A stretch of DNA of 64,000 nucleotides, from assembly GCA_037190965.1 (NCBI GenBank), contig JBBCKI010000068.1, positions 1 to 64,000 of the forward strand, in the 5' to 3' direction. The position numbers were made by a program, and so were the translations under genes. The notes beneath the pieces were generated by a model. It saw only the letters and a list, made by a program, of their open reading frames with translations. It made no database searches and was not told the DNA's origin. This DNA is from Chthoniobacteraceae bacterium (GTDB lineage: Bacteria; Verrucomicrobiota; Verrucomicrobiia; Chthoniobacterales; Chthoniobacteraceae). Shown in pieces: positions 1 through 64,000 of the stretch. How positions within the stretch are numbered: position 1 is the stretch's first letter; each line of letters begins with the position of its first letter.

Positions 1-66
1 GGCAGCAAGGATTGCGGCGGCGCGGAACTCCGCGCCGTCGTATTTGGCCCTAGGCCCTCGTATTTC

Positions 67-798
67 TTAACTTTTCATCCCCGCGGCGTATTGCTGCCCG
101 GCGAAATCCCAATCGATGACGTTTTCAAACGCCTTGAGGTACTCGGGACGCCGGTTTTGATGTTTCAAATAATAGGCATGCTCCCAGACATCGACCCCCA
201 TGATTGGCGTTTGCCCGCTCATGAGCGGACTGTCCTGATTGGCGGTGGTCACGATGGCCAGTTCCTTCTTGGGGGTGAGAACGAGCCAGGCCCAGCCGCT
301 GCCGAAGACTTTGCCAGCGGCTTCGTTGAACTGCTTTTGGAACGCCTCAAAGCTACCGAACGTGGTATTGATGGCAGTGGCGAGATCGCCTGTTGGCTTG
401 CCGCCGCTGTTCTTCTTGAGGAGCTTCCAGAAAAAACTGTGATTGGCATGGCCGCCGCCCTGGTTGCGGACGGCGGTGCGGATCGATTCCGGAACGGCAT
501 CGAGATCGCTGATCAACGCTTCCACCGTCTTGGTCTTCAATTCAGCGGGGGCATCAGCCAGCGCCTCGTTGAGTTTGGCCACATAGGCGGCGTGGTGTTT
601 GTCATGATGAATTTCCATCGTCTTTGCGTCGATGTACGGTTCCAGCGCGTCGAACGCGTAACCGAGCGGCGGAAGGACGAAGGGATAGGTGCTCCCCGGA
701 GCCGGGGAAGGAGCTGCTACCAAGGAGTGTATTCCTGGCATGGCCAGGGCTGCACCGGCCATCATGGCGGTCTTGAGTGCTTCGCGTCGGGTCATCAT
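67..798 (-). CDS. sodA: Fe/Mn superoxide dismutase (Mn-type signature) with Tat signal peptide
   Basis: [21 protein letters not shown] and DVWEHAYY motifs; N-terminal TRREALK twin-arginine leader. Confidence 0.95.
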
Positions 799-961
799 AG
801 CCTTTGATTGAGTGGGTTAAGGTTCACTATAAAGGAGGATAAGGCCCCTCCGGGCCTGTCAGACTAAATCGACGCCGCCGGGCTGGCGAGCGTCAAGAAC
901 TTGGGTGAATTTGGGCCGGGACGGTGCCTGCGTAAGCACCGCTCCCTGCAACTTGGAGAAG

Positions 962-2908
962 TTACCGCTCTCTTCTTTCTCTTCGCCCTTCGCCGTTTGG
1001 CTGCTGGGAGGGAACGTTTGCCTCTTGGCGTGACCGCTCCTGGCGCTGTTGCTCGCGTTGCTGTTCCCGTTGCTGCTGTTCTGCCTGACGACGCTGTTGC
1101 TGCTCAGCTTGGCGCTGTTGCTCGGCTTGACGTTGCTGTTGTTCCTGGGCTCGGCGCTGTTGCTGTTCAGCTTGACGTTGTTGTTGCTCTTGAGCACGGC
1201 GTTGTTGCTCAGCCTGCCGTTGCTGCTGCTCTTGGGCTTGGCGCTGTTGCTCGGCCTGGCGTTGCTGTTGCTCTTGGGCTTGGCGCTGTTGCTCGGCTTG
1301 GCGTTGCTGCTGCTCTTGGGCTTGGCGCTGTTGCTCGGCCTGCCGTTGCTGCTGTTCTTGGGCTTGGCGCTGTTGCTCGGCCTGACGTTGCTGTTGTTCT
1401 TGGGCTTGGCGCTGTTGCTGCTCTCCATCAGGGCGTCTCGACGGCCGGGCGGGCTCGCGAGGTTCTGTGGTGGGAGCTGTAGGTTCTTGAGCTGGGGCGG
1501 AGGGCCGGGGCGGCCGTTCTCCCGGGCCTGAGCCATTGGTGGGTGGTGCCGTTGGAGCGGGGGGTGTTTGGGGAGCGCCCTGGTTTGGGGGAGTCCCCCC
1601 TGGGCGGTTCCCCTGTGGACGTTGGTCGCGTGGATCACGGTGGTCGCGTTGGTCACGTTGGTCACGTTGGTCACGTTGGTCCCGCGGATCCTTCCCCGCC
1701 GACGGCGTGGGCGGAACCGGGCTGGCCGGGTTCTCCCCGTTCTGTTTGGGTGGCCGATTCCCCTTATCCTTGTTGGAAGCGTTTTTGCGATCCCAGGGCT
1801 GGGGATTGCGGTCCACGGCTACCTTCTCGATGTGACCTTGCACTCTGGGGCGATCCTTCTCTTTGCGGCCCTTTTCGATGACAGGCGCGGTCACCCGCAG
1901 CACCCCGCCTTTCGTGGTTGGGTGCCGGTCGCCCCGCCGGTAGTCGGGGTTCCGATCAATCTTGAGAACGTCAAACGGCCTCCGGCTCCTTTTCTGGACC
2001 AATGCAAAAGAAGGGCCGTGGTTGTGGATCACCGATTTGTTGATGGTGATGTTGGTGACGTTGACGGTGCGATTGATGATCGTCACGCTGAGCGCCGGTT
2101 CCACGATGACACGGCTGATGATTGGGTCGCCAAAGTCGCTGAAGGGAACAAAACTGTAGTACGATGGAGCGATGCTGTATTCATCATCCACCCCGGAACC
2201 GATCGTGACGCCCACCCGGAGGGAGCGGCTTTCTGGAGGGAGCGGAGCCCAGCCGACATAGTCGTCGTTATTGCGCCATGAGACCCACGCGGGGCCCCAT
2301 TGATCGCCCGGCACCCAGACCCAGCCGGTTCCGACAAGGCGCGTCCAACGGCCGTAGTGGTAGGCGATCCAGCCGAACGGTTCTTCGGAAACCCACGTCC
2401 ACCCTTCGTCGGTGTACGCCCAGCGCCCTTCGGTGTAGGGCCGCCAGCTTGTGTTATACGCGGCCGCATCGGGCCGCCAGACCAGACCGTATTGGTCGGT
2501 ATCGAACCAGGAACCGTAGGGCTGGAGTGATTTGTAAAAAACATCGTAAGACTCTTCCTCTACGGGGATGCCTTTCACGGGCGGAGAACCCGGAGGAAGG
2601 GGGCGGGAGCCGCCTGTACCCGCAAAGTCGTCGGGGCGGGATGGAGATGAGGGTCTTGGACCCGGGGAGGATGAGGTCTCCTCTTTTTCCCGACGATCCA
2701 GCTCTTCCTCCCGGGCTTTGAGATCCTGCTCCTTCAGGGAGAGCCGCTCTTCAGCCAGCCTTTGAGTCACCCTGCGCTCAATCTCTTTTTCCTGTTGTTC
2801 GGTGTCCACCACCTCGGGAGGTGGAGTGCCGGGTTTGCAGCCGGTAAGGGCAATGGTGGTGAAAACGGTCGCCAGACCCGCGAGGGGAAAGAGCTTGGAG
2901 GGTTTCAT
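962..2908 (-). CDS. DUF6600-like lipoprotein with Pro-rich region and long Q/R/E-rich repeat tail
   Basis: Lipobox IALTGC; Trp/Gly-rich WRPY..GRW..GWTWVS.EPFGW..YHYGRW..WGPAWVSW..VGWAPLPP block; start at MKPSK (2908) preferred. Confidence 0.8.
   Translation of the reverse strand: MKPSKLFPLAGLATVFTTIALTGCKPGTPPPEVVDTEQQEKEIERRVTQRLAEERLSLKEQDLKAREEELDRREKEETSSSPGPRPSSPSRPDDFAGTGGSRPLPPGSPPVKGIPVEEESYDVFYKSLQPYGSWFDTDQYGLVWRPDAAAYNTSWRPYTEGRWAYTDEGWTWVSEEPFGWIAYHYGRWTRLVGTGWVWVPGDQWGPAWVSWRNNDDYVGWAPLPPESRSLRVGVTIGSGVDDEYSIAPSYYSFVPFSDFGDPIISRVIVEPALSVTIINRTVNVTNITINKSVIHNHGPSFALVQKRSRRPFDVLKIDRNPDYRRGDRHPTTKGGVLRVTAPVIEKGRKEKDRPRVQGHIEKVAVDRNPQPWDRKNASNKDKGNRPPKQNGENPASPVPPTPSAGKDPRDQRDQRDQRDQRDHRDPRDQRPQGNRPGGTPPNQGAPQTPPAPTAPPTNGSGPGERPPRPSAPAQEPTAPTTEPREPARPSRRPDGEQQQRQAQEQQQRQAEQQRQAQEQQQRQAEQQRQAQEQQQRQAEQQRQAQEQQQRQAEQQRQAQEQQQRQAEQQRRAQEQQQRQAEQQQRRAQEQQQRQAEQQRQAEQQQRRQAEQQQREQQREQQRQERSRQEANVPSQQPNGEGRRERRER
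1043..1423 (-). repeat. Intragenic ~42-bp tandem repeat encoding EQQRQAQEQQQRQA units
   Basis: Periodicity visible in both DNA and translation; synonymous variation between units. Confidence 0.9.
1621..1690 (-). repeat. Intragenic 9-bp tandem repeat encoding RDQ/RDH/RDP triplets
   Basis: (GTTGGTCAC)n with variants on the + strand. Confidence 0.85.
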
Positions 2909-3067
2909 GGAAGAGATATGGAACTGGGAAATAGACGTCCGAGGCGGCAAATTTGTTCAACCTGAAAGTAAACCCCATGGCAACCGCTGTCTTCCGACCT
3001 GCGAAACCTCTCATGAGGGGTCACTGTCATCGATGGGAAACGGCGGCTTTCTTTAGAGGAGGGGCTT

Positions 3068-3466
3068 ATGAAAACAGCGGCAATTATATGGGGCGTGGTT
3101 TTTGTTCTAATTGGGTTGTTTGGCATGATGCCGGGAACGGCACCCAATGGGATGTTGTTCGGGATTTTTCGTGTCGATGGGATGCATAATGCAATTCATC
3201 TGTTAACGGGGATTATCGCCCTGCTTGTCGCCTATTCAAGAGGCGGTCACGCCTCCAGGGTTTATTTCGAGGTGGTGGGCATCATCTACGCATTTCTGAC
3301 GTTTCTCGGCTTCTTCTATGGAGGGGGAAACCTATTTGGGCTCATTGCGCATAACCGTGCCGATGTATGGCTGCACGGGATCGCGGCCATCGTGGCTCTC
3401 TACCTGGGTTACGTTTGGGGCAGAGAGCCGTTGAAGGTTGAGCCCACTCCCACGGGGAGGATGTAA
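3068..3466 (+). CDS. DUF4383-like small membrane protein
   Basis: Four hydrophobic segments; LFGIF..HNAIHLLTG and D.WLH motifs. Confidence 0.8.
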   Translation: MKTAAIIWGVVFVLIGLFGMMPGTAPNGMLFGIFRVDGMHNAIHLLTGIIALLVAYSRGGHASRVYFEVVGIIYAFLTFLGFFYGGGNLFGLIAHNRADVWLHGIAAIVALYLGYVWGREPLKVEPTPTGRM

Positions 3467-3487
3467 GCGGTCTTTGGAGGACGGCGA

Positions 3488-3647
3488 GGTAGCCCGCTCT
3501 CGCCGAGAGCGCGGGATGGGTTTACGAGCCGCGTTTGACGTCCACCCCCGCAGGACGGGCTGCCTGTTGTTGGGATGCCGGCCTTATGAAGCCAATGAGT
3601 CGATACCCGCGCTCGACCGCGCGAGCGGGCTACCGGTGCTGCCGCAC
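3488..3647 (+). repeat. GTAG-type REP doublet (REPIN), family A, copy 1
   Basis: GGTAGCCCGCTCTCGCCGAGAGCGCGGG ... CCCGCGCTCGACCGCGCGAGCGGGCTACC plus tail GGTGCTGCCGCAC; homologous to 13737, 33944 and 60864. Confidence 0.85.
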
Positions 3648-3662
3648 GATTTTCTTCCTTTC

Positions 3663-4634
3663 TCAATCCCCGTAACCGTTAGGATGTCGCAGGTGCCAGG
3701 CCCAAGCGCTCTCGATGATCTTGTCGATCGCCTGGAACTTCGGCTCCCAGCCGAGCTCCTTCTTTATCTTGTCAGAGGACGCGATCAGCAGAGGGGGATC
3801 TCCCGGGCGGCGGGGCTTTTCGATCACGGGAATGGCCTTCCCGGTCACGCGTTCACAAGCGGCGATGACCTCTCGAACGCTGGTGCCTCCCCCGGTGCCG
3901 AGGTTGTAGGCGGCGCTTTCCGGGGCCTCGAGGGCGAGGAGATGCGCCTGGGCGAGGTCGGCGATGTGGATGTAGTCGCGGATGCAGGTGCCGTCCGTGG
4001 TCGGGTAATCGGTGCCGTAGATTTCGACATTCTCCCGCTGCCCCAGGGCGGCTTTCAGGATGTTCGGGATGAGGTGCGTCTCGATCCGGTGATCTTCGCC
4101 GAACCGTTCGGTGGCTCCCGCGGCATTGAAGTAGCGGAGCACGACCGTGCGGATCCCGTGGATCTCGCTGTACCAACGGAGCATCTTCTCGAAAATCAGC
4201 TTGGACTCTCCGTAAGGATTGATGGGCCGCTGAGGGAGGGTTTCGTCAATCGGCACCCGTTCGGGAGGGCCAAAGGTGGCGCAGGTCGAGGAGAACACGA
4301 TCCGCTTCACGCCCGCCTTTACCATGGCGTCGAGCAGGTTGAGCCCGCCGTAGACGTTGTTGCGGAAGTATTTTGAGGGGTCGACCATCGATTCGCCCAC
4401 CAGGGCGTTGGCTGCGAAGTGCATGACGGCGTCCGGGGCGGCCTCCGCCATGGCGGCGTCAATTTCTCCCGGCACCTGGAGGTCGCCGATCATGAGTCGC
4501 GCGCGGGGATCGACCGCTTTGCGGTGTCCTTCCGTCAGGTTGTCGAACACGGTCACTTCGTGCCCGCGATCAAGGAGTTGTTCCACACAAATGCTGCCGA
4601 TATAACCGGCTCCTCCGGTGACAAAAATCTTCAT
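3663..4634 (-). CDS. galE: UDP-glucose 4-epimerase
   Basis: GGAGYIGS, HFAA, YGESK, LRYFNAAGA and GTCIRDYIH motifs; start at MKIF. Confidence 0.95.
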   Translation of the reverse strand: MKIFVTGGAGYIGSICVEQLLDRGHEVTVFDNLTEGHRKAVDPRARLMIGDLQVPGEIDAAMAEAAPDAVMHFAANALVGESMVDPSKYFRNNVYGGLNLLDAMVKAGVKRIVFSSTCATFGPPERVPIDETLPQRPINPYGESKLIFEKMLRWYSEIHGIRTVVLRYFNAAGATERFGEDHRIETHLIPNILKAALGQRENVEIYGTDYPTTDGTCIRDYIHIADLAQAHLLALEAPESAAYNLGTGGGTSVREVIAACERVTGKAIPVIEKPRRPGDPPLLIASSDKIKKELGWEPKFQAIDKIIESAWAWHLRHPNGYGD

Positions 4635-4762
4635 GCTGGCGTATTGGGTCTGAAAGGCGTAGAAATGTCCAGACAAGGCGACAGCGCATCGATCAGAACC
4701 GCGCGTTGCAGGACGGGATGATCCCTCCGTCATTTGTTTTCAGAAATTCCTCGAAGAAACAT

Positions 4763-4791
4763 TTGACAGGAACCGGGCATCCCCATACTTT
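4763..4791 (+). promoter_or_regulatory. Sigma70-type promoter of rplM-rpsI
   Basis: TTGACA (4763-4768), 17-bp spacer, TACTTT (4786-4791); 25 nt before the rplM ATG. Confidence 0.7.
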
Positions 4792-4816
4792 GCTCGCCCT
4801 TTCGACAGCCGTTTCT

Positions 4817-5245
4817 ATGAAGACATTCTCAGCCAAAGCGAACGAGGTACAACGTAAGTGGTGGGTCATCGACGCCAAAGACCAGGTGTTGGGCCGTATC
4901 GCCGTGAAGGCCGCCAACCTGGTGCGCGGTAAAGAGAAGGCGATCTACACGCCGCATGCGGATACCGGCGATTTCGTCATCGTCATCAACGCCGACAAAG
5001 TTCGCGTGACCGGCAAGAAAGAAGAAGCCAAGACCTACATGAGCTTCTCGGGTTATGTCGGCGGTCACCACACCGAATCTTTCAAGGCCCGCCGCGCCCG
5101 CCGTCCGGAACTGCTCATCGAGCGCGCCGTCCGTGGGATGCTCCCGCACAACCGTCTTGGCCGCCACGTTTTCACCAAGGTGAAGGTGTACAAGGGTGAT
5201 TCCCACCCGCACGCTTCGCAGAACCCTACTCCGGTGGCGATCTAA
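4817..5245 (+). CDS. rplM: 50S ribosomal protein L13
   Basis: [29 protein letters not shown] and [12 protein letters not shown]. Confidence 0.98.
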
Positions 5246-5276
5246 GCTCCCGATTTTTCACCGTATCTCACCGCAT

Positions 5277-5672
5277 ATGGCTACCACTCCTTCTCACAGC
5301 GCAACCGGCCGCCGCAAAACGGCAGTTGCCCGCGTCCGTCTCCTTCCCGGAACCGGAAAAATCGAAATCAACGGCCGCCCTTTTGAAGAGTACTTCCCGA
5401 CGATCTCCCTGCAGAACGTCATCGTGGCTCCTCTCACCATCGCGAAGGTGAACAACACCTACGACGTGATCGCCTCCACCAACGGCGGCGGCGTGACAGG
5501 TCAGGCCGGTGCGGTTCGCCTGGGTATCGCCCGTGCGTTGCTCGACGTGGACGCCACCCTCCGTGGCGCTCTCAAGGTGGAAGGCCTCCTGACCCGCGAC
5601 CCGAGAATGAAAGAGCGTAAGAAGTCCGGTCAGCCGGGCGCCCGCAAGCGCTTCCAGTTCTCCAAGCGTTAG
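5277..5672 (+). CDS. rpsI: 30S ribosomal protein S9
   Basis: [21 protein letters not shown] and [15 protein letters not shown]. Confidence 0.98.
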
Positions 5673-5693
5673 AACTGGTCCGAAAGTTTTCAG

Positions 5694-5726
5694 AAAAGGC
5701 GATGCCATTGCGGCATCGCCTTTTTT
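5694..5726 (+). terminator. Rho-independent terminator after rpsI
   Basis: AAAAGGCGATGCC-ATTGC-GGCATCGCC-TTTTTT. Confidence 0.9.
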
Positions 5727-5805
5727 GTGTTTCATTCCAGTTCGCGGTATGACGGGCATTGCCAGGCGGCGCGGCATTCCGGTACGATCCCCGCCTTATT
5801 TTTCT

Positions 5806-6252
5806 ATGACAACTCCTGACGAAAAAGCCCAAGCCCTCGGCCTCAACTTTGCAAAACCGGCCGACCGCCCTTACCTCAACCTCTGCGCCCGTGTGGGGAA
5901 TCTCTTCTTTACCTCGGGGCATGTCAGCACCCTCAAGGGCAAAGTGGGCCAGAATGTGACCACCGAGGAAGGCAACGCCGCCGCGCGCGAGGCGATGGTG
6001 AAGGTGCTCAACTCCGTCTGGGTCGAGAACGGCGGCACGCTCAATGGCCTGCGCGTGGTGAAGCTCCTCGGGTGCGTCAATGCCACCCCCGATTACACCG
6101 ATTGCTCCAGCGTCATCAACGGCGCGAGCGATCTGTTGCATGAAATCTTCGGCAAAGAGGGGGCCGGTTATCACGCCCGCTCCGCCCTTGGATTCGCTAC
6201 GCTTCCCATCGGGGTTGCGGTGGAGATCGAGGCGATCTTCGAGAAACTTTAG
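5806..6252 (+). CDS. RidA/YjgF-family protein
   Basis: VKLLGCVNA..INGASDLLHEIFG..HARSALG..LP.GVAVEIE. Confidence 0.88.
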   Translation: MTTPDEKAQALGLNFAKPADRPYLNLCARVGNLFFTSGHVSTLKGKVGQNVTTEEGNAAAREAMVKVLNSVWVENGGTLNGLRVVKLLGCVNATPDYTDCSSVINGASDLLHEIFGKEGAGYHARSALGFATLPIGVAVEIEAIFEKL

Positions 6253-6274
6253 ACTAACCTTTATTCCACAGCCG

Positions 6275-6664
6275 GTGCGCGACTATTTCTGGATTGCCTT
6301 TGGAGGAGCGCTGGGAAGCGTCTCCCGCTTCTGGGTGTCCGGCGTTGTCGCGCAGCGGCTGGGCGAGGGGTTCCCATTTGGAACCCTTGCCGTTAACATC
6401 GCGGGGTGCCTTGCCATCGGCTTTTTTACCGGTTTAACCGGGCCCGAGGGCGGCCTCGCGGTTCATCCGACCTATCGGCAATTCTTCACGGTGGGGGTTT
6501 GCGGAGGATTTACCACCTTCTCCGCCTTCAGCATCCAAACCCTCAACCTCGCCCGTAACGGGGATCTTGTGGGGGCCGGGATCAATGCCGCGCTTTCCGT
6601 GGTAACCTGCCTTATCGCAGTCTGGGCTGGGCACGCCATCGCGATGGCCATCAGTCGCTCGTAG
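6275..6664 (+). CDS. crcB: Fluoride efflux channel CrcB/FluC
   Basis: GGALGSVSRF, FPFGTLAVN and GVCGGFTTFSAFS; in-frame GTG start at 6275. Confidence 0.95.
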   Translation: MRDYFWIAFGGALGSVSRFWVSGVVAQRLGEGFPFGTLAVNIAGCLAIGFFTGLTGPEGGLAVHPTYRQFFTVGVCGGFTTFSAFSIQTLNLARNGDLVGAGINAALSVVTCLIAVWAGHAIAMAISRS

Positions 6665-6669
6665 CAAAA

Positions 6670-7437
6670 TCAAAGACGGCTTAGAATTTCCGCCCGGTTC
6701 AGGCCAAAGTGGAGGTCATTGATGTCTTTCCACATGAAATCGTCGGTTTCGATTCCCAGTTGAATCACAATCAGGTTTCGCTCGCGACTGGAGCGGTTAA
6801 CTCCGCCCCCGTGCACCACCTTTGAGTGGATTGCCGCCGTATCTCCGGGAGCAAGATTGAGGGAGATGGCTCGGTCTAAATCGAGGTCCCACGGCTTTTC
6901 CTTATTCGCTTCTATCGCCCGTTCATCGGAAACGCAATGCGTGCCGGGAATCACAAGCGTGCAGCCATTTTCCTCGTCCATTCCCTCCAGAGGAATCAAC
7001 GCCCGGAAGAACTCCGATTTTCTGGGGCATAATCCCTCATTGGGGTAATCCCGATGCCAGCTCATATTGGGCCCGATGTAAGCCGGTTTTCGTGTGGCGT
7101 TGGAGGAATGATAGACGATGCGGTCTGATTCCAATACTTCGGCAGCGGCTGCCCATAAGCTTTCGGAGGCGATCAACCGCGTGAAGACGGGGGACAGGGC
7201 GGGCAGGTCGCCGAGAATAAAGGGGGTTTTCGCCAAAAGGCTGACGTCCACGCCGGGATTGCGACGCTCCGGGAGGATCGAGAGCGGGACGACGTGGTCC
7301 CACAACGGATCACCAGGCTGTAGGGTCCGGCAAAGATGCTCGACGGTTTCACTCGCGACGGCGATTTCCGTTCGGCTGTAGCATTGGCGAAAAATCCGGT
7401 AACCCGTTTCCTTGAAGTCCATCATGATCGGGATCAT
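6670..7437 (-). CDS. Phytanoyl-CoA dioxygenase (PhyH)-family Fe/2OG oxygenase
   Basis: WHRD (HxD), ENGCTLVIPGTH and VVHGGGVNRS..R. Confidence 0.88.
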   Translation of the reverse strand: MIPIMMDFKETGYRIFRQCYSRTEIAVASETVEHLCRTLQPGDPLWDHVVPLSILPERRNPGVDVSLLAKTPFILGDLPALSPVFTRLIASESLWAAAAEVLESDRIVYHSSNATRKPAYIGPNMSWHRDYPNEGLCPRKSEFFRALIPLEGMDEENGCTLVIPGTHCVSDERAIEANKEKPWDLDLDRAISLNLAPGDTAAIHSKVVHGGGVNRSSRERNLIVIQLGIETDDFMWKDINDLHFGLNRAEILSRL

Positions 7438-7573
7438 CTCGCGGAGGTTCGCCGTTGATCAAGCGGGATTGTCGAAAAGGCGGCGTTCATGCGCCACCAA
7501 ATAGGTGGGCCGTGCGTTTCGATTGGGAGCAGATCGACTCTGCTTGAGTGCGATTAAATCCACCACCGAAAAG

Positions 7574-7649
7574 TGGTGGAGCCTAGGGGATTCGAACCCC
7601 TGACCTCCTCAATGCCATTGAGGCGCTCTACCAACTGAGCTAAGACCCC
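7574..7649 (-). tRNA. tRNA-Ala(GGC)
   Basis: GGGGTCTTAGCTCAGTTGGTAGAGCGCCTCAATGGCATTGAGGAGGTCAGGGGTTCGAATCCCCTAGGCTCCACCA; cloverleaf, G3:U70 and encoded CCA. Confidence 0.98.
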
Positions 7650-7793
7650 GCTTCCGATAAGTTCCGGAAAAGAGACGTGGAGCTTACCCGGGGGATGCGG
7701 GATTTCAACGGTTTTTTTCGGAAATTTTCCGGGTGGGGATTTTCGTCAATCCGGATGGGTGTTTCCATGCGGAAATCGCTCGTGATCAGCAGT

Positions 7794-9047
7794 CTAATCC
7801 TCGGCCCGTTCGCCGGGAGGACACATTTTGACCAGCTTCGGATCGAAGCGGGCGAGGGTCTCCACCAGGTCGGCTTGCGCGGCCATGACGGCGTCGATCT
7901 CTTTGTACACGCCGGGCACTTCGTCGAGCCCTGCCGAGAGAAGCTCCACGCCGCGCTCGGCGAGTTGCTTCTTCACTGCGCTCCAAGTAAACGACTGCAT
8001 CGCTTTGGTGCGGCTCATGACCCGGCCCGCGCCGTGGGAGGCGCTGTCGAGCGATGAAGGTTCCCCTTTTCCCCGGACGACATAGCCGGGTGAGGCCATG
8101 GTGCCGGGGATGACGCCGAGTACCCCGCGCCCCGCCGGGGTGGCTCCCTTGCGGTGAACGATCACCTCGCGCTCACGGCCGTCGAAGGTATGGAGTTCCT
8201 TCCAGGCGAAGTTGTGGTGATTCTCGATGGCGAGGAGAACGTCGTCGCCGACTTTCCGCGCGATGTGCCGGTGGATCAGCTCATGATTCGCGGCGGCGTA
8301 ACGCCCCATCAGGTTCATGGCCGCCCAGTATTCCCGGCCTTCGGCGGCTCCGGGCTCTTTGCTATCGAGCGGCAGCCACGCGAGGCGCTTGAGTTCCTTG
8401 GGAAGCTCCGGGTGCAATTCCATGGCACGGCGGCTGTAGTAGTCGCATACCTGCGCGCCGGTGCCGCGCGATCCGCTATGGCTCAGCAGCGCGAGGTATT
8501 CTCCCGGCTCCAATCCGAGCGCCTGCGCGGCCTCGGGATCGGTTACGGTCAATGCGCCGAACTCGACGAAGTGATTGCCCGAGCCGCTGGTGCCAAGCTG
8601 CGCCCACGCCTTGTCGCGGAGTTTTTGGGTGACCGGCGAGACGCTCCAGTCTTCATCCATGACCTCGTGATCGCGCCGTTCCTTGAACTGCGAGCCGACG
8701 CCGAAGCGCGTTTCGCTTTCGAGGAAATTGGCAAGCCGGTCTTTCATTCCGGCGAGCGCTTTGGCTTTGCGGTCAAAAACGGTCATCCGCATCCGGCAGG
8801 CGATATCGACGCCGACGGCGTAAGGGATGACCGACTTCTCCGTGGCAAGAACGCCGCCAATGGGGAGGCCGTAGCCGATGTGGGCATCAGGCATGAGCGC
8901 GCCCGCCACGGCGACAGGAAGCTCGCAGGCGTGAGCCATTTGCGCGACGGCCTCTGGCTCGAGATCCGTGCCCCACTGCCGCCACGGGGTCGGGGTGGCG
9001 CGCGGCGTGAATGGAATCGGGGAAGGTGCGGAGGTTTCTTCGTTCAC
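7794..9047 (-). CDS. rtcB: RtcB-family RNA 3'-phosphate/5'-OH ligase
   Basis: MPDAHIGYGLPIGG, VGVDIACRM, GSGNHF, HSGSRG, NHHN, HRKGATPA, SHGAGR and DEVPGVYK. Confidence 0.95.
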   Translation of the reverse strand: MNEETSAPSPIPFTPRATPTPWRQWGTDLEPEAVAQMAHACELPVAVAGALMPDAHIGYGLPIGGVLATEKSVIPYAVGVDIACRMRMTVFDRKAKALAGMKDRLANFLESETRFGVGSQFKERRDHEVMDEDWSVSPVTQKLRDKAWAQLGTSGSGNHFVEFGALTVTDPEAAQALGLEPGEYLALLSHSGSRGTGAQVCDYYSRRAMELHPELPKELKRLAWLPLDSKEPGAAEGREYWAAMNLMGRYAAANHELIHRHIARKVGDDVLLAIENHHNFAWKELHTFDGREREVIVHRKGATPAGRGVLGVIPGTMASPGYVVRGKGEPSSLDSASHGAGRVMSRTKAMQSFTWSAVKKQLAERGVELLSAGLDEVPGVYKEIDAVMAAQADLVETLARFDPKLVKMCPPGERAED

Positions 9048-9055
9048 GGGTTTGC

Positions 9056-9841
9056 TCAGCGAGCTCGCACTCGCCGGATAAAATCGGCTGCGGCGTTGCG
9101 GATGGTCTCTCCAACTCGGGTGACCGGGGTGACGAATTTGGGCGTAAACCAGGGAAATAGACCGACAAGATCGTGCGTGACGAGTACCTGCCCGTCACAC
9201 TCCTCACCGGAGGCAATGCCGATGGTGGGGATTTTAAGCAGGGCGGTGATCTCGCGAGCGATCTCGGGCCTGATGAGTTCCATGACGACCGCTATCGCCC
9301 CTGCCTCTTCGACGGCGAGCGCGTCGGCGCGCAAAAGATCGGCGGCCTCCGGGGTTTTGCCTTTGATCTTATAGCCTCCATCTTCGTGAACGTGCTGCGG
9401 GAGCATGCCGATATGGCCGACCACAGGGATGCCGCTGCGCACAATCGCCCGAATCTGTGCCGCGCAGGCGACCCCGCCCTCCAGCTTTACTGCGTTGGCT
9501 CCCGCCGCGATCAGACGCCGGGCGTTGACGACGGCCTGTTCCGGAAATTCATAGGTGGCGTAAGGGAGATCGGCAACAATGGGAGCCCGTTGCACCCCGC
9601 GCGCGACGGCGCGAACGTGGTGGATCATATCTTCCAGCGTCACGAAGGTGGTATCTGCGTGTCCGAGGACGACCATCCCCACCGTGTCGCCCACGAGGAT
9701 AAGGTCTACGCCTGCTTCATCGAGAAGCCGCCCGGTAGGATAATCATAAGCGGTCAGGACAGCGAGTTTGCGGCCCTCGGGCTTCGCGCCGCGCAGCGGG
9801 GTCAGCCGATTCGAGGGATTGGGAAGATCTGGGTTACTCAT
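9056..9841 (-). CDS. panB: 3-methyl-2-oxobutanoate hydroxymethyltransferase
   Basis: LTAYDY, LVGDT.GMVVLG, AVKLEGG, GHIGMLPQ and DGQVLV.HD. Confidence 0.96.
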   Translation of the reverse strand: MSNPDLPNPSNRLTPLRGAKPEGRKLAVLTAYDYPTGRLLDEAGVDLILVGDTVGMVVLGHADTTFVTLEDMIHHVRAVARGVQRAPIVADLPYATYEFPEQAVVNARRLIAAGANAVKLEGGVACAAQIRAIVRSGIPVVGHIGMLPQHVHEDGGYKIKGKTPEAADLLRADALAVEEAGAIAVVMELIRPEIAREITALLKIPTIGIASGEECDGQVLVTHDLVGLFPWFTPKFVTPVTRVGETIRNAAADFIRRVRAR

Positions 9842-9854
9842 ACCTGGGTCTTTC

Positions 9855-10022
9855 TAGAGCATTTTCGGCTTATTCTGTCGCATGCTTTGCGGTGGCGCAG
9901 GCCGTTGCGCGGCCCTTCGAGCTTGGGCAGTATTGAAAATACAGCCGCTGCGCTCGAAAAACCGCGCAACAACCTACGGCACTCGCAAAATCATTGCGAC
10001 ATTCTAAACCGAAAAAGCTCTA
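9855..10022 (+). mobile_element. ~165-bp TA-flanked MITE-like rod-hairpin element, family B, copy 1
   Basis: TA-GAGCATTTTCGG...CCGAAAAAGCTC-TA; central GGGCAGTATTGAAAATACAGCC shared with 27635 and 43110. Confidence 0.85.
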
Positions 10023-10077
10023 AAATGGACGTGCCGGACAGAGGACGGTACCAGAGGGAGCTCCCTCTTCCACGCGT

Positions 10078-10596
10078 TTATCTCCAGCTGTTGCAATCGG
10101 CAATCCGATGGACCGTGGGGGCGGCAGGGAGTTTGGCGAACAACGCGGCCACCGGTTCATGGTAACCGGGCAGCAGCAGATCGGGGCGGATCTCGTTGAG
10201 CGGTTCCAGCACGAACCGGCGTGAATGCAGCCGGGGGTGGGGGATCACCAACTCGTCGTTGCTTATGGCGAGATTGCCGACGTAGAGGATGTCGAGGTCG
10301 ATGGTGCGCGGGGCATTGCGCGGGCGTCTGGAAGGGCGGCCCAGCCGGTTCTCGATCTGCTGGAGCGCGTCGAGCAGGACCGCCGGTTGACCGTCGTATT
10401 CGATCTCCATCACCGCGTTCAGGTAAGGAGCCGAGCCGGGTTCGCAATCGACCGGCTCGGTTTCGTACACCGAGGAATAAAGCGGTGCGCCATGGCCCCC
10501 TGCCGCAACATGGAGGCGTTCCACGGCTGCGCGGGCCTCTTTCAAACGGGCAAGGCGGTCTCCAACGTTGGAGCCGAGAGCGATGCCGCAACGCAT
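10078..10596 (-). CDS. folK: 6-hydroxymethyl-7,8-dihydropterin pyrophosphokinase
   Basis: IALGSNVGD, SSVYETEP, PRTIDLDIL and IPHPRLHSRRFVLEPL. Confidence 0.96.
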   Translation of the reverse strand: MRCGIALGSNVGDRLARLKEARAAVERLHVAAGGHGAPLYSSVYETEPVDCEPGSAPYLNAVMEIEYDGQPAVLLDALQQIENRLGRPSRRPRNAPRTIDLDILYVGNLAISNDELVIPHPRLHSRRFVLEPLNEIRPDLLLPGYHEPVAALFAKLPAAPTVHRIADCNSWR

Positions 10597-10606
10597 GGCT
10601 CCCTCC

Positions 10607-11350
10607 TTATTTGAGCCCCAGCACGTCCTGCATGTCGTACAGGCCGGGGGCTCCGGAGGCGGCGGCCCATTTCGCGGCGCGGACGGATCCTCGTGCGAAC
10701 GTATCGCGGCTGGAGGCTTTGTGGGTCAGTTCCACGCGCTCCCCGACGTTGGCGTAAATGACGGTGTGATCGCCCACCACGTCGCCGCCGCGAACGGCGT
10801 GCATCCCAATTTCCGTGCGCGTGCGTTCCCCGACGATTCCTTCGCGCCCATGGCGGACGTCGTCGTTGTAGGAAAGGTCGCGGACTTTCGCGAGAATCTC
10901 GGCGAGGCGTTTGGCGGTACCGCTCGGGGAATCCTTCTTGAGCCGGTGATGCATCTCGACGACTTCGAGGTCGAAGTCCGGCCCGAGGATCTCGGCCGCC
11001 TTTTGCGTGAGCCAGAAGAGGGTGTTCACGCCGACGCTGAAGTTCGGCGCGAAGACGATCGGGATCGTGCTGGCGGCGGCATTCACGGCGACGACCTGGG
11101 CGTCGCTCTGGCCGGTCGTGCCGATGACGAGGATCTTCCCGGCGGCGGCGCAGTCTGCGGCGATCTTATCGGTCAGGCTGTGATGGCTGAAGTCGATCAC
11201 AGCGTCGCATTGAGTCAGCGCGGTGGCGAAGTCGTCGCCGTGATCGATCTCAGCGGAGACGACGACGGCGGGGTCTTCTTTGATGGCGGCAATGATCGCC
11301 TGGCCCATGCGCCCCTTGGCGCCGTTAACAAGAATCCGGAGCGGGTTCAT
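10607..11350 (-). CDS. dapB: 4-hydroxy-tetrahydrodipicolinate reductase
   Basis: GAKGRMG, VIGTTG, APNFSVGV and EMHHRLKKDSPSGTA; start MNPLR. Confidence 0.96.
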   Translation of the reverse strand: MNPLRILVNGAKGRMGQAIIAAIKEDPAVVVSAEIDHGDDFATALTQCDAVIDFSHHSLTDKIAADCAAAGKILVIGTTGQSDAQVVAVNAAASTIPIVFAPNFSVGVNTLFWLTQKAAEILGPDFDLEVVEMHHRLKKDSPSGTAKRLAEILAKVRDLSYNDDVRHGREGIVGERTRTEIGMHAVRGGDVVGDHTVIYANVGERVELTHKASSRDTFARGSVRAAKWAAASGAPGLYDMQDVLGLK

Positions 11351-11361
11351 GGCTAAAGAGA

Positions 11362-12240
11362 TCAGGCAATCAGCTTGAGAGCGGCGGCTGTGGCACGCAG
11401 CTTTGCCGCGTTGTCTGCCGTCATCTCGCAGAGCGGGAGGCGGAATTCCAGGGCAATGCGGTCCTGCCACGCCAGCGCGGTCTTGATCGGCACCGGGTTG
11501 GTTTCGACAAAGAGATCGCGGAAGAGTGGATACCAGTGCTCGTGATGCACGCGAGCCTTGGCGAAATCGCCCGAAAGGGCCGCCCGCACCAGCGCGCTGA
11601 CTTCAGCGGGGATGATGTTGGAGGCGACGCTGATGACGCCGACCGCGCCCGTTGCCATGAACGGCAGGGTAAGCGCGTCGTCGCCCGAGACGATCTCGAA
11701 AGTTTCCGGCAAGGCCTGGCGCAACTGGCTCACGCGATCCACGCTGCCGCCCGCCTCTTTGATAGCGACGACGTTCGGGCAGGCTGCTGCGAGACGGCGA
11801 ACTGTTTCCACGCCGATCTCGATGCCCGCACGGCCGGGGATACTATAGAGGACGAGCGGAAGCTTCGTCGCGTCCGCGATCGCCTTGTAGTGGCGGAAAA
11901 GTCCTTCCTGCGTCGGCTTGTTGTAATACGGCGAGACGAGCAGGGCGGCGTCCGCGCCTGCCTTTTCGGCCTCCACCGTCAGCGAAATCGCTTCGGCGGT
12001 CGAGTTGGAGCCGGTTCCGGCAATGACCTTGCAGCGGCCTTTGGCCTGTTTGACGGCGAGCTCAACGACACGGGCATGTTCCTCGTGGTCTAGCGTGGGC
12101 GATTCACCGGTCGTGCCTACGGGCACGATGCCGCTGATGCCGTTCTCAATCTGGAACTCGATGAGACGCACAAACGCCGCTTCGTCGAAGCGGTTGTTTT
12201 GAAATGGCGTGACCAACGCCGTATGGGCTCCTTCAAACAT
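11362..12240 (-). CDS. dapA: 4-hydroxy-tetrahydrodipicolinate synthase
   Basis: GTTGESPTL, PYYNKP, AIKEA, SGDD and ETNPVPIK. Confidence 0.97.
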   Translation of the reverse strand: MFEGAHTALVTPFQNNRFDEAAFVRLIEFQIENGISGIVPVGTTGESPTLDHEEHARVVELAVKQAKGRCKVIAGTGSNSTAEAISLTVEAEKAGADAALLVSPYYNKPTQEGLFRHYKAIADATKLPLVLYSIPGRAGIEIGVETVRRLAAACPNVVAIKEAGGSVDRVSQLRQALPETFEIVSGDDALTLPFMATGAVGVISVASNIIPAEVSALVRAALSGDFAKARVHHEHWYPLFRDLFVETNPVPIKTALAWQDRIALEFRLPLCEMTADNAAKLRATAAALKLIA

Positions 12241-12285
12241 GGGGCGTTATTGTTGAGCAGGTTTTTGCCGTCGTGTCCCGCAAAA

Positions 12286-13101
12286 TCACCGTCCTGCGGC
12301 GTTGATTTGTCCCTCAAAAACGAAATCCGCCGGGCCGGTGAGCGTGACATTCCCGTAGTTCTCCCCGTTCTTTTCGAAGGCGACCTGCATCGTGTCGCCG
12401 CCGCGAACCTGAACCGAGACCGGGCTGGCTGCCCCGGTGGTCTCATGAAAGAGCAGGGCGGTGGCGACCACGCCGGTGCCACAGGCAAGGGTTTCCCCCT
12501 CCACGCCGCGCTCATAGGTGCGGACGGCAACGGTCCCCGGGGCGATCTGCCGGGCAAAATTAACGTTCGTGCCACGCGGGGAAAAGGCGTCGTGGTATCG
12601 GACCGCCGCGCCGAGCGTCAGCACCGGGGTATTCTCCAGGTCTTCCACAAAGAGAACGGCATGCGGCACGCCGGTGTTGAGGGAGTGGACCGTGTGCGCT
12701 TCTCCGTTGACCGGCACCGCTTGGGCAAGGCGGAGATCCTTCGGCTCGCTCATCGCGAGGCGGACGTTGTTTTCACCCACGAACTCCGCCGAGATCACCC
12801 CGGCGATGGTTTCGAAGGAGATGGTATCGGTTTTTCCCGCCAAACGCCCCGCATACCGCGCGAAGCAGCGCGCCCCGTTGCCGCACATCTCGGCTTCGCC
12901 GCCGTCGCTGTTGTAATAGCGCATGCGGAAGTCCGCGCCGTTCTGCGAAGGTTCCACCGCGAGCAGGCCGTCGGCTCCCACCCCTCGATGGCGGTCGCAG
13001 AGGCGGGCGATCGTGTCGCGGTTGAGCGGAAGGTTCCCCTTGCGGTTGTCGACGAGGACGAAATCGTTCCCCGCGCCGTTCATCTTGGTGAAATTGAGCA
13101 T
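12286..13101 (-). CDS. dapF: Diaminopimelate epimerase
   Basis: FTKMNGAGNDF, EMCGNGARC and ERGVEGETLACGTG. Confidence 0.97.
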   Translation of the reverse strand: MLNFTKMNGAGNDFVLVDNRKGNLPLNRDTIARLCDRHRGVGADGLLAVEPSQNGADFRMRYYNSDGGEAEMCGNGARCFARYAGRLAGKTDTISFETIAGVISAEFVGENNVRLAMSEPKDLRLAQAVPVNGEAHTVHSLNTGVPHAVLFVEDLENTPVLTLGAAVRYHDAFSPRGTNVNFARQIAPGTVAVRTYERGVEGETLACGTGVVATALLFHETTGAASPVSVQVRGGDTMQVAFEKNGENYGNVTLTGPADFVFEGQINAAGR

Positions 13102-13140
13102 AAGAGCGAGGGTCTTTTTTATCTTGGAGGAGCCCCGGAA

Positions 13141-13677
13141 TCAATCGGTTTCCGGGCCTTCAGCGAGAGAGGGCCGTTGGCGTCTTTCCAGGAAAAAGGA
13201 GCGGAGCAGGTGGCGGCATTCGTCGACTCTCACCTCGCGGGTCACTTCGCACTGGTGATTGAGCGACGGGTTCTGGACAATGTTGAAAAGCCCCCCGACG
13301 CCGCCTCCTTTCGGGTCGCCACAGCCGAAAATGACCCGGGAGAGCCGGACGTGGACGATTGCTCCGGCGCACATCGGGCACGGCTCCTTGGTCACGTAAA
13401 GCTCGCACTCGTTGAGCCGCCAATCGCCGATTACGCTCTCGGCCTGGGTGATCGCGAGCATCTCCGCGTGGGCGGTGGCATCCTTGAGTTGCTCCACCTG
13501 ATTGAAGGCGCGGGCGATGATCTTGCCGCGATGGGTGATGACCGCCCCCACCGGGACCTCCTCGGCGGCGTACGCCCGCTGGGCCTGCCGCAGCGCTTCT
13601 CCCATAAAGTAGGCGTCGCTGTGAAGGTCGATGATCGGGGCGGAGGGTGCGGGCGGGGTGCTTGAGTCAGGGTTCAT
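13141..13677 (-). CDS. tadA: tRNA adenosine(34) deaminase
   Basis: EVPVGAV, AHAE, EPCPMCAGA and DPKGG. Confidence 0.93.
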   Translation of the reverse strand: MNPDSSTPPAPSAPIIDLHSDAYFMGEALRQAQRAYAAEEVPVGAVITHRGKIIARAFNQVEQLKDATAHAEMLAITQAESVIGDWRLNECELYVTKEPCPMCAGAIVHVRLSRVIFGCGDPKGGGVGGLFNIVQNPSLNHQCEVTREVRVDECRHLLRSFFLERRQRPSLAEGPETD

Positions 13678-13736
13678 TCAGTAGAAGGGCAGAAGATCAA
13701 CATGACACGGAAGGAGGAAACCGGAAACCTCGGATT

Positions 13737-13810
13737 GGTAGTCCGCTCGCGCCGTCGAGCGCGGCAGACGATCAGGAGGCGCGTTTGTCACCCATTCCTG
13801 CCGGACGGGC
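13737..13810 (+). repeat. Family A REPIN, partial copy (left REP plus part of the spacer)
   Basis: GGTAGTCCGCTCGCGCCGTCGAGCGCGG..GCGCGTTTG..CCCATTCC..GGACGGGC. Confidence 0.75.
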
Positions 13811-13914
13811 TCTCCGTTTCCCGGTTTTTTTCACCGGTTTCCACGATTTATGTTTGCCTTGGTCCGGAAATCGGTTAAGTAACCCGGCTCTTTTCCATAC
13901 AAGAGGCCACGACC

Positions 13915-14262
13915 ATGAACATCATCCAGACCATCGAAAAGGAACAGCTCAAGAACGAAGTAACCCCGTTCAAGGTAGGCGACAGCGTACGGGTTCATAC
14001 GCGCGTGGTCGAAGGCGACAAAGAGCGTATCCAGATCTTCACCGGCATTGTGATCGGCCGCAAGGGCACCGGAATCAACGCCGCCTTCACCGTCCGCCGT
14101 ATCTCCTACGGCGAGGGCGTCGAGCGCGTTTTCCCGCTGCACTCGCCCCGCGTGGCCAAGGTTGAAGTCGAGAAGTCCGGCATTGCCCGCCGCGCCAAGC
14201 TCAACTACCTCCGCCAGCGCAAGGGCAAGCAGGCGATGGCCGTCCGCGAAAAAGCGGTGTAA
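13915..14262 (+). CDS. rplS: 50S ribosomal protein L19
   Basis: [19 protein letters not shown] and [21 protein letters not shown]. Confidence 0.98.
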
Positions 14263-14272
14263 TTTTCACGCC

Positions 14273-14896
14273 ATGCGGTGTTCCCTTCGGCACGAGCGCG
14301 CGTTGCGCAAGGCGGGAGTGGAGATCATCGCGGGCATTGACGAAGCGGGCCGCGGCCCACTGGCAGGTCCAGTGGTCGCGGCCGCTGTCATTTTACCGGA
14401 TCGCTTCCGGCACAAGACGCTCACCGATTCCAAAAAGCTTTCCGCCGAGACGCGCGCGGCGATCTATGAGGAATTGACCGCCGAGGGAGCATGCATCCAA
14501 TGGACGGTGGCAGTGGTCGAGCATGACGAGATCGACCGGATCAATATTCTTCGGGCGACACACCAGGCCATGCGCCGGGCCGTGGGTGCTCTGCCTCGGA
14601 CTCCGCATCATGCGTTGATCGACGGGCTCCCTGTCCGTCCGTTTCCGGTTCCGCAGACAGCGTTGGTCAAGGGGGACGCGGCCAGCTTTTCCATCGCGGC
14701 GGCCAGCATCATCGCGAAGGTCACCCGCGACCGGATCATGATGGAGATGGACGCGCGTTATCCCGAGTATCAATTTGCGCGGCATAAAGGCTATGGCACC
14801 GCCGAACATCTTGATAAACTGCGGATCCATGGGCCCTCTCCGATCCATCGTCGCAGCTTTCTGCCGGTTAGCGACACGCAGCTCGACTTCCTCTAG
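14273..14896 (+). CDS. rnhB: Ribonuclease HII
   Basis: GIDEAGRGPLAGPV, DSKKL, IAAASIIAKVTRD and HKGYGT. Confidence 0.97.
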   Translation: MRCSLRHERALRKAGVEIIAGIDEAGRGPLAGPVVAAAVILPDRFRHKTLTDSKKLSAETRAAIYEELTAEGACIQWTVAVVEHDEIDRINILRATHQAMRRAVGALPRTPHHALIDGLPVRPFPVPQTALVKGDAASFSIAAASIIAKVTRDRIMMEMDARYPEYQFARHKGYGTAEHLDKLRIHGPSPIHRRSFLPVSDTQLDFL

Positions 14897-15287
14897 TTCT
14901 TCGCCAAGTGATCCCAGGCACGCGCTTGGGCGCGCCGGGGAAAAACTCGCCGCGAAGGCGCTTCGCCGCGCGGGATATAAAGTCCTGTACCGGAATTACC
15001 GCGCACCGAGGGGAGGGGAGGTCGACCTTGTTTGTCGCAAGGGGGATGTGCTGGTTTTTGTGGAGGTCAAAACGCGCCGGTCCGTGCGTTTTGGTGCGCC
15101 GGCAGAAGCGGTGACATTGGATAAACAGCATTTGATAGCCAGGGGTGCATTATCCTGGCTCAAGCGCCTTGGAAACCCGGAAATTTTTTTCCGGTTCGAT
15201 ATTGTTGAAGTGTTGTTCGTGGAGAAAAAGTCTCAGGTTTGCATTATTGAGAATGCCTTTACTCTACCGGAACCATATCACTATTGA
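14829..15287 (+). CDS. yraN: YraN (UPF0102) family nuclease-like protein; start uncertain
   Basis: LGRAGE..A, GY.VL.RNYR, GEVDLV, LVFVEVKTR and RFDIV; nearest in-frame ATG lies inside rnhB. Confidence 0.85.
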   Translation: MGPLRSIVAAFCRLATRSSTSSSSSPSDPRHALGRAGEKLAAKALRRAGYKVLYRNYRAPRGGEVDLVCRKGDVLVFVEVKTRRSVRFGAPAEAVTLDKQHLIARGALSWLKRLGNPEIFFRFDIVEVLFVEKKSQVCIIENAFTLPEPYHY

Positions 15288-15321
15288 TAGATCCGCGGCC
15301 CTGAGCGGCCTCAATACCAAG

Positions 15322-15393
15322 AAAAAAACGTCCCGGAGAGATCGTTGATCGTGCTTTATTTCGATCAACTGTCCCTCCGGGACGGATATTTTT
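15322..15393. terminator. Long hairpin, probable bidirectional terminator
   Basis: CGTCCCGGAG..GTTGATCG-loop-CGATCAAC..CTCCGGGACG (15329-15384); 7-U tract on the minus strand and T-rich tail on the plus strand; lies between convergent genes. Confidence 0.8.
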
Positions 15394-15518
15394 GGCTATA
15401 GCCTGTTTTTGGTTGGCTAGAGCAAATGACGCATTAACGTCAGCGGTTAGTCAAAAGTTCCAAAGATTCCCTAAGGGATTATCCGAGGAGTGAATAGTGA
15501 CAAACCTGCCTTGGCTGA

Positions 15519-16259
15519 TTAGGCTTTAAGGCGATAGCGCGCAGGGCCCACCTTCTGAATGCCTTCAATGCGCTTTCCGGTTGTTACAAACCAGATGTAG
15601 AGGTTTTTGTACTTGGTTCCGACTTTGTCGGAAAGGTCTTTGATGGTGATGCCGCTGTCTCCCGCTTTCCTGAGCACATCGAGAATCTGGGTCTTCAATT
15701 CACCACGCTTGGCGGGTGCCTTTGCGCCTTTGGCGACGGCCTTGGCAGCCGCGGGACGGCCTGCTTTGGCTTTGACGGCCTTGGGAGCTTTAACTGCTTT
15801 CGGAGCTTTAGCTGCCTTCGCCGGCTTGACGGCTTTTGCCTTTCCTGCGGGAGCTTTAGCGGCTTTGGTAGCGCCTCCGCTCAAGGTATACTGGGCTTCG
15901 CCAGTCTTTTTAAGGCCCCTGACCTTCTTGGCGTTGGTGCTGAACCAGGAGTGAATATTGGCGGGCTTGGTGCCGATCCGGACTGCTAGTTCGCGAACGG
16001 TAATCCCTTTTTCGCCTGCCGCATCGAGGGTTTCCAGAATCTGTTCCCGCAAGGCACCGCGGCGTTTGCGGCCGCTGACTACAACCTGCGGAGCTTTTGG
16101 CTGCTTGGCGGTTGCGCCCCGTGCCTGCTTGCCTGCGCCGTAAAGCTCGCCTTTGAGGCTGGCGATCTTTTTCTCCAGGGCTGCGACTGAGCTTTGCAAG
16201 CTGGCGCATTGTTTTTCAATGCCTTTAAGTTGTGAGATGCGTGAAGTGGTCATAGTCAT
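15519..16259 (-). CDS. Basic putative DNA-binding/nucleoid protein (coiled coil, two winged-HTH repeats, Lys/Ala/Pro linker)
   Basis: Two homologous ~60-aa units RG(A/E)L..QIL..L..AG..GIT...L...(I/V)GTK..N...WF.T..K...G..K.G.A.Y.L separated by KAPKA-type repeats. Confidence 0.75.
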   Translation of the reverse strand: MTMTTSRISQLKGIEKQCASLQSSVAALEKKIASLKGELYGAGKQARGATAKQPKAPQVVVSGRKRRGALREQILETLDAAGEKGITVRELAVRIGTKPANIHSWFSTNAKKVRGLKKTGEAQYTLSGGATKAAKAPAGKAKAVKPAKAAKAPKAVKAPKAVKAKAGRPAAAKAVAKGAKAPAKRGELKTQILDVLRKAGDSGITIKDLSDKVGTKYKNLYIWFVTTGKRIEGIQKVGPARYRLKA

Positions 16260-16685
16260 GTTTGGTGAGGATGTATGGTTAAATAGTATGGCTAGCAAGC
16301 ATTTTCTTTTAGTGTTGGATTTCCGCTAATGGGAATAGCTATGGCAAATTGATTCGATGCGGAAGGCTTTGGAGCCGCTGCCTTGTTTGGCGGGTTGGGT
16401 TCTAATAAATAGCCGTGTAACAGGCTTTCCTTGATTTCGGAGTGGGGGGAAGGCTTTCAAGAACGATAGCGATGACTGGTTTCGGGTCTATCCATTCATA
16501 ACGTTTGTCGGGACGGAACTGGTTCGGTAGGAATTCAATTTTATCGTGAGGCGGCGCTCTTTTGGCATTGCGGCGGGTGTGTTAGGGAACCACTGACTTG
16601 GAAATTCATTCAATCAGCGATTCCTTGGATTTGCCTGCCATATCGCTTTATCCAGCGGTGATTTGGGTGTATTCTTCGCGAACGT

Positions 16686-16901
16686 ATGCCGACCTATATT
16701 TACGAGACCTTGGAGGAACCTCATCGCCAGTTTGAAGTCAAACAGGGGATGAACGAGCCTGCTTTGACGCAGGATCCGGAGACCGGCGAGCCGGTTCGGC
16801 GCGTGATTTCCGGCGGCTACGGTATTCTGCAGAAGGGCGGGACCGGTGCGACAGGCGGCGGTGGCGGGAGCTGCGGGCATGGGTGCGGTTGCCATTCCTG
16901 A
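16686..16901 (+). CDS. FmdB-family zinc-ribbon-like small protein (core Cys absent)
   Basis: MPTYxYE...FEVKQ.M....LT..PE.G..VRRVIS pattern; C-terminal CGHGCGCH. Confidence 0.8.
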   Translation: MPTYIYETLEEPHRQFEVKQGMNEPALTQDPETGEPVRRVISGGYGILQKGGTGATGGGGGSCGHGCGCHS

Positions 16902-16940
16902 TCCCTTGGTGCCACCATTTCTGGAGTCTTTCCGATCCGC

Positions 16941-18128
16941 ATGAACGACCGGTCAAAACTATACATTATCTTTCTTACGGTCTTCATTGACCTGATCGGA
17001 TTTGGCATCGTGATTCCGGTATTGCCGCTTTACGCCAAGCATTTTGGTGCTTCGGCAACGGTCAACGGCTGGCTGGTCGCGGTTTATTCCGCCGCGCAAT
17101 TTCTGGCGGCGCCGCTGATGGGAAAGATTTCCGACCGCGTGGGGCGCAAACCGGTGCTTTTCATCAGTCTGCTGGGGACGGCGGCCGGGTTCTTTATCAT
17201 GGGCTGGGCCACAACGCTATTGTGGCTGTTTGTGGCGCGGATCATTGACGGAGTGAGCGGCGGCAATATTGCGACGGCTCAAGCGTATATTGCCGATGTC
17301 ACTGCGCCGGAGGAACGCTCGAAAGCGATGGGGTTGCTCGGCGCCGCGTTTGGCCTCGGGTTTATCATTGGCCCGGCTGTGGGCGGGATCATGAGCCAGA
17401 TTTCCATCGGGGCTCCCTTTTATTTTGCGGGGGCGCTGGCTTTGTTTAACGCGGCGTTGGTTCACTACCGGTTGCCGGAGAGTCTGGCCAAGGAGCATCG
17501 CAGTTCTCCGGAGGAGAGAGCGTCGATGCGCGTGGTCCTGCAGCATGGCTCCCATCTCCCCGCGTTGATGGCGGCCTATTTTTTCGCGATCACCGGCTTT
17601 TCCATCCTCACCACCAACTTCGCGCTGTTTACTTCCGAGCGGTTCGGATTCGACCAGGTGCATAATGGATACATTTTCTCTTTTATCGGCGCCGTTGGGG
17701 TCATCATGCAGGGGCTGGTGCTTCGTCACGCCCTCAAGCGAGGAAGCGAGAAGAGCATTGCGCTCACGGGTGGCCTTCTTCTTGCGCTGGGAATGGCACT
17801 TCTGCCGTTGAGCGGCGGTCTGGCTGGGTTGCTGGTGTTTACCGCCCTTATCGGCATCGGCAACAGTTTCATCACTCCCACCTTGAATGGCCTCGCTTCC
17901 CGGAGCGCAGACCGGAGCTGGCAGGGGCGGGTGGTCGGGTTGATGCAGTCGGCAGGAAGCCTCGGGAGATTCGTCGGCCCTTTTGTCGGCGGCTGGCTGC
18001 TTTCAAAAGATCCCGCGACTTCTTCTGCCTACGGGCGCACGCCGTTCTGGATAGGCTCTGCTATTCTCGTGATTGCGGTGTTCTGTATCATGCGGCTGCC
18101 GGCTCTCCCAAAAACGGCGGAACAGTAG
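16941..18128 (+). CDS. MFS transporter, TetA/DHA1-like
   Basis: D.IGFGIVIPVLP, GKISDRVGRKPV motif A and GFIIGPAVGG motif C; about 12 TM segments. Confidence 0.92.
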   Translation: MNDRSKLYIIFLTVFIDLIGFGIVIPVLPLYAKHFGASATVNGWLVAVYSAAQFLAAPLMGKISDRVGRKPVLFISLLGTAAGFFIMGWATTLLWLFVARIIDGVSGGNIATAQAYIADVTAPEERSKAMGLLGAAFGLGFIIGPAVGGIMSQISIGAPFYFAGALALFNAALVHYRLPESLAKEHRSSPEERASMRVVLQHGSHLPALMAAYFFAITGFSILTTNFALFTSERFGFDQVHNGYIFSFIGAVGVIMQGLVLRHALKRGSEKSIALTGGLLLALGMALLPLSGGLAGLLVFTALIGIGNSFITPTLNGLASRSADRSWQGRVVGLMQSAGSLGRFVGPFVGGWLLSKDPATSSAYGRTPFWIGSAILVIAVFCIMRLPALPKTAEQ

Positions 18129-18182
18129 CTGCACTATTCTGCGCTCGACACCCTCGCGCGCTTCGATTTTCCTTTTACTCTT

Positions 18183-18992
18183 ATGTCTAACGCTCTGGAA
18201 GACTCCGTGGCGGATGTGATCGGCAAGGCGCAACGCGGCTTGAAACTGTCGGAGAATGAACTGAGTTCGCGCTCGGGAATTTCGGCGGCGGAACTGCAAC
18301 GCGCGCTTGCGGGACAGGCCGATGCGCCAATCCTTGAAAAACTTGCTCCTGTGCTTGGGTTGAACGCGCGCGCGCTCGCCGGTCTCCCCGGTTATCATCC
18401 GGGCGACCTTCACGTTGAAGGCCTGGAGCGGTTCAGCACGCCGTGGGACGATATGATCGTCAATGCCTATGTGGCCGCGGATTTCGCCAGCGGCGAGGCG
18501 GTCGCCTTCGACACCGGCGCGGACTGCGCGCCTTTGCTGGACTGGCTGCGTGACAAGGGCGTGAAGCTTCGCCTGATCTTGCTGACGCATACGCATGGCG
18601 ATCATATCTTCGATCTCGATAAACTCAAGGAACGGACCGGCGCGCAGGCCTACGTTACCAGCCGCGAGCCTTTGGAGGGGGCGGAGTCATTCGAGCCCGG
18701 GCGCGAGTTCCATTGCGGAGCCCTTCGTATCGAAACACGATTGACCTCGGGGCATTCCCCGGGCGGCATCAGCTATATCATCCACGGGCTGGAGAAACCG
18801 GTGGCGGTGGTCGGGGATGCACTTTTTGCCGGGTCGATGGGCGGCGCCAACCTTGCTTATGCGGAAGCGCTCGATAACAACCGCAAGCAACTCTTTACTT
18901 TGTCACCGGAGACGGTGCTTTGTCCCGGACACGGCCCCTTGACCACGGTGGGCCGGGAGCTTGAACATAACCCTTTCTTCGCAACCCTTTAG
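18183..18992 (+). CDS. MBL-fold metallo-hydrolase with N-terminal HTH-like extension
   Basis: THTHGDH, GHSPGG, GDALFAGS and PGHGP. Confidence 0.9.
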   Translation: MSNALEDSVADVIGKAQRGLKLSENELSSRSGISAAELQRALAGQADAPILEKLAPVLGLNARALAGLPGYHPGDLHVEGLERFSTPWDDMIVNAYVAADFASGEAVAFDTGADCAPLLDWLRDKGVKLRLILLTHTHGDHIFDLDKLKERTGAQAYVTSREPLEGAESFEPGREFHCGALRIETRLTSGHSPGGISYIIHGLEKPVAVVGDALFAGSMGGANLAYAEALDNNRKQLFTLSPETVLCPGHGPLTTVGRELEHNPFFATL

Positions 18993-19007
18993 ATCCCTTG
19001 GTTTATC

Positions 19008-19889
19008 ATGTCGGAACGCATTGCTTTTGTCGGAGTCGGTCGGATGGGCGCCAATATGGCGCACCGTTTGAAGGATCGCGGGTACGCCGTCACGGCTCTT
19101 TACGACGCCCTGCCGGGAGCCGCGCAAACGCTAGCCGGTGAACTCGGAGCGGCCGCGCCTGCCACGCTCGCGGAGGTCACTGCGGCGGCGGATATCATCT
19201 TCACCGTCGTCACCGATGACGCCTCGATGATGGCGATCTTCCCGGAATCCGGGGACTCGCTCTTGCAGGGGGCGTCGGGGAAACTATTCATCAACTGCGC
19301 GACGGTTTCTCCCGCGACGCACGTTGAGGTCGAGCGCCGGGCCGCAGAAGCGGGGGCGCAATCGCTGGAGGCATGCATGGCGGCGAGCATCACCCAGGCA
19401 CGGGAGGGAACGCTTTATCTCATGTGCGGAGGGAGCGATACCGCTTTTCGCCGGGCGGAGCCGGTGCTGCGTGATCTGAGCACATCGATGCGCCACGTCG
19501 GCGCGGCGGGATCCGCGGCGAAAGTCAAAGCGCTCGTGAACATGGTCATGAATATCAACACGGCGGGCCTTGCCGAAGGGTTGGGTCTTGGGGCCGCACT
19601 GGGGCTTGATCTCCCCATGCTTCGCGAGGTTTTCTCGCAAACGGGGGCCGCCTCCCGCGTGTTGCAGACCGATGGCGAGGATATGGAGAACCGGGATCAT
19701 GCCTGCTTTTTCTCCGCGGCTCATGCCGCCAAGGATAGCGGCATCGCGCTGAAGCTGGCCGATGAAGCGGGTCTGAATCTCCCGCTCGCTACCGCCACCA
19801 AGGCGCAGTACGACGAAATGGTGCGGCGGGGATTGGGCGAGCTCGATAAATCGGGCATTGCGGAGCTGACCTTTCCGGGACGCGGTTGA
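19008..19889 (+). CDS. 3-hydroxyisobutyrate dehydrogenase-family NAD(P)-dependent oxidoreductase
   Basis: FVGVGRMGANMA, GTLYLMCGG, VKALVN and AKD. Confidence 0.88.
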   Translation: MSERIAFVGVGRMGANMAHRLKDRGYAVTALYDALPGAAQTLAGELGAAAPATLAEVTAAADIIFTVVTDDASMMAIFPESGDSLLQGASGKLFINCATVSPATHVEVERRAAEAGAQSLEACMAASITQAREGTLYLMCGGSDTAFRRAEPVLRDLSTSMRHVGAAGSAAKVKALVNMVMNINTAGLAEGLGLGAALGLDLPMLREVFSQTGAASRVLQTDGEDMENRDHACFFSAAHAAKDSGIALKLADEAGLNLPLATATKAQYDEMVRRGLGELDKSGIAELTFPGRG

Positions 19890-19924
19890 CGACTCGCAAG
19901 CACGGTGAGGACGGCGGTTTCCCT

Positions 19925-19954
19925 CTCGTTCCCAATCTGGAGATTGGGAACGAG
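19925..19954. repeat. Singleton REP palindrome, family C
   Basis: CTCGTTCCCAATCT-GG-AGATTGGGAACGAG between convergent genes; same unit as at 55676-55858. Confidence 0.85.
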
Positions 19955-19975
19955 GCAACGAGGCTTCAATCTGCC

Positions 19976-20911
19976 TCAATCTTGAGGCGGGGCGCTGATT
20001 TTGTTCTGGATCGTTTCCAGTGATTTGATGACTGAGGCGTACTTGGTCCGCAGTTCCTCGCGCCGCTTGCCTTCATACTGAAAATAGCCGTCTCCATCCT
20101 GGGCGGTTTGATCGAGAATCCCGACGGCGGCCAAAGTGGAATTGAGGAGGGATTGAGCCTGTTCGTTCTCCCGCCTGCGAAGGTGATCCTCGGCCTTGCG
20201 GATGGTCTCCTGAGCCCGCTCCATCCGCAGGACCGCCATCTCGGTCTCAAGCCAGACTTTCAGATGTGGGATCTGGGCGGAGTGAGAGCCCCCCGGAATC
20301 GCAAACATATCCTTGCGGCCTTTTCCAAGGACCGCACCGCTGCGGCCCAACGGGCCGAGGCGCGAGACTTCCTTCTCCGCAACGACATGGAAGGTGCGCG
20401 GTTTGCTTGCATCCGGGAAGGGGCCGGTGGAACTCAGAAGAAAAAGAGCCACTTTCTGGGACCACTCCTTGGTTAAATCATGCGCCGCGCCGCCCCCTGC
20501 CGAAGCCCCGCCGACGATGACCAGGCGGGGATCGGTCTGAAACTGCTTTTCGATCTCGCCCACGACTGACTTCAGGGCTCGATTGACCCCGCTTGGCGGC
20601 ACCTTGCCGGCTTCCTTGAACCAAGGCATCTGGGGGACGACGACCGCGAGATCCAGAGCGTCGGAAATGGGCGCAAAAGCCTTCTGGTAATACTCAATCG
20701 AATCGCCGGAACCTCCAAAGAAAACTAGAACACCCGCAGGGCCATGAACTCCCTCCAGAGTGGATGGAATATGCAAAGCCATATTCACACCCTGTCGGAC
20801 GAGGGTTGATTTGCCGGTGGAAAGCGGCTCCTCCGCGAAGGATGGGTTAGCTCCCAAAAAGGTCATACCCAGTAAGAGTATCGAACGGCCAAGATGTAAC
20901 AGTTTTCTCAT
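19976..20911 (-). CDS. Secreted alpha/beta-hydrolase-like hypothetical protein
   Basis: Signal peptide (..PSFA-EE); GASAGG nucleophile elbow; GGSH. Confidence 0.6.
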   Translation of the reverse strand: MRKLLHLGRSILLLGMTFLGANPSFAEEPLSTGKSTLVRQGVNMALHIPSTLEGVHGPAGVLVFFGGSGDSIEYYQKAFAPISDALDLAVVVPQMPWFKEAGKVPPSGVNRALKSVVGEIEKQFQTDPRLVIVGGASAGGGAAHDLTKEWSQKVALFLLSSTGPFPDASKPRTFHVVAEKEVSRLGPLGRSGAVLGKGRKDMFAIPGGSHSAQIPHLKVWLETEMAVLRMERAQETIRKAEDHLRRRENEQAQSLLNSTLAAVGILDQTAQDGDGYFQYEGKRREELRTKYASVIKSLETIQNKISAPPQD

Positions 20912-21008
20912 TTGGATTTTTTTTCCTTTCCCTCTCTCCGAAAACAAACCGCGCTATTTGTGCCATTCAAGCACAATCAATAGGCATTCCAAGTTGATTC
21001 AGGTATTA

Positions 21009-22172
21009 TCAGGCCTCGTCTTTGTCATAGAGCGCTTCGATCAATCCCAGCGCCTTGGGGCCGGGCATCACCCCCGCCTCCATCTGGTTCATGACATAGG
21101 CGAAGGCCAAGCCATTTTCCGGATCCGCAAAAGCGTGGCATCCTCCGGCGCCCGGCTGTCCAAAAGCCGCGAGCGATGGGCCGAAGATCTGCCGGAGTTT
21201 CCGCCCTTCCCCGTCAACAGGATCACGCATGAACCCGGCGGCGAAGGCGGTCTGCCTGAGCAGGACGGCATCATGGCCGGCCGCCAGCGTCGTTGTCATG
21301 GGGGCGACGGAATTGAAGAAGCGGATTCCATCCAGCGTTCCTCCTTCCGCCAGCATGGCGTAGAATTTTGCCAGCGCGCGGGCGGTGCCGATTCCGCCGA
21401 ACCCGGGGAGCGCCGCCTGTCGGATCTCCGGTGTGTTCATGGCGGTGACCCCACTCAAATCTCGTGGCGAGTTGAAGGCGCGCGACGTGAGTGAGGCGGA
21501 GTCGGTGAAGGCTTTGAAAAAGTCGGCATCGTGTGGGTGCGTGGCAGCCGTGCCCGGCGCGCGGGCAGGGTAAACCGGGGCCACGCTCGGGAGAACTTCC
21601 GTCGGTACCCCGATCCAGAAATCAAGATCGAGCGGGACCGCGAACCATTTCCGCCAATACTCGGCGAGCGGGATGCCCTCGATCCGCCGCACCAATTCGT
21701 CGAGCAGCGTGCCAAAAGTGCGAGGGTGATAGCCGTGTGCCTCGCCCAGGGGCCAGTTCGGCGTCTGCGCGGCAAGCGCCGCCGCGACCGCCGCGTGATC
21801 GAGAACCGACGCCGGGAGATCGAGCGCGGCAAGGCCCGCCTGGTGGGAAAGCGCTTCGGCTACCGTCACCTGTTCCTTCCCGGCCTGGGCAAATTCCGGC
21901 CAGAATGCGGCAACCGGCGTGTCGAGCCGTTCGCCGTGGCGCTTCATCACATGCAGCACGCACGCCGCCGCCGGGCCCTTGGTGGCCGACCAGACGAGCA
22001 CCGGCGTCTTCGCGCTCCATGGCACGGTTTTGTCGCGATCCTGGTACCCGCCTGCCAGCGATAGCACTTCCCGCCCATGTTGCCAGACGGAGAGCGACGC
22101 GCCGAGATCGCCCCGTTTCTCGAAATTCTCCCAAAAGAACGCCTCCGCGCGCTCCAGATTACCGTGGTTCAT
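21009..22172 (-). CDS. Serine hydrolase, beta-lactamase class C/esterase family
   Basis: SATK (SxxK), LSHQAGL, GYHPRTFG and AFGQPGAGG; ATGA overlap with the upstream stop. Confidence 0.9.
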   Translation of the reverse strand: MNHGNLERAEAFFWENFEKRGDLGASLSVWQHGREVLSLAGGYQDRDKTVPWSAKTPVLVWSATKGPAAACVLHVMKRHGERLDTPVAAFWPEFAQAGKEQVTVAEALSHQAGLAALDLPASVLDHAAVAAALAAQTPNWPLGEAHGYHPRTFGTLLDELVRRIEGIPLAEYWRKWFAVPLDLDFWIGVPTEVLPSVAPVYPARAPGTAATHPHDADFFKAFTDSASLTSRAFNSPRDLSGVTAMNTPEIRQAALPGFGGIGTARALAKFYAMLAEGGTLDGIRFFNSVAPMTTTLAAGHDAVLLRQTAFAAGFMRDPVDGEGRKLRQIFGPSLAAFGQPGAGGCHAFADPENGLAFAYVMNQMEAGVMPGPKALGLIEALYDKDEA

Positions 22173-22666
22173 TGCTTTTTTGCGGGATGGAGCGGCTTCA
22201 GATCGGGATCCACCTTGGCGTAATCCCTTAGCTTTGTGTCGAGGGAAACGCTGGCTTCGAGATAAGCCTGCGCCGTCTCCAGATTTCCCAGGACGCATTC
22301 ATAACACGCGAGATTGTAGTGATAAGTCGCCTCTTGGATGAGCGAGGCTGGCCCCTCCAGCAGCACTTCTTTGGCCTCGCGGGTGCGGCCCAGTTCATGC
22401 AGGCAGAACGCGGCATGAATAAACCCGAGGGGGGCATCCGGCGAGATGGCGCACAGCCGCTCGCTGGCGACGAGCGCCTCTTTCCACCGGCATGCTTTCA
22501 TTTGCACGACGATGCGAAGCTCGATCACCTCGGCCCGGAGCTGTTCTTCAAACGGGAGGGAGTCGATTTCGCGGATCGCGTCATCGAACATTTCCAGTTC
22601 AAAATACCCTTGGGCGGCGAGGTGGGTGCGTTCGAGCAAAGTCACGGCAGGCGGCGACTCTTCCAT
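22169..22666 (-). CDS. TPR protein with C-terminal YNLAC motif
   Basis: Helical repeats; HYNLACY...LG..A..DPDL. Confidence 0.8.
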   Translation of the reverse strand: MEESPPAVTLLERTHLAAQGYFELEMFDDAIREIDSLPFEEQLRAEVIELRIVVQMKACRWKEALVASERLCAISPDAPLGFIHAAFCLHELGRTREAKEVLLEGPASLIQEATYHYNLACYECVLGNLETAQAYLEASVSLDTKLRDYAKVDPDLKPLHPAKKQ

Positions 22667-22675
22667 AGACCTCTC

Positions 22676-24526
22676 TTAAGGAATCAGGAGGCTTTCGAGT
22701 TCCTCCACCCTTCTCGCAAAGAGCGCCAGCGTCTGTTCGACGGGCGCGGGGCTCGACATATCGACCCCGGCGGCCACCAGGGTCGGCAGTGGGAAGCGCG
22801 AGCCTCCGCTCTTGAGGAACCCGAGGTACCCATCGGTCTTCCCGGTTGTGAGCACCTGCTCGGAGAGGCTGACGGCGGCGGACATGCCGGTGGCGTACTT
22901 ATAGACGTAAAAGGCGCTGTAGAAATGAGGGATGCGCAGGCACTCCAGCTCCAATTCCGGGTCGATGGCGAAATTTTTGCCAAAGTACGTGTCAAGGAGC
23001 CCTCGATAGACCTCTTTGAAAACGTCGAGGGTGAGCGCTTCGCCCCGTTCCTCGATCTCGTGGATCAGTTTTTCGAACTCGGCGAACATGGTCTGCCGAT
23101 AGACCGTGCCGCGAATGTCATCGATCTGTCGGTTGATCAAGTACGCGCGCATGGCCGGGTCGGTCGTTTCCTCCAGCAGATGATGCGTGAGCAGCTCTTC
23201 GTTGAAGGTGGAGGCCACCTCCGCCAGGAAGATCGGGTAATCGTAGTTCTGGAACGCCTGATTTTTTTGGGAATACCACGAGTGCATCGAGTGCCCGGCT
23301 TCGTGCGCGAGCGTGTAGACATCGGAGAAGACGTCATCCTTATAGTTCATGAGGATGTACGGCGGGTTTCCGTAGCTGCTGGAGGAGAACGCCCCGGAGC
23401 GTTTCCCCTTGCTTTCATAACGGTCGCACCACCGTTCATCGCGCAATCCCTTCGCCAAGACCGAGGTGTATTCCTCGCCCAGCGGGGCCAGCGAGGCGAT
23501 CACCTTGTCGATCGCTTCGTCAAAGGTGACCCGGGTTTCGATATTGGCGACCATCGGGACGTAGGTGTCGTAGTGATGGATCTCGTCGAGCTTGAGCACC
23601 TTGCGGCGAAGCTCGTAATAGCGATGGAGCGGGTCGAGGTTCGCCCGGACGCTGCCGATCAGATTGTCATAGACGCTCACCGGCACGTCGTCGGCAAAGA
23701 GCGCGGCCTCCCGGGCGGAGGGGTAATTCCGCGCGCGTCCCACAAAGACGTCGGCTCTTACCGAACTGGCGAGGCTGGAAGCGAGCGTGTATTCGTGATC
23801 GCGGAATTCGCGGTAGAACCGGTGGAACGCCTGCTTGCGCAAAGCCGGGTCGCGCTTGACCAGGAAAGAGGAAAACGCGCTCTGGCTCAGTTCCCGCTCC
23901 TCCCCTTTTTCGTCCCGGATGACGCCGAACTTCATGTCGACGTTGGTCAGTTGCTCGAAGGTGTCGCGATGCCCGTGCAGGGCGGTAGCCCCGAGCGCAA
24001 GGAGGCGCTCCTCCGCGCCGCTCAGCGTGTGCGGCTTCAACCGGCGCAGCTTGCGAAGAGGGATTCGCCACGCCTCCAACTGCGGGTCGTTGAGATAGCG
24101 TTCGAACGTGGCATCGTCCAGGGCCTGGATCTCCGGCGCAAGAAACGCGGATGCTTCGCCGATTTTCGTGAGCAGATTCTGAAGAATCGCCTCCCTTTCC
24201 AGGTGCGCGGCGTCGGAAGCGTTCTCCGAGACCCGCAGCATCGTGTAGTGATAGAGTTTTTCGATCCGGAGATTGAGCGCCCGTTCAAATTCCAGGACAT
24301 CGCGAAGCGTCGCCGCCGACTCCCCGGCCCGGCCCTTGAACTTCGCAACCTCCGGCCATTGCGCCGCGAGCGTGTCGAACTCGGCCTGCCACGCCTCGTC
24401 GCTGGGGTAAAGCAAACTCAGATCCCACGTATCCCCCGGAGCCACTTCGGCCCGACTCGGGATCTTACTGCCTCCCTGCGCTCCCGCCCCCTCGTCCTCA
24501 CTGTACAAAATCGCGAAATTCTTCAT
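22676..24526 (-). CDS. pepF: Oligoendopeptidase F (M3B)
   Basis: TWDLS.LY, GKRSGAFS, HEAGHSMH, AEVAST and IPHFY..FYVYKYATG. Confidence 0.95.
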   Translation of the reverse strand: MKNFAILYSEDEGAGAQGGSKIPSRAEVAPGDTWDLSLLYPSDEAWQAEFDTLAAQWPEVAKFKGRAGESAATLRDVLEFERALNLRIEKLYHYTMLRVSENASDAAHLEREAILQNLLTKIGEASAFLAPEIQALDDATFERYLNDPQLEAWRIPLRKLRRLKPHTLSGAEERLLALGATALHGHRDTFEQLTNVDMKFGVIRDEKGEERELSQSAFSSFLVKRDPALRKQAFHRFYREFRDHEYTLASSLASSVRADVFVGRARNYPSAREAALFADDVPVSVYDNLIGSVRANLDPLHRYYELRRKVLKLDEIHHYDTYVPMVANIETRVTFDEAIDKVIASLAPLGEEYTSVLAKGLRDERWCDRYESKGKRSGAFSSSSYGNPPYILMNYKDDVFSDVYTLAHEAGHSMHSWYSQKNQAFQNYDYPIFLAEVASTFNEELLTHHLLEETTDPAMRAYLINRQIDDIRGTVYRQTMFAEFEKLIHEIEERGEALTLDVFKEVYRGLLDTYFGKNFAIDPELELECLRIPHFYSAFYVYKYATGMSAAVSLSEQVLTTGKTDGYLGFLKSGGSRFPLPTLVAAGVDMSSPAPVEQTLALFARRVEELESLLIP

Positions 24527-24604
24527 GGTGCGCCCACCGTAACGGATTCCACCGTTCTCCGCCACCCCGGCCGGAAAAAAAGCATTTCAATCCGTCAAGG
24601 TTGA

Positions 24605-24685
24605 GAAGCTGTGAAAAAAGTCCTCAAAGCACCGTGGGAGAAAATAGACCTCCCAAGGCTGCTTCATGACTTTTTTCACAGCTTC
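24605..24685. mobile_element. 81-bp MITE-like element with perfect 18-bp terminal inverted repeats (family E)
   Basis: GAAGCTGTGAAAAAAGTC ... GACTTTTTTCACAGCTTC. Confidence 0.7.
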
Positions 24686-24754
24686 CGAGGGAAACTGCAA
24701 AATGATTTTGCCAGCGGCAAGGAAAACTCTAAACTGCTTCACTCCGTTCCCCAG

Positions 24755-26593
24755 ATGATGAAACTCCCAATTGTCCTCCTTGCGCTTGCCGCGCCCACCT
24801 TTGCGCTGGCTCAGACCACCCCCGCGACTCCCGCAAAGCCGAAGAATCTCATCTACAACGGCAGCTTCGAATCATTCTGGCAGGCGGACAACCTCTGGGA
24901 TGGCATCGATAACGACGGGTATCTGGCCGGAGCCCGGGGCGGCGTCAATGTCATTTCTGAAAGAGGCGCTGTCGAGGACGTGGCCATGCCGATCTCGGTC
25001 CAACTGGGCGATCTTAATGGCGACGGGCTCATCGACATCCTGACCGTCGATCTGGAGGGCTACTTCCGCGTTTACTTCAACAGCGGTACCAAAACGGAGC
25101 CGAAGTTTACCAACTGTGAAATCATCCCGATTTTTCTGTCCCGCTTCGACCAGCATAAGCGCCGGGCGGCTCTCAAGGCCTCCCTGCATGACCTGAATCG
25201 CAGCGGCACCCTTGATCTGGTTTTAGGCGACTACGCCGGCGAAATCATGATTCTCAAGAATTCGGGTTCCACTACGATTCCCGAGTTTCGGCAACCGCCG
25301 ATGGCGGACGTTCTGCTTGTGAGAACGACCGTCTCCGGTAATCTCTGGGGGAACGTTTTTGCCCCTGCCGTCTGGGATTGGACCCGGTCGGGAACGCCCG
25401 ACCTTTTGGTGGGGGAAGGCAGCTACTCCGCCAACGCCATTCACCTTCTTGTCAATAAAGGGAACGGCTCCGCTCCCAAATTTACCGAAGATTCCCGCTT
25501 CTATCTCGCCTACGGCGACGGACGCGAACAGCTCGTTCCGGCAGTGGTCGATTACAATGGCGACGGCATTCCCGACCTCATCGTGGGCGACCGCAAGGGA
25601 ACCCTGAACGTTTATCTGAGCGAGGGGGCCTGGAACAAGGACAAGGAGCTTAAGTTCTCCTCCACCATCACTTGCGGATCCGTTTCCAAGTTCAACGGAT
25701 GTATTGCTCCGGCGGTTGCCGACCTGAACGGCGATGGTCTTTTCGATCTGGTGATCGGCAAAACGAATGGACGCATCGCCATTGCCTACAATCAGGGCAC
25801 CAAAGAACAGCCGAAATTTGCGACTCCCGTGGAACTCAAGGGAACTGACGTCTGGAAACGCAACACGATGCGCAATCCCAGCGACTGGAGCGCTGATTTC
25901 GGAAGAGAGAAAGGGAACTTCTACGGCTATGTCACGACGGTGAACGAAACCGATGATCCCCAGGCCGCCCCCATCCCTGACGGGAAAAACGTCCTCAAGG
26001 TCGGCTATTTCCCTTCTCTTAACAAGATCATCAAATACACGCCGACCGTTTTTCCGGCGTCCAAAGAGCCCGAGGCGGCGTCGGTCTCGCCTCCCAATGA
26101 GCTCCGCAAGATCTCGCCCAACTGGAATGCTCACCAGGCCCCGGCTGCTGGTTACAATACCGACAGCAATATGGTCATTATCCGCAAGTTCCTGGATAAC
26201 TCGCAGGTCAAACCGGGCGTGGACTATACGTTCAGCTTCAAGTCGAAGGGCCGGAGCGTAAAGAGCGCCCGCTGGTATGTGGCTTACGCCGGGCATGGTG
26301 TACGCACGGAAGCAAGGGTGAAGTCCCGCGTCGGCCGTGGCGTTCAGATGGAGCGTGACGAAGCCTGGGATTCCGTCACCGACCAGGGCGATTTCACCGC
26401 TGGCGCCAACTGGGGGGCTGTCTCCCGTAACTTCAATTTCAAGTTCGCAAAGGAGAAGGACCTCAATGACCCGAAAACCTTCAGGGGGACGACTGCTCCG
26501 ATTTATCGCTTTGGCGTGGAAATCCGGGCCGTTCTCAATCCCGGTGACGGCGTTTTCTACCTCGACGACGTACAGTTGATCGAAAAGAAGTAG
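24755..26593 (+). CDS. Secreted FG-GAP/VCBS repeat protein with CBM-like beta-sandwich segments
   Basis: Signal peptide; repeated D.NGDG..D(I/L) motifs; NLIYNGSFE at the N-terminus and YTFSF.SKG/YLDDVQL at the C-terminus. Confidence 0.82.
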   Translation: MMKLPIVLLALAAPTFALAQTTPATPAKPKNLIYNGSFESFWQADNLWDGIDNDGYLAGARGGVNVISERGAVEDVAMPISVQLGDLNGDGLIDILTVDLEGYFRVYFNSGTKTEPKFTNCEIIPIFLSRFDQHKRRAALKASLHDLNRSGTLDLVLGDYAGEIMILKNSGSTTIPEFRQPPMADVLLVRTTVSGNLWGNVFAPAVWDWTRSGTPDLLVGEGSYSANAIHLLVNKGNGSAPKFTEDSRFYLAYGDGREQLVPAVVDYNGDGIPDLIVGDRKGTLNVYLSEGAWNKDKELKFSSTITCGSVSKFNGCIAPAVADLNGDGLFDLVIGKTNGRIAIAYNQGTKEQPKFATPVELKGTDVWKRNTMRNPSDWSADFGREKGNFYGYVTTVNETDDPQAAPIPDGKNVLKVGYFPSLNKIIKYTPTVFPASKEPEAASVSPPNELRKISPNWNAHQAPAAGYNTDSNMVIIRKFLDNSQVKPGVDYTFSFKSKGRSVKSARWYVAYAGHGVRTEARVKSRVGRGVQMERDEAWDSVTDQGDFTAGANWGAVSRNFNFKFAKEKDLNDPKTFRGTTAPIYRFGVEIRAVLNPGDGVFYLDDVQLIEKK

Positions 26594-26629
26594 CGATCCT
26601 ACCCCCGCGAGGGGCCGCGCCTCCCCGCG

Positions 26630-27637
26630 ATGAATTTGTCCGCTGAATCTCTTGATTTGCCAGCCTTTCCAAAAACACCGGATTCCATCACTCAGGCGTT
26701 CGTGCTCGGAGCGGGGTTGGGCACGCGGCTGAAGCGGTTGACGGCGACGCGCCCAAAACCGCTGGTTCCTCTCGCGGGACGACCACTTATCGCGTCCGCG
26801 TTCGATCATCTGATCGGAGCGGGAATCCGGAGCATTGCCGTCAACACTCACCACTGCTCGGAAGCCTACGCAGGCGCCTTCCCTGAGAGGACCTATCGTG
26901 GCGTTCCTCTCACCTTTCGGCACGAACCGGTCCTTCTGGAGACGGGCGGTGGCATCAAAAACGTCGAAGACCTTCTCGGTGGCGGGCCATTCATCGTCTA
27001 CAACGGCGACGTTCTCTCCACGTTGCCGCTGGAACCAGCCATCGACCATCACTTCGCTGCGGGAAATGAAGTGACCCTGATCCTTCGCAGCCAGGGAGAA
27101 GCGCTCCACATCGCTCTGGAGGAAACAGGCCGGACCGGCAGCGGTTTCACCGCAGGCCGTGTCGCCGATATTCGCGAGCGACTGGGCCGGGCTCCCGGCA
27201 CCCATCTTTTTACTGGCCTTTACCTCGTCAATCCGGCTTTCCTGAAGCGGCTGACGCCAGGGAAGGCTTCGGTCATTCCCACTTTTCTTGAGATGATCGA
27301 GGAAGGGAACCGACTGAATGGCCTAGGAGCGATCATCATCGATGAAGGCGAATGGTGGGATCTCGGCACCCGCGAGCAGCTGTTGGCCGCCCAACGCCGC
27401 CTGCGCGAAGCCTCCCCGGGAGAGTGCTGGGTTCACCCCACCGCAAGCGTCGCCGCCGACGCCCGGATTACCGGGGCGAGTTTCATCGGCGCGGGGTCGG
27501 AAGTCGGCCGTGGCGCGCGCCTGCATGACACGATTCTTTGGGAAGGAACGAAAATCGCGCCAGACAGCGTCCTCGAAAACTGTATTGTCACCGAGAACCA
27601 AAACGTGGGCGGCGTCCATTTTGACGCCGACTTATAG
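26630..27637 (+). CDS. Sugar-phosphate nucleotidyltransferase (MurU/mannose-1-P guanylyltransferase-like)
   Basis: LGAGLGTRL..LT..RPKPL, LETGGGIKN, NGD and WDLGT; C-terminal left-handed beta-helix-like hexapeptides. Confidence 0.88.
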   Translation: MNLSAESLDLPAFPKTPDSITQAFVLGAGLGTRLKRLTATRPKPLVPLAGRPLIASAFDHLIGAGIRSIAVNTHHCSEAYAGAFPERTYRGVPLTFRHEPVLLETGGGIKNVEDLLGGGPFIVYNGDVLSTLPLEPAIDHHFAAGNEVTLILRSQGEALHIALEETGRTGSGFTAGRVADIRERLGRAPGTHLFTGLYLVNPAFLKRLTPGKASVIPTFLEMIEEGNRLNGLGAIIIDEGEWWDLGTREQLLAAQRRLREASPGECWVHPTASVAADARITGASFIGAGSEVGRGARLHDTILWEGTKIAPDSVLENCIVTENQNVGGVHFDADL

Positions 27638-27801
27638 AGCGGTTTTGAATTTCCTATTTACATTCTTTGCGGCGGCGCGGGCCGTTGCGCGGCCTTTCAA
27701 GCTCGGGCAGTATTGGAAATACAGCCGCTTCGCTTGAAAAGCCGCGCACCAACCCACGGCGCTCGCAAATAATTGTGAATACTTAACTCAAAAACGCTCT
27801 A
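27635..27801 (+). mobile_element. Family B element, copy 2, on the stop codon of the nucleotidyltransferase gene
   Basis: TA-GAGCGGTTTTGA...TCAAAAACGCTC-TA; the TAG stop is the target TA plus the first G of the element. Confidence 0.85.
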
Positions 27802-27818
27802 GCCCCCCTCTTTCCCCC

Positions 27819-28850
27819 ATGATTCCCGAGACGTTCCTCGACCATACGTTTACCCGCTTCCCGCGATTCGTTCGCGAGAGGATCGAGATCGAACCTCTTG
27901 AAAAAGGCGGCTCGGGCCGGAAGTATTACCGGATTGCCATGCGTGGCGAGGGCTCGCTCATTCTGGTCAAATACACCGGGCAACGCGAAGAGAACCGGCA
28001 CTTTTGCGAGATTGCCGTTTTCCTGAAGGATCTCGGAGTTCGTGTCCCAGTCATTTATCATCACGACCAGGAGGAGGGGTTGATCTGGCTTGAGGATCTT
28101 GGAGCCATCGATCTCTGGCACTTTCGCGATGCGCCATGGCCCAAGCGGCAGGCCCTATACCGGAGCACTCTGGAGCAGGCCGTCATTCTGCACACCCACC
28201 CGATTTCCAAAACAGGACCGGGACAGCCCACCTTCCAGCAAGCCTTCGACGGCAGCCTCTACAGGTGGGAGCAGAACTATTTTTTCGAAAATTGCATCGG
28301 CCGCCACTTCGGCATTGATGCCGAAGCGCTGACCGCACGTCATGGCGGGGCTAGTCGCCACCAGCTCCACGAGATCGCAGACGCCCTCGCCGCCCGCCCC
28401 CGGGTGTTTGTGCATCGCGATTTCCAGTCGCAGAATGTGATGATTACCGATGGGGACGGGCAGGAGCGCGCCACGCTCATCGACTTCCAGGGAATGCGCC
28501 CTGGCCTGGGCGAGTACGACCTCGCCTCGCTTCTCTACGATCCTTACGTCCATATCACCCCGCAGGAGCGCGACTCGCTTCTGGACGACTACGCCGTTCT
28601 GTGTGCCGAAGCGGGCTACGCCGTTCCCGCGGATTTCCGGGAAGTCTTCGATCTCTGCGCCATGCAGCGGCTGATGCAGGCCCTTGGGGCCTATGGATTC
28701 CTAGGCCTTGTTCAGGAAAAACCGCAGTTCCTCGTCCACATCCCGGTGGCGCTGGCGTCACTGCGGGAAGTGACGGGGCGTCTGCGTCTCACGGGCTCCC
28801 ACAATCTGGACGAATTGATCGGGCTTCTCGACGAGGTGATTGCCAGGTAG
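27819..28850 (+). CDS. Aminoglycoside-phosphotransferase-fold kinase, AmgK-like
   Basis: GSGRKYYRI, LEDLG, HRDFQSQN, IDFQG, YDLASLLYDPY and QRLMQALGAYGFL. Confidence 0.85.
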   Translation: MIPETFLDHTFTRFPRFVRERIEIEPLEKGGSGRKYYRIAMRGEGSLILVKYTGQREENRHFCEIAVFLKDLGVRVPVIYHHDQEEGLIWLEDLGAIDLWHFRDAPWPKRQALYRSTLEQAVILHTHPISKTGPGQPTFQQAFDGSLYRWEQNYFFENCIGRHFGIDAEALTARHGGASRHQLHEIADALAARPRVFVHRDFQSQNVMITDGDGQERATLIDFQGMRPGLGEYDLASLLYDPYVHITPQERDSLLDDYAVLCAEAGYAVPADFREVFDLCAMQRLMQALGAYGFLGLVQEKPQFLVHIPVALASLREVTGRLRLTGSHNLDELIGLLDEVIAR

Positions 28851-28954
28851 GAGCGAGAGCGAACCCGGCGCTCCTGCCCGTTACCCTTGGTTTTTTCTTA
28901 TTTCCCGACTTTCGAAAATCCCGATTCTCGGGAAAACTGCGGTGCGTCTCCGTT

Positions 28955-31900
28955 ATGAAGATCCTCCGCATCAGATTCCAAAATCTCAATTCTCTCCCCT
29001 CGGGAGATATTGATCTGGAGCGCGCGCCATTCTCGGAGGCGGGGCTTTTCGCCATTACCGGCCCCACGGGAGCGGGAAAATCGACCCTTCTCGACGCATT
29101 GACTTTGGCGCTTTACGGACGCGCCGCGCGCTACGACAACGCTCCCAACCCGGAGAACATGATGAGCCGCCATGCCGGTTTGTGTCAGGCCGAGGTCGTT
29201 TTCGAAATTCGCGGCGTCCGCTACCGCGCGGAGTGGCAACTGCGACGCGCGCGAGGCAAGGCCGACGGCAAGCTCCAACCCGCCGCCCGCCGTCTTTATG
29301 ACGCTCAGGAGCAGGTGCTGGCGCAGAATATTACGGAGGCCGACCGGTTGATCGAGGAACTTACCGGGCTCAACTACGACCGGTTTCTGCGCTCCGCGCT
29401 TCTCGCGCAGGGCCAATTTGCCCAGTTCTTCAAGGCGACCGAGAGCCAGCGGGCGGAATTGCTCGAAAGCCTTACCGGGACGGTCATTTACTCCGAACTC
29501 GGCGCGCTTGCCTTCCGCGAGGCCGCTTCTCGCGAGCAGGCGTTGGAACAACGGGCCGCCGCCATCGGCGAGGTTGTTCTCCTGAATGAAGAGCAGCGCG
29601 CGGAAAAGACCGCCGCCATCGAACGGCTCGACGGAGAGCTTGCCGTCCTCGCCCGGGAGCGCGAGAAGCTGGCGGAGCGGTTGGAGCAAGGCCGCCGTCT
29701 CACTTCCCTTGGCATGGAAGAGGCGGCGCTGGCGCAAAAACAGAACGCACTGGCGCAGGAGCGCGAGAAGGCCACGCCGGAGTTGGAGCGACTGGCCCGG
29801 CATCGCCAGGGAGAGCCATTCTTTACCGCTCTCCAAACGTTGGACGATCTTCTTGGCCGAGCCCGTCGGGAGGCCGCCGAACACGGGAGCGCCCAAGCCG
29901 GAGCAACCCGGGCGCGTATCCGGCTCGCTTCCGGCCTTGCGGCGGCCCGCGCTCTGGCGGAAGAGACGCTGCAAGCCGCCGCTCGCGTATTGGAGACCGC
30001 AGGCAGGGAACAGGACGAACGCTCCCGGCAGGTTGAAACGATCGCGGCTTTTCTTGCGGATCGCCCGCAGGACGGGCAACTCGATGCCGCGCTTCCCGGC
30101 CTGGTGGAGCGCCTTGCAGGGCTTGCCAGCTCCCGCGTCTCCCTTCGGAGCAGGCTGGCGGAACTCGAAAAGCTGGAAGCCGAGCGGCAGGCCGCCGCCG
30201 GGAGGCTGGAATCGTTGAAAGGCGAGCTCGCCAAGGCTCGCGAAGCTGAAGAAACCAGCGTGGGTGTGACCCGGGATGCCGCTCTAGCCCTAGCGGATCT
30301 GCTGAACGGCAAAACGCCGGACGCGCTCTTTGCCGAGGCTCGGAGGTGGGAGCAACAACAGGCCGACCTTATGGATCTGCGGGTCGCCATGGAAAAACGC
30401 GACCGCGCCGCTCAGGAGGGACTGACTCTTTCGGACACCGAAACCGCGCTGGAGCAAGAACTGGAAACGGCGCGCGCGCAAAAGCTGGCCACCGAGGGGG
30501 AGGCCCACACCCAGGCGCATTTGCTGGAGCTGGCGGGGAAAAATCTCTCTCTTTTGGAGAGGATCGCAGGCTTCGAAGATCAACGCGCCCAGTTGACTTC
30601 CGGGAGCCCGTGTCCGCTTTGCGGGGCGCTGGAGCACCCGCTGGCCAGCGGTGCGCCGGTTTCCCGGGAGATCGAGGAAGCGCGACGGCATGTCGCCACC
30701 GCCAAAGCCGCCAACGCCACCGCCATCAAGGAGGCCGAACTAGCTGCCGCCCACCTTGCGCGCACCGAAGAAGCGCTCCGCAATCTGAACCGTCGGCGCG
30801 GAGAACTACGACGCGAACAAATGAGCGGCCATGATGCCTTTGAGCGGCTTGCCCGGGCATTGCGAGTCTATACGGCGGAGTCGCTGGAGGAAGCGATGGC
30901 GGCCACGATCAAAGCCCGCGCCGAGCGGGACGCTCTTCTGGGCAATCTCCGCGAGATGGAACGCCGCAAGGCCGAGAGCGAGCTGCTTCAATCAAAGGCC
31001 GCCGCGCAAACCGCGCGGATTGGCGAAACGCTGGCCGCCGAACAAAACGCGATCGTCGCGCTGGATCACCGTGGCGGAGAAGCCCGGGTTGCCGCCGAAA
31101 ATCTCCGGCAGGAGATCGAAGCCCATGGCGGACCTTTGGCCGAAGCGCTGGAGGTTTTCAATCTCCCGCTGCCCGGCCCCGGCGAAGAGCCGGGGATTCG
31201 GGATCAACTGGAGCAGCGGCACCGCGACTACCAGAAGGCCGCCCGGGAACGGCTCCGGCTGGAGGGGGAACAGGCTCAGGCTGCCGTTCGCATCGAAGCC
31301 CTTGAGCACCGGCAGGCAGCTCTCACCAAACAGGTCAGTCAATTGACACGGGACCTGCCGGAACTCGCCGGGGTCCTTCCTGAGCGCGAATTGACGGATG
31401 GTTTTCTGCGCGAATGGAAAGACCTCGACGCCGCCGCAGCCGCGCTGGGAACGCTCCGTTCCTCCTTCACCGCGCAAAATGCCGCCGTGGGGGAACGACT
31501 CAAAACCTTGAGGGAGGTGGAAGACGCGGCCGGGCGACAGGCGGGCGAGATCCGGAAGGCGCTGGCCGGGTCCCCCTTCGTTTCGCCCGATGCATTGCGC
31601 GAAGCGCGGCTGAACGCCGGGGACACCGCCTGCCTGGCAAAACTCAAGGCGCGGTTTGACGAAGGAGCGCAGGCCCTCGCGGTGCAACGGACCCAGCTTC
31701 AGGCTCAAGCCCGGAGCCTTCGCGAAGCCGACGCCCCGCAGGGCGAAGCTTTGGCTGCCGTGGAAGCGGAATGGAAGGCTCGGGAGGAGGCGACCATTCG
31801 CGCCGCCGAATCGCGCTCCACCCTTCGCAACGAACTTCAGGAAGACAGTCGTAACGCGGAAAGACGGGATGCCAAAGCCCGCGAGTTGGAGGAAGACCGC

Positions 31901-32428
31901 AAACGCTTTGCCCCATGGGCCGGATTGCGGGAGTTGATCGGCTCCGCCGACGGGAAAAAGTTCAGCCGGTTTGCACAAGGGTTATCGCTCGATGTCCTGC
32001 TGCGCCACGCCAACCGGCATCTTCGCCGTCTGAGCGACCGCTATGAACTCCGCCGCGCGACCGCTACGGGAAGCGAACTCGGGTTGGAGATTGTCGATCT
32101 TCATCAGGCGGGGAGTGTCCGCCCCACCTCCAGCCTTTCCGGCGGGGAAAGCTTTCTCGCCAGTTTGGCCATGGCTTTGGGGCTTTCGGATCTTGCGGGG
32201 AGGAACGTCCGCATCGACTCCCTCTTCATCGACGAAGGGTTTGGCTCGCTCGACGCGGACACGCTCGACCTCGCCCTTGCCGCGTTGGATACGCTTCGCC
32301 TCAATCACAAGACTGTAGGCGTCATCTCGCACGTGGAGCTTCTCAAAGAGCGCATTCCCGTGCAGATCCGGGTTGAAAAACAAGCGGGCGGCCTGAGCCG
32401 CCTGCGAATGCCCTGGGATCGCGAGTAG
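28955..32428 (+). CDS. sbcC: SbcC/Rad50-family SMC-like ATPase
   Basis: NLNSL, GPTGAGKST, LAQGQF, long coiled coil with CPLCG zinc hook, LSGGE and FIDEGFGSLD. Confidence 0.95.
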   Translation: MKILRIRFQNLNSLPSGDIDLERAPFSEAGLFAITGPTGAGKSTLLDALTLALYGRAARYDNAPNPENMMSRHAGLCQAEVVFEIRGVRYRAEWQLRRARGKADGKLQPAARRLYDAQEQVLAQNITEADRLIEELTGLNYDRFLRSALLAQGQFAQFFKATESQRAELLESLTGTVIYSELGALAFREAASREQALEQRAAAIGEVVLLNEEQRAEKTAAIERLDGELAVLAREREKLAERLEQGRRLTSLGMEEAALAQKQNALAQEREKATPELERLARHRQGEPFFTALQTLDDLLGRARREAAEHGSAQAGATRARIRLASGLAAARALAEETLQAAARVLETAGREQDERSRQVETIAAFLADRPQDGQLDAALPGLVERLAGLASSRVSLRSRLAELEKLEAERQAAAGRLESLKGELAKAREAEETSVGVTRDAALALADLLNGKTPDALFAEARRWEQQQADLMDLRVAMEKRDRAAQEGLTLSDTETALEQELETARAQKLATEGEAHTQAHLLELAGKNLSLLERIAGFEDQRAQLTSGSPCPLCGALEHPLASGAPVSREIEEARRHVATAKAANATAIKEAELAAAHLARTEEALRNLNRRRGELRREQMSGHDAFERLARALRVYTAESLEEAMAATIKARAERDALLGNLREMERRKAESELLQSKAAAQTARIGETLAAEQNAIVALDHRGGEARVAAENLRQEIEAHGGPLAEALEVFNLPLPGPGEEPGIRDQLEQRHRDYQKAARERLRLEGEQAQAAVRIEALEHRQAALTKQVSQLTRDLPELAGVLPERELTDGFLREWKDLDAAAAALGTLRSSFTAQNAAVGERLKTLREVEDAAGRQAGEIRKALAGSPFVSPDALREARLNAGDTACLAKLKARFDEGAQALAVQRTQLQAQARSLREADAPQGEALAAVEAEWKAREEATIRAAESRSTLRNELQEDSRNAERRDAKARELEEDRKRFAPWAGLRELIGSADGKKFSRFAQGLSLDVLLRHANRHLRRLSDRYELRRATATGSELGLEIVDLHQAGSVRPTSSLSGGESFLASLAMALGLSDLAGRNVRIDSLFIDEGFGSLDADTLDLALAALDTLRLNHKTVGVISHVELLKERIPVQIRVEKQAGGLSRLRMPWDRE

Positions 32429-32456
32429 TCCGGCGGAATGGTTTATGGCCGTGAAA

Positions 32457-32539
32457 GGCGTCGCGGAGCTCCGCCCTCCGTGAGAAGGAATACGCGGCAT
32501 AGCAAACCCCAACAGCGGAGGGCGGAGCTCCGCGACGCC
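32457..32539. repeat. REP doublet, family D, copy 1
   Basis: Perfect 24-bp inverted repeat GGCGTCGCGGAGCTCCGCCCTCCG / CGGAGGGCGGAGCTCCGCGACGCC between convergent genes. Confidence 0.85.
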
Positions 32540-32554
32540 GCTGCATGATTTAGT

Positions 32555-33841
32555 CTAGCGAAGCTGCAGGGTATCCGCCTGCCCGGCAGCACTGGTGCTC
32601 CCGTCGTTCTTCGTCATCCGGAACCCGACCGGGCGGATCTCCGCCGCCGCTCGGTTCAAGCTTGCCTCCAGATAGCTGGCGGCGTCGCGGGCGGCCTTAC
32701 TGAGGTCCGCCTCTTCGCTCAATTCCTGCTCCAGCGCCTTGAGAGCCGAGAGCGCTTCGGCCCGTTGCGTCTCCGCGAGCGCCTGAATGGCTGTGCGGCG
32801 AAATACCGGGCTGGTGCGGCTCTCCCGCGCCCATCCCGGCAGCATCGGGATGGCGATCTCGGGATAATAGCGTGCGATCCCGTGCAATGCATAATGTCGG
32901 GTGCTCGGCTCTCCCTCCAAGAGTTCGTGCTTCCAATAGGCCCATTCGGCATCGGGTTTGATGCCGTAATACTGCATCGCCAAGGCGCGCGCCAGCGGGT
33001 CGATCATCGCTTCGATCTTCGTCTGCGGATCGACGGTGATCGCCAGTTGCTCATCGGGAATTCCGATTTGCCGGAGGACGATCAGCGCTCTCACGAGATC
33101 GGCGACCTCCACTTTGAATGCGGCAGTGTTCCACGGGCTGGGCAGGTCGCTGCCGGCTTGCGTGAAGTTCGCGAAAGCGTTGGCGGGAAGGTTTTCCAGA
33201 ATCGCCAGGGCAGCGGTCTGCGCGGCGGGAAGGGAGACCTCGGGATGCTCCGCCAGATAGTCGAGCAGCCCCTGCAGCTTCGGCTCGGTATCGCTGGAGA
33301 GAGCCAAGGCGCGGTCATCGACCTGATTGGTGGACGCCGTGGGGATCGTCAGCAGGTCTTCGAGCCGGGTTTCACCGGGAGCGAAGTCGAAGAGTTGCGC
33401 TCTGGGGATGATCACGATGCCATGGGTCCCTTCGAACGCCTGCCCCGCCGGAATGGAAAGCCGAACCGGCTGGGGAGCCCGGTTGACCACCACCATGCGA
33501 AGGCGGTCGCGGCCATTGCCCCGGAATTCCGCCGTCATCGCGCCTTCCTCCAGCGCGAAGGCGAGATCCGTGGTCAACCGTTCTCCCGCCGGGACATTCG
33601 AGAGGTCGGTCGCCTGCCGTGCGGTTTCCGTGGGGCTGGCGGGCTTGGGATCGGCGGCGGGAGGAGGCGTGATCGTGACCGATGCGATTGCGGCGGGCTG
33701 GGCTGGAGGGGGAGGGACCGGCGCGGAGGCACTGAGAGTGGCCTTGCCCTGAACCTCATACGTTCCACGCAAAAACCACCCTGCCGCGCCACCCGCGCAA
33801 AGCGCGGTTGCGAGACTGAGGGAAAACAAAGTGCGGTTCAT
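32555..33841 (-). CDS. Hypothetical membrane-anchored protein with C-terminal HEAT-like repeats
   Basis: N-terminal hydrophobic anchor, Pro/Ala linker and R..A...LA helical repeats. Confidence 0.65.
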   Translation of the reverse strand: MNRTLFSLSLATALCAGGAAGWFLRGTYEVQGKATLSASAPVPPPPAQPAAIASVTITPPPAADPKPASPTETARQATDLSNVPAGERLTTDLAFALEEGAMTAEFRGNGRDRLRMVVVNRAPQPVRLSIPAGQAFEGTHGIVIIPRAQLFDFAPGETRLEDLLTIPTASTNQVDDRALALSSDTEPKLQGLLDYLAEHPEVSLPAAQTAALAILENLPANAFANFTQAGSDLPSPWNTAAFKVEVADLVRALIVLRQIGIPDEQLAITVDPQTKIEAMIDPLARALAMQYYGIKPDAEWAYWKHELLEGEPSTRHYALHGIARYYPEIAIPMLPGWARESRTSPVFRRTAIQALAETQRAEALSALKALEQELSEEADLSKAARDAASYLEASLNRAAAEIRPVGFRMTKNDGSTSAAGQADTLQLR

Positions 33842-33943
33842 GCAGGGTGCGGCAGGCAGGGAGGTGCGGAGAATAGTACAAAGTCCGATTCACTGCAATT
33901 TCCATGCCGCTTGTCCCGTCTCCGGGTGCAATACGGCGTGCGC

Positions 33944-34091
33944 GGTAGTCCGCTCTCGCCGAGAGCGCGGGATATGACGAGAATGCGCGTTTGGCGCCCA
34001 TCCCCCGGAAGGATTGTTGGTGCGGTTGGGATGCGGCTTCAAGAGAAGCACGGGAGCCGATACGCGCGCTCGGCGGCCGGTGCTGCCGCAC
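33944..34091 (+). repeat. Family A REPIN, copy 3 (right REP partly deleted)
   Basis: GGTAGTCCGCTCTCGCCGAGAGCGCGGG..GTTGGGATGCGGCTT..GGAGCCGATAC..CCGGTGCTGCCGCAC. Confidence 0.82.
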
Positions 34092-34113
34092 CGTTTGTCA
34101 GGGAAGTAGCGGC

Positions 34114-34389
34114 CTATTTCCGCCGCACCCGGTCTTTCTTTTCCTCGCTCTCTTCCTGAATGCGCCGCAGTTCCGCCGCGAGCTGCTTTTCGATGGAGGC
34201 CACTTCGTCAAACTGGCCGCGCGCCCGAGCTTTTGCGATCTGTTCGCCGAGGAAAAGCTCCTTTTCCGCGACTCGCGACTTGGCGATGCTTTCGATCTCG
34301 GCGATTTCCGCCTTCTGCGCTTCGGTGAGCTTTTGCGTCGGAGCCTGTTTTTCCAAACGTTCCATGGCGAGTTCGTAAGCGGATTTCAT
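34114..34389 (-). CDS. Small helical hypothetical protein (MKSAYELAMERL type)
   Basis: 91-aa charged helical ORF with host-like codon use. Confidence 0.75.
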   Translation of the reverse strand: MKSAYELAMERLEKQAPTQKLTEAQKAEIAEIESIAKSRVAEKELFLGEQIAKARARGQFDEVASIEKQLAAELRRIQEESEEKKDRVRRK

Positions 34390-34468
34390 GGTTGCGATTA
34401 TCCGTCGTCCGCGTCCGGCAATCAATCGCTTTGCGCAGGCGCGCCATTGAAGGTACACTCTCGGCGAC

Positions 34469-35281
34469 ATGATTCGCCTTCTCAGCACCGATTTTGACGG
34501 AACGCTCGTTGACCACGACGCCTCGCCCGCTGTTTCGCCCGCTTTATATGAAACGCTGGCGCAATTGCGGCGTTGCGGCGTCTCCTGGGCGGTCAACACG
34601 GGGCGCGATCTCAACTTCATCCTTCAGGGCTTGAACGATTTCGAGTTCCCGATCGAGCCCGACTATATCCTGACCAACGAACGGGAGATTTTCCACCGGA
34701 ATAGCCAGGGCGAATGGCAGGATTACGGCGACTGGAACCGGCGTTGCGTCGAAGCCCATGACACGTTGTTCGAGTCAGAGAGCGGACTGCTCCGGGAAGT
34801 GCTCCGGTTTGCCGAGACGGAGATCAACGCGAAGACGATCTACGAAAAGAACCGGCCTGTGGGGTTGGTTGGCGATGGAGACGCCGATATCGACCGTTTT
34901 ATCGGTTTTCTCCATGAGCAACGCTCCCGGGATTCGCTCTTCCATTACCAGCGTAACACGATCTTCCTTCGGTTTTGTCATGCCCACTATTCCAAGGGAA
35001 GCGCGCTGGGGGAGCTATGCCGCCTGACCGGCATTTCGGAGCACGAGACTTTCTCGATGGGCGACCATCATAACGACCTCTCCATGCTCGATGGGCGTTT
35101 TGCCCGCTGGCCCGCCGCCCCGGGCAACGCCATTGACGAGGTCAAAGCCACCGTGAAAAACGCCGGGGGCTACATCGCCCAGGGCCGTTGCAGCGAGGGG
35201 GTCTTGGAGGCGTTGCAGCATTTCTTCGATACGCACTCGCTGGCTCCCGCGGGATTTCAGGGATTTACAAAATCCGCCTAA
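34469..35281 (+). CDS. HAD-superfamily hydrolase, subfamily IIB
   Basis: DFDGTL, NTGR, SKGSAL and GDHHNDLSML. Confidence 0.9.
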   Translation: MIRLLSTDFDGTLVDHDASPAVSPALYETLAQLRRCGVSWAVNTGRDLNFILQGLNDFEFPIEPDYILTNEREIFHRNSQGEWQDYGDWNRRCVEAHDTLFESESGLLREVLRFAETEINAKTIYEKNRPVGLVGDGDADIDRFIGFLHEQRSRDSLFHYQRNTIFLRFCHAHYSKGSALGELCRLTGISEHETFSMGDHHNDLSMLDGRFARWPAAPGNAIDEVKATVKNAGGYIAQGRCSEGVLEALQHFFDTHSLAPAGFQGFTKSA

Positions 35282-35319
35282 AAGCCTCTTCCATCGCCCG
35301 CTCCATCAGGAGCGTGGCG
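35265..35319 (-). repeat. Displaced copy of the hscA-like gene 3' end (att-like direct repeat)
   Basis: 35284-35319 matches 41283-41318 at 35/36 nt; translates as ATLLMERAMEEAFRRIL* versus ATLLMERAMEEALRRKGIL*. Confidence 0.92.
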
Positions 35320-35327
35320 CCCGCGAC

Positions 35328-36062
35328 CTAGAAACTCAAACCGCCGCTCCAAAAGGAATTTTGCGAGGTCATCTTCCGAATCTCCGAACGGGGAACCGCG
35401 CTGACGTGGCCGTCCATATAAACGACATTCAGATGATCGCCATGCGCGTAAAACGTATCCTGCTTGTTGGTGAAGGTGCTTGGAGCGATGGTGGAAGGAT
35501 ATGAGACCTCGTTTGGGGTGATGTTTGGCTTTACCCCATCCATAAACATGGCCATTTGAGCCGGTTGTGGAATGCCGGCGATCGGCGGGCTAAGGAAGAT
35601 GCTGGGCTCCGAAGGGGCGCCATCATCAAGAAACTCGCCCGTCCCTTTTGCATAGGTATTAAGGCAATAGCTCTGCCAGGTGCCGATTGCCTTGTTGTGT
35701 TTGCGCCGATCTGCCGGACACCAGGCAACCTCTGTTGGGGAGGTCGTCCTCTTCCATTCAGCAAGGTAATCAAGAAGGCTGCCTCTCACCGAGTAGGTGC
35801 CTTGTGTTCCCGACCGAAGCCGACCATTGGGTTGCTTCCAGTCGGCACTGGGCATTGATCCACGATGGTCGTAAGCGTAACGGAGGGCGGACTCGCCAAG
35901 TTTTTTGAGCTTGTTGATGCAGGATGCATTGTCCCCCATGTCAACGACACCCTGGTAAGCGGGGATCGCCAGAAGCGCCAACGAAGCGAGGATCACCATC
36001 GCAATCAAGACTTCCGCCAGCGAGAAGGCCAGGGATGATGAAGGGGGAGGCGTGCGGTTCAT
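35328..36062 (-). CDS. Prepilin-type N-terminal cleavage / H-X9-DG domain protein
   Basis: A|FSLAEVLIAMVILASLALLAIP class III signal with E5; C-terminal HGDHLNVVYMDGHV (H-X9-DG). Confidence 0.9.
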   Translation of the reverse strand: MNRTPPPSSSLAFSLAEVLIAMVILASLALLAIPAYQGVVDMGDNASCINKLKKLGESALRYAYDHRGSMPSADWKQPNGRLRSGTQGTYSVRGSLLDYLAEWKRTTSPTEVAWCPADRRKHNKAIGTWQSYCLNTYAKGTGEFLDDGAPSEPSIFLSPPIAGIPQPAQMAMFMDGVKPNITPNEVSYPSTIAPSTFTNKQDTFYAHGDHLNVVYMDGHVSAVPRSEIRKMTSQNSFWSGGLSF

Positions 36063-36072
36063 ATCGGAGTAA

Positions 36073-39027
36073 TTATTTTTGAGGGAGGCTTATAGCATCG
36101 ACGAGGTACTTCCCGCTCAGCAGCTTAACATAGGCGGCTCCCTCCGGGAGGGTTTCCCAGATTGCCGGGCCATCCTGGGCGAGCTTTCGATCAAGGGGAG
36201 CCCCCTCGGCATTGCAGAGGACAACCGTTGTGGCGGAAGTTTCCGATGGGAAGAGGACTTTAACCCCATCACCAGCCGATTGCACAGCCAAGGCGCGGGG
36301 AAGACGGGCGACCACGGCAACCCGCTTTGGTGAGACCTTCAAGACGAGCCCTTTTTCAGCCACGGGTAGTTCCACACCGTTGAGCAGATCGAAGTAATGA
36401 TGTGATGCCGTTTCTTGCGCGGGCATGGCCGGGCCTTCGATTGGCTTTTCACGGTCATTCAGCAGCACGGTGATGGTTTTGCGACCGGTAGCAAATCGGT
36501 TTGCATAGAGGTAGTCCTGCAAGGTGGACACCAGGGGTTCCACCTGCGTTGAGCGAAAGGCGTCTGCGTTCTCGCGCAGGATACGGTGATAATTCTCGGG
36601 CCAAGGCCGCTGAAACAGCCCCACGCCATTCCAGAGCATGATCTCATGATAGGCCTTGCTCGGGAATGAGTGCGATGAGGTTACATTCTCGAAAAGCGTG
36701 ACTCCCGGGAAATAGAAACGGAAGATGTTGAGCGGCAATGGGCGGAAGCCGGGGATTGCCCAGCGCATTTCATGCAGAAGAGCGCCGTCAAGTTCTCCCG
36801 CGAGGAAGTCGCACCCTGCGTACTCGCCGGTGAGCAGAATGTCCGGCTTTTTGGCGCTGCAGGCGGCCCTGACCTTTAACATCAGGGCTTTCATGGACCT
36901 CATGACGGCATGCTCGCCAGGCTCGGCAAACTGGTGCGTGTGTTCTTTGCTATAGCAGACAAACCCTGTATAGCCAAACTGATCGAGCCGAATGCCATCC
37001 ACTTGGGTATCTCCCACAAGACGGGCCATATTATTCGCGTAGGCTTGTTGATAATCCTCATTATCCGTGCACATGCTCCATTTGGCATACGTAATGAGGT
37101 GATCGCCCTTCGGGGTTTCAGGAAGCGGGCCCGGCGTGTGCTGAACGTGAGGATTAACGACACTATGCTTTCGTCCGTAGTTTTTCCCCATTTCGGTCGT
37201 GCTATCCACAATGAACGGATCGGTGTAGAATTGCACCAGGGCACCGGCTTCGTGTGCGGTGGCGATGCCTTTCTTCAATCCCTCAAGGCCTTCCATGCTG
37301 GTATTATAAGCATAGTCTCCATCGTTGACGGCGTTGACGAGCTTTCCTCTCACCGGGTCATCCATGAAGAAGTAGTTCCACTTGTTGTGCATCTGGCGGA
37401 GGGTTTCCTCTCGGCCCTGATCCAGGGAAACTCCAAAGGGGCCCTTTTCGGACCACTCCCACCAGTGGCGGAATTCGCCCATGTCGATCCCGTCCTCACG
37501 ATAGCCGCCGTACCACTCCTTGGTTTCGAAATTGTAGAGCCGCTTCTGAACCTGCGGTTCCGAAGGCAGGCTGGCGGTGATGGTCTGGATCAACCAAACA
37601 TCCCTGATGGCCGTGTCGGGCGAGCGCCACTTCCATACCGAATGAGCCCACTTTGCATAGGTGCTCATGGCCGCCTTCCAGTCGCCGGGGTGGATCTCAA
37701 TCACCGCGTCGGGATACTTGAATCGGCCGCCGGTCTCCCGCGTGTGGCGCTGGTATTCGAATCCCATCGCGCTTCCTTTGCCCGGTGTCAGGCTCTGTTT
37801 CCAGAGCATTCCTTTTTCAAGGCGATTTCCAAGATCGGTGACGGCCCTTGCAAAAGCGGGATGCTTCACTCCTTTTCGGAAGGCGATCCCCTTCAGAAGC
37901 CCCCCTTCGTCGAGGGAGCGCATCGAGATCCCGCTTCCCTTTCCAGGAGAGTAGACATCGACCATCTGCCACATCGCCTCATTGGCCGCATAGAACAGGC
38001 GGAGATCGGTATTTACCTTTTGAACAATGCCGCCCCGGAATGGGTAGCAATAGTAATCGTCATCTGGGTTATCGGAAACGCTGATGCCGCCGATCTGCGG
38101 AAACACCGTCTTCCACGAATGCTCCTTTCCTGAGATATTCACCATCTCCAAGCCAAGACGCAAGTGCTCCGCAGTCACCGTCGCAGTAAAGCTGGCCTCC
38201 AGCCCGCCACCCTCCAGCAGCACTTCGGCGGAATCGCCCTTGATGCGCGTTTCCTTGACCACCCAGTCTCTGGCTGTCACCGTGCGCCCATCGCCCGTGT
38301 CGACAAGGAAGAGGCCGGTTTTTGAGGGATCGAGAAGAATATCCTTCCCTGCAAACTCATCAAAAAGCGAGACAAGGCGCAATCCTCCCTTCGTGGAAAA
38401 CACCGCCTTGAGCGCCGGATTGGAGAGGGTGAATCCGTTCTCTGTTTTCTCAATTTCCGGGGCGCGCCCGGCGGGCGAGTTGGCCGGTTTTGAGATTGCG
38501 GGGGCCATGTTTACCGGCGTTCCCGTATCGGCGAGTTCGAAGAACACCTGCGCCTCCGTGACCGGCTGAGATGGATCAAAGCGAATCAAAAAATGACGGA
38601 GCGCCTGGGCCTCGCTGCGTCCCGAGAGCTTCAGGGAGACACCCTCAAATTTATGAAACTCTATTTCTCCCGGCCGTTCTTCAACAAAGGCTCCCCCCTT
38701 TTGAAGCTCAACGACAATCTTCTTCCCCTGAACATCAAAAGCTTCAACCACGACGGCATCGGTGTTTTTGGTCAGCAGATGAAGACGCACGGGCTTCTGC
38801 GGATCGAATCGTCCACCGTCCAAGACGATCTTCAGTTCGGACTTTCCAAGAAGCCTCCCGTCTTCAACCACCCGTGTCGGGTTTTTGTTTACGCCGGTGA
38901 GTTCACCGGTGCGTCGCCATGTTGAGGATTGTTCTGCGAAGGAGGGAGTCGTCAGGGCGAGCAACGGAAAGGTTGCGCAGGCAATCAGGCGGGTGGAGAG
39001 TGAACGTTGGGAAGGCATGGGGAACAA
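36073..39027 (-). CDS. Secreted putative glycoside hydrolase (DUF6259-like TIM barrel)
   Basis: Signal peptide; GALVQFYTDP, WSMC, VDGIRLDQFG and LLTGEY motifs typical of GH-like barrels; family assigned by recognition only. Confidence 0.65.
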   Translation of the reverse strand: MFPMPSQRSLSTRLIACATFPLLALTTPSFAEQSSTWRRTGELTGVNKNPTRVVEDGRLLGKSELKIVLDGGRFDPQKPVRLHLLTKNTDAVVVEAFDVQGKKIVVELQKGGAFVEERPGEIEFHKFEGVSLKLSGRSEAQALRHFLIRFDPSQPVTEAQVFFELADTGTPVNMAPAISKPANSPAGRAPEIEKTENGFTLSNPALKAVFSTKGGLRLVSLFDEFAGKDILLDPSKTGLFLVDTGDGRTVTARDWVVKETRIKGDSAEVLLEGGGLEASFTATVTAEHLRLGLEMVNISGKEHSWKTVFPQIGGISVSDNPDDDYYCYPFRGGIVQKVNTDLRLFYAANEAMWQMVDVYSPGKGSGISMRSLDEGGLLKGIAFRKGVKHPAFARAVTDLGNRLEKGMLWKQSLTPGKGSAMGFEYQRHTRETGGRFKYPDAVIEIHPGDWKAAMSTYAKWAHSVWKWRSPDTAIRDVWLIQTITASLPSEPQVQKRLYNFETKEWYGGYREDGIDMGEFRHWWEWSEKGPFGVSLDQGREETLRQMHNKWNYFFMDDPVRGKLVNAVNDGDYAYNTSMEGLEGLKKGIATAHEAGALVQFYTDPFIVDSTTEMGKNYGRKHSVVNPHVQHTPGPLPETPKGDHLITYAKWSMCTDNEDYQQAYANNMARLVGDTQVDGIRLDQFGYTGFVCYSKEHTHQFAEPGEHAVMRSMKALMLKVRAACSAKKPDILLTGEYAGCDFLAGELDGALLHEMRWAIPGFRPLPLNIFRFYFPGVTLFENVTSSHSFPSKAYHEIMLWNGVGLFQRPWPENYHRILRENADAFRSTQVEPLVSTLQDYLYANRFATGRKTITVLLNDREKPIEGPAMPAQETASHHYFDLLNGVELPVAEKGLVLKVSPKRVAVVARLPRALAVQSAGDGVKVLFPSETSATTVVLCNAEGAPLDRKLAQDGPAIWETLPEGAAYVKLLSGKYLVDAISLPQK

Positions 39028-39063
39028 TGAGCGATGAACAGGGAGAGGACTTTGTCAGGCGAT

Positions 39064-39873
39064 CTACTTAAGCTTTCGCCGCAAGAGGAGACCGGCAATG
39101 CCAGCGGGCAATAGAAGGGCCGCAGTGGCCGGCTCCGGGATGGCTTCGAGCTGGAAGCTATCATACCCCACGGTTCTATCAGCGGAACGGAAGTTGGTTC
39201 TCAAGCCCGTGACCCCGCTGGTATAGCTGCTGTCCGTCACATTGATGGAAGTGATCAGATTTCCATTGCTGGTGCTAAATAGTGATGCGGTCAACTGGTC
39301 CCCCACAAACTCGAACTCAAGGCGGTAATAGTTGGTGCTGCTGACACTGATCGTACTGGATGCGGCAATGATATAGCTTCCCACATCGGTAAACTGGATG
39401 TTCTTGGAGATAACAAGCCGAACGCCCGAGGCATCGCGCAAAATTCCCGCAAAATAGCCGTCAGGAGTCCCGCCGTCCGCCGAGGGGGTTTGAACGCGCG
39501 CCATGATCCCCATGGATTGATTGTTATTGGAGATGAATTGAACCACGGAGGTCACTTTTCCATCACTAACCTGGGAACCGCTTCCCTGATAGTATGCCAT
39601 GGTAAACTGGCTGCTTGTCGCCCCGACGGGGTTGGCCATTTGGAGCACTCCGTTTCCAGTGAGAGAAAGCGTCGTTGGCGTAGCGGTGCCTGATCGTTTG
39701 ATGGTCCAGTCCGCATAAGTGGAACCTGAGCCAGGGAAGGCGCCTGCCGTCCCATTAAAGTCGGTTTGGTAGACGACGGCAGCTTCCGCGGGCGCGACTG
39801 CGAAGAAGAGAATCGCTGCAATGGTGTTGACTATCGATAGAGCGCCGAGGGGAAGGAAGGGAGTGGTTCTCAT
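39064..39873 (-). CDS. PEP-CTERM sorting-domain protein with beta-sandwich (lectin-like) domain
   Basis: Signal peptide; C-terminal IPEPATAALLLPAGIAGLLLRRKLK; Ser/Thr-rich beta strands. Confidence 0.92.
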   Translation of the reverse strand: MRTTPFLPLGALSIVNTIAAILFFAVAPAEAAVVYQTDFNGTAGAFPGSGSTYADWTIKRSGTATPTTLSLTGNGVLQMANPVGATSSQFTMAYYQGSGSQVSDGKVTSVVQFISNNNQSMGIMARVQTPSADGGTPDGYFAGILRDASGVRLVISKNIQFTDVGSYIIAASSTISVSSTNYYRLEFEFVGDQLTASLFSTSNGNLITSINVTDSSYTSGVTGLRTNFRSADRTVGYDSFQLEAIPEPATAALLLPAGIAGLLLRRKLK

Positions 39874-39887
39874 GGGGGTGGGAGTAA

Positions 39888-41042
39888 TTAGGGGGTGATT
39901 TGCGGGGACGGATTGTTTTTTCGAGTGCGTTTTTCGGAAGGTGCGGGAAAGCCCGTGGGAGTTTTTCCGACGCTCTCCCGGCGGATCAACTGAGCGTTGA
40001 CGTAAATATCGCCAGATCTCTCATTCCGGTTAATCTGACGGAGCATGATGTCGAAAGCGCTCTGCGCGATTTCTTTGGAATCATATTCCACTGCTGTCAG
40101 CGGGAAGCCACCGGCATCTCCGGCGCCAAGAATCCCGATGCTTACGATGGAAATATCCTCCGGGTAGCGGAGTCCTCTTGCGCGGCCCATCGATAACAAA
40201 TGCCATGCGACGCGGTTATTGCTGGTAATGACGGCGCTGCCTCTCTCCGGCCAGTCGAGGTAAGAAGTGATGTAGCGCTCGAACAACCTCTTGTCCTCTG
40301 TCGGAGAGAGTCCGAATCGAGCCGCCAGATCCCGCGCGTCTGTCGTCTCGTGCCGAGGCGAAAATATCCGCACGTCCAGTTCCGCATTGCACGGCTCACT
40401 GCGGTCGAGCAGCGCTGCGTAGCGCCCGGCCGTTGCCGAATTGTCGAAGTGGGGGTGCAGAATGTCGATGCGGCGGTGGCCCATTCGCATCAACTCGTCG
40501 CGCGCCAGCATGCACTCCTGCTTGCGATCTTTGATGATTCTACCCGCAAGCGTGGACAGCCCGTTGCCGCCCAACTCGGAGAGAAGAACCAACGGCATCT
40601 TCATTCCTGCCAGCCACTGCTGCATTTCAGCTCCTTCGTAGCTGCTCCGGGCCGGGTAGAGCATGATCCCGTCAACCCGCGACTCCGCCAGCCATCTCAA
40701 GGCCTTGTCTTCTCCGTCCGGAGACCAGCGGTGGAACTGGAAGAGAAGCTGATAGCCCCGGTCGGACGCCACCTGGTTCAGTTCGTCCAGAATGGCTGCG
40801 TAATAAGGATCGATGGCGATCGGCATCACGACGCCCAGCACCCCGGTGCGCCCGAGCGAAAGTGACTTCGCCAACTGGTTGGGCACATAGCCAAGATTTC
40901 GGGCGATCTCCTTGATCCGGGTTCGCGTGCTTTCAGGCAAGCGGGAGCTGTCGTTGAGAGCCATGGATACTGTGGCTACCGTACAGTTCGCCTTGGCGGC
41001 AATTTCGCGAAACCGAACAGGTTTGGAGGAAGGGGAGGGCAT
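39888..41042 (-). CDS. LacI-family transcriptional regulator
   Basis: FREIAAKANCTVATVSMALN HTH, LGYVPNQLAKSL hinge, RVDGI, PEDISIV and LIRRESV. Confidence 0.95.
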   Translation of the reverse strand: MPSPSSKPVRFREIAAKANCTVATVSMALNDSSRLPESTRTRIKEIARNLGYVPNQLAKSLSLGRTGVLGVVMPIAIDPYYAAILDELNQVASDRGYQLLFQFHRWSPDGEDKALRWLAESRVDGIMLYPARSSYEGAEMQQWLAGMKMPLVLLSELGGNGLSTLAGRIIKDRKQECMLARDELMRMGHRRIDILHPHFDNSATAGRYAALLDRSEPCNAELDVRIFSPRHETTDARDLAARFGLSPTEDKRLFERYITSYLDWPERGSAVITSNNRVAWHLLSMGRARGLRYPEDISIVSIGILGAGDAGGFPLTAVEYDSKEIAQSAFDIMLRQINRNERSGDIYVNAQLIRRESVGKTPTGFPAPSEKRTRKNNPSPQITP

Positions 41043-41054
41043 GGAATACGCTGC

Positions 41055-41083
41055 TTTACCGGTTAAATAGCTTAACCGGTTAA
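41055..41083. promoter_or_regulatory. Tandem LacI-type operators
   Basis: TTTACCGGTTAA (41055-41066) and TTAACCGGTTAA (41072-41083); CG-centred palindromes just upstream of the LacI start. Confidence 0.75.
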
Positions 41084-41147
41084 ACTAAGCAAGAATAAAT
41101 TGGACGGACATACAAGCTGAGGTTCAGGTGTGAGCCAAAAAGACTGG

Positions 41148-41183
41148 AATCAGCCCCTCCGATGATCGATTTGGGGGCTGATT
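41148..41183 (-). terminator. Hairpin downstream of the hscA-like gene, possible terminator
   Basis: AATCAGCCCC ... GGGGCTGATT; T-run a few nt downstream on the minus strand. Confidence 0.45.
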
Positions 41184-41257
41184 GAAAGGAGTCGCTCCGC
41201 GTTTGGCAGGCACCGGTCAGGCGCGCCAACGTGCTTTCTTTCCGCAATCCGTAATTC

Positions 41258-43069
41258 CTACAAAATCCCCTTACGCCTGAGCGCCTCCTCCATCGCCCGC
41301 TCCATCAGGAGCGTGGCGAGGTTCTGGGTCGCTTCATCGAGAGCGGCGGTCGCTTTTTTGAGGGCGTGCGGGTTTTCGCCAGTCAGCGCGGTTTCCACTT
41401 CCGCCATCAACACGGCGATGCGTTGCCGCTCTTCTCCGTCCACTTCGTCCCCCAGCAACGTGAGCGCGTTGCGGACCGCGGGGAGCATTTCGGCGGCTTT
41501 CAGGCGCGCCTCGGTAAAGACGCGCTCGGTCATGTCCTCAAAGGCGTGATCGAGCGATTCGGCGATCATCTGTTCCACCGCCTCGTCGGAGACATCCACG
41601 GCGCTTCGCATCTCGACCACCCGTTCCGCTCCCGTTTTTGTATCGCGAGCCAGCACGTGAAGAATCCCGTCGGCGTCGATTTCAAACTGCACCCCCACCC
41701 GCGCCTGCCCTTTCGCGGCGGGTTCGAAACCGAGTTCGAACTGACCGAGTTCCCAGTTGTCCCGGGCCATCTCGCGTTCCCCCTGCAACACGCGGATCAA
41801 CACGGAGCGTTGCCCCGCCACGGCGTTGGTGAACATTTCGCCCGCCTTGGTGGGGATGGTGGAGTTGCGCGGGATGATGACATTCATCAACCCGCCAAAG
41901 GTTTCGATGCCCAGCGAAAGGGGGGTAACATCCAGTAGCACCACGTTGCGCACCGCCCCGGAGAGAATGCCTGCCTGGATGGCCGCGCCGAGGGCCACCG
42001 CCTCGTCGGGGTTTTGCGAAAGGTTCGGCTCGCGCCCGAAAATCTCCGCCACGAACCGTCGCACCAGCGGCATGCGTGTCTGGCCGCCCACCAGAATCAC
42101 CTCATTGAGATCGCGCGCTTCCAGCTTCGCGTCGGCCAGCGCGCGGATGCAGTGGGCGCGGGTCCGTTCGATCACGGGCCGGGCAAGCCGCTCCAGTTCC
42201 TCGCGGGTGATGACGCAGGAGAAACTGCGGCCTTCGACGAGGAACGGCAGCTCGATGGTCGCTTCGGGTTCCGTCGAAAGACGGTGCTTGGCTTCCACCG
42301 CCGCTTCCCGCACGCGGGAGAGCGCCTCCACGGGGAGGGGAGCGTCGATTTTTTCCACCAGCCACGTTGTCAGAGCGTCGTCGATGTCGTCTCCGCCGAG
42401 GCGGGTATTGCCATGGGTGGAGAGCACCTGAAACACGCCGCCCGACAGTTCCAGAATCGAGAGGTCGAACGTGCCTCCGCCGAGATCGAAGACGGCCACC
42501 CTGGCATGCTCGCCGAGCTTGTCCGCGCCGTAGGCAAGAGCCGCCGCCGTCGGTTCGTTGAGGATCCGCTCCACCGTCAGCCCCGCCAGTTCGCCCGCCT
42601 TTTTGGTGGCATGGCGCTGGGCATCGTTGAAGTAGGCGGGGACGGTTACCACCGCCCGGGTGATCCCGCATTCGAGCGCGGCTTCCGCGTCGCGTTTCAG
42701 TTTGGCGAGGATCAGCGAGGAGATTTCCTCGGGAGAATAGTCATGGCCGTCGACCGCTACGCGAACCGGGGTGCCGGGCTGGCCCGTCAGGGCATAGGAA
42801 ACGCCGGTGGAATCCAGATCCTCGCCCACCCGCCGCCCCATGAAGCGTTTGATGGAATAGACCGTCTCAGTAGGGGCCAGAACCCGCATCCGGCTCGCCG
42901 CGCTTCCCACGAGCGGCTCTCCATGTTCACTGGGAAAGTGAACCACCGAAGGCGTCAGGCGCTTGCCATCGCGATCCGCTAGTAGAATAGGGAAACCGGC
43001 GTCCATCACGCCGATGAGCGAGTTGGTGGTGCCGAGATCGATGCCGACGATGGGATCCAGAGAGTCCAT
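41258..43069 (-). CDS. hscA: Hsp70-family chaperone (HscA/DnaK-like)
   Basis: GIDLGTTNS, TVPAYFND, NEPTAAALAYG, DLGGGTFD and DVTPLSLGIET; follows an HscB-like gene. Confidence 0.88.
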   Translation of the reverse strand: MDSLDPIVGIDLGTTNSLIGVMDAGFPILLADRDGKRLTPSVVHFPSEHGEPLVGSAASRMRVLAPTETVYSIKRFMGRRVGEDLDSTGVSYALTGQPGTPVRVAVDGHDYSPEEISSLILAKLKRDAEAALECGITRAVVTVPAYFNDAQRHATKKAGELAGLTVERILNEPTAAALAYGADKLGEHARVAVFDLGGGTFDLSILELSGGVFQVLSTHGNTRLGGDDIDDALTTWLVEKIDAPLPVEALSRVREAAVEAKHRLSTEPEATIELPFLVEGRSFSCVITREELERLARPVIERTRAHCIRALADAKLEARDLNEVILVGGQTRMPLVRRFVAEIFGREPNLSQNPDEAVALGAAIQAGILSGAVRNVVLLDVTPLSLGIETFGGLMNVIIPRNSTIPTKAGEMFTNAVAGQRSVLIRVLQGEREMARDNWELGQFELGFEPAAKGQARVGVQFEIDADGILHVLARDTKTGAERVVEMRSAVDVSDEAVEQMIAESLDHAFEDMTERVFTEARLKAAEMLPAVRNALTLLGDEVDGEERQRIAVLMAEVETALTGENPHALKKATAALDEATQNLATLLMERAMEEALRRKGIL

Positions 43070-43109
43070 GGCGGGAAGCTAATGCCAATGACCTCCCCGG
43101 GACAACGGC

Positions 43110-43279
43110 TAAAGCGTTTTTGAGTTAGATGTTTACAGAGGATTTGCGAGCACCGCAGTTCGATGGGAGGCTTTTCGAGCGCAGTGGCTGTATTTTCAAT
43201 ACTGCCCAAGCTCGAAATGCTTCATAGCGGACTGTGCTGCCGCAAAGCCTTTGTAAACAGGAACTCAAAACCACTTTTA
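43110..43279 (-). mobile_element. Family B element, copy 3 (reverse orientation), at the stop codon of the hscB-like gene
   Basis: Reverse complement contains TTCGAGCTTGGGCAGTATTGAAAATACAGCC..GCGCTCGAAAA and ends TAACTCAAAAACGCTTTA. Confidence 0.82.
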
Positions 43280-43861
43280 ACTCTCGATTTGCAGCCGAAC
43301 CAGCCCTTCGCGGATCTGCGCGCTCCATTTATCGAGGTAGCCAAGCGCCTGCGCGGTCTCCGCGACTTGTGAAACGGGCCGCTCTGCTTCGCCGCTCGTC
43401 CAGGCTGCATCCAGCGCGGGAATGCGTTCCAGCCACCGCCCCCGTTCCGCCTCCAGCACTGCCAGCAGCGCCTCAAGGTCCTCCTGGAGCGTGTATTGTT
43501 CGGCTAACAACAACGCCTTCGCGAGCGCCGACCCGGCGGCGGTCCGCTTTTTCAGAAAACCGTCGAGTGCTTGTTTTTTGGCCCCCATTTCCAGAAAAAG
43601 CTCGCCCACCGAAGGCGGAGCCGCCACGCCCCGGAACGGCTCTTCGGGCGCTTCCAGTTCCAACAGGTGACGAAGCCGTGCGCGCGGATTGTTTAACACC
43701 CCGTAGGCCACGGTCAGCGCGGCGAAGGGGGGCGATCCGGCATCCGTTCCCGCCACGTCGGGGTGATGCTCCGCCGTCAAGGCGTGGAATCGGGCTTTCA
43801 GCGCCTCTTCTTCGAGCCATGGACGGCGCGGCTCCCCCAGCAAGGCAAAATGATCAGTCAT
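43277..43861 (-). CDS. hscB: HscB-like J-domain co-chaperone
   Basis: DHFALLG..R, HPD and AYGVL.NPRARLRHLL; helical C-terminal domain. Confidence 0.8.
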   Translation of the reverse strand: MTDHFALLGEPRRPWLEEEALKARFHALTAEHHPDVAGTDAGSPPFAALTVAYGVLNNPRARLRHLLELEAPEEPFRGVAAPPSVGELFLEMGAKKQALDGFLKKRTAAGSALAKALLLAEQYTLQEDLEALLAVLEAERGRWLERIPALDAAWTSGEAERPVSQVAETAQALGYLDKWSAQIREGLVRLQIES

Positions 43862-43901
43862 TCCGGGAACCGTGCCGTGAAAGCCAAAAAGCGGCAACTT
43901 A

Positions 43902-44142
43902 AACCTGAATTCCGAGGTTGTTGCGGCGAGATCCCGTGCACGGCACGGGCTCCGCGTTGAGACTCCGCTGCGCTTCGTATTGAGAAAACCGTTTCGCGGT
44001 GGCGGTCTGACGCAATTTGTTGGCCGCGAGTGCCTTTCGTCAGAGACTCACCGTATCTAAAGATGCGCTTCGCTCTTCCTCAAGTCATCGCGACTCAACC
44101 CTCTCGCGCCAGCTCATCCGCTCCAACATCGGAGTTCAGGTT
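43902..44142. mobile_element. 241-bp MITE-like element (family F)
   Basis: Terminal inverted repeats AACCTGAATTCCGAGGTTG / CAACATCGGAGTTCAGGTT (17/19 match); AT-rich flanks; no ORF. Confidence 0.7.
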
Positions 44143-44169
44143 AAATGACTTGACGGCATCCTAAGGGGT

Positions 44170-44192
44170 GATAGTTAGGTTTCTAAACTATC
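44170..44192. promoter_or_regulatory. Probable MarR operator
   Basis: GATAGTT-N9-AACTATC palindrome followed by a further CTAACTA half-site; TTGACG at 44150. Confidence 0.65.
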
Positions 44193-44272
44193 AGGGGGCT
44201 AACTAACCGGGTTCGCGCGATTCTTCTCGAGCGTCGCCGGTTCACCACCAATCCAAAAAACATCCTCACGCC

Positions 44273-44824
44273 ATGCCCCTCCTGATGCTCAAAGACCTCC
44301 CCCGCTACGAATGCCTTCTCAAGGCGGCGGAGCGGTATCCCGACATGGAACTCAGCGCGAACGAGGCGTTCCTGAACCTCCTGAGGACGGCGGACATGAT
44401 GTTTGCGGAAAAGGGGCGCTACCTCGGCCAGCTTGGCCTGAGCCAGGGGCGTTTCACCGTTCTGATGCTTCTCAACGGGTGCTGCGAACATCCGGCGACG
44501 CCTGCGTCGCTCGCGGATGAAGCCGGAGTGACCCGCGCGACCATGACGGGGCTCATCGATAACCTGGAGCGGGACGGTTTTGTCGTCCGCGAAGCCGATC
44601 CCCTTGATCGCCGTACGGTTCTGGTGCGGCTGACGGAGGCGGGCCAAACGTTTGTGGAAGGGATGCTCCCCGGCTGGTTCCAGCGAGTTTCCTCCGTCAT
44701 CGACCCCTTGGACGAGGCGGAACGCAAAACACTCGTGGACCTCCTCCAGAAAATCCAGATCGGCCTGACTCCTTCCCCCGCAGAAGATCTTAAAACCGAA
44801 TCGTTCAAACCATCCGAAGCCTGA
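44273..44824 (+). CDS. MarR-family regulator
   Basis: GLSQGRFTVL, TRATMTGLIDNLERDG and DRR.VLVRLT..G. Confidence 0.93.
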   Translation: MPLLMLKDLPRYECLLKAAERYPDMELSANEAFLNLLRTADMMFAEKGRYLGQLGLSQGRFTVLMLLNGCCEHPATPASLADEAGVTRATMTGLIDNLERDGFVVREADPLDRRTVLVRLTEAGQTFVEGMLPGWFQRVSSVIDPLDEAERKTLVDLLQKIQIGLTPSPAEDLKTESFKPSEA

Positions 44825-44829
44825 AATTT

Positions 44830-45951
44830 ATGTGGAAGAGAATGCTGACAATGCTGGTTCTGGTGGTCCTCGCCGTGGGGGCTATCGCCTTTGCTAAATA
44901 CCGCCAGATCCGCGCGGCGATGGCGCAGGGGATGAGCTTCAAGATGCCTCCCGCCGCCGTCACTACGCTGGTCGCCCGGGGGGAGCGGTGGCAGCCGGTA
45001 CTTCACGCGGTCGGCTCGCTACGGGCCGTGCACGGGGTGGAAGTCAGCACCGATCTCTCCGGGATCGTGCGGGAGATCGCCTTCGAATCCGGCACGCCGG
45101 TGAAAGAGGGTGACTTGCTCATCAAGCTCGATACCCGGCAGGAAGAGGCCCAACTGAAAGCGGCGGAGGCCGCCCGGGAACTGGCCCGCCTGAACCTGAG
45201 CCGCCAGCGCGACCTGCTTTCCAAGAAGGCCACCTCCCAATCGGAGTTTGACGCGGCGGCGGCAAGCGCCGACCAGAGCGACGCCTCGGTGGAGCAGATC
45301 AAGGCGCTTATCGCCCGCAAGACCATCCATGCTCCCTTCGATGGCGTGCTCGGAATCCGGAACGTGAACATCGGCCAGTTTCTCGATGTGGGGAAATCGA
45401 TCGTCCCGCTCCAATCGCAGGATCCGATCTATGTCGAGTTCGCGCTTCCGCAGCAGGAACTCGGCAACGTCGCCCTGGGGAAGAAAGTCCGGCTCAAGGT
45501 GACCGGGCTGGAAGGTAAAGAGTTTGACGGCGAGATCACCGCTATCAACTCCAAGGTGGACGAATCCACCCGCAACATCCAGGTGGAAGCCACCGTTTCC
45601 AACAAGGACGGCATCCTGCGTAGCGGCATGTTTGTGCGGGTGGAAGTCCTGATGCCCGAACAGGATGGCATCGTCGCCATTCCGGCCTCCTCGATCAACT
45701 ACGCTCCTTATGGTGATTCGGTCTTCATCGTCAAGGACGCGGAGGGGGGGCAGGGCGGCAAACAGGTGATCCAGCAGGTGGTGAAGGTGGGGCCCTCGCG
45801 CGGCGATCAGGTCTCCATTCTTTCCGGGGTAAAGGAAGGCGACGAAGTGGTGACTTCCGGCGGGTTCAAGCTCAACAGCGGCGCCGAGGTTCAGGTCAAC
45901 AACACCGTTCAGCCGAGCAACGAAGCCAACCCGAACCCGCCCGAAACCTGA
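44830..45951 (+). CDS. RND efflux periplasmic adaptor (MFP)
   Basis: N-terminal anchor; G.V..I.FESG..V..GD lipoyl halves; IHAPFDG and LRSGMFV. Confidence 0.93.
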   Translation: MWKRMLTMLVLVVLAVGAIAFAKYRQIRAAMAQGMSFKMPPAAVTTLVARGERWQPVLHAVGSLRAVHGVEVSTDLSGIVREIAFESGTPVKEGDLLIKLDTRQEEAQLKAAEAARELARLNLSRQRDLLSKKATSQSEFDAAAASADQSDASVEQIKALIARKTIHAPFDGVLGIRNVNIGQFLDVGKSIVPLQSQDPIYVEFALPQQELGNVALGKKVRLKVTGLEGKEFDGEITAINSKVDESTRNIQVEATVSNKDGILRSGMFVRVEVLMPEQDGIVAIPASSINYAPYGDSVFIVKDAEGGQGGKQVIQQVVKVGPSRGDQVSILSGVKEGDEVVTSGGFKLNSGAEVQVNNTVQPSNEANPNPPET

Positions 45952-45976
45952 CGGTCTTTTGGATCTCTCTTAGGTT

Positions 45977-48900
45977 ATGAATTTTACCGATCTCTTCATC
46001 CGGCGGCCCGTCGTGGCAACCGTCGTCAGCTTGCTCATTCTGCTGGCGGGGTTCCAGTCGTACCGTTTGCTCAACGTGCGGCAATACCCGCGCAGCGACA
46101 TTGCCGTCATCACGGTCAAAACTGCCTATGTCGGCGCGAATGCCGACCTCGTGCGAGGCTTCATCACCACGCCGCTCGAACGCGTTATCTCCAGCGCGGA
46201 TGGGATTGACTTCGTGGAATCGACGAGCGCGCAGAGCCTCAGCACCATCTCGGTTCATCTCAAGCTCAACTACGATACCAACGCCGCGCTCACGCAGATC
46301 CAGGCGAAGGTCGCACAGGTTCGCAATCAGCTTCCTCCCGAGGCGGAGTCGCCGGTTATCGAGTTGGAAACGACGGATAACCAGTTCGCGTCGATGTACC
46401 TGAGCTTCTACTCCAAGGAGCTTGATCAGAACCAGATCACCGATTACCTCACCCGGGTCGTCCAGCCGAAGCTCTCCGCCGTCAGCGGGGTGCAGCGGGC
46501 CGATATTCTCGGGGCGCGCACGTTTGCCATGCGGATCTGGTTGAAGTCGGACCGCCTTGCCGCGTTGAACGTGTCACCTTCCGAAGTTCGCGCCGCGTTG
46601 GCGTCGAACAACTATCTCTCCGCCGTCGGCGCCACCAAGGGGTCGATGATCTCCGTCAACCTGATCGCCAATACTGACCTGAGATCGCCGGAAGAATTCC
46701 GGGAGCTTGTCGTGCGGGAGCGGGATGGCGTGATCGTCCGGCTCAAAGACGTGGCCGAAGTCAACCTCGGCGCGGAGAGCTACAACGACGACGTCCGCTT
46801 CTCCGGTCAGAAGGCGACCTTCATGGGCATCTGGGTGCTGCCGACCGCCAACTCCCTCGATGTCATCAAAGCCGTGCGGGCGGAGTTGCCCGCCATTGAG
46901 AAGCAGCTCCCCTCCGGCATGAACGTCGGGGTCGGTTACGACGCCACCGAGTACATCAACGATGCGCTCCATGAGGTCATCCGTACCTTGAGCGAGACGC
47001 TCATTATCGTCGTCATCGTCATCTTCTTCTTCCTTGGCTCGCTCCGGACGGTGTTGATTCCGGTTGTCGCCATCCCGATCTCGCTCGTCGGCGCGCTTTT
47101 CCTGATGCTGCTCTTCGGGTTCACGATCAATCTCCTCACGTTGCTGGCCATTGTGCTGGCGGTCGGGCTTGTGGTGGACGACGCCATCGTTGTGGTCGAA
47201 AACGTGGAGCGGTATCTGCAACTGGGCCATGCTCCATTCGAGGCGGCCCTCAAGGCTGCCCGCGAACTCTTCGGGCCGCTGGTCGCCATGACGATCACTC
47301 TCGCGGCGGTCTATGCGCCCATCGGGCTGCAAGGCGGGCTGACGGGCACGCTCTTCCGTGAGTTCGCCTTCACGCTGGCGGGCGCGGTGGCTGTGTCCGG
47401 GGTTGTGGCGCTCACGCTCTCTCCGATGATGTCTTCGGTGCTGCTGAGGTCGGGGGATTCGCACCGGGGTTATGCAGGATGGATCAACCATCGCTTTGAC
47501 GCGTTGCGCAGGCTTTATCGGCGCATTCTTGCCAATACGCTTAACTACCGTCCCGTCACCATCACCCTCGCGGTGATCATTATTCTTCTCTCGGCCCCGT
47601 TCTTCATGTTCTCGCAGAAGGAACTTGCGCCCAAGGAGGATCAAGGTTTCGTGATGGCGATTCTCCAGGCATCGCCGAATTCCACCATCGACCAGACGGT
47701 TCTTTATTCCGAACAGGTCTACGAAGTCTTCAAGACGATCCCTGAAATGGGGAACGCCTTTCAGCTCACCAGCCCCGGCGGCGGTTTCGGCGGTCTCGTC
47801 ACCAAGCCGTGGAGCCAGCGCACACGATCCACGGAAGAGATCAACGGCGAGCTTTTCGGCAAGGTCTCCGGCATCGGCGGCGTGCGCGTCATCACCACGA
47901 CGCCTTCTCCGCTGCCCGGCGGCAGCAACTTCCCGGTGGAAATAGCCATCGTCTCCACGGCGGAACCGGCGCAGTTGTTGGAGTTCGCCAACCAACTGGT
48001 GCAGACCGCCTACAAGACGGGGCTTTTCATGTATGCGGATACCGACCTGAAGTTTGACCAGCCGCAGACGGAAATCGTGTTCGACAGGGACAAGGTCGCT
48101 TCGCTCGGACTCAACCTGCAAAAGGTCGGCGCGGACCTCGGTACCTTGCTCGGCGGGAACTATGTCAACTGGTTCAACATCCAGGGCCGCAGTTACAAGG
48201 TCATCCCGCAGATTACGCGTACGGAGCGGCTCAACACCGATCAGTTGAACGACTATTACGTCAGTGGCCCGGATGGGAAGCTGGTCGCCCTTTCGACATT
48301 CGCCACGTTGAAAACCTCGGTGGAGCCCCGTTCGCTCAACCGTTTCCAGCAGCTCAACTCTGCGCGCATCCAGGGGGTTATCCCGCCCGGCGTGTCATTG
48401 GACATGGCGCTCTCGAAACTCGAGGAAGAGGCCGCAAAAATTCTCCCGAAAGGCTTCACGCTTGATTACGCAGGTGAGTCCCGCCAGCTCCGGCTGGAGG
48501 GCAACAGCTTTTACGGAACGATGGCGCTTTCGCTCATCCTCATCTTCCTGGTGCTGGCAGCCCAGTTTGAGAGTTTCCGCGATCCGTTCATCATTCTGGC
48601 CGGATCGGTGCCGCTCGCGCTCTCCGGCGCGCTGTTCTTCACCTTCTTCGGGTTCACCTCGCTCAACATTTACAGTCAGGTCGGGTTGATCACGCTCGTC
48701 GGGTTGATCGCCAAGAACGGCATTCTGATCGTCGAGTTCGCCAACCACTTGCAGGAGTCGGGCTTGAGCAAACTTCACGCCGTGATCGAAGCCGCCGCGA
48801 CCCGTCTGCGTCCGATCCTGATGACGACAGTGGCCACGGTCGTCGGACACTTCCCGCTGGTGCTGGCCAGCGGCCCCGGCGCGGGCTCCCGTAACAGCAT

Positions 48901-49069
48901 CGGCATTGTGCTGGTGACCGGCATGATCATCGGGACGATCTTCACGCTTTTCGTGGTGCCGACAATTTATGTCGTCATCGCACGGGACCGTGGCGGGAAG
49001 AAGACGCGGATGGAGGAAGAGAGAGTGGAGAGCAAGGAGACGCCGGTGTTGGAACCGGCCACGGCGTAG
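45977..49069 (+). CDS. RND efflux permease (AcrB/MexW-like)
   Basis: FIRRPV, GLVVDDAIVVVENV, KNGILIVEFAN and RLRPILMTT. Confidence 0.96.
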   Translation: MNFTDLFIRRPVVATVVSLLILLAGFQSYRLLNVRQYPRSDIAVITVKTAYVGANADLVRGFITTPLERVISSADGIDFVESTSAQSLSTISVHLKLNYDTNAALTQIQAKVAQVRNQLPPEAESPVIELETTDNQFASMYLSFYSKELDQNQITDYLTRVVQPKLSAVSGVQRADILGARTFAMRIWLKSDRLAALNVSPSEVRAALASNNYLSAVGATKGSMISVNLIANTDLRSPEEFRELVVRERDGVIVRLKDVAEVNLGAESYNDDVRFSGQKATFMGIWVLPTANSLDVIKAVRAELPAIEKQLPSGMNVGVGYDATEYINDALHEVIRTLSETLIIVVIVIFFFLGSLRTVLIPVVAIPISLVGALFLMLLFGFTINLLTLLAIVLAVGLVVDDAIVVVENVERYLQLGHAPFEAALKAARELFGPLVAMTITLAAVYAPIGLQGGLTGTLFREFAFTLAGAVAVSGVVALTLSPMMSSVLLRSGDSHRGYAGWINHRFDALRRLYRRILANTLNYRPVTITLAVIIILLSAPFFMFSQKELAPKEDQGFVMAILQASPNSTIDQTVLYSEQVYEVFKTIPEMGNAFQLTSPGGGFGGLVTKPWSQRTRSTEEINGELFGKVSGIGGVRVITTTPSPLPGGSNFPVEIAIVSTAEPAQLLEFANQLVQTAYKTGLFMYADTDLKFDQPQTEIVFDRDKVASLGLNLQKVGADLGTLLGGNYVNWFNIQGRSYKVIPQITRTERLNTDQLNDYYVSGPDGKLVALSTFATLKTSVEPRSLNRFQQLNSARIQGVIPPGVSLDMALSKLEEEAAKILPKGFTLDYAGESRQLRLEGNSFYGTMALSLILIFLVLAAQFESFRDPFIILAGSVPLALSGALFFTFFGFTSLNIYSQVGLITLVGLIAKNGILIVEFANHLQESGLSKLHAVIEAAATRLRPILMTTVATVVGHFPLVLASGPGAGSRNSIGIVLVTGMIIGTIFTLFVVPTIYVVIARDRGGKKTRMEEERVESKETPVLEPATA

Positions 49070-49100
49070 AGCCCGAAAAGAGTGGGCCTGCGGCCGTGAC

Positions 49101-49216
49101 GGCGTCGTGGAACTCCGCCCTCCGACGATCGCGCGGCAAGCGCGCGCAGGACGAGGGTGGGGGAAACTGCGGCGCGAAATGCCCCCTCCTGACGGAGGGC
49201 GCAGCTCTGCGACGCC
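49101..49216. repeat. REP doublet, family D, copy 2
   Basis: GGCGTCGTGGAACTCCGCCCTCCG ... CGGAGGGCGCAGCTCTGCGACGCC between convergent genes. Confidence 0.8.
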
Positions 49217-49234
49217 GCAGATATACGACGCTGA

Positions 49235-50335
49235 TTAATCCCGCACCGCGCCCGCCGAGTTCCCCAATGCGGACTCTTCTTCGGGCAGGAATACCTTGAA
49301 GCGGTTCTTGTCGATCGCCTTCATGTATGCCTCGTGCGGGGAGACCATGCCCTGTTGCATGACGTGCCAGATGGCGTCGTCCATGAACTGCATCCCCTGG
49401 CCTTTGCCGCCGACGATCACGTCCTGAAGCTTCTGCGTCGCGCCTTCACGGATGATGGCGGAGACAGCGCTGTTGGCGACGAGGATTTCGTTGACCGCCA
49501 AGCGCCCCGGTTTGTCGCTGCGCTTGAGGAGAAGCTGGGCCACGACACCGCGCAACGAGGAGGAGATCATCGTGCGAACCTGCGCCTGCTGGTCGGATGG
49601 AAACACGTCAATGAGACGATCGATCGTCTTGCGGGCATTGTTGGTGTGCAGCGTGCCGAAAACGAGGAGGCCGGTTTCTGCGGCGGTCAGCGCGAGGGAG
49701 ATCGTCTCCAGGTCGCGCATTTCACCCACGAGCACGATGTCGGCGTCCTCACGCAGGGCGGCTTTGAGGCCAACCGGGAAGGAGGAGGCGTGCTCCGGCA
49801 CTTCGCGCTGGGTGATGATGCTTTTCTTGTTGTTGTGAACGAACTCGATCGGCTCCTCGATGGTGATGATGTGGCGGGCGTAGTTCGTGTTGATGTAATC
49901 CATCAACGCGGCCAGCGTGGTGCTCTTGCCCGAGCCGGTGGGGCCGGTGACGAGAACGAGCCCGCCGCGCAGCTTGCCGAATTCCTTGACCACCTCGGGA
50001 ATGCCGAGTTGCTCAAGCGTGAGGATCTTTGTGGGAATGAGACGGAAAACCGCTCCATAGCCGTTCGTCTGCTTCAGGAAGTTGCAGCGGAAGCGGGATT
50101 CCTCGTTCATCTCGTAGGCGAAGTCGAGGTCGCCGCGCTCCTCGTATTGCGCCCAGCGTTCCGGTCCCGCAATTTCGCTCAACATGTAAGCGGCCTCTTC
50201 GTGCGTGATGACTTCGTTCCGGATCGGAACGATATCGCCGTGACGCCGAATCTTGGGGGGCTGGCCTTCCCCGAGGTGAAGGTCGGAAGCTCCGGCCTGG
50301 ATGAGAACTTCAAAAAACTGATCGATGTAAGCCAT
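49235..50335 (-). CDS. pilT: Type IV pilus retraction ATPase PilT
   Basis: ASDLHL, GPTGSGKSTT, IEEPIE, LVGEMRDLET and GTLHT. Confidence 0.92.
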   Translation of the reverse strand: MAYIDQFFEVLIQAGASDLHLGEGQPPKIRRHGDIVPIRNEVITHEEAAYMLSEIAGPERWAQYEERGDLDFAYEMNEESRFRCNFLKQTNGYGAVFRLIPTKILTLEQLGIPEVVKEFGKLRGGLVLVTGPTGSGKSTTLAALMDYINTNYARHIITIEEPIEFVHNNKKSIITQREVPEHASSFPVGLKAALREDADIVLVGEMRDLETISLALTAAETGLLVFGTLHTNNARKTIDRLIDVFPSDQQAQVRTMISSSLRGVVAQLLLKRSDKPGRLAVNEILVANSAVSAIIREGATQKLQDVIVGGKGQGMQFMDDAIWHVMQQGMVSPHEAYMKAIDKNRFKVFLPEEESALGNSAGAVRD

Positions 50336-50359
50336 GGATGCGAAAGGGAGAAGGAAGGG

Positions 50360-51478
50360 CTATTGGCGCAGGCAGTGTTGCCGCATGAGCTGCTTCTGCT
50401 CCGCGCGGGCAATGGCTTCTTCTGACGTGATAAGCTTCTGGTCGTAAAGCTCCATGAGGGAGTCGTCCATCAGTTTCATGCCGAGTTTGCGCCCGGTCTG
50501 GATGATGCCCGGGAGCATGAAGGTCTTGCCTTCGCGGATGACGTTCGCGACGGCGGGTGTGTTGACGAGAACCTCCATCGCCAGGCAACGGCCCGAGCCG
50601 TCGGCCTTCGGGACGAGCTGTTGGGAGACGACGCCCCGCAGCGATTCGCTCACCATGATGCGGATCTGTTCCCGTTGATCGGTGGGAAACACGTCCAGCA
50701 CGCGATCGAGCGTCCGGGAGGCGTTGCCCGTGTGGAGTGTGCCAAGCACAAGGTGACCCGTCTCCGCGGCGGTGATGGCCAGCTGGATCGTCTCAAGATC
50801 GCGCATTTCACCGACCATGATGACGTCGGGGTCTTCACGCAGCGCGCCGCGCAGCGCGGCGGCGAAGGAGCGGGTGTGCGTATGCACCTCACGCTGGGTG
50901 ACGTGGCAACCGTTGGAGTGAAAGACGTACTCGATCGGGTCTTCGAGCGTGATGATGTGGTCATGTCGCGTGCGGTTGACCTCGTCCACCAGCGCGGCCA
51001 ACGTGGTCGATTTACCGCTGCCGACGGAGCCGGTTACCAGCACCAGCCCGTTGTGATATTGGGTGAGGAGCTTGAGGGTATCAGGCAGGCAAAGCTCGTC
51101 CATCGACCGGATCTTGGTATTGATGATCCGGAACACCATGTCGAACCCGAGCCGGTGCCGGACGACGCTGGTCCGGAAACGCCCGAAGGAGTTCGCGTAC
51201 GCGAAATCGACGTCGCCTTGGTTGTGAAGTTGATGTTTCTGCTCTTCGGTAAGGAAGCCCATCGTCAGCCGCTCCGTGTCGGCGGCGGTGAGAAGGGGGG
51301 CCTGAAGCCAGATCGGTTCCAGCGTGCCGTTGCGCCTCCAGATGGGGAGAGAATTAACACCCAAGTGAATATCCGACGCATTCGATTCCTGGCCGACCCT
51401 TAGGTAATGGTCGACGTGTTCGAGTGTCTGCGTGACGGGTTCGCCCGGGGAGGGAGTCTTGGGGAGAATGTCTGACAT
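50360..51478 (-). CDS. pilT: Second PilT/PilU-family ATPase
   Basis: ASDIHL, GSVGSGKSTT, LEDPIE, REDPDVIMVGEMRD and ETGHLVLGTLHT. Confidence 0.9.
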   Translation of the reverse strand: MSDILPKTPSPGEPVTQTLEHVDHYLRVGQESNASDIHLGVNSLPIWRRNGTLEPIWLQAPLLTAADTERLTMGFLTEEQKHQLHNQGDVDFAYANSFGRFRTSVVRHRLGFDMVFRIINTKIRSMDELCLPDTLKLLTQYHNGLVLVTGSVGSGKSTTLAALVDEVNRTRHDHIITLEDPIEYVFHSNGCHVTQREVHTHTRSFAAALRGALREDPDVIMVGEMRDLETIQLAITAAETGHLVLGTLHTGNASRTLDRVLDVFPTDQREQIRIMVSESLRGVVSQQLVPKADGSGRCLAMEVLVNTPAVANVIREGKTFMLPGIIQTGRKLGMKLMDDSLMELYDQKLITSEEAIARAEQKQLMRQHCLRQ

Positions 51479-51592
51479 TTTGCTGCCGAGAGAACCGACT
51501 ACAGCCCGGCAGCAAAATCAATCAAAATCAAGCGTACGAGCCCTGCGATTTTCAATAAATGAGGGATTGCGGTAATGTTGTGGGTCTTCCTG

Positions 51593-52018
51593 TCAGTACC
51601 TGGAAGCACGGCGTGGCGGCTCCGGCTGATGATCGCGGGTTGCGAACTCTGTCAGCTTGTGGGTCAGGAAGGAGGTCACCGCCGGTTTGAGGAGCGTTCC
51701 CGCCAGCCCGAGCAGTGCCAGCAGCCATCCGCTGCGCTTGGCTTCCTTCGGTTCGGGCATGAAGCGCGATAAAAGCGTCTGGGGCTTCTCCTTCGGCTCT
51801 TTTAACCGGCCGGGGATCCGCGACAGAAGCCAGCCCGTCACGGCGGCTCCGGTGAACCAGAGCGTTTTCTGCCTTAAAATGGCGTGTTTGACGTGCGAGC
51901 CTACGTCGAGCCCCTGCCGGACGCCGCGCATGTCCCGGGCGAGACCCGCCCGGGAGCGTTCCAGTTCGGCGATCAGTTGCGATTTCCGCTCTTCGTCTCT
52001 TTGGGACTGCTCAGCCAT
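51593..52018 (-). CDS. YqjK-like small membrane-associated protein
   Basis: RK..LIAELERSR..L helix plus hydrophobic segments; third gene of a yqjD/E/K-like cluster. Confidence 0.65.
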   Translation of the reverse strand: MAEQSQRDEERKSQLIAELERSRAGLARDMRGVRQGLDVGSHVKHAILRQKTLWFTGAAVTGWLLSRIPGRLKEPKEKPQTLLSRFMPEPKEAKRSGWLLALLGLAGTLLKPAVTSFLTHKLTEFATRDHQPEPPRRASRY

Positions 52019-52428
52019 TCCTGGTCCTTTTTGAATTCATTCAACGTTGCGGTGAATACCGGTTTGCCCCATTTCGCCTTCGCTCCCCAGAGGCATCCTG
52101 CGGTGCCGATGAGGTGCAGCACTCCGACGGCAAGGGTGATCCACCCCCAGTGCACCGCCGCGAAATGGGCGATGACCGCGATCAGCCCGATCCAGAGGAA
52201 AATGTAGCCGAAGAGCAGCAGCGCGATGGCTCCCGCCACAAAGGCGAAGACCTTGCCGTAGGCGACCACCGCCTCCTTGCCTTCGAGGCCGGCCAGTTCG
52301 AGCCGGGCGCGAAAGTACCCGGCGGCAGAAGCCAGCAACGAGAGCAGATGCTCCGGCAGGCCGGTGTCAGCCGCGGTCCGCTCTTCGGGCGGCTGCGTTT
52401 TCCAGATCATGTTCAAAGTTTGCCGCAT
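51973..52428 (-). CDS. Phage-holin-family (YqjE-like) membrane protein
   Basis: ARLELAGLE.KE, two TM helices and F.ATLNEFKKDQEWL. Confidence 0.85.
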   Translation of the reverse strand: MRQTLNMIWKTQPPEERTAADTGLPEHLLSLLASAAGYFRARLELAGLEGKEAVVAYGKVFAFVAGAIALLLFGYIFLWIGLIAVIAHFAAVHWGWITLAVGVLHLIGTAGCLWGAKAKWGKPVFTATLNEFKKDQEWLSSPKETKSGNRN

Positions 52429-52482
52429 TGGAGCCTTTCATCCCGGGGGATGAGTAGGTCAACGCGGAGCTGGGGGATCGCC

Positions 52483-52773
52483 TTAGCGGCGGATGAGAAG
52501 GCCGAGGACGAAACCGATACCCAGCGCCGTCAGCACGCCGCGAAGCGGGTTCTCGCGGACATAGTGTTCTCCTTCCTCCTGCCAGGAACGGGCGCGGGTG
52601 CGGGCCTGCTGGTAGGCCTGTTCGGCGCGGCCACGGAGCTCGTGCGCCTTTGCTTCGGCGGCAGAGCGGATGTCTTCGGCGGCCTGCTTGGCGTGTGTCT
52701 TACCGCTTTCGAACTTACTGGCGGCTTCCTGTTGCTCCTTGGATGTCGTGGGATCGCTGGTTGTCTCGTTCAT
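52483..52773 (-). CDS. DUF883/ElaB/YqjD-family protein
   Basis: YVRENPLRGVLTALGIGFVLGLLIRR C-terminus. Confidence 0.9.
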   Translation of the reverse strand: MNETTSDPTTSKEQQEAASKFESGKTHAKQAAEDIRSAAEAKAHELRGRAEQAYQQARTRARSWQEEGEHYVRENPLRGVLTALGIGFVLGLLIRR

Positions 52774-52935
52774 AAGTCTATTATCGGTTGGTTGAATTAA
52801 TAAACGGCATTCAAAGCCGGGTGGCAAGGGTCAAGGATTGCAGGGCTCATTGTCATTCCCCCGCGATTTCCTCTTAAAACGCGTCATCTGCCGTATTCGC
52901 GCGTTTCATGCGGCCTCAGAACCCTTGTTTTCCAG

Positions 52936-53154
52936 CTATTTTTCCCGAAAAACGATCCGGGCTTTACTCAAATCGTACGGAGAGAGCTCCAGCGTCACTT
53001 TGTCTCCGGGGACAATGCGGATAAAATTTTTTCGCATTTTGCCGGAGATATGCGCCAGCACATCATTGCCGTTGGGAAGCTGAACACGGAACATGGTTCC
53101 TGGCAGCACGTCCCTCACGGTGCCCTCCGTCTGAATCCCATCTTCTTTCGGCAT
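52936..53154 (-). CDS. infA: Translation initiation factor IF-1
   Basis: [30 protein letters not shown]. Confidence 0.98.
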
Positions 53155-53231
53155 GGTTCTGTATCATGCCGGGTTAAACCGGGGAGTTCAACCTGAAAAG
53201 GGGGGCGTTGCCGCACCGGTAGTCCGACCTT

Positions 53232-53891
53232 TTACCCCCGTGCCGTTTTCATCGCCGCGACATACGCTGCTGCGGCGGTCGTCAATGCCTCCCAATCCCG
53301 ACGCTCGAGGATCGCCTTGCTCACCAATCCGGAGCCCACCCCCAGCGCGACGCAGCCTGCCTTGATGAAACTCCCGACCGTCTCCGGCATGACGCCGCCC
53401 GTCGGGATGATCGGGAGCTGCGGCATGGGGGCCAGCAGGTTTTTGATGTATTGCGGTCCCAGCGCGTCGGCGGGGAAGATTTTGATGAAGTCCGCCCCAC
53501 ACTCATAGGCCGCGAGCGCTTCGGTTGGTGTGTACGCCCCACAGATTACCGGCTTGCCGTAGCGGTTTCCCATTCGGATCACCTCGGGGCGAAGCACCGG
53601 TGTGACGATAAACTCCGCCCCCGCCAGTAACGCCCCACGGCAGGTCTCGGCGTCGAGCACGCTTCCGACGCCGATCAGCACCCGCCCCGTGAATTCGCGG
53701 GCAATCCCGGAGATCGCCCCGAGCGCGTCGGGTGTTGTCATCGTCACCTCCATCGCGGTCACGCCGCCCTCAAGCAGCGCCTTGGCGGCGCAGACGAGGC
53801 AGTCCGGGCTATCGGCGCGCATGATCGCGACGATGCCGGGGTTTACAATACGGTTGAGGAGATCGAGCTTCATCATGGTTGCATCAAACAT
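53232..53891 (-). CDS. eda: KDPG/KHG aldolase (start may be 53876)
   Basis: EVTMTTP, IGVGSVLD, GAEFIVTP, TPTE, KIFPA and PTGGV. Confidence 0.92.
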   Translation of the reverse strand: MFDATMMKLDLLNRIVNPGIVAIMRADSPDCLVCAAKALLEGGVTAMEVTMTTPDALGAISGIAREFTGRVLIGVGSVLDAETCRGALLAGAEFIVTPVLRPEVIRMGNRYGKPVICGAYTPTEALAAYECGADFIKIFPADALGPQYIKNLLAPMPQLPIIPTGGVMPETVGSFIKAGCVALGVGSGLVSKAILERRDWEALTTAAAAYVAAMKTARG

Positions 53892-55170
53892 TCCAGACGC
53901 TCTTGCCGCCCACGATCGTCCGCACCGCGCGGCCTTTCAGTTCCCAGCCGTGGAAGGGCGTGTTGCGGGAGCGGGAGAGCGACGCGTTTTTGTCGACGGT
54001 CCACTCCAGCCCCGGGTCGATGATGGTTACGTCGGCGACGGCTCCAAGGGAAAGCGTGCCACGGTCGAGCTTGAGCAATTGCGCCGGGTTGATGGTGTAG
54101 AGTTCGATGAGCCGCGAGAGGGAAATCGCTTTGCGCTTGTGGACGAGGATGTCGAGGAAGAGCGCCAATTCCGTCTCCAACCCGAGAATCCCGAAGGGAG
54201 CCTGATCGAACTCGCGCTCCTTCTCGAAGTCGCAGTGCGGGGCGTGATCGCTGGCCAGAATCGTGATCGTGCCGTCGGCGATGCCTTCGATGAGTTCCTC
54301 CACGTCGCGCTCTGTCCGCAAGGGCGGATTCATTTTGAAATTGGTGTCGAACGAGCGGATCGACTCGTCGGTCAACGCGATGTGGTGAGGGCAGACTTCG
54401 CCCGTCAGCGGAATGCCTCGCGAGCGGGCCTCGCGCAGGATGCGGATGCTTCCGCCTGCGGAGAGGTGCTGGCAGTGGATCGGCGTGCCGCAGAGTTCGG
54501 CAAGCTGCGCGTTGCGCTGCACGATGATCTCTTCGCCCAGCGACGGCCAGCCGGGCAAGCCTAGCACGGTGCTCCAGTACCCTTCATGCATGACGCCTTT
54601 GCCGACGAGGTTGTAGTCCTGGCAGTGGTCCATCACCGGAAGGTCGAACATCTTCGCGTACTCCAGGGCGCGGCGCATCATCTCGTGGCTTTGAATGCAA
54701 TGACCGTCGTCGGTCAGCGCAACGATCCCCGCCTTCGCCATGGCGCCAATGGGTGCAAGTTCCTCGCCCGCGATCCCTTTGGTAATCGCGCCGGTTGCAT
54801 AGACATTGACGCACGACTCCGCCGTCGCCTTGTCTTTCACCCAGCCCACGACACTGGCGTTGTCGATGGATGGGTTGGTGTTAGGCATGCAGACAACGCT
54901 GGTGAATCCGCCCGCCGCCGCCGCGCGCGCACCCGTGGCAATGGTCTCCTTGGCCGATTGCCCCGGCTCGCGCAGATGGACATGGATATCGATCAACCCT
55001 GGCGCGACGACGAGTCCCGTGCAGTCGATTTCATCATAGGGTGCACCTTCGGCGTCGAGGGCGGAACGTTCGACAATGCGGCCATTGAGAATGGCGAGAT
55101 CGGCGATTTCGTCACGGCGATTGGCCGGGTCGATCACGCGGCCGTTGCGGAGGAGAGTGGGGTTGGTCAT
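53884..55170 (-). CDS. pyrC: Dihydroorotase
   Basis: DIHVHLREPG, GGFT.V.CMPNT, KMNPPLR and SDHAPH. Confidence 0.95.
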   Translation of the reverse strand: MTNPTLLRNGRVIDPANRRDEIADLAILNGRIVERSALDAEGAPYDEIDCTGLVVAPGLIDIHVHLREPGQSAKETIATGARAAAAGGFTSVVCMPNTNPSIDNASVVGWVKDKATAESCVNVYATGAITKGIAGEELAPIGAMAKAGIVALTDDGHCIQSHEMMRRALEYAKMFDLPVMDHCQDYNLVGKGVMHEGYWSTVLGLPGWPSLGEEIIVQRNAQLAELCGTPIHCQHLSAGGSIRILREARSRGIPLTGEVCPHHIALTDESIRSFDTNFKMNPPLRTERDVEELIEGIADGTITILASDHAPHCDFEKEREFDQAPFGILGLETELALFLDILVHKRKAISLSRLIELYTINPAQLLKLDRGTLSLGAVADVTIIDPGLEWTVDKNASLSRSRNTPFHGWELKGRAVRTIVGGKSVWNV

Positions 55171-56012
55171 GAGTCAGTAAGAGTTTTACGAAGGCGGAGG
55201 CGGATGACTAGCAATGTGAGGGCGGAAAAGAGGATGCCGGAGAGGAGTAGGAGGAAGGCTTCGAAGTTCAGGAGTTCGACCCGGGCAAAATGAATGAAAA
55301 AGGTCGGTTTGAGGATCGCGTAGAGTCGAACGATCGCGCCTGCAACTCCCACGAGGAGAGGGAATGGGGTCCACCAGGAATGATGGGAAGCGATCCATCG
55401 GAGGGGGAGCGCCGCGGTGCTCACCGTCAGGAACAGCATCGTCATGAAACATCCCCAGAAAAGCGGGTTGGCTTCAATCCAGAGGAGTTTGAGGAGGGTG
55501 TTATTGGGATCGAGAAAATATTTTTCGACAAGAAATTCGGGGGCAAAAAGCGCCCTGCCAGAAAGCCCGCCAGCTAAAACGGATGGGCAAGAGAAGCTCA
55601 AGTTCCATCCGAAAAGTAGAAGCCAAAAGCGGCGCAGAAGTGCTGCGCTCCGGGACGCTGGCGCAAGGAGTTTCCCCTCGTTCCCAATCTCCAGATTGGG
55701 AACGCACTTGTCTGCGAATCTCTGATTCGTACGCCTCCGGGCTAAGAAACGCGCGAGCTTATCGTTGAGCCTTTGCAAAGGCTGCTTGTGAGAGGTGCGG
55801 TTTCGAAACTGGGGTTTCGGGGACACTGGCATTCCCAATCTGGAGATTGGGAACGAGGAAAAGGCCCCCCTCAATAGGGCTGGCAGCGGGATCAATATTC
55901 CCAATCGGTTCACCAGAGTTTGGCGGGGAATGAACATACAGCCGATGGGTGCAAGGATCATCAGATAACCGACCCATGTCACGGGGGCGGGTTGGAGGAG
56001 AAGAGATGACAT
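55167..56012 (-). CDS. Hypothetical multi-pass membrane protein containing an in-frame REPIN
   Basis: Hydrophobic helices on both sides of a 61-aa polar insert; stop overlaps the pyrC ATG (ATGA). Confidence 0.6.
   Translation of the reverse strand: MSSLLLQPAPVTWVGYLMILAPIGCMFIPRQTLVNRLGILIPLPALLRGAFSSFPISRLGMPVSPKPQFRNRTSHKQPLQRLNDKLARFLARRRTNQRFADKCVPNLEIGNEGKLLAPASRSAALLRRFWLLLFGWNLSFSCPSVLAGGLSGRALFAPEFLVEKYFLDPNNTLLKLLWIEANPLFWGCFMTMLFLTVSTAALPLRWIASHHSWWTPFPLLVGVAGAIVRLYAILKPTFFIHFARVELLNFEAFLLLLSGILFSALTLLVIRLRLRKTLTDS
55676..55858. repeat. Family C REP doublet (183 bp) inside a CDS
   Basis: CCTCGTTCCCAATCTCCAGATTGGGAACG ... CATTCCCAATCTGGAGATTGGGAACGAGG. Confidence 0.88.
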
Positions 56013-56022
56013 GCGAAAAGGG

Positions 56023-57033
56023 CTAGGGTGTTGGAAGTTCCTGTGCCGATGAAGATCGCTTTTTAAGTTTCTGGACACTGATCACGCTTTTCAGAGGGAT
56101 CACTTTGAGTTCGAAGCTGTGGGGGGAAATGAAGTGGGGAGTGGCTCGAAAACGCCCTCGGATTTCGTTGGAGTCCACGCCGGTGATCATGCCATGCACG
56201 ACTTGCCATTCCGCTTCGCGGGATGTGGAACCGTGTGTGATCCTTACTTCGGAACCGATAAGCGCATGAAAGGGAGCGAGGTTCGGAGATTTTGAATCGA
56301 TTTCCGCGAGGACGATTGCTCCGTCCGCGATCCATGAGGATGAATCCACACTTCGATCGGCGTTCACAAAGATTGTCGATTCGGGCGAGTCCCCCGATTT
56401 GCCTGAGTGAAATGTGATTGTGAATTGTGGACGTCCGAACCACGGGCTTTCCCGGGTTGCGATGCGGTCTGGAATGATCTGGGCCGCTGGGTGGTGGCTC
56501 AGGAGATAATCGGTGGCTATTTTTAAGGCTTCTTCTTTTAAGAGCGGAGGATTGGTGTCGGATTCCTCCGGAGTCATCTGGCAGATCGCGTAGCCCTCAT
56601 CGAGAAGACCATCTCGCGCGCCTATGTATATCCCATCCTGGGGCGCAGGGTTCAGATAGCAGCGATAGCGTTTCCCCTTTTCAAGGACCACTCGGCAGTC
56701 CATGCCGGAACCTTTTGAGACTCGAACTTTTATCTCGGTGGGTGCTTTTCCTTTGATCGTCGCTAGCACTTTCAGGGTGGCGACGAAGCCGTCCCTGTCG
56801 CGGAAGCTTTCCCCTTTTGTTTCCAACGCAATCGCGTTGCAGATCACCTCAGCCTTCTCCGAAAGCTCATCTGAAGAAAAGTTGCTGGGAGTGTATGCCT
56901 CGACTCGAAGTGCGAAACAGATGAGAAGAATCGTCGACGGAAGGTATGAAAAGCAGCGTAATAGCGCCGCACCCCAAGAGGCTTCGCGCTTAAGGAGCGC
57001 TTCATTTTCTTCACCTGCCATAAACGCCTTCAA
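56023..57033 (-). CDS. Hypothetical protein, probably exported; start uncertain
   Basis: Long ORF; TTG start overlaps the upstream TGA; hydrophobic signal-like stretch; AT-richer codons. Confidence 0.65.
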   Translation of the reverse strand: MKAFMAGEENEALLKREASWGAALLRCFSYLPSTILLICFALRVEAYTPSNFSSDELSEKAEVICNAIALETKGESFRDRDGFVATLKVLATIKGKAPTEIKVRVSKGSGMDCRVVLEKGKRYRCYLNPAPQDGIYIGARDGLLDEGYAICQMTPEESDTNPPLLKEEALKIATDYLLSHHPAAQIIPDRIATRESPWFGRPQFTITFHSGKSGDSPESTIFVNADRSVDSSSWIADGAIVLAEIDSKSPNLAPFHALIGSEVRITHGSTSREAEWQVVHGMITGVDSNEIRGRFRATPHFISPHSFELKVIPLKSVISVQKLKKRSSSAQELPTP

Positions 57034-57725
57034 CTAATCGCCCTCGCGATGACAAACGCCGCCGTGGCCGCAAGACCGCCGATCATCGTGGTCTGGAACG
57101 CGCTGCGCCACGGGTGTGTCCCGGTGAAACGCCCTTTGACGTAGCCGAAGACAAACAGCGCGACGAGGGTGATGGCGGCTGAATAGGTAAGTGCCGTATG
57201 CACATCCTCCATCAGGATATAGGGAACGAGCGGGATGATCCCGCCCACCATGTACGCCCCGGCGATGGCGGCGGCGCTTTTGAGCGCGCGGCGCGGGTCG
57301 GGTTCCTCAAGGCCGAGTTCGAAGCGCATCATGAAATCGACCCACTGCTGCGGCTTCGCCTCCAGTGCTTTGACGATCGGGGCGATCTCCTCTTCGCTTA
57401 AACCATAGCCGCGAAAGACGTCGGCGACTTCCTGCCTTTCGTCCTCGGTCTTGTCGATAATCTCCTGCTCTTCGCGTCGGCGCTCGCTGCGGTAATGCTC
57501 CGCATCGCTCCGCGCGGCGAGATACCCGCCCAAACCCATCGCGATGGAACCGGCGGCGATCTCCGCAAAGCCCGCCGTGACGATCAGGCGCGATGCGGCA
57601 ATCGCGCCGGTCAGCCCCGCCGCAAGCGCGAACGGGACGGTCAATCCATCGGACATGCCGATAACGATGTCGCGCACCAGCGCGCCCGCCGTGAAATGCT
57701 TTTCGATGTGAGGCGTCGCGGGCAT
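57030..57725 (-). CDS. VIT1/CCC1-family iron/manganese transporter
   Basis: RDIVIGMSDGLTVPFALAAG, AEIAAGSIAMGLGGYLA and FMMRFELGL. Confidence 0.93.
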   Translation of the reverse strand: MPATPHIEKHFTAGALVRDIVIGMSDGLTVPFALAAGLTGAIAASRLIVTAGFAEIAAGSIAMGLGGYLAARSDAEHYRSERRREEQEIIDKTEDERQEVADVFRGYGLSEEEIAPIVKALEAKPQQWVDFMMRFELGLEEPDPRRALKSAAAIAGAYMVGGIIPLVPYILMEDVHTALTYSAAITLVALFVFGYVKGRFTGTHPWRSAFQTTMIGGLAATAAFVIARAIS

Positions 57726-57730
57726 GACGG

Positions 57731-58702
57731 TTACTCGCCCGCCTGCCCCCTCGCTCCATCGCACAGATACAGCGCGGCCATGCGGACGGCGAGGCCGTTG
57801 GTGACCTGGTCGAGAATCACGCTCCTGCCGCTGTCGGCGACGTTGCTGTCGATCTCGACGCCCCGGTTGATCGGTCCGGGGTGCATGATAAGCGCGTCAG
57901 GCTTGAGCCGTTCGGCGCGTTCCTTCGTCAGGCCGAAGAAGGCGGTGTATTCGCCGAGGCTCGGGAAATATTCCTTCCTCTGCCGTTCCATCTGGATGCG
58001 CAGGAGGTTGATGACGTCCACATCCTCAAGAACATCGTCGATGCGGTGCGTCACGGTGACGCCCATCTTCTCGAAGCAACGCGGAACGAGCGTGCTCGGG
58101 CCGACCAGCGTGACCTTTGCGCCCAGCTTGAGGAGCGCGTGGATGTTCGAGCGCGCGACGCGGGAGAATAGAATGTCGCCGACGATGGCGACGTGCAGCC
58201 CTTCAACGCGCCCCTTCTTCTCGCGAATGGTAAAAGTATCGAGCAGCGCCTGGGTCGGATGCTCATGCGCGCCGTCGCCCGCGTTGATGACGCTAGCGCT
58301 GAGACGCTCCGCGAGGAACTTTGCCGCGCCCGCCGAGGAGTGGCGAAGCACGATGATGTCGGCGTGGAGCGCCTGCAGATTCAGCGCGGTGTCCTTGAGT
58401 GTCTCGCCCTTGGTAAGGCTGGAGGTGCTCGCGGAGATGTTCACCACGTCGGCGCTCAAGCGAAACGCCGCCAGCTCGAAGGAGATGCGGGTGCGGGTGC
58501 TGGGCTCGACGAAAAAGTTGACGAGGGTTTTCCCTCGCAGCGACGGAACTTTCTTGATGTCGCGCGCGCCGACCTGCTTGAACGCGGCGGCGGTGTCGAG
58601 TAGGAACCTGATTTCCTCGGCGGAGAGATCCTCTAGGCCGACGAGATCCTTGCGAGACCACGGCGCGGCGACGGGAGATGGGGAGGGGGTCATGGGAATC
58701 AC
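57731..58702 (-). CDS. pyrB: Aspartate carbamoyltransferase catalytic subunit
   Basis: [29 protein letters not shown] and [12 protein letters not shown]. Confidence 0.97.
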
Positions 58703-59298
58703 GATTTGCTGATCCAGACGGCATCGGCCACGTTGTCCACGGCTTGGAAGCGGACAAAGACGCGGTCGCCGGGGGCGGTGGGGATGTTCTTGCCGACGTA
58801 ATCGGCACGGATCGGGAGTTCGCGATGCCCCCGGTCAATCAGGACGGCATACTGGATGCGCGCCGGGCGGCCGAAGGAGGAGATGGAATCCATGGCGGCG
58901 CGGCAGGTGCGCCCCGAGTAGAGGACATCGTCGACCAGCACCAGCGTCAGATCGTCGAGGTTCTGCGGAAGATGAGAGGCGACGACTGGCGAGAGCCGTT
59001 GGCGGAGCCGGAGGTCGTCGCGATGCATGGAGACGTCGATCACGCCGGTTTGCACTTCGCGGCCTTCGAAGCCTTGAATCAATGCGGCCAGGCGGCGGGC
59101 GACTTCCACGCCGCGAGAGGGAATGCCGACGAGGACGACTCGGTCGAGGTCGGGGTTGCGCTCGATGATCTCGTGCGCGATGCGCCGCAGAATGCGGTCG
59201 ATGGCGGCGGCGTCCAGAAGGAGGACTGCCGAAGGTGCGGGAGGGGAAAGCGGGGTTTCCGGTTGGGTCGACTCGGTAGGCTTGCTGGGTTCGGTCAT
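58699..59298 (-). CDS. pyrR: Pyrimidine regulatory protein/UPRTase PyrR
   Basis: [21 protein letters not shown] and [17 protein letters not shown]; start MTEP follows AAGGAG. Confidence 0.96.
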
Positions 59299-59306
59299 TG
59301 AGGGTC

Positions 59307-59340
59307 TCCTTGGCAACCTCGCGGGATCGCCGTTAAAGGA
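59307..59340 (-). promoter_or_regulatory. PyrR binding loop (RNA)
   Basis: UCCUUUAACGGCGAUCCCGCGAGGUUGCCAAGGA fits the CUUUAA..UCCNGNGAGGYU consensus; the stem closes over the SD. Confidence 0.88.
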
Positions 59341-59354
59341 TCAGAAAGGGCAGC

Positions 59355-59621
59355 TCAGGTGGATTTAACGGTTTCGGGGGCGACGGATGGGGTAGCGGTC
59401 TGCTGTTGCTGGCGTTTTTCGCGCCAGGCGGATCGGTATCTTACAATCCAGTCGAGCAAAGCTCGCTCAAAACCGATGTCGTAGCCCGCTTTCTCGCTCT
59501 CCAGCCATTTGTGGCAGAGAATCTCCTCGCGCTCAGCCAGAAACTCCTTGTAGAGCACCGAATTTCTGACGAGATCCGAATTTTCAGTGTTCGGATGATC
59601 CATGGTGGGGTCACTTTTCAT
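59355..59621 (-). CDS. DUF4032-like small protein
   Basis: S.LYKEFLAEREEIL.HKWLESEKAGYDIGFERALLDW. Confidence 0.82.
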   Translation of the reverse strand: MKSDPTMDHPNTENSDLVRNSVLYKEFLAEREEILCHKWLESEKAGYDIGFERALLDWIVRYRSAWREKRQQQQTATPSVAPETVKST

Positions 59622-59739
59622 AAGAAACACCAACCCGTCAATGCTGCTTTTCCCTCAAATAGGTTTCGGGCGCGGCCTGTTGCCCGGATGACTTTTGGAG
59701 CACTAAGGGGGAGGGGATGGGGGGTGGATAACATTGCGT

Positions 59740-60780
59740 TCAGGCAGAGAGAGTATCCTGCAAGTGTTTCGCAATGGCAAGAAATGCCTGGCTTACCGGG
59801 CTCTCCGGGTTGGCTGCCGTGACGGGAAGGCCGCGGTCGCCCGCCTCCCTGGTGGCGATATCGATGGGGATTTCTCCCAGGAGCGGTACGCCGAGGCGCT
59901 TCGCTTCCCGCTCGCCGCCGCCGCTGCCGAAGATGTCGTACCGCTTATCGTCGCTCGGGCAGACGAAATAGCTCATGTTCTCGATCAGCCCGAGAATCGG
60001 GACGTTGACCTTGCCGAACATTGAGGAAGCCTTGCGGGCGTCGATCAGCGCGACTTCCTGCGGGGTCGTCACGATCACCGCGCCCGCGAGAGCGACGGTC
60101 TGGACAATGGTGAGCTGGATGTCGCCCGTGCCGGGAGGAAGGTCGAGAATGAGAAAATCGAGTTCACCCCATTCCACCTGCCGCAAAAACTGCTGGGTGT
60201 AACGGGTCACCATCGGCCCACGGAGCACGGCCGGGGAGGTGTCTTCGAGCAGGAAGCCCATAGACATCAGTTTGAGCCCTGCCGTTTCGATGGGAATAAT
60301 GAAATTATCTTCCGTCGCCATTGGCCGCTCCCGGCTCCCGAACATCAGGGCGACGCTCGGGCCGTAAAGGTCGCAGTCGCAAAGCCCGACTTTCGCCCCA
60401 TTGCGCTGGAGCGCGACGGCGAGGTTCGCCGCCACGGTTGATTTGCCGACGCCCCCCTTGCCGCTGGCCACCGCGAGGATGTGTTTAACCCCGGGGATCG
60501 CCGTCGCGACGTTCGCCGAAGCCGCCTGAGGCGGGGCCTGCACGTCGATCCGCACCTGCACGTTGCCGATGCCGGAGATCGCCTTCAACGCCGCCTCGCT
60601 CCCGGTCTTGATCGCCTGTGGGATCGCGTTGTCAGCGGTGGCCAGGCTCATCTGGACGATCACATCCTCCCCGGAGATACGGATCTCTTTGACGAGCCCA
60701 AAAGAAACGATGTCCCGGCTAAATCCCGGGTAGCGGACTTGCGAGAGGGTGCTGCGGATCAGGTCTTCGGTAATGGCCAT
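59740..60780 (-). CDS. mrp: Mrp/ApbC (NBP35) Fe-S cluster carrier ATPase
   Basis: SGKGGVGKST, RGPMV, DLPPGTGD, VTTPQ and ENMS. Confidence 0.95.
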   Translation of the reverse strand: MAITEDLIRSTLSQVRYPGFSRDIVSFGLVKEIRISGEDVIVQMSLATADNAIPQAIKTGSEAALKAISGIGNVQVRIDVQAPPQAASANVATAIPGVKHILAVASGKGGVGKSTVAANLAVALQRNGAKVGLCDCDLYGPSVALMFGSRERPMATEDNFIIPIETAGLKLMSMGFLLEDTSPAVLRGPMVTRYTQQFLRQVEWGELDFLILDLPPGTGDIQLTIVQTVALAGAVIVTTPQEVALIDARKASSMFGKVNVPILGLIENMSYFVCPSDDKRYDIFGSGGGEREAKRLGVPLLGEIPIDIATREAGDRGLPVTAANPESPVSQAFLAIAKHLQDTLSA

Positions 60781-60863
60781 GAGAGAGAATCGATAAACCG
60801 GGATTGAAACTCAAATCCGGGATTGGAGCGAGTGGAAATCTTTAAGGGTTGGAGGCAAGAATG

Positions 60864-61022
60864 GGTAGTCCGCTCGCGCCGCGAGCGCGGGAGACGACGA
60901 TGTAGCGCGTTTGACGTTCATCCCCGCAGGGCGGGTTGTGGGTGTTGGGATGCGGCTTGCAGGGCGGTATGGGAGCCGATACCCGCGCTCGCGGCGCGAG
61001 CGGACTACCGGTGCTTCCGCAC
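60864..61022 (+). repeat. Family A REPIN, copy 4 (most intact)
   Basis: Perfect 28-bp inverted repeat at 60864-60891 / 60982-61009 plus GGTGCTTCCGCAC tail. Confidence 0.9.
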
Positions 61023-61042
61023 CTTGAAAAACCGTAGTGCAC

Positions 61043-62455
<1,413 letters not shown>

Positions 62456-62462
62456 CGCGGTT

Positions 62463-62626
62463 TAGGTCATGTTAACAAATTTGCTGAAATCGGCTAAAAG
62501 CCGGTTTTTGGCCCAAAACGGCCTTCTTCGGGTATCCGACTCGCGATTCGGCTTCCCTCAGAAGCCTCGTTTTCGGCTCAAAAATCGATCTTTTATCCAT
62601 CTTTCTCAATTTGTTAACACGACCTA
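62463..62626. mobile_element. 160-bp MITE with TA duplication on the glcD stop codon (family G)
   Basis: TA-GGTCATGTTAACAAATT ... AATTTGTTAACACGACC-TA (16/17 match between terminal repeats). Confidence 0.85.
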
Positions 62627-63997
62627 ATCGAAAATTTTGCCGGGGTTGAGGATCGCGTCCGGGTCGAGCGTCTTCTTGAGCTGCTTGATAAGGTTCAGGC
62701 TGGCGTTGCCGATGGCGCCCGGCAGGAAGCTCTTCTTTGCAAGCCCCACGCCGTGCTCTCCGGTGATCGTGCCGCCCAGTTCCACGGCGAAATCGAAAAT
62801 CTCCTTCATCGCTTTTTCCACCCGATGCATCTCCTCGGTGTTCCGCTCGTCCGTCAGGAAGGTCGGGTGAAGGTTACCATCGCCCATGTGGCCGAAAGTG
62901 CCAACCCGCAGGTTGTAACGCTCCGCGACACCCTGGATGAAGTTGACCATGCGGGCGAGTTCGCTGCGCGGCACCGTCGCGTCTTCGAGAATCGTCGTGG
63001 GAGCCACGCGGGCCAGCGCGGAGAACGCCGAGCGGCGTGCGGAGGCGAGCTTCGTCGCCTCGTCGGCCGTCTGCGCGATTTGCACGGTGGTGGCTCCGCA
63101 GCGGCGGGCGACCTCTTCCATTTTTGCGGCTTCGTCGGCCACCACGGCGGGATGCCCGTCGGTCTCCATCAGCAGGATCGCCTCGGCGTCCAGCGGTAAG
63201 CCGATGTGCGCGAAGTCTTCCACGCAACGGATCGTGATCTTGTCGAGAAACTCCATCGTGCATGGGATGATCTTCTCCGCGATGATGGCGGAGACCGTCT
63301 CCGCCGCGGCGTCCATCCGGGAGAAGGTGGCGAGCATCGTCTTCTTGGTCTGCGGCTTGGGCACGAGCTTGAGCAGGATCTTCGTGATGATCCCGAGCGT
63401 CCCTTCGCTGCCGACGAAGACATCTTTCATCGAATACCCGGCCACGTCCTTCACGCACTTGTTGCCGAGCCAGATCACTTCGCCGGTCGCCATGACGACT
63501 TCCAGCCCCATCACGTAGTCGCGGGTGATGCCATACTTGAGCCCGCGCAGGCCGCCGGAGTTCTCCGCGACGTTGCCGCCGATGGTCGAGATTTTCATCG
63601 AGCCCGGGTCCGGCGGATAGAGCAGGCCGGCTCCGTCGGCCAATTCGGCCACCGTGATCGTCGTCACTCCCGGTTCCACGAGGATCGTGAGATTCTTCTG
63701 ATCGAGCTCCAGCACCTGGTTCATCTTCGTGAGGCAGAGGACGATGCTGCCCGCCTGCGGGATGCTGCCACCGCTCAGGCCGGTGCCCGAGCCGCGTGTC
63801 ACCACCGGTGTCTTACGAGCGGCGGCGTATTTGATGATGCGGGCGACTTCCTCCGTCGTCTGGGGAAAGGCGACGCAGGAGGCCACGCCGGAGATCGCGG
63901 CGGTGCCGTCGAACCCGTAGACGGCCAGGTGCTCCGGCTCAAAAAGGACCCTCTCCCGGCCGAGGATTTCAATCAGATCGGTGACAAGCTTATCCAT
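62624..63997 (-). CDS. glcD: FAD-linked glycolate/D-lactate oxidase subunit
   Basis: RGSGTGLSGG, PPDPGS, GGNVAENSGG, GSEGTLG, GHMGDGNLHP and TGEHGVG; start lies at the window edge. Confidence 0.92.
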   Translation of the reverse strand: MDKLVTDLIEILGRERVLFEPEHLAVYGFDGTAAISGVASCVAFPQTTEEVARIIKYAAARKTPVVTRGSGTGLSGGSIPQAGSIVLCLTKMNQVLELDQKNLTILVEPGVTTITVAELADGAGLLYPPDPGSMKISTIGGNVAENSGGLRGLKYGITRDYVMGLEVVMATGEVIWLGNKCVKDVAGYSMKDVFVGSEGTLGIITKILLKLVPKPQTKKTMLATFSRMDAAAETVSAIIAEKIIPCTMEFLDKITIRCVEDFAHIGLPLDAEAILLMETDGHPAVVADEAAKMEEVARRCGATTVQIAQTADEATKLASARRSAFSALARVAPTTILEDATVPRSELARMVNFIQGVAERYNLRVGTFGHMGDGNLHPTFLTDERNTEEMHRVEKAMKEIFDFAVELGGTITGEHGVGLAKKSFLPGAIGNASLNLIKQLKKTLDPDAILNPGKIFD

Positions 63998-64000
63998 GAT

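What the first reader, a model, noticed from the sequence alone, without database searches (positions are those of the whole stretch)
35265..41318. 6-kb island integrated into the 3' end of an Hsp70 (hscA-like) gene, with the displaced gene end still in frame and no integrase
Seen: 35284-35319 and 41283-41318 form a 36-bp direct repeat (one synonymous mismatch, 30 bp perfect) 5999 bp apart. The right copy is coding sequence of the Hsp70 C-terminus. The left copy continues in frame to a stop (ATLLMERAMEEAFRRIL* versus ATLLMERAMEEALRRKGIL*) and overlaps the end of the convergent HAD gene. Established: this is the attL/attR geometry of site-specific integration that regenerates the target gene; usual targets are tRNA/tmRNA genes or a few protein genes. 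Inference: an hscA-type 3' end serves as attB, which I do not recognise as a described site. The element either lost its recombinase or is mobilised in trans.
Basis: partly seen in the sequence, partly recalled or inferred. Interest (0 to 1): 0.85.

Follow-up and report, generated by a model that had tools for sequence, protein, structure and literature searches.

The report
Orphaned Hsp70 gene end beside inserted operon
A soil verrucomicrobial genome carries a spare copy of the last 18 codons of a chaperone gene 6 kb from the real gene end; it looks like the scar of an old recombination that put an ordinary sugar-regulated operon there, not like a self-mobile island.

Summary
The last 61 nt of an Hsp70-paralog gene (41258-41318) recur as a 55-nt orphan at 35265-35319. 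The two share a 30-nt identical stretch, an in-frame 6-nt gap and a stop at the same place. These are the only two copies in the 4.2-Mb genome, and independent contigs bridge both junctions.

The 5,938 bp between them hold four tightly packed genes: a LacI regulator, a PEP-CTERM-like protein, a 984-aa DUF6259 protein and a pseudopilin-like protein. There is no recombinase and no room for a decayed one.

The segment does not look foreign. Its composition is ordinary for this genome. The same four-gene block sits between housekeeping genes in two genus relatives, without repeats or integrases.

No relative shows an empty HAD/Hsp70 junction, another cargo, or an integrase at this gene end. Gene order is scrambled even within the genus, so the key comparison could not be made.

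Best reading (0.5): a recombination scar from homology-anchored insertion of related DNA that carried a fresh Hsp70 end plus the operon. Site-specific integration by an integrase acting in trans stays possible (0.2). A second orphan Hsp70 end in another genus hints at recurrence, but three other genes in this genome have similar orphan ends. Interest is low to moderate.

The parts
41258..43069 (-). Hsp70-family gene, 603 aa. It is a second paralogue, 47% identical to the canonical DnaK on contig C28.
   Evidence: PF00012 608.7 bits. NCBIfam DnaK NF001413 664.7 bits against cut-off 648; both HscA models fall below their cut-offs. An orthologue is found in 40 of 41 genomes searched; the second paralogue sits at G000:C28.
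41258..41318 (-). Right copy of the repeat: the working 3' end of the Hsp70 gene (ATLLMERAMEEALRRKGIL*, stop TAG).
   Evidence: Its ending matches all 4 genus relatives, which end A-L-(R/Q)-R-(K/R)-G-x-x.
35265..35319 (-). Left copy: an orphan 3' end (ATLLMERAMEEAFRRIL*, stop TAA). It has a 6-nt in-frame gap, four substitutions and a different stop codon compared with the right copy.
   Evidence: the genome search detects it as a 20-codon open frame, E 0.097. It overlaps the HAD gene end by 17 nt.
35290..35319 (.). 30-nt stretch identical to 41289-41318. It contains the inverted repeat CGCTCC-4 nt-GGAGCG.
   Evidence: exactly 2 copies in the genome. The inverted repeat was read.
35320..41257 (-). 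The 5,938-nt segment between the two copies. It holds four genes on the - strand separated by gaps of 10, 36 and 14 nt, with 8 nt at the left edge and 215 nt at the right edge.
   Evidence: ORFs. (GC 56.3%, ordinary tetranucleotide use).
39888..41042 (-). LacI-family regulator, 384 aa.
   Evidence: PF00356 and PF13377; NCBIfam LacI-type models, all below equivalog cut-offs. Homologues of 47-51% identity lead the same block in G002 and G003.
41055..41086 (.). Two operator-like palindromes (TTAACCGGTTAA at 41072-41083; TTTACCGGTTAA at 41055-41066) upstream of the LacI gene.
   Evidence: 27 nt (41060-41086) are identical to the stretch upstream of the G003 LacI homologue. The operator role is inferred.
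41137..41182 (-). Hairpin with a 10-bp G+C-rich outer stem, followed by UCCAGUCUUUUU, 76 nt after the Hsp70 stop. It is a likely terminator of the Hsp70 gene and lies inside the segment.
   Evidence: Fold; coordinates. The simple terminator scan did not flag it, so the role is inferred.
39064..39873 (-). 269-aa protein with a weak PEP-CTERM motif at its C-terminus.
   Evidence: PF07589 E 0.0035, below cut-off. Homologues in G002, G003 and G001.
36073..39027 (-). 984-aa DUF6259 protein, with a weak match to glycosyl-hydrolase-like GHL15.
   Evidence: PF19773 44.5 bits. Restricted to the genus.
35328..36062 (-). 244-aa protein with a weak prepilin-type N-terminal methylation motif. Its TAG stop is in the same frame as the orphan gene end.
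   Evidence: PF07963 E 0.0075, below cut-off. Frame checked. Relatives of 26-28% identity in metagenome contigs.
34469..35281 (+). HAD-IIB (Cof-type) phosphatase gene, convergent with the orphan end. It forms the left flank.
   Evidence: PF08282 and TIGR01484. Found in 143 of 151 family genomes.
43277..43897 (-). 206-aa J-domain protein just upstream of the Hsp70 gene, its likely co-chaperone.
   Evidence: PF00226 23.1 bits, below cut-off. Weak DnaJ and HscB matches, all below cut-off. Also adjacent to the Hsp70 orthologue in G004 and G008.

Best explanation
The left copy is the orphaned end of an Hsp70-paralogue allele. It marks one edge of a past recombination that placed an ordinary LacI-regulated four-gene operon between this chaperone gene and the HAD gene.

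Proposed route (inferred). DNA from a related strain or species carried the Hsp70 3' end, its terminator hairpin and the operon behind it. This DNA recombined with the chromosome using homology in the Hsp70 gene. This could have happened in two ways. A circularised fragment could have crossed over once through the 30-nt identical stretch. Alternatively, one end could have been anchored by homology in the gene while the other end was joined without homology 55 nt before the resident stop codon.

In both cases the working gene end now comes from the incoming DNA, and the resident end is left behind as a 55-nt fragment next to HAD. The segment encodes nothing for its own movement and is probably fixed.

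Shown: the anatomy, the uniqueness of the repeat, the absence of any recombinase, the native composition, and the genus-wide presence of the operon at other loci. Inferred: the donor, the direction of the event and the enzymes involved.
For: 1. The two copies look like two alleles of one gene end, not a plain duplication. Homology ends exactly at the stop codon. The reading frame survives a 6-nt gap. Two of the four substitutions are synonymous and both copies keep a stop.

2. The right copy and its first bases downstream look native to the genus. All 4 genus relatives end A-L-(R/Q)-R-(K/R)-G-x-x, and none of the 29 relatives' ends reads like the left copy. The 9-mer CGGATTGCG follows the gene end in both G000 and G004.

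3. The right flank is anchored in the genus. The J-domain gene is adjacent in G004 and G008. An 81%-identical AcrB gene lies about 4 kb from the Hsp70 gene in G005.

4. The segment is not foreign. GC is at the 13th percentile of 2,557 windows, and 38% of 668 windows have an equal or larger tetranucleotide distance. The 984-aa gene is in 4 of the 5 other genus genomes and 0 of 145 others. The full four-gene block occurs in G002 and G003 with a 27-nt identical operator region. There it is flanked by LpxK and GHMP-kinase genes on one side and GDSL-lipase and PLD genes on the other (G002), or by a ComEC-like protein (named from its sequence, not scanned against Pfam) and a PLP-enzyme gene (G003). 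No mobility genes are present.

5. There is no recombinase in the segment and no space for a relic of one; the gaps are 8, 10, 36, 14 and 215 nt.

6. Orphan gene ends are not special to this gene. Of 2,879 ORFs of 150 aa or more in this genome, 24 gave an orphan-like second hit. 13 of those 24 are multi-copy repeats. On inspection of 9 of the remaining 11, three besides Hsp70 look like real orphan ends: C1:1868-3268, C32:25982-29134 and C71:40260-41078.

7. True tRNA-borne islands in this same genome keep their integrase next to a perfect att repeat, unlike this locus. Examples are C34 (46-nt repeat, integrase match at C34:2125-2517) and C4 (36-nt repeat, integrase match at C4:66244-66771).
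Against: No donor arrangement was found. In none of the four genus relatives that carry the 984-aa gene does it lie next to the Hsp70 orthologue.

No strain-level relative was available. A metagenome scan with the 244-aa protein gave only matches that are 24-60% identical over their best segment, the higher figures on 33-40-residue stretches. The first genome-contig scan found no relative.

A 30-nt perfect stretch followed by 31 nt with five substitutions and a gap is also what an att core plus a diverged arm would look like.

A second orphan Hsp70 end in another genus (G085, 79 nt, 87% identical to its own gene end) could mean that this gene end is hit repeatedly.

The left copy's ending (AFRRIL*) is unlike any of the 29 relatives' endings. 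So 'resident allele' requires either an odd allele or decay after the event.

The similarity to G004 downstream of the stop is short, and a run of N follows it.
Confidence: 0.5

Rival explanations
1. Site-specific integration. The segment is a recombinase-less element of the CIME kind. A tyrosine integrase encoded elsewhere put it into an attB in the Hsp70 3' end. The element carries a mimic of the gene end that restores the reading frame.
For: The attL/attR-like geometry with a regenerated, in-frame gene end. A 30-nt identical core that holds an inverted repeat of 6-nt arms. The genome has 8 PF00589 matches over the cut-off and 2 resolvase matches over the cut-off, any of which could in principle act in trans. 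A second orphan Hsp70 end exists in G085, a different genus. Passages read in PMC5704250 state that integrative mobilizable elements often target the 3' ends of housekeeping protein genes, and that CIMEs keep attL and attR after losing their integration genes.
Against: No recombinase in the segment or among the ORFs scanned between about 20 and 57 kb of the window, and none on contig C68. No non-coding space for a decayed one.

The cargo is an operon typical of the genus, with native composition. In G002 and G003 it sits without meaningful flanking repeats; only a 23-nt, 78% pair inside neighbouring genes brackets it in G002.

Of 73 ORFs within 9 kb downstream of the Hsp70 orthologue in 10 relatives, none matches an integrase family; there is one rve transposase 6 kb away in G002.

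Among the 150 integrase matches listed out of 307 in 41 genomes, the nearest to an orthologue is 20 kb upstream, in G022.

No second gene-end copy was found in those 10 loci, nor in the 4 orthologue loci among the 5 loci hit by the back-translated pattern.

No hits for the back-translated gene end in viral contigs. No match of the 984-aa protein in plasmids, and none of the 6.2-kb segment in phages.

No recombinase family among the 14 ORFs within 9 kb of the G085 orphan.
Confidence: 0.2
2. An internal rearrangement scar. A segmental duplication that included the Hsp70 gene, or an inversion or translocation with a breakpoint 55 nt before its stop, was followed by deletion. Only the last 18 codons of one copy were left next to HAD. 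No incoming DNA was needed.
For: Gene order is heavily scrambled in this family. Around HAD, only the divergent 168-aa ORF is shared with relatives. Around the Hsp70 gene, only the J-domain gene is shared. Three other genes in this genome have orphan 3' ends. The G085 orphan lies on a different contig from its gene.
Against: This route needs at least two events. A break placed at random would not end the homology exactly at the stop codon. All six differences lie in the distal 31 nt and none in the proximal 30 nt; if decay were uniform and the events independent, the chance would be (31/61)^6, about 0.02 (my arithmetic). Only one full copy of this paralogue remains in the genome.
Confidence: 0.2
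3. An assembly chimera. Two strains were joined at the shared 30-36 nt.
For: The genome is a 73-contig assembly from a metagenome. One Logan contig ends at 41359, close to the right copy.
Against: Contigs of an independent assembly bridge both junctions with 0 differences. The left junction is also bridged in a second sample. Depth is flat across the flanks and the segment, at 9.9-12.4 in run X1. The exact repeat is only 30 nt long.
Confidence: 0.03

Closest known systems
CIMEs (cis-mobilizable elements) and integrative mobilizable elements that target the 3' ends of housekeeping protein genes, as reviewed in PMC5704250 (passages read)
   Same: Direct repeats flank the segment, one of them being the working end of the target gene. 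The gene is not disrupted. The segment has no integration or transfer genes.
   Different: No cognate integrase-bearing element was found at this site in any genome searched. The cargo is a native-looking operon that lies without repeats elsewhere in the genus. No excision product was seen. The repeat is only 30 nt identical and then diverges.
Phage 21 and the e14 element in the icd gene of E. coli
   Same: Integration into the 3' end of a protein gene. The element supplies a diverged substitute gene end, and the original end is displaced to the far side.
   Different: Those elements encode their own integrase next to the att site. Here there is none.
Homology-facilitated illegitimate recombination, and Campbell-type single-crossover insertion, during uptake of related DNA
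   Same: One homologous anchor in a conserved gene, extra genes carried in behind it, and no element-encoded enzyme required. The result is a fixed, non-mobile insertion.
   Different: The donor was not observed. The classic cases were made in the laboratory. The usual outcome is described as replacement rather than a retained 55-nt remnant, so the fit is by mechanism only.
tRNA-borne genomic islands in this same genome (C34 and C4)
   Same: Direct repeats made from the 3' part of the target gene, 37 kb and 7.4 kb apart.
   Different: Their repeats are perfect over 46 and 36 nt, the targets are tRNA genes, and a PF00589 integrase lies right beside one repeat.

Membership tests
Integrative element (genomic island, IME or ICE) inserted by its own tyrosine or serine recombinase | Direct repeats at both ends, one of them being the 3' end of the target gene | tested here: met
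Integrative element (genomic island, IME or ICE) inserted by its own tyrosine or serine recombinase | Integrase gene inside the element, usually next to one att site | tested here: not met
   The four ORFs of the segment match no recombinase family. There is no PF00589 or PF00239 match on contig C68.
Integrative element (genomic island, IME or ICE) inserted by its own tyrosine or serine recombinase | Present in some relatives and absent in others at the same site (an empty attB exists) | tested here: inconclusive
   HAD and the Hsp70 gene are not neighbours in any of the 4 genus relatives that carry both, and gene order is scrambled. No strain-level relative was found.
Integrative element (genomic island, IME or ICE) inserted by its own tyrosine or serine recombinase | Composition or gene content foreign to the host | tested here: not met
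   GC and tetranucleotide use are ordinary. The operon is typical of the genus.
Integrative element (genomic island, IME or ICE) inserted by its own tyrosine or serine recombinase | Excision: empty-site and circle junctions detectable | tested here: inconclusive
   No such joint appears in contigs of 3 runs. Contigs drop rare variants, and raw reads were not available.
[quoted passage not shown] | att sites retained, no integration or transfer genes | tested here: met
   This is geometry only.
[quoted passage not shown] | A related autonomous element whose integrase uses the same att site | tested here: not met
   None was found downstream of the orthologue in 10 relatives, among the integrase matches listed for 41 genomes, in viral contigs, or in plasmid and phage records. 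This means not found in what was searched; it does not prove absence.
   TIGR01991 618.7 bits against 708.55. NF003520 602.7 against 620. The DnaK model NF001413 scores 664.7 against 648 and passes.
   The upstream J-domain protein hits DnaJ and HscB models only weakly, all far below their cut-offs. No Fe-S assembly family was seen among the neighbours scanned.
Hsp70 family | Full-length PF00012 match | tested here: met
   608.7 bits, residues 7-588.

The most novel reading that the evidence does not exclude
The 3' end of this Hsp70 paralogue is a recurrent landing site in Chthoniobacteraceae. Operon-sized cassettes without a recombinase are inserted there by an enzyme supplied in trans, each time bringing a substitute gene end. 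The orphan ends in two genera (G000 and G085) would be the footprints.
Probability: 0.12. Interest if true: 0.6.

Novelty: new member of a known kind. Interest (0 to 1): 0.25.

Why it matters
If this is only a scar, it is a neat dated footprint. It shows how a catabolic operon typical of the genus moves between chromosomal sites in a poorly studied soil lineage, with a conserved chaperone gene serving as the homologous handle. It also warns that att-like repeats without an integrase should not be read as mobile elements by default.

If the gene end turns out to be a true attachment site used in trans, it would add a chaperone gene to the list of protein-gene attB sites. It would also give an example of operon-sized cassettes without a recombinase in Verrucomicrobiota.

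Tried and rejected
1. Dispersed repeat: rejected. The core occurs exactly twice in the genome.

2. Chance match: rejected.

3. Empty-site comparison: not possible. Of 26 window proteins compared with 18 relatives' loci, only Hsp70, the J-domain protein, HAD and the ORF divergent from HAD matched. Neighbours of HAD in 8 relatives map to many different G000 contigs.

4. Closer relatives. The first genome-contig scan, with the 984-aa protein, found 18 pattern hits but no relative. The metagenome scan with the 244-aa protein gave 47 loci, all distant (24-60% identity over the best segment).

5. Back-translated gene-end pattern. Viral contigs gave 0 hits. Genome contigs gave 5 loci with one match each; four are Hsp70 orthologues and one has only an 11-residue match.

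6. A 16-nt match of the core upstream of the G003 cassette turned out to lie inside a ComEC-like ORF, in the motif MERAM. It is a coincidence.

7. Mosaic test of the Hsp70 gene against G004 and G005: identity varies with conservation and shows no clear break.

8. Read laying. No contig joins 35320 to 41319, and there is no circle joint. Run X3 holds fragments of the operon genes with about 10% differing letters, but it has almost no depth at either junction. Contigs cannot show rare forms. An X3 joint from 43474 to 40491 (depth 3.1) was seen only in the table of extra letters and was not interpretable.

9. Second matches of the 40-aa gene end in the family. G142 and G113 are further Hsp70 genes cut by contig ends. 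G118's lie in frames of 551-655 aa and were not inspected. G049 and G078 are weak (E 0.09 and 0.36) and were not inspected.

10. Rfam and tRNA scans found nothing at the junctions.

11. Earlier notes of this scan: nothing for this place or sequence.

12. Literature. A full-text search for phrases such as 'end of dnaK', 'integrated into dnaK', 'end of hscA' and 'downstream of hscA' returned 16 papers. Judged from the 15 listed titles and abstracts, none concerns integration. This does not prove that the site is undescribed.

Full report
**Observation**

The repeat exists as described. The repeat finder reports 35275-35319 and 41274-41318 as a 45-nt pair, 41 of 45 identical, 5999 nt apart.

On the - strand both copies read in frame to a stop. 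The right copy...ATLLMERAMEEALRRKGIL*, is the true end of a 603-aa Hsp70 gene (41258-43069). The left copy reads ...ATLLMERAMEEAFRRIL*. The differences are four substitutions (two of them synonymous), one in-frame 6-nt gap, and TAG against TAA. All lie in the distal 31 nt.

Homology stops exactly at the stop codon on one side and sharply at 35319|35320 = 41318|41319 on the other.

The core occurs only twice in the 4.2-Mb genome. A 35-mer with up to 3 mismatches never matches in 100 shuffles.

An independent assembly bridges both junctions with 0 differences: X1 contigs 33944-38042 and 38020-41359. A second sample (X2, contig 35283-35505) bridges the left junction. Depth is flat at 9.9-12.4 across flanks and segment. 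X1 may be the source sample, so it is not fully independent.

**What lies there**

All genes below are on the - strand, in this order:
- a J-domain protein (43277-43897);
- the Hsp70 paralogue;
- 215 nt that hold a hairpin plus U-run (41137-41182, not flagged by the simple scan) and two operator-like palindromes (41055-41086);
- a LacI regulator (39888-41042);
- a 269-aa protein with a weak PEP-CTERM motif;
- a 984-aa DUF6259 protein;
- a 244-aa protein with a weak prepilin-type N-terminus.

Eight nucleotides after the last stop the orphan gene end begins. It overlaps by 17 nt the end of a convergent HAD-IIB phosphatase gene (34469-35281). The gaps inside the segment are 10, 36 and 14 nt, so there is no room for a decayed recombinase.

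The Hsp70 protein passes NCBIfam's DnaK model and fails both HscA models. It is a second paralogue, 47% identical to the canonical DnaK on contig C28, and is conserved in 40 of 41 genomes searched. Record titles of two same-genus contigs place the organism in Chthoniobacteraceae, Verrucomicrobiota.

**Is the segment a foreign island?**

No. Its GC content (56.3%) is at the 13th percentile of 2,557 genome windows of the same length. Its tetranucleotide distance from the genome (0.153) equals the mean (0.155); 38% of 668 windows are as far or farther.

The 984-aa gene is found in 4 of the 5 other genomes of the genus and in 0 of 145 other genomes of the family.

In G002 and G003 all four genes form the same block at 47-56% amino-acid identity. 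G001 and G005 have parts of it. The stretch upstream of the LacI gene shares 27 identical nucleotides between G000 and G003.

In G002 the block lies between LpxK and GHMP-kinase genes on one side and GDSL-lipase and PLD genes on the other. In G003 it lies between a ComEC-like protein (judged from its sequence) and a PLP-enzyme gene. No mobility genes are present. The only bracketing repeat is a 23-nt, 78% pair inside neighbouring genes.

The 984-aa protein has no match in plasmid records, and the 6.2-kb segment has none in phage records.

**Is this gene end an attachment site?**

I found no support beyond the geometry.
- Contig C68 carries no PF00589 or PF00239 match. The genome has 8 and 2 such matches over the cut-offs on other contigs.
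- In 10 relatives, none of 73 ORFs within 9 kb downstream of the orthologue matches an integrase family. Each genome has a different downstream neighbour.
- Of 307 integrase matches in 41 genomes, 150 were listed. The nearest to an orthologue is 20 kb upstream, in G022.
- No second copy of the gene end occurs in those 10 loci.
- A back-translated pattern of the gene end has 0 hits in viral contigs. In the species-representative genomes it has 5 single hits, four of them orthologues.
- No contig in three runs joins across the segment. Contigs cannot show rare forms.

By contrast, two classical islands in this same genome have perfect tRNA-derived repeats of 46 and 36 nt with an integrase beside them.

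HAD is conserved in 143 of 151 family genomes, but in the four genus relatives that carry both genes it lies on another contig, or 628 kb from the Hsp70 gene. Synteny around both genes is almost nil. Two collection scans found no strain-level relative.

**A second case, and a control**

I searched the 40-residue gene end in 151 family genomes. This recovered G000's orphan as a positive control (E 0.097) and flagged six other genomes with two or more matches.

One of these is a true orphan. G085, a different genus, has 79 nt that are 87% identical to the end of its own Hsp70 gene, on another contig. No other part of the gene is there, and no recombinase family is among the 14 neighbouring ORFs. 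G142 and G113 are extra genes cut by contig ends. G118, G049 and G078 were not inspected.

As a control I compared the last 240 nt of all 2,879 ORFs of 150 aa or more in G000 with the genome. 24 ORFs had an orphan-like second hit. 13 of those are multi-copy repeats. I inspected 9 of the other 11; C42 and one C48 ORF were not inspected. Three besides Hsp70 look like real orphan ends.

That is roughly one gene in a thousand. At that rate, one further Hsp70 orphan among 150 genomes is not surprising: about 0.2 expected by my arithmetic. The sensitivity of the search in distant genomes is low.

**Reading**

Homology ends at the stop codon, the frame is kept and synonymous changes are present. This says the two copies are two alleles of one gene end set in different downstream contexts. 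A plain target duplication or a template-switch copy would not give that.

The right copy is of the genus type: all 4 genus relatives end A-L-(R/Q)-R-(K/R)-G-x-x. A 9-mer just after its stop also follows the gene end in G004 (a run of N after it limits the comparison). The upstream side of the gene is anchored in the genus.

I therefore read the locus as a recombination scar. Related DNA carrying an Hsp70 end, its hairpin and the operon recombined through homology in the gene, and the resident end was left behind next to HAD. This could have been a single crossover of a circular fragment in the 30-nt identical stretch. It could also have been one homologous anchor plus an end-join 55 nt before the resident stop. 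Confidence is 0.5.

An integrase acting in trans (a CIME-like element; PMC5704250, passages read) remains possible at 0.2. A purely internal duplication-deletion or translocation scar stands at 0.2. An assembly chimera stands at 0.03.

The clustering of all six differences in the distal half fits an att core. It fits equally well the higher variability of the last ten codons among orthologues, so it does not decide between the readings.

**Novelty**

This is a known kind of structure, a gene-end duplication flanking inserted DNA, at a gene not found in my one literature search (listings only). With no sign of mobility, it is ordinary to mildly interesting.

Noticed in passing
G085:C102:70438-70524 (L142:9439-9525): A second orphan Hsp70 3' end in another genus of the family. 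It is 79 nt long and 87% identical to the end of that genome's own Hsp70 gene on contig C37. Nothing else of the gene is nearby, and no recombinase family is among the 14 ORFs within 9 kb.
   Followed up: partly
G000 contigs C1:59-176 vs C1:1868-1986; C32:25403-25458 vs C32:25982-26037; C54:579-647 vs C71:41009-41078: Three other genes of this genome have orphan-like copies of their last 56-119 nt: a sugar-transferase-like tail, a Cys-rich tail and a sigma-factor-like tail. The C32 and C54 copies end at the stop codon, as the Hsp70 orphan does. The gene labels are read from the tail peptides only.
   Followed up: partly
G000 contig C14:9463-9634 and 17598-17770: A 173-nt direct repeat (166 of 173 identical) 8.1 kb apart. 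It brackets ordinary genes (Gly-zipper protein, Ig-like protein, YkuD, MFS, methyltransferase, 2-hydroxyacid dehydrogenase) with no integrase. The right copy lies about 400 nt upstream of rplT. No Rfam family matches.
   Followed up: partly
G000 contigs C34:1271-1316 / 38728-38773 and C4:65541-65576 / 72961-72996: Two classical islands (37 kb and 7.4 kb). Each is flanked by perfect 46- and 36-nt repeats that look like tRNA 3' parts, with a PF00589 integrase match beside one repeat.
   Followed up: no
window 35328-35330 with 35265-35327: The TAG stop of the 244-aa gene is in the same frame as the orphan gene end. Read-through would add 20 residues (VAGATLLMERAMEEAFRRIL). The chance of a shared frame is one in three.
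   Followed up: no
window 32457-32539; 43143-43217; 27671-27769; 9891-9996: Copies of dispersed repeat families of this genome. One is a perfect 24-nt inverted repeat just after the SbcC-like gene. Another is a roughly 100-nt element, one copy of which lies between the J-domain gene and the Hsp70 start. These probably explain the depth spikes at 33.7-34.2 kb and 43.7-44.2 kb in the laid runs.
   Followed up: no
L031 (G004:C27), just after the Hsp70 orthologue: In the closest relative the reading frame has no stop at the orthologous place. It runs on into a short tandem-repeat-like stretch (GCGCGGATT units) that is partly given as N.
   Followed up: no
L032 (G005:C41), downstream of the Hsp70 orthologue: In G005 a different carbohydrate-type cluster follows the gene: an AraC regulator, an FAD oxidoreductase and two DUF4838/GH2-like proteins. 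The region behind this chaperone gene is variable across the genus.
   Followed up: no
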